Source: a virus
Taxonomy: Duplodnaviria > Heunggongvirae > Uroviricota > Caudoviricetes
Strand: one strand, 5' to 3'
IMG/VR virus record: IMGVR_UViG_2698536372_000004
Length of the DNA stretch: 17,131 nucleotides
In this document: one piece after another, positions 1 through 17,131 of the stretch
Layout of the letters: the number at the start of each line of letters is the position of its first letter
Numbering within the stretch: the first letter of the stretch is position 1
Translations under genes and position numbers: made by a program
Notes under the pieces: generated by a model
Told to the model about the DNA's origin: nothing
The model's database searches: none
Seen by the model: only the letters and a program-made list of their open reading frames with translations

Positions 1-245
1 CATTCTGCTAATTTCAGCATTGCTTCTCTTTCGCTTAAACCACACGGAAAATCATCAAGCGATATTGTTGGCTTGAAGTTTCCCAAATTATCCATTTCAA
101 CGGTCAGATTTTGCTCCAGAACGGTATTTCTTACGCGGCTATTGTGCCGAAGCAAATATACTGAACGTGATTTATTGGTTTTGTGGTCGAACGTATATTC
201 GGTAAGTATCATCTGACTTCCGCCATGATTATTACCGCGCCACAT
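1..245 (-). CDS. Hypothetical protein, 5' part only (runs off the window start)
   Basis: Hand translation of the minus strand gives ATG at 245..243 preceded by GGAG 5 nt upstream, then an open frame (MWRGNNHGGSQMILTEYTFDHKTNKSR...) with no stop down to position 1. Not in the ORF track because it is incomplete. No family recognised. Confidence 0.4.
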   Translation of the reverse strand, partial: MWRGNNHGGSQMILTEYTFDHKTNKSRSVYLLRHNSRVRNTVLEQNLTVEMDNLGNFKPTISLDDFPCGLSEREAMLKLAE

Positions 246-268
246 AATTACTCCGTGTTAATTGAAAT

Positions 269-550
269 TTAGCTATTAATCTTCACTTTTATCGCGAACA
301 CCTTTACCGGTTTATCACCGAAGTGTGGATGTGTGATTGTTTTTATTTCATATCCGTTATACGGGACGTCAATTCTGCGACTGAAGTCTTCGCGCTTCGG
401 ATATCCCTTTGTGATAATCAGGCGGTCATACTTACAGTTAACGAGGCGCTTATTCCAGTAGTCATTACACAGGCGATACTCTTCCGTTTTCTCCCCGCGA
501 ATCATGGCATCGAAGTATTCACCTTTAACGGCAAGTTGCAGGTTAGCCAT
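269..550 (-). CDS. ASCH/PUA-like domain protein
   Basis: N-terminal motif LAVKGEYFDAMIRGEKTEEYR matches the ASCH pattern (Y/F-x-x-I-x-x-G-x-K-T-x-E-x-R). Likely start is ATG 550..548 (MANLQL), overlapping the upstream stop as TAATG, with a GGAGGTGAGG RBS. Confidence 0.6.
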   Translation of the reverse strand: MANLQLAVKGEYFDAMIRGEKTEEYRLCNDYWNKRLVNCKYDRLIITKGYPKREDFSRRIDVPYNGYEIKTITHPHFGDKPVKVFAIKVKINS

Positions 551-810
551 TACCTCACCTCCAGTCTCCATACCGCCTGACCAATCCGGCTGGCATGGGT
601 ATCTTTGGATACTGTTCCGTCTTTAGCCAGCTCCATAAGAATTTTGCGCAAATCTGCCGAACGCCATTCTTCATCAGGAAATTCCTTCTCCATTGCCAAC
701 CGCAGATTCCAGGTTGCCATCCTGAATGGATATTCCCCGCCGAGAGCTTTATCTTGCAGGGCAGCCCGGGAACGCATCACCTGCAAAACCTTCTCTTTTA
801 CATCCATCAT
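550..810 (-). CDS. Hypothetical small protein, possible winged-helix fold
   Basis: Track ORF 550..954 trimmed to the internal ATG at 810..808, which overlaps the upstream DUF551 stop as ATGA and follows an AGGAGG RBS. C-terminal LRKILMELAKDGTVSK...RIGQAVWRL looks wHTH-like; weak call. Confidence 0.4.
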   Translation of the reverse strand: MMDVKEKVLQVMRSRAALQDKALGGEYPFRMATWNLRLAMEKEFPDEEWRSADLRKILMELAKDGTVSKDTHASRIGQAVWRLEVR

Positions 811-1433
811 TTCGCCTCCTGCGGCGGTTCTGGTAGCGGCATCCAGAACAAGGCGTTCCCTAACCACGATAAAGTGCCGTCGCTCAACTCCACGTATTCC
901 CCTTGTACCTGTCCTGCCATATACTCGCCGTGCTTTGAATAAATTAAAATCCAATCATCTTGAGGTGGCATTCGCTCACTACAGCTTATCCAACCATCCG
1001 GAGTTACCGGAGAGTTGCCGGGTTCTTTAATGTGCAAGCGAGGCTCACCATCTTTTGGTTCAGGCCACTGGCGCTTCATGTTGATCTTCAATTTATCTTC
1101 CATAGCAGCGGTAATTTCAGCATCGCTGATGCCAGCACGGCGCTGTGCATCCCACAACAGAAACTGCATATCAGCCCACTCGCCAAGATCGTCTGGTTCG
1201 GCTGCGGCTTCCAGTGCCTCTTTTGAGAGATGTTTCAGCGGACCAATGGGGCCAACGCAGCCAAATGTGGAGTCAGACCATTTGGCATGCTCGTGGCGAA
1301 TCTGTTCGCGTTCCAGTGATGCCAGTGCAATTCGTGCCAGCTCACGAATCTCACCGCCGTCTATATCGTCAATGTCATCACGGCCATAAATGTTAGCCAG
1401 CCATTGCAGTCGCTCTTTGGTAATAGTGATCAT
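807..1433 (-). CDS. DUF551-family phage protein
   Basis: C-terminal WISCSERMPP...WILIY...FWMPLPEPP is the characteristic DUF551 signature. Start overlaps the upstream stop (ATGA). Confidence 0.7.
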   Translation of the reverse strand: MITITKERLQWLANIYGRDDIDDIDGGEIRELARIALASLEREQIRHEHAKWSDSTFGCVGPIGPLKHLSKEALEAAAEPDDLGEWADMQFLLWDAQRRAGISDAEITAAMEDKLKINMKRQWPEPKDGEPRLHIKEPGNSPVTPDGWISCSERMPPQDDWILIYSKHGEYMAGQVQGEYVELSDGTLSWLGNALFWMPLPEPPQEAK

Positions 1434-1945
1434 GCCGCGTTTCCTTCTTTCTTATTAACAATTACACCGTCATATATTTCATTAAGGTGCCCTCTCAACT
1501 CCATGCGCCTTAATGCAGACAACATGTAATCGCATTCAACCTGCTTATTCCCAATAAAAGGTTTATCTTCAGGGTTACCCCAACAGCAATTCCCCTTGGG
1601 CCATCCATGTACTTTCCGTACTCTTCCGTTAACAACGTGAAGTAATCCCCAGCCAGGTGGTAAATCCTCAATTGAAATAATTCCCGGCTCACTAATAAAG
1701 AATCGCCAGTCGCCCATTCCAAGAGACGGATTTTTACGAAAACGCTTTTTTCTATCTGCCAACAAGTCAGCACGAGAACATTTCGCCTCTATCAGGCATG
1801 ATGCTGAATTTCTGAATCCCATAGCATCTGGCTGTTCTCCGGTACTGGTTACAGCTATAAAGCGGTCATGAAAACAAACCTTGAACCCGTTGCGCTTAAG
1901 GAACTTGTACGCAATCTGACAGAGTTCGCGGTGTGTTAACGCCAT
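1430..1945 (-). CDS. MmcB-like PD-(D/E)xK nuclease-fold protein
   Basis: Motif QPDAMGF...CLIEAKCSRADL fits PD-(D/E)xK with the E-x-K-x-S-R-x-D pattern of MmcB-like proteins. Confidence 0.55.
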   Translation of the reverse strand: MALTHRELCQIAYKFLKRNGFKVCFHDRFIAVTSTGEQPDAMGFRNSASCLIEAKCSRADLLADRKKRFRKNPSLGMGDWRFFISEPGIISIEDLPPGWGLLHVVNGRVRKVHGWPKGNCCWGNPEDKPFIGNKQVECDYMLSALRRMELRGHLNEIYDGVIVNKKEGNAA

Positions 1946-1946
1946 A

Positions 1947-2759
1947 TCACTCTCCTTTGATGCGAATGCCAGCGGCGCGGATTGCAGCGATGACTTCAGA
2001 AACTTTGTATGCCATTACCGTTTGGTAATCATCGTGATAATCTGTTCGATGAAGCATGCTGCTACGTTCCGGGAGCGATATTTCCCGAGCATCCAGTTCC
2101 TTAACGCGTTCCTCCAGTTCGTAGACCCTGCATTGTTCTCTATCATCAATCAGATATAACCCAAGACATTCGCTTTCTACCCAACCGCCAAAATCATGAT
2201 CGTAACGCTCACATGAAAACTCACCGTCACCGTCCTTTGTTGGAATGGTGTAACTATCTAATGGGCCACCATATGTCGGCACATTCCCCAATGTTGGATG
2301 CTCAATCCACATGAAAAATGCACGTCCGGTTATTGGGCAAATATCTGGCCGCCATTGGTTACGAACAGCCTTGGTTTCGGATAATTCTTCAGCGTGTTGT
2401 TTTACTTCCTCAAGCTCAACTCTCAGCTTCCCAACCGTAAGAGCAATATCCTCGTTCTCCTGGTCGCGGCGTTTGATGTATTGCTGGTTTCTTTCCCGTT
2501 CATCCAGCAGTGCCAGCACGGTAGCCGGATTGGCCTCTGCTATGAATTCAGCGTTTGCATAAGCCTGAGCATCTGTTTCAACCAGGCAGTTAACGTGACA
2601 TTCTGCAATTACGCCACCGGGTTCTCCTTTCCATTTTTGACAAACAAAAACTCCTGTTAAATTGCCGTGCTGGTTAACAGATGTATGCCCTACGATGTAG
2701 CTTCCTTTAGTTGCTTTCTCTGCCTTTTCACGCAGTGCCTGAAAGTCAATCTTGCTCAC
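1947..2759 (-). CDS. Ead/Ea22-like protein
   Basis: N-terminus SKIDFQALREKAEKATKG and ANPATVLALLDE match the Ead/Ea22 family of lambdoid early-left regions. Probable GTG start at 2759..2757 (RBS GGAGG 6 nt upstream), overlapping the upstream stop as GTGA; the track ORF extends to 2792. Confidence 0.6.
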   Translation of the reverse strand: MSKIDFQALREKAEKATKGSYIVGHTSVNQHGNLTGVFVCQKWKGEPGGVIAECHVNCLVETDAQAYANAEFIAEANPATVLALLDERERNQQYIKRRDQENEDIALTVGKLRVELEEVKQHAEELSETKAVRNQWRPDICPITGRAFFMWIEHPTLGNVPTYGGPLDSYTIPTKDGDGEFSCERYDHDFGGWVESECLGLYLIDDREQCRVYELEERVKELDAREISLPERSSMLHRTDYHDDYQTVMAYKVSEVIAAIRAAGIRIKGE

Positions 2760-3439
2760 TGGTTGCCTCCTTTGCGAAGCTGTTCCGCACAATGCAGCAG
2801 GGCGTCCGTCGCTTCTTTCACCGTAACGATGTCGCCATCGTCCAGCCCGACAACCGTCGCGTCCTTAACGAACACCGAGCAAAGGTCATTAAACGCCTGC
2901 GCCCGCACTTCAGCCAGGAAAGCGTCGGTGGCTGGCGTTTCCCGTGAACGATAAGACCAAACAATGTCGTCTGTTTCACTGGGTTCTTCATGAGAGCAAT
3001 TTGGGCAGACAGCAGTACAACCAGCATGATCTTCTATGAGCATCTTCAGCCACGAGTTCTCCTCCGCCAGCGTCACGCGACTGGCCTCCAGTTCTGCTAC
3101 GCGCTGTTTTGCAGCATCCAGTTCAATCGACAATTTTTCCAACTGCTCTTTATGCTTTTTATATTCCTGATATGCGTGCCAAGACTGACCTTTGCGCACA
3201 CTATCAGTGATATCAGCAACCTGCTCTGGTGTTAGCGTGGTCAGTGGCTGTGCTGGGAAAATAAGCACTTTCCCGGAATCCCAATCAAAACCAGCGTGAA
3301 TTGACTGAACCTCAACTGAGGGTGTTGAACCAATGCTGCCAGGCGAATGAACAACGATTGTTACATCCATATCGCGACGATGGCTGTGGTTGTTGGACAA
3401 AATACGATTCACCAACTCAGAAAATTTGGAAAATTTCAT
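2756..3439 (-). CDS. Ea22-like paralog with coiled-coil middle
   Basis: Shares the ETPATDAFLAE(V/I)RA segment and the C-terminal AEQ(L/I)RKG..Q with the gene at 3723..4316, at both protein and DNA level. ATGA overlap with the upstream gene. Confidence 0.5.
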   Translation of the reverse strand: MKFSKFSELVNRILSNNHSHRRDMDVTIVVHSPGSIGSTPSVEVQSIHAGFDWDSGKVLIFPAQPLTTLTPEQVADITDSVRKGQSWHAYQEYKKHKEQLEKLSIELDAAKQRVAELEASRVTLAEENSWLKMLIEDHAGCTAVCPNCSHEEPSETDDIVWSYRSRETPATDAFLAEVRAQAFNDLCSVFVKDATVVGLDDGDIVTVKEATDALLHCAEQLRKGGNQ

Positions 3440-3726
3440 GCTGATTCCCCTTTCTCTGCTCTCTCCTGTCGGAACATCACTATCATCAGGTCGCCTTTTG
3501 TCGCTATCCTAGCTGTTGTACCTGGTTCAATGCGGCTAAGCTCAAATGCGTCATAGAACGCTTCTAATGCCTTCTGGCGTAGTTCCTGTTTGCGCCGTTT
3601 TTTCCACTGTTTTAGGAAAATGGAACCCAGCCATCGCCATGTACGGGACATGATGAAAAGCCAACCGAGAAGTGCCAGACCGGTATTTAGGAGCGTATCG
3701 ATCGTTATTGTCGTGTCGATATTCAC
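3436..3726 (-). CDS. Small predicted membrane protein
   Basis: Hydrophobic helix TLLNTGLALLGWLFIM followed by a basic stretch (KQWKKRRKQELRQK). GTG at 3726..3724 with an AGGAAG RBS 6 nt upstream and GTGA overlap with the upstream stop is preferred over the unsupported ATG at 3759. Confidence 0.4.
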   Translation of the reverse strand: MNIDTTITIDTLLNTGLALLGWLFIMSRTWRWLGSIFLKQWKKRRKQELRQKALEAFYDAFELSRIEPGTTARIATKGDLMIVMFRQERAEKGESA

Positions 3727-4316
3727 TGGCTGCTTCCTTTGCGAATCTGTTCCGCCCATTCTTCAAGGGATTTCTCCGCATATTCACCAGACAGGCCATC
3801 AATCGGATGCGCTTCATTAGCCAACTCTTCTTTCGCTGACAAAATCATGCGTGTAACGTCGAAAACTTCACGCAAAGACTTATTGATAAATCCGTGATTG
3901 AACGCAGCAGCAAGACGGCTGGCGGTATAGTTAATCCCCTCGTTGCGTGCTTCCGCACGAATTTCAGCCAGAAAAGCATCGGTAGCTGGAGTTTCGCTGT
4001 GGTGTAGGGCATCGTTGATAATCATTGCAGCAACACCAGCCTGCCCTGCATCCGTGACCGACACATGCTCAAGAGTTACGGCCATTGCGTGTTTCAGTCC
4101 GGCGTTCTCTGCCACCAGCGCCGCGAGATTAGTCTCAAGCTCTGCAATACGGCACATAGCATCAATATTTGTGTCTTCCAGCCGCTTAATTTCATCCAGT
4201 AGTGCCAGTGCCACCGATGGCGTGAACGCCATACGAAACGCCACAAAATTTTGATGCATAGGTTCTGTTTCTACTGCAACTGCCGCATCTCGCAGTGCCT
4301 GATAGTCAATTGTCAT
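3723..4316 (-). CDS. Ead/Ea22-like protein
   Basis: TIDYQALRDAA and ALALLDE motifs plus the shared ETPATDAFLAEIRA segment. Likely start is ATG 4316..4314, overlapping the upstream stop (ATGA). Confidence 0.55.
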   Translation of the reverse strand: MTIDYQALRDAAVAVETEPMHQNFVAFRMAFTPSVALALLDEIKRLEDTNIDAMCRIAELETNLAALVAENAGLKHAMAVTLEHVSVTDAGQAGVAAMIINDALHHSETPATDAFLAEIRAEARNEGINYTASRLAAAFNHGFINKSLREVFDVTRMILSAKEELANEAHPIDGLSGEYAEKSLEEWAEQIRKGSSQ

Positions 4317-4957
4317 TCTCGCCATCCTTCACAGTTGTAATCACTACAGCCTTCAAAATCATATGGGCTGTACTGCCAGGTTATTTTTCCGCAATGCGGA
4401 CAATTCCAACGCACCTTCCCGCTTCGCGACTTCTTTCTTCTGTTCTGCTCTTTCAACCAGTCAGGCATGACCAAACCTGCGCCCTGAACCATTGTTCTGC
4501 GGTTAAAGTTATTGATATTGAACGTCCGACGCTTTGCTGCATCAGCAATGGAAAATGGCAACCAAACTATTCCTGGTTCGTTTTTGTTGGCGACGCTAAA
4601 GATGGTCGCTTTACTGAAGTCATCTGTTGGCAATCCACCGTGTTGAAGCCAGTAAACATCGTTGCCGTTCCAGCTACCTTTTTTGTAGGCCACATACGCA
4701 GTGCAATCTGACTCAATCAGGCTTTCTGTAGGGATGTACTGGCAATCAACGTGCCACACAGCCATTGCATCCACACTATCGGCACAAACAGGCTGATCGA
4801 TATCTCGCCCACAATTCCAGGCTTTTTGGGCTTCTTCCAGCGTGTAAACATGAGCGCGATCGATATCAGAACTGTAACCATTGCCGTTATGGCAATGGAA
4901 TGAGGCGTTATTACCCACAGTTTCACGCAAGCACATCATGTAAAAACGGTTACTCAC
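4313..4957 (-). CDS. Hypothetical protein with C-terminal Cys cluster (putative zinc ribbon)
   Basis: GTG start at 4957 with a GGGAGG RBS 6 nt upstream. C-terminus WNCPHCGKITWQYSPYDFEGCSDYNCEGW is a CxxC...C...C pattern. No family recognised. Confidence 0.45.
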   Translation of the reverse strand: MSNRFYMMCLRETVGNNASFHCHNGNGYSSDIDRAHVYTLEEAQKAWNCGRDIDQPVCADSVDAMAVWHVDCQYIPTESLIESDCTAYVAYKKGSWNGNDVYWLQHGGLPTDDFSKATIFSVANKNEPGIVWLPFSIADAAKRRTFNINNFNRRTMVQGAGLVMPDWLKEQNRRKKSRSGKVRWNCPHCGKITWQYSPYDFEGCSDYNCEGWRE

Positions 4958-5165
4958 TGGATGCCTCCCAGCAAATTTGTCTTATATAAGAACTGTTAAC
5001 GCGCTTTACTTTCCCGTCGAACTCCAGTTTCTTTAGACGACGCAAAACGTATGCCGTTTTGAGTGTGCGATATTTATCCCTAAGCCAGTTGGTCACGACG
5101 TAAGTCATACAGCGCCCGTGTTCTTCCAACACCCGAACTATTTCTTCGTCGGTTGGCTTGCTCAT
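4950..5165 (-). CDS. Small putative winged-helix DNA-binding protein
   Basis: 71 aa. The pattern CMTYVVTNWLRDKY...AYVLRRLKKLEFDGKVKRV resembles a wHTH recognition helix and wing. ATGA overlap with the upstream gene. Confidence 0.4.
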   Translation of the reverse strand: MSKPTDEEIVRVLEEHGRCMTYVVTNWLRDKYRTLKTAYVLRRLKKLEFDGKVKRVNSSYIRQICWEASSE

Positions 5166-5383
5166 TTTGTCGCTCCTTCAGCTTTCTCTACTTTCGCTGC
5201 CATGATTTCCAGCTTTTGTGCTGCCGATACCGCTAACCTGTGAAATTCTTCATCTGTTTCAACTGGAATTGGTACAAACCTGACACCAATTTGAGCAAGG
5301 CTATGCGCCATTTCGAGACTTGCTCTTAACTCTGCTGGGGATGCTTTATTCAGGCCGACTTCCTCACAAATAACTGATTGCAT
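5162..5383 (-). CDS. Hypothetical small protein
   Basis: 73-aa ORF in the operon frame with RBS AGGGCGAG before ATG 5383. No family recognised. Confidence 0.4.
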   Translation of the reverse strand: MQSVICEEVGLNKASPAELRASLEMAHSLAQIGVRFVPIPVETDEEFHRLAVSAAQKLEIMAAKVEKAEGATK

Positions 5384-5392
5384 ACGCTCGCC

Positions 5393-6118
5393 CTACTGAA
5401 TACGCTCAAACTCGATTACCCAAACCCAGGGATTAGCGCTCCAGCTTTCTTCGCCGTAGATGGATTCCCACAGGCGCTGGAACGCAACCTTGGCCATTGC
5501 GAAATCCCCCTTGGGAGTAAGGAATGTTCCCGGGTGATCAGGAAGCAAACTTCCAGCAGGCGGAACACCCTCATCCCTTGCATCGCATTCGCTGATATCG
5601 TTCAACCGCTCAACGCGCACGTTGGTAATTTCCAACAGGATGCGTGATGCCCATCGCGGCATGTGAATTGATGGACGCCACCCACCATCAAACTTTTCAT
5701 TCACAGTGTGAGGTTTCCAGTCGGCATCATCGGGTATCGACCATAAACCGTAATCACCAGGCTTTTGCTCACAACTGGCCCGATAAATCCTTGCTGCGTT
5801 CTTCTCATCGCCACGACAAAGGTTGTCGTTCCAGTCCACACTGCAACCATCTTCATTGCCTAATATCGCCCATGTTTCACGAACCCAAATTCGATCGCCG
5901 ACGATACCAAAGGGGCAATTGAAAACACTGCTTACACCATCAGCCCCGTACCACTGAAAACCTGCACCAATTTTTCTAACCATCACTGGTGCTTCTGGAC
6001 CAACTTCCGCAGGCTGATTTTTCATTATCCGCCGCGTCTGCGTTTTCCTTCCTTCGAGGATGGCCCGGACCATCTCATCGTTAAAAATCATGCCGCGCTT
6101 TTTCACTTCGCCTTTCAT
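5393..6118 (-). CDS. PUA/ASCH-like domain protein
   Basis: N-terminal MIFNDEMVRAILEGRKTQTRR followed by GDRIWVRETW fits the ASCH/PUA-like beta-barrel signature. RBS AAGGGGGA overlaps the stop of the upstream micro-ORF. Confidence 0.45.
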   Translation of the reverse strand: MKGEVKKRGMIFNDEMVRAILEGRKTQTRRIMKNQPAEVGPEAPVMVRKIGAGFQWYGADGVSSVFNCPFGIVGDRIWVRETWAILGNEDGCSVDWNDNLCRGDEKNAARIYRASCEQKPGDYGLWSIPDDADWKPHTVNEKFDGGWRPSIHMPRWASRILLEITNVRVERLNDISECDARDEGVPPAGSLLPDHPGTFLTPKGDFAMAKVAFQRLWESIYGEESWSANPWVWVIEFERIQ

Positions 6119-6127
6119 GCATCCCCC

Positions 6128-6214
6128 TTACCCATGTGCGACGATGCCGCCAAAAGTGATAGAGAACAGCCAGAAATAGATCGCGGCCATAATGATTTTG
6201 AATGCCGTGTTCAT
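6128..6214 (-). CDS. Unannotated 28-codon hydrophobic micro-ORF (MNTAFKIIMAAIYFWLFSITFGGIVAHG)
   Basis: Found by hand translation; below the ORF-track size cutoff. ATG 6214..6212 follows an AGGAG RBS at 8-nt spacing. Its TAA stop (6130..6128) sits inside the RBS of the next gene, suggesting coupled translation. One predicted transmembrane helix. Confidence 0.3.
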   Translation of the reverse strand: MNTAFKIIMAAIYFWLFSITFGGIVAHG

Positions 6215-6241
6215 ATTTTCAGCTCCTGTGATTGATTGGAT

Positions 6242-6273
6242 ACATGCCGCGCCTTGCGGCATGTTTTTATTTT
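6242..6273 (+). terminator. Plus-strand-oriented terminator-like hairpin inside the minus-strand operon
   Basis: ACATGCCGC - GCCTT - GCGGCATGT (9-bp stem) followed by TTTTTATTTT on the plus strand. In minus-strand sense an A-run precedes it and no U-run follows, so it is not a terminator for the operon that contains it. Confidence 0.45.
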
Positions 6274-6283
6274 CACTTTCTCT

Positions 6284-6313
6284 GTTTTAAAAATCAAGAT
6301 TTATTAGAGCAAT
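6284..6313. repeat. 30-bp repeat unit, copy A (GTTTTAAAAAT-N6-TTATTAGAGCAAT)
   Basis: 26 of 30 positions identical to copy B at 8425..8454. The 13-bp core TTATTAGAGCAAT is identical; its last base is the first base of the stop codon of the gene at 6313..6819. Confidence 0.8.
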
Positions 6314-6819
6314 TATTGTTGGTGGAGAAGCGCGTTTTCATACTCCCTGACCATTAACGTAAGTACGCCGTGACTCCTGAAAACACGCGCCACTTCAATC
6401 TTATCTTCCAGCGCGAACGCAATTTTACTTAGACCAATTTTCTTCAGGAGATCAATCTTTGCTGGACCGTCATTTCTGTCATCGGTGGCAGGACGCATAG
6501 ATAGCAAAGGCTCAGCCCCATTTGTTACGTGCTTACGCAACCAGGCTCGTGTTTTATCCCTGGCTATCTCACAGCGCCCGGTTACAAACCAGAGGGTGTA
6601 AATGCCGGACAACTGGCGCACCATATCAATAACTGGAGTGATGGGAGCATCAGTGTCACAGGCAAGGTTAAACTCGTTCCAGTGCTCTGTTAATGCACCT
6701 TTGCCAGGTGGTGGAAGTAAATGCAGCCTGTCTTCCGTTGCCTCTGATATCGTCCCATAAATATCTACTATGACGATGTACGGACGTTCCTGGTGTGCGT
6801 GTTTATTGAAAATACTCAA
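6313..6819 (-). CDS. HAD-fold protein resembling the T4 polynucleotide kinase 3'-phosphatase domain; motif I degenerate
   Basis: From recalled T4 Pnk sequence: CDTD..I.P, VTGR(C/E), TR.W and the block ending AL(E/D)D(K/R)..V..F...GV all align. Motif I is VDIYGT rather than DxDGT, so the second Asp is replaced by Tyr. Apparent TTG start at 6819 after a GAGGAGGG RBS. Confidence 0.5.
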   Translation of the reverse strand: MSIFNKHAHQERPYIVIVDIYGTISEATEDRLHLLPPPGKGALTEHWNEFNLACDTDAPITPVIDMVRQLSGIYTLWFVTGRCEIARDKTRAWLRKHVTNGAEPLLSMRPATDDRNDGPAKIDLLKKIGLSKIAFALEDKIEVARVFRSHGVLTLMVREYENALLHQQ

Positions 6820-6835
6820 ATGCCCTCCTCATTGG

Positions 6836-6872
6836 ACGAAAAAAATGCTGGTGGGCGCACTCCACCAGCATT
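6836..6872 (-). terminator. Intrinsic terminator within the minus-strand operon
   Basis: Perfect 11-bp stem (AATGCTGGTGG / CCACCAGCATT) with a 7-nt loop, followed in minus-strand sense by UUUUUUU. The next gene's RBS and start are only about 17 nt further on. Confidence 0.7.
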
Positions 6873-6891
6873 AAATGTGACACTGTAACTA

Positions 6892-8154
6892 TCAGCGAAC
6901 GTAAATAGTGCCGCCGTTCTCTTTTTCCCATGCATCGCTACGTGCATAGCAAACATCGAGAAGTCTTCTTGCCGCAGTTTCCTCTAAACCCAATTCAACA
7001 ACCAACTGCTCATGACGGCGGGTAACTACATCAAATAGGCTATGCAGCCCTTTATTGGCCAGTTCATCAATGAATTCCGGTTCGAACGGCAGCTCTGCCT
7101 CTGCCAACATAACCTCTTGCGCCCACTCAACTCGACGGACCAGTTCCGGGCGGCGGCTTTCCATCTCTTTACAGATCAATTCATGGAAGAACTCTACCCA
7201 ACCTTCCGGCTGGAACTCGCGGAAAATGGCCAGCGGCTGGAAGTTTGGCATCAACCATTCGTTGATTCGGATATCAATGGCATAGCCCATGTCGCAGCAG
7301 AACTGATAAGCAAAGTCCAGCTTAGAAACGATATAAGGACGCTCGTTATTGAACTCTTTAGGCGATGAGATCCCATAAGCCAGGAGGCGCGGGAAGAAGG
7401 AGATTTGCCCTAACGTCGGATGAAGTTTGCTTGCAGGGAAACGGCGCTCAGTAATGCCATACATTTCCTTCTTGAGCGTCGCAAATTTGGCATTCTCATT
7501 AACCAGCGCGGTAACCTCTGCTTTTTTATTAGCAAATGCCACGCGCGCTTCGCTTGCATCTTTAATAGTTTTTTTGAGCTGTTGGTTAAGGTCGGCGACC
7601 TGCTTACGCAGTTCCTGTCGCTCGCTTTTAGCTTTGTTATAGCGTTTCTCAAGGTTAAAAGGATCAAGTTTCATGATCTCTTTATATTGAGATTTTAGCG
7701 TTGAAATCTGTGAGTTCCGCAGTTCAACCATCGCGGTCATTTCATTGAGTTTTGTTTCCAGCTCAATGCTTATACGTTCGGCATTATCAGCACGCTGGTT
7801 GGCGTCATGCGTCGCATCGTCGATCGCGTCCTGTTGCTGGCGTTTCAAATGTTCAATTTGCAGCTGAAGCTCTTCAATTTCTTTACCCTTCAGACCGAGA
7901 TCCAACTGCATATTTTCAGCTGCATCTACCAGGGAGTTATGGCTATCAGCTTCTGCGTTATAAACATCAATAAGCTGTGCGTGAAGCATCTCCGCTGACT
8001 GAACCGCATTATCAAAAAAACGTGCTGTGAGGTCATCACAACTAACGCGGCGTTGCGCGGCCCGGATGTTCTGGATAATGGCCGGGATACCGGCATTCAG
8101 GACATCAGGGATAGATACATTTTCGATTGATTGGTTTTGTGCTGAAGTGCTCAT
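6892..8154 (-). CDS. Hypothetical 420-aa protein: N-terminal coiled coil, C-terminal globular domain of unknown function
   Basis: Residues ~40-230 are Q/E/K/L-rich with heptad character; the C-terminal ~190 aa match no motif I recognise. Start ATG at 8154 lies 1 nt after the upstream stop (TGAAATG). Confidence 0.55.
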   Translation of the reverse strand: MSTSAQNQSIENVSIPDVLNAGIPAIIQNIRAAQRRVSCDDLTARFFDNAVQSAEMLHAQLIDVYNAEADSHNSLVDAAENMQLDLGLKGKEIEELQLQIEHLKRQQQDAIDDATHDANQRADNAERISIELETKLNEMTAMVELRNSQISTLKSQYKEIMKLDPFNLEKRYNKAKSERQELRKQVADLNQQLKKTIKDASEARVAFANKKAEVTALVNENAKFATLKKEMYGITERRFPASKLHPTLGQISFFPRLLAYGISSPKEFNNERPYIVSKLDFAYQFCCDMGYAIDIRINEWLMPNFQPLAIFREFQPEGWVEFFHELICKEMESRRPELVRRVEWAQEVMLAEAELPFEPEFIDELANKGLHSLFDVVTRRHEQLVVELGLEETAARRLLDVCYARSDAWEKENGGTIYVR

Positions 8155-8155
8155 T

Positions 8156-17131: not shown

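Follow-up and report, generated by a model that had tools for sequence, protein, structure and literature searches.

A hydrophobic open reading frame of 28 codons lies in the spacer between two genes of a tailed-phage sequence (Caudoviricetes; IMG/VR record IMGVR_UViG_2698536372_000004), next to a hairpin that resembles a terminator for the opposite strand. The question raised by this locus is whether the micro-ORF encodes a toxin-like membrane peptide held in check by a short, hypothetical antisense RNA, as the first-pass annotation had suggested, or whether it has a different place in the phage genome. We analyzed it within the window, which here means the whole stretch of 17,131 nucleotides.

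By megablast, positions 5900-6500 matched phage P1 and its relatives at 96-99% identity, with P1 NC_005856 matching at 84106-84706, in the pap-pmgT region (97.8% identity). The window is a phage P1-like phage-plasmid. The same stretch was present in 899 of 5,426 complete E. coli genomes searched by megablast, nearly always plasmid-borne. According to the ORF list, every real gene from about 270 to 12,000 is on the minus strand, and the micro-ORF is flanked by two of them:

6313-6819, minus strand: pap, 3'-phosphatase / polynucleotide-kinase-phosphatase-like, the conserved gene upstream of the micro-ORF (ORF list)
5393-6118, minus strand: pmgT-like gene, ATG at 6118, 241 aa, PHROG 874 (ORF list)

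The pap product matches Pfam HAD_PNKP (E = 2e-9), and the name pap was taken from the P1 annotation. The PmgT-like protein carries the RefSeq name ASCH domain-containing. Farther along, the cargo in the window consists of lambdoid ea/nin-type accessory genes, namely two Ead/Ea22-like genes and those for a DUF551 plus dATP/dGTP pyrophosphohydrolase protein, DUF1382 and DUF4752; this cargo is partly unlike that of P1.

The reading frame and its translation signals are compactly arranged between these two genes:

6128-6214, minus strand: micro-ORF, 28 codons plus stop, ATG at 6214-6212 and TAA at 6130-6128 (direct reading)
6223-6227, minus strand: AGGAG, the micro-ORF's Shine-Dalgarno, separated from the ATG by 8 nt
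6122-6130, minus strand: TAAGGGGGA, in which the micro-ORF stop runs into the next gene's Shine-Dalgarno; the main mosaic junction lies here too

The encoded peptide, MNTAFKIIMAAIYFWLFSITFGGIVAHG, has one predicted transmembrane helix with a 20-residue hydrophobic core (I7-A26) and a GRAVY of 1.30. The first-pass annotation had described a 28-aa frame with a good RBS, ending inside the RBS of the next gene, placed for coupled translation and encoding a single hydrophobic helix, and each of these points was borne out. AGGAG at 6227-6223 has a spacing of 8 nt, the TAA at 6130-6128 opens TAAGGGGGA, the stop within the next Shine-Dalgarno lies 9 nt before the next ATG, and the helix is predicted as given above. 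The same layout, with the pmgT-like ATG 9 nt past the micro-ORF stop, was found in 73 haplotypes of relatives, and the micro-ORF occupies 84392-84475 in P1.

The likelihood that such a frame arises by chance was evaluated with 20,000 dinucleotide shuffles of the 194-nt spacer. A Shine-Dalgarno followed by an ATG and an ORF of at least 25 codons occurred in 3.2% of the 20,000 shuffles, and when a GRAVY of at least 1.2 was also demanded, a single shuffle in 20,000 qualified. Shuffled ORFs that ended no more than 12 nt from the next start made up 0.4% of the shuffles. A chance origin of the micro-ORF is unlikely.

The Shine-Dalgarno of pmgT had a predicted unpaired probability of 0.04-0.33, depending on the assumed 5' end, and it pairs with the leader at 6246-6238. 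The predicted pairing of leader 6246-6238 with the pmgT RBS (6124-6116) could act as a coupling switch, but a natural A6241U variant, which breaks it without compensation, lends this idea no support.

The micro-ORF had also been called unannotated. This is correct for the P1 and P7 reference records, which contain neither the 28-codon ORF nor the hairpin and go from operator and promoter directly to pmgT or upf86.8, but it is incorrect for SJ46 (where the product is called 'membrane protein'), JL22 (gp98) and some RefSeq plasmids, which annotate a frame of 44 aa whose start, ATG 6262, falls within the hairpin. We considered this longer form as a leaderless ORF read from the predicted transcription start (ATG 6262) and discarded it, as its frame is broken in relatives by a GG insertion and a 4-nt deletion. 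Because these two changes break the 44-aa frame, the 28-aa form is the conserved one. The 44-aa annotation is probably over-extended. In the literature covered by our search, on pmgT, Op88, P1 transcriptomes and the peptide string, no account of the micro-ORF or of a mapped start site was found.

Three elements in the spacer between pap and the micro-ORF, an operator and two promoters, had been overlooked in the earlier description:

6297-6313, minus strand: C1 repressor operator Op88/OpmgT, ATTGCTCTAATAAATCT, overlapping the last base of the pap stop codon
6269-6297, minus strand: predicted sigma-70 promoter P1pmgT, -35 TTGATT at 6297-6292, 17 nt, -10 GAAAAT at 6274-6269
-35 at 6312-6307 and -10 at 6289-6284, minus strand: predicted promoter P2pmgT, TTGCTC-17-TAAAAC, within the operator

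The operator 17-mer is identical to the annotated C1 protein_bind site of P1 at 84293-84309 (OpmgT, formerly Op88). Binding of C1 at Op88 was taken from the note in the P1 record, with the position mapped via the micro-ORF in P1, and the positions of P1pmgT and P2pmgT were transferred from the promoters predicted in the same record. P1pmgT abuts the operator and has a predicted start at about 6262, about 7 nt after the -10; its TTGATT-17-GAAAAT was also found independently by a relaxed promoter scan, with 8 of 12 matches and weak hexamers. Since Op88 and the PpmgT promoters occupy the same spacer, the micro-ORF would head a C1-controlled operon rather than stand free. We regard it as probable, to a modest degree, that the micro-ORF is the first cistron of a C1-repressed early operon. 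With a C1 operator in its promoter region, the micro-ORF would therefore be silent in the prophage state.

The hairpin lies between these promoters and the micro-ORF and is followed on the plus strand by a run of T:

6242-6264, either strand: GC-rich hairpin of 9-10 bp with a loop of 3-5 nt (9 bp plus a closing wobble on the plus strand)
6265-6273, plus strand: T-run TTTTTATTT, directly after the hairpin

On the plus strand, the stem has 10 pairs (6 GC) and a 3-nt loop and leads into TTTTTATTTT; on the minus strand, the hairpin is followed by AUCCAAUCAAUC, with no U-tract. Folding gives -16.3 kcal/mol for each of the two strands (z about -4). Because the U-tract is absent on the minus strand, the hairpin is terminator-like for plus-strand transcription only, and the first-pass annotation was right in placing a plus-strand-only terminator upstream of the micro-ORF (6242-6264 plus the T-run, 27 nt before the ATG). 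It had overlooked that the T-run at 6265-6273 is the complement of the P1pmgT -10 region and A-tract. The predicted start of P1pmgT coincides with the first bases of the hairpin, and from P2pmgT the hairpin would come about 13 nt in; the PpmgT transcript is thus predicted to carry the hairpin at its 5' end or close to it. Hairpins at the 5' terminus protect E. coli mRNAs from decay.

The hairpin is present in P1 and essentially all relatives. No compensatory (double) substitutions were found in it among the relatives, and the single transitions that leave a wobble pair, 3 events in the mRNA sense and 1 in the plus sense, do not distinguish the strands. One variant, C6256U, costs the plus-sense stem more stability than the mRNA-sense stem (-11.7 vs -14.2 kcal/mol) and occurs in 31 of 161 pmgT-type loci as against 2 of 68 hsd-type loci. 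This skew is suggestive, but it may be a lineage effect. No plus-strand gene or promoter that would feed the terminator was found in this window. In hsd-context relatives, the convergent hsdR ends about 195 nt upstream, and in an hsd-context locus the hairpin is the sole terminator-like site beyond the hsdR stop. Convergent hsdR runs into the hairpin in about one-third of the relatives and therefore provides a plausible job for a plus-strand terminator. We infer that the hairpin serves both strands, as a 5' stem-loop for the early mRNA and as an insulator against transcription from the cargo region.

The cargo region itself differs widely among relatives. Downstream homology breaks most commonly directly after TAAGGGG, and 72 loci break at this point. 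What follows is a pmgT-like start in 73 haplotypes, a convergent type IC hsdR in 38, and other sequences in a few; the pmgT-like class has further break points about 175 nt past the ATG and at the end of pmgT. The micro-ORF keeps its stop, as TAA or TAG, over at least three unrelated downstream contexts. Rare variants in protein databases have no stop and read on into unrelated sequence (AHGY...), one of them joined to a DUF551 fragment. The P1 record describes 84399-84482 as homologous to DNA downstream of R124/3 hsd and 84263-84482 likewise for EcoDXXI. P1-derived flanks of type IC hsd loci go back to Tyndall et al. (1997, Mol Microbiol 23:729), as cited in PMC12707154, and PMC9603915 gives the stretch from pmgT to humD as variable region 8 of P1-like phage-plasmids. 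Read against these descriptions, the micro-ORF borders a known variable cargo region on the left, with its stop codon as the exchange point, and the pmgT-like gene, which would come second in the operon, is the one that opens variable region 8. The module of operator, promoter, hairpin, Shine-Dalgarno and micro-ORF would then be the conserved 'head' of a highly variable cargo region.

To evaluate conservation of the frame, loci were gathered without selection on the micro-ORF: 80 IMG/VR loci were collected via Pap, and further loci via an exact 30-mer in the hairpin-to-SD leader from viral, metagenome and species-representative genome collections. The scan of species-representative genomes yielded 2 loci, both from Escherichia. 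The 220 loci with enough flank represented 117 distinct haplotypes of 687 nt. Conservation in related phages had been named in the first-pass annotation as a check on the frame, and the micro-ORF proved intact as a 28-codon ATG frame in 217 of the 220 loci. The three exceptions were one IS1 cut at codon 2/3 and two frames shortened by recombination after codon 19; in the 117 haplotypes (220 loci), the micro-ORF had neither a frameshift nor a nonsense change. In the 80 pap-anchored loci, AGGAG and ATG were invariant. The 84-nt ORF was free of indels in these loci, whereas the roughly 115 nt of non-coding DNA on its flanks had four indel events: GG inserted into the hairpin loop, loss of the 4 nt at 6235-6238, and +A and +G just past the stop.

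The pattern of substitutions was less distinctive. In the same 80 loci, variable sites at codon positions 1:2:3 numbered 4:5:6 in the micro-ORF and 18:6:48 in pap, and nucleotide diversity (pi) was about 0.018 across hairpin, leader and ORF vs 0.047 in pap. Pooled distinct events came to about 12 replacement : 8 synonymous, which is below the neutral ratio of about 3:1 and not significant (rough binomial P about 0.09). Where the downstream gene is co-directional (73 haplotypes), the peptide is identical in 70; the replacements A11S, L16Q and G22C are singletons, and a synonymous polymorphism at A26 is carried by 31 of the 73. In the convergent hsd context (38 haplotypes), G23S was found in 13, A10T in 9 and G28R in 6, together with N2S, S18F, A4V, T20I, G22D and G23D. 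The N:S counts are 3:4 in the co-directional and 9:7 in the hsd context, a difference that is not significant between haplotypes that are not independent. These data fit purifying selection while the operon is intact, relaxed once the operon is decapitated, and constraint on the peptide at the amino-acid level is weakly shown.

By tblastn, the peptide was found in 873 PLSDB plasmids and 19 phage records, nearly all at 88% identity or more. Searches by word index and, exhaustively, by phmmer over 1.84 billion representative proteins returned near-identical P1-type sequences only and no homologues outside P1-like elements. About 324 larger plasmids share one shortened tblastn match (peptide residues 2-28). 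The one inspected among them, an IncFIA/IncR plasmid, has codons 3-28 only, beside hsdR and cut by IS1. Because this truncated copy persists at high identity, DNA identity alone is no evidence of selection or function.

A frame preserved in this way might be translated and still have no function. It could be a stub or leader, either a remnant (cassette exchange may, for example, have severed the signal-anchor end of an ancestral first gene) or a fortuitous frame, whose codons persist inside a promoter-leader module that is reused by every cargo cassette and whose translation may still feed the next RBS. We consider this explanation possible but unlikely. The ORF does end exactly at the main recombination junction, and rare variants swap the stop for a run-on into unrelated sequence (AHGY..., one DUF551 fusion), but a stop (TAA/TAG) is kept across at least three unrelated downstream contexts. 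The peptide is an orphan without distant homologues; however, the word-indexed and phmmer searches found no longer ancestral protein with this N-terminus. Variable sites have no third-position bias and replacements are tolerated, including G22D, G23D and L16Q within the helix, whereas in the intact operon replacements are rare singletons beside a highly polymorphic synonymous site, and the ORF has 0 indels vs 4 in the adjoining non-coding DNA. The IS1-cut relic, equally conserved at the DNA level, also speaks for a stub, and the transmembrane-grade hydrophobicity, very improbable by chance (1 in 20,000 shuffles), speaks against it. Another explanation is that the sequence is an untranslated conserved leader or a recombination boundary in which the open frame is incidental. 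The uniformly low diversity (pi about 0.018 vs 0.047 in pap) and the lack of codon periodicity fit conservation at the nucleotide level or recent recombinational homogenization. This explanation is nevertheless very unlikely given that the start signals (AGGAG spaced 8 nt from the ATG) and the stop are invariant or preserved, that the joint chance of these signals and the hydrophobicity is about 1 in 20,000, and that no frame-breaking change occurs in 117 haplotypes, as against the frame-breaking indels in the adjoining 5' extension.

The reading from which this analysis started is a type I toxin-antitoxin-like or OOP-like pair, in which a membrane toxin or modulator would be repressed by a short plus-strand RNA covering its Shine-Dalgarno and start. 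Such an RNA would start within the ORF, for example at CATAAT 6188-6193, and end at the 6242-6273 terminator. The assignment to the type I toxin class was sound with regard to size, composition and hydrophobicity (28 aa, GRAVY 1.30), but the peptide matches no toxin family, and the ORF is a predicted operon cistron on an mRNA with an ordinary fold. Neither the 28- nor the 44-aa form had a match in Pfam, NCBIfam or PADLOC, and PHROGs gave one non-significant match (E = 0.16). The 184-nt mRNA of leader and ORF showed no unusual structure (z -1.4), unlike the hok, ldr and tisB mRNAs, and the region at the micro-ORF start had an unpaired probability of about 0.5; the RBS is accessible and near-ideal, and the ORF would be coupled to the downstream gene rather than monocistronic. 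The proposed antisense geometry, resembling OOP RNA or a type I antitoxin, found no support. A good antisense-strand terminator is indeed located 27 nt upstream of the ATG, but the first-pass annotation had seen no convincing plus-strand promoter by eye, and our scan agrees: no sigma-70-like plus-strand promoter with at least 9 of 12 matches was found in 3166-6242, although a weak promoter could escape such a scan. The best candidate was the CATAAT at 6188-6193, with a -35 of 3/6 at 15 or 19 nt and no TG extension; this -10-like element lies about 75 nt upstream of the plus-strand terminator end and is invariant in relatives. Rfam (E<=10, over 5800-6700) returned no antitoxin RNA, only a sub-threshold GcvB (20.3 bits vs a gathering threshold of 42) on the terminator and a meaningless psRNA6. 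In hsd-bearing relatives, read-through from hsdR would give an antisense RNA over the ORF. On the other side, the promoter carries a C1 operator and by inference would be off in lysogens; the predicted silence in the prophage state runs counter to the requirements of an addiction-type toxin, and in phd-doc, at a distance of 3.5 kb in the P1 record, P1 already possesses such a module. Taken together, we regard the toxin-antisense pair as highly improbable.

The explanation that we prefer, and hold to be somewhat probable, is that the micro-ORF is a translated small membrane-peptide gene that heads the Op88/PpmgT early operon and passes ribosomes to the following cargo gene. It builds on what was observed here: the sequence features, the identical operator, a reading frame kept open in relatives, the mosaic junction and the geometry of hsdR. 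Once infection or induction relieves C1 repression, transcription would start about 50-65 nt upstream of the ATG, and the hairpin, located at the mRNA 5' end or adjacent to it, may act as a protective stem-loop. Ribosomes would load at AGGAG-8 nt-AUG and produce a 28-residue single-pass membrane peptide, whose N-terminus, with K6, should be in the cytoplasm by the positive-inside rule. Termination at the UAA within the next Shine-Dalgarno, 9 nt before the AUG, would then allow coupled translation of the cargo gene. Against this explanation, the downstream partners vary and appear to be cytosolic, and so offer no hint of the target of a membrane peptide. On the other strand, the hairpin and T-run would be the only canonical intrinsic terminator facing the cargo region. 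Where a convergent type IC hsd operon is present, as in roughly one-third of relatives, hsdR transcripts most likely stop at this element, which would keep antisense transcription away from pap and pmgS.

A more specific proposal is that the peptide is an early-lytic small membrane protein, universal in the P1 family, that might for instance modulate the membrane potential or a host inner-membrane protein, with its dosage set on both strands by the hairpin as 5' mRNA stabilizer and antisense end point. We consider this quite unlikely. The antisense RNA in such a dual-strand arrangement could come from a weak internal plus-strand RNA or, beside a restriction cassette, from hsdR read-through.

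P1 has long served as a model phage and is widespread as a phage-plasmid, and the stretch studied here is present in about one-sixth of complete E. coli genomes. If the preferred explanation of a translated small membrane-peptide gene is true, a conserved, probably translated 28-residue membrane peptide would be an extra gene on the P1 map, and the 44-aa annotations now spreading through databases would be corrected. The module marks the exact left boundary of cargo swaps that bring in restriction systems and lambdoid accessory genes, with resistance genes in other regions, and it may supply incoming cassettes with ready-made transcription and translation signals. The micro-ORF is a modest, uncharacterized small-gene candidate whose value lies mainly in P1 annotation and in the expression of a cargo hotspot; it gives no grounds for proposing a novel type of toxin-antitoxin or antisense control.

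The micro-ORF was also compared with known systems. Type I toxin-antitoxin systems (hok/sok, ldr/rdl, tisB/istR-1, ibs/sib, shoB/ohsC and zor/orz) share with it a small hydrophobic helix and an opposite-strand terminator-like element near the 5' end. The micro-ORF differs from them in that no antisense promoter was found, its mRNA is neither highly folded and processed nor monocistronic, its promoter is repressor-controlled rather than constitutive, and there is no family-level similarity. The likeness to lambda OOP, a short antisense RNA ending at an intrinsic terminator in a phage early region, is one of idea only: OOP is transcribed from a strong promoter of its own, pO, and overlaps cII at the 3' end, whereas here no such promoter was found and the overlap would be with the 5' end. 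The gene kdpF of kdpFABC resembles the micro-ORF in that both head an operon and encode a single helix about 28-29 residues long, and in both the stop codon coincides with or adjoins the start signals of the following gene. KdpF (29 aa) is a subunit of the membrane complex encoded downstream. The two have no sequence similarity, and unlike the genes that follow kdpF, those downstream of the micro-ORF are interchangeable and apparently cytosolic; a KdpF-like subunit role is therefore unlikely. In the flanks of the EcoDXXI and EcoR124 hsd loci, the micro-ORF and hairpin are themselves the P1-homologous DNA 'downstream of hsdR', although in the accessible parts of the sources the hsd flanks and variable region 8 are described as flanking homology or as a variable region, not as a small gene with a dual-strand hairpin. 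The closest counterpart is the C1-controlled Op88/OpmgT operon of P1. Its annotation goes without the micro-ORF and hairpin, and its downstream cargo is partly different from that of the window, but it has the same locus, 17-bp operator, spacer, hairpin and micro-ORF, at 97.8% identity.

Several records annotate the micro-ORF (the 28-codon hydrophobic frame at 6128-6214, minus strand) as a 44-aa protein with an ATG start at 6262: SJ46 J46_0098, JL22 gp98, and RefSeq WP_001312275.1 and WP_029399105.1. The added part is the following.

6215-6262, minus strand: N-terminal extension of the 44-aa form (database annotation)

This ATG falls within the GC-rich hairpin (6242-6264) and coincides with the predicted transcription start. 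The 44-aa form is probably an over-extension, because indels seen in relatives (GG inserted into the loop, 4 nt lost at 6235-6238) shift ATG 6262 out of frame. The hairpin stem also varies at position 6256, where a C-to-U change (mRNA sense) retains a G.U pair in the mRNA, whereas the plus-strand RNA gains an A.C mismatch; the variant was found in 31 of the 161 loci with pmgT downstream, versus only 2 of 68 with the convergent restriction gene hsdR.

One segment of the leader is complementary over 9 bp, including one G.U, to the start region of the pmgT-like gene (5393-6118, minus strand).

6238-6246, minus strand: leader segment CAUGUAUCC, directly 3' of the hairpin
6116-6124, minus strand: GGAUGCAUG, at the pmgT-like gene, spanning the end of its SD and its start codon

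Predicted folding leaves little of the pmgT SD unpaired (unpaired probability 0.04-0.33). The pairing of the two segments could act as a coupling switch, but the A6241U variant, native to P1, disrupts it without compensation.

Predicted transcription signals lie upstream of pap (6313-6819, minus strand) and at its 3' end.

6844-6872, minus strand: strong intrinsic terminator between pmgS and pap, an 11-bp stem followed by TTTTT
6312-6341, minus strand: promoter-like site ATGAAA-18-AATAAT, 9/12 matches

As the terminator separates the two genes, simple co-transcription of pap and pmgS is unlikely. The promoter-like site, the only one in the region to attain 9/12 matches, lies within the 3' end of pap and terminates at the C1 operator Op88/OpmgT (6297-6313); its AATAAT -10 (6317-6312) runs 2 nt into the start of the operator (6313-6312). 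The site may serve as an alternative promoter under C1 control, with transcription starting within the operator. Elsewhere in the window, genes lie on the minus strand up to ~12004 and on the plus strand from 12151, and this flip implies a predicted divergent promoter region at ~12004-12151.

In the IncFIA/IncR plasmid NZ_CP018111.1 (retrieved stretch L004, 3235-4003), IS1 is inserted in the micro-ORF at codon 2/3, and the cut copy adjoins a convergent type IC hsdR. The same shortened match (peptide residues 2-28) was detected by tblastn in ~324 PLSDB plasmids, which suggests that the shortened micro-ORF is a P1-derived relic co-travelling with the restriction locus.

Behind the pmgT-like gene, the window carries the following cargo.

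269-5383, minus strand: lambdoid accessory gene run

It encodes two proteins of the Ead/Ea22-like kind, one protein that combines dATP/dGTP pyrophosphohydrolase and DUF551, and DUF1382 and DUF4752 proteins. This cargo lacks the P1 set upfM-hot-lxr-humD, and the layout is similar to that of the 'hea operon' so named in the P7 record.

Follow-up and report, generated by a model that had tools for sequence, protein, structure and literature searches.

A viral DNA record (IMGVR_UViG_2698536372_000004) contains an open reading frame (ORF) whose product resembles the 3'-phosphatase domain of the T4 enzyme Pnkp, a HAD phosphatase, but in which the second catalytic aspartate of motif I is replaced by tyrosine, the canonical DxDGT reading DIYGT. 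The question posed by this locus is whether such a replacement defines a kind of protein or is a mutation of one gene. A preliminary description of the 17,131-nucleotide stretch analysed here, hereafter the window, took the loss of the aspartate to suggest either a non-catalytic binding protein, for example one that sequesters damaged RNA or DNA ends, or altered chemistry. Our analyses show that the ORF is the pap gene of a P1-like phage-plasmid, and very probably the window carries a crippling missense allele of this dispensable accessory gene, the most likely consequence of which is a tolerated loss of activity. Parts of this picture are already known: pap is annotated in the P1 reference, the exact protein has been deposited and loss of the Asp at position +2 of motif I has been studied in T4 Pnkp.

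The ORF is present as first read, running from 6819 to 6313 on the minus strand and encoding 168 amino acids (Table 1). The window region is 97.9-98.7% identical in DNA sequence to phage P1 genomes, and likewise to many P1-like phage-plasmids; among complete E. coli genomes pap is present in approximately 660 records (659), nearly all of them plasmids. In the annotated P1 record (AF234172.1) the ORF is pap, described as 'putative P1 acid phosphatase' (AAQ14064.1). Other records name it '3'-phosphatase' or '3'-phosphatase, 5'-polynucleotide kinase', and the window protein (Pap) belongs to the same 90% cluster as the NCBI entry '3'-phosphatase [Escherichia coli]'. The window protein and P1 Pap are 95% identical in amino acid sequence, equal in length and have the same ORF boundaries; the DIYGT of the window protein is DIDGT in P1 Pap, and the eight other replacements between them are conservative, with none at catalytic positions. 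In P1, pmgR-pmgS are followed by pap, immediately after which come Op88, a C1 operator, and the promoters of pmgT. The window has the same order of pmgS, terminator, pap and Op88, which together with the high identity assigns the gene to the P1 pap orthologue group.

Table 1. Coordinates of pap, its catalytic codons and neighbouring features in the window
Feature	Position	Strand	Remarks
pap CDS, 168 aa	6313..6819	(-)	Stand-alone T4-Pnkp-type HAD 3'-phosphatase, orthologue of phage P1 Pap (AAQ14064.1)
TTG start codon of pap	6817-6819	(-)	Read from the sequence
Shine-Dalgarno GAGGAGG	6824-6830	(-)	4 nt 5' of the pap TTG start; read from the sequence
Codon 19 GAT, Asp19, motif I nucleophile (T4 Asp165)	6763..6765	(-)	Intact; invariant in the 122-sequence alignment
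Codon 21 TAT, Tyr21, motif I D+2 general acid/base position (T4 Asp167)	6757..6759	(-)	
Motif II V-T-G-R (Thr80, Arg82; T4 Ser211, Arg213)	6574..6585	(-)	Intact
Motif III Lys121 (T4 Lys258)	6457..6459	(-)	Intact; invariant in the family alignment, aligned to T4
Motif IV acidic pair Glu138-Asp139 (T4 Asp277-Asp278, Mg2+ ligand)	6403..6408	(-)	Intact
Intrinsic-terminator-like hairpin, pmgS/pap	6839..6872	(-)	11-bp stem (6844-6872), 6 G-C pairs, 7-nt loop, T-run to 6839
C1 repressor operator Op88/OpmgT	6297..6313	(-)	Abuts pap stop; start of next unit, pmgT
C1 operator Op86b	8389-8405	(+)	
C1 operator Op86a	8438-8454	(-)	
C1 operator Op83	12062-12078	(+)	
pmgS	6892-8154		Gene upstream of pap
Hydrophobic ORF, 28 aa from ATG	6128-6214	(-)	AGGAG ribosome-binding site; between pap and the next gene
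Second G+C-rich hairpin with T-run	6242-6264	(+)	Opposite to all local genes; just upstream of the small hydrophobic ORF
241-aa ORF	5393-6118	(-)	In place of PmgT
ppp, lambda-type Ser/Thr metallophosphatase	9154-9846	(-)	2.3 kb upstream of pap, same orientation
pmgP/pmgO homologues	9828-10454 and 10352-11014	(-)	Overlap of ~100 nt

The initial reading of the fold as T4 Pnkp-like and of HAD type is borne out by Pfam, by a family profile and by structure prediction. The Pfam model HAD_PNKP (PF25109) scores 38.1 bits against a gathering cut-off of 27.6 (E = 2.2e-9), a match that spans residues 53-158 only, motif I being placed through the profile and BLASTP alignments instead. PHROG 415 (phrog_415, 'polynucleotide kinase') is matched at 7e-53, and no NCBIfam model matches the protein. 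A single-sequence phmmer search of PDB gave spurious matches alone (de novo TIM barrels and SATB1), and a family profile was required to reach T4 Pnkp and Pnkp1 there; the profile, made from 122 sequences, matches Pnkp1 (4xrp, 1.2e-29) and T4 Pnkp (5uj0, 4.3e-25; 1ltq, 3e-24). An AlphaFold2 model computed with the 122-sequence alignment as input has a pLDDT of 94.1 and a pTM of 0.88. When this model was compared with PDB using Foldseek, the best match was the BeF3 adduct of the T4 Pnkp 3'-phosphatase (5uj0_A, E = 3.7e-8, TM 0.76) and the top 20 were T4 Pnkp or Pnkp1 throughout, with other phosphatase-type HAD structures ranking after them.

The T4 Pnkp 3'-phosphatase domain (5uj0, 1ltq, 2ia5) thus has its HAD/DxDxT fold and motif set in common with Pap. 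The two differ in that they share only ~20-25% identity, in that Pap has no 5'-kinase domain and in a ~17-residue insertion after motif I of Pap, with a conserved Arg and Trp. Pnkp1, from the bacterial Pnkp1-Rnl-Hen1 RNA repair complex (4xrp, 4xru), is the best profile match and a top structural match, but it has 312 residues, combines kinase and phosphatase and acts together with a ligase and a methyltransferase, and in this Pap differs from it. As first described, pap has no kinase domain and stands just past a terminator: the 168 residues are phosphatase only, without the P-loop 5'-kinase domain of a bifunctional kinase-phosphatase, and a Pfam search of ten ORFs around pap revealed no kinase, ligase or Hen1 domain. 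Standing alone is nevertheless the norm in this family and not a peculiarity of the window gene. An exhaustive HMMER search recovered 2210 cluster representatives at E <= 1e-3, most of them 140-200 aa long; within the best 150, about 140 are in this size range and eight have the two-domain length of a Pnkp-like kinase-phosphatase. Because most members are of this size, the stand-alone phosphatase is the usual form of the Pap family.

Residues 19-23 of the window protein are D-I-Y-G-T (codons GAT ATT TAT GGG ACG, 6751-6765 on the minus strand), and BLASTP against the T4 phosphatase domain aligns D19-I-Y21-G-T to D165-V-D167-G-T. Hence, Tyr21 stands opposite T4 Asp167, as had been proposed; no other Asp falls at the +2 position, and the predicted fold is not other than HAD-like. 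The rest of the catalytic apparatus expected of HAD_PNKP is retained, comprising Asp19, motifs II-IV and the arginines Arg31 and Arg82, of which Arg31 aligns to T4 Arg176 and is conserved. At motif IV, both E-D and D-D pairs are found in the Pap family (position 138 is E in 93 sequences and D in 61, and position 139 is D in 154). The window protein is by descent a member of the HAD_PNKP family and, by the criterion of the +2 Asp, a defective one.

Comparison with relatives shows how local this defect is. P1 Pap and all close homologues retrieved read DIDGT. We aligned 170 close and distant homologues, 162 of which aligned at column 21, and there Asp occurs in 159; the three exceptions are a Glu, a Gly and a Cys, and Tyr is absent. 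Conservation of the +2 Asp amounts to 98% across the Pnkp-type family, and it hardly varies in the 122-sequence alignment. In pap of plasmid pSA186_4 (NZ_CP022733.1) one base in 507 nt differs from the window gene, codon 21 being GAT in the plasmid and TAT in the window; a coding-strand G to T change at window position 6759 is the single difference that makes the codon TAT. Among 58 full-length copies of pap, 52 have GAT and six have TAT, the latter being the window and five further loci (L063-L067). It might be supposed that DxYGT defines a distinct pseudo-enzyme subfamily of HAD_PNKP. The motif itself speaks for this and nothing beyond it does, and the supposition is refuted by the absence of Tyr from 162 aligned homologues, by a nearest relative one base away and by the single recent origin of the allele documented below; we regard it as having virtually no chance of being correct. 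An apparent replacement of a catalytic residue in one sequence should be compared with close relatives before it is taken for a property of the family; in this case a single comparison reduced an apparent pseudo-enzyme to a point mutation.

L-2-haloacid dehalogenases such as L-DEX YL also carry DxYGT at motif I. A haloacid-dehalogenase reading of the window protein was considered and rejected, since its neighbours in both sequence and fold are Pnkp-type phosphatases and its Tyr is one base from Asp. No 2-haloacid dehalogenase is among the matches listed in the Foldseek top 50, and the likeness in motif I is coincidental.

The distribution of the Tyr codon bears on whether it is real. None of the complete E. 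coli genomes, PLSDB plasmids or phage records exactly matched a 61-nt probe centred on codon 21. Its best matches were 60/61, and with every match listed included these comprised 193 E. coli genome records, 201 PLSDB plasmids and 11 phages; the probe matched 193 of the 659 pap-carrying E. coli records, and the DNA comparison at codon 21 covers the less divergent pap alleles. A 29-mer containing the Tyr codon had no match in IMG/VR, GTDB species genomes or JGI metagenomes; its Asp version occurs in 59 IMG/VR contigs. Because the exact DNA scans were blank, across six DNA collections in all, and with a single base separating the window from pSA186_4, a sequencing or assembly error in the window record looked possible. 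Exact-protein and contig look-ups overturned this view. The exact window protein (P0172) is found in a public collection on 51 contigs (NCBI accessions CTY20965.1, EES7601965.1, EES8811492.1 and EET1276051.1, under the name '3'-phosphatase'), by a look-up that takes in exact matches only and has decayed descendants of the Tyr allele outside its scope. Its counterpart with Asp (P0171), otherwise identical, occurs on at least 1000 contigs, and 2547 sequences make up the 90% cluster. A contig index placed the Tyr protein in 74 blocks and returned five distinct neighbourhoods, four from NCBI GCA assemblies and one from ENA. With an identical protein on 51 contigs and in at least five independent assemblies, the flanks of which differ in SNPs and in gene content, an artefact is exceedingly improbable.

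The five Tyr loci are 99.84-100% identical to the window over pap and pmgS and 99.5-99.9% identical over 11-17 kb, and the Asp-bearing loci are each more distant from the window than these. The Tyr loci and the window differ mutually by 14-53 SNPs and by gene mosaics downstream of pap, where three of the loci (L064, L065 and L067) have different gene sets further downstream. A test for recurrence did not find D21Y in three other common pap backgrounds; in the background of the window itself D21H, D21A, D21G, D21V, D21E and D19N were not found, and D21N occurs on a single contig. Since the Tyr loci are the nearest relatives of the window, D21Y arose once and was inherited while the lineage diversified. 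It is a minority allele of one sublineage with a single origin. No second lesion in pap is present in the five Tyr loci seen, despite 0.1-0.5% divergence and reshuffling of the accessory region, a situation that fits short-term neutrality and also fits a retained function. The allele cleanly marks the lineage of one group of P1-like plasmids and provides a ready-made natural catalytic mutant with which to probe the function of P1 Pap.

What the substitution would do to the protein can be predicted from T4 Pnkp. [quoted passage not shown] The mutants D167A and D167N show no activity towards 3'-TMP, RNA 3'-p or RNA 2'-p. They keep ~7% of cyclic phosphodiesterase activity, convert RNA>p to RNA 3'-p and hold the product in the active site, and they shield pre-formed RNA 3'-p from the wild-type enzyme (PMC3592404).

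The mechanism of wild-type Pap is expected to be the same. It would be a stand-alone HAD (DxDxT) phosphatase that depends on Mg2+ and is of the same type as the T4 Pnkp 3'-phosphatase, acting through a covalent Asp19-phosphate intermediate, with Asp21 presumably protonating the sugar-oxygen leaving group and then activating the water that hydrolyses Asp19-phosphate. One G to T transversion, in changing Asp21 to Tyr, removed the general acid/base and left in place all the other residues needed to bind Mg2+ and phosphate. The preliminary description was right that the general acid/base is missing where Tyr takes the place of Asp at +2, and the window allele, having no equivalent of T4 Asp167, resembles the laboratory mutants D167N and D167A and not the wild-type T4 enzyme. 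By this analogy Pap-Y21 should retain binding of Mg2+ and of phosphate ends but lose phosphomonoester turnover, in so far as mutants carrying Asn and Ala are a guide to the bulkier Tyr. The likeliest result of D21Y would be that phosphomonoesterase turnover is lost or nearly so, making this a null or strongly hypomorphic allele. We infer both the catalytic defect of Pap-Y21, from T4 Pnkp D167A and D167N, and the neutrality of the allele. The literature searched yielded no biochemical data for P1 Pap or the Tyr allele, and a search of it for functional studies of P1 Pap led only to a CRISPRi essentiality screen and a comparative-genomics paper.

Wild-type pap is a constrained gene, with a pooled pN/pS of 0.13 over 32 distinct alleles (codon 21 excluded); this purifying selection implies that wild-type Pap does something useful. 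In P1, CRISPRi knock-down scored pap as non-essential (PMC10695390), and in P1-like phage-plasmids the gene borders the hypervariable region (PMC9603915). Variants of pap that are truncated, frameshifted or internally deleted are present in E. coli and Shigella assemblies (P0005, P0006, P0010, P0014 and P0016). Thus, pap is repeatedly damaged in nature though its intact alleles are under purifying selection. A lone crippling missense allele, at a few percent and in one lineage, is the expected product of mutation with drift or hitchhiking. On the account that we prefer, D21Y, having arisen once in one sublineage, has been inherited through the accumulation of SNPs and the exchange of accessory genes, probably persisting since pap is dispensable for P1 propagation.

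The proposal of a non-catalytic binder or of altered chemistry has its precedent in the end-sequestering T4 mutants (PMC3592404), but it does not stand as a statement about a type of protein, since the Tyr results from one G to T change in one sublineage. It could still apply to the allele itself. Pap-Y21 might have gained or changed function, as an RNA 2',3'-cyclic phosphodiesterase, as a trap for 3'-phosphate ends, or as both; in the trapping version RNA>p would be opened to RNA 3'-p and the end capped instead of being converted to 3'-OH, so that, for example, the 3'-phosphate is saved for ligation by host RtcB. T4 Pnkp D167N and D167A do turn RNA>p into RNA 3'-p, which they sequester (PMC3592404), the window protein keeps its nucleophile and every ligand of phosphate and Mg2+, and the Tyr allele has persisted in a diversifying sublineage. 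Against this, the allele has a single origin with no recurrence in other pap backgrounds, its frequency is low (51 contigs, compared with at least 1000 for the parent Asp allele), and Tyr is fixed in none of 162 homologues, just three of which are without Asp. Moreover, a bulky Tyr may block the site where Asn or Ala would not, and the neighbouring genes show no co-change with the Tyr allele. On the T4 precedent a gain or change of function is plausible chemically, but we consider it improbable. It is a shade less probable again that Pap-Y21 is a selected natural counterpart of T4 Pnkp D167N, opening RNA 2',3'-cyclic phosphates and clamping 3'-phosphate ends. Were such a selected clamp real, it would alter the fate of RNAs broken by ribonucleases of the host or of competitors, which might become ligatable by RtcB, for instance, or hidden from sensors. 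For biology at large the allele is of little consequence.

The substitution might also be functionally silent, if Tyr21 itself, a rearranged water or a neighbouring residue provided proton transfer, or if the substrate had a good leaving group. Active HAD members with other +2 residues exist for substrates that need no general acid, with Thr in P-type ATPases and Tyr in L-2-haloacid dehalogenases, and the Tyr allele is otherwise intact. However, the 98% conservation of the +2 Asp in the Pnkp-type family and the complete failure of T4 D167A and D167N on monoesters both count against silence, as does the fact that pap is under purifying selection and yet Tyr has become established nowhere else. 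A silent substitution is accordingly as doubtful as a gain of function, and a tolerated loss of activity is the explanation that we retain.

Four C1 operator matches, counterparts of P1 Op88, Op86b, Op86a and Op83, are present in the window, compared with 0.08 expected by chance, and Op88 has one mismatch to the C1 consensus (ATTGCTCTAATAAATTT). Op88 abuts the pap stop, from which it follows that the C1-controlled pmgR-pmgS unit ends with pap. The hairpin between pmgS and pap was found by a consensus scan and is retained in both the MFE and the centroid RNA folds, and no sigma-70-like promoter was found between the two genes. Though it closes the unit, pap lies beyond a strong terminator.

Downstream of pap the window departs from P1, having a 241-aa ORF where P1 has full-length PmgT. 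This ORF has no Pfam or NCBIfam match at the thresholds used and is where the hypervariable region of P1-like phage-plasmids begins; RefSeq features of some related plasmids include an 'ASCH domain-containing protein' anywhere in the 17-kb match. Between pap and this gene lies the small hydrophobic ORF (MNTAFKIIMAAIYFWLFSITFGGIVAHG), which from its sequence may be a single-pass membrane peptide. In Salmonella phage SJ46 a 'membrane protein' is among the features anywhere under the window match.

Upstream, Ppp (Pfam Metallophos, 9e-16) is linked to pap, and the linkage is kept in a distant P1-like relative (L068, Ppp at 1179-1880) whose Pap is 60% identical. Lambda phosphatase also acts as a 2',3'-cyclic phosphodiesterase (PMC2190708), and by analogy Ppp and Pap could jointly heal 2',3'-cyclic phosphate ends. 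The same relative carries, between pmgS and pap, a 101-aa ORF and an Rv2179c-like gene (PF16473; 4135-4683). PF16473 we take to be a family of 3'-5' exoribonucleases, and linkage to Ppp and to the Rv2179c-like exonuclease hints that Pap processes nucleic-acid 3' ends. Beyond Ppp, the overlapping pmgP/pmgO homologues both resemble the C-terminal part of the MptE-like pyrophosphokinase model weakly and below threshold (E = 3e-4 and 6e-5).
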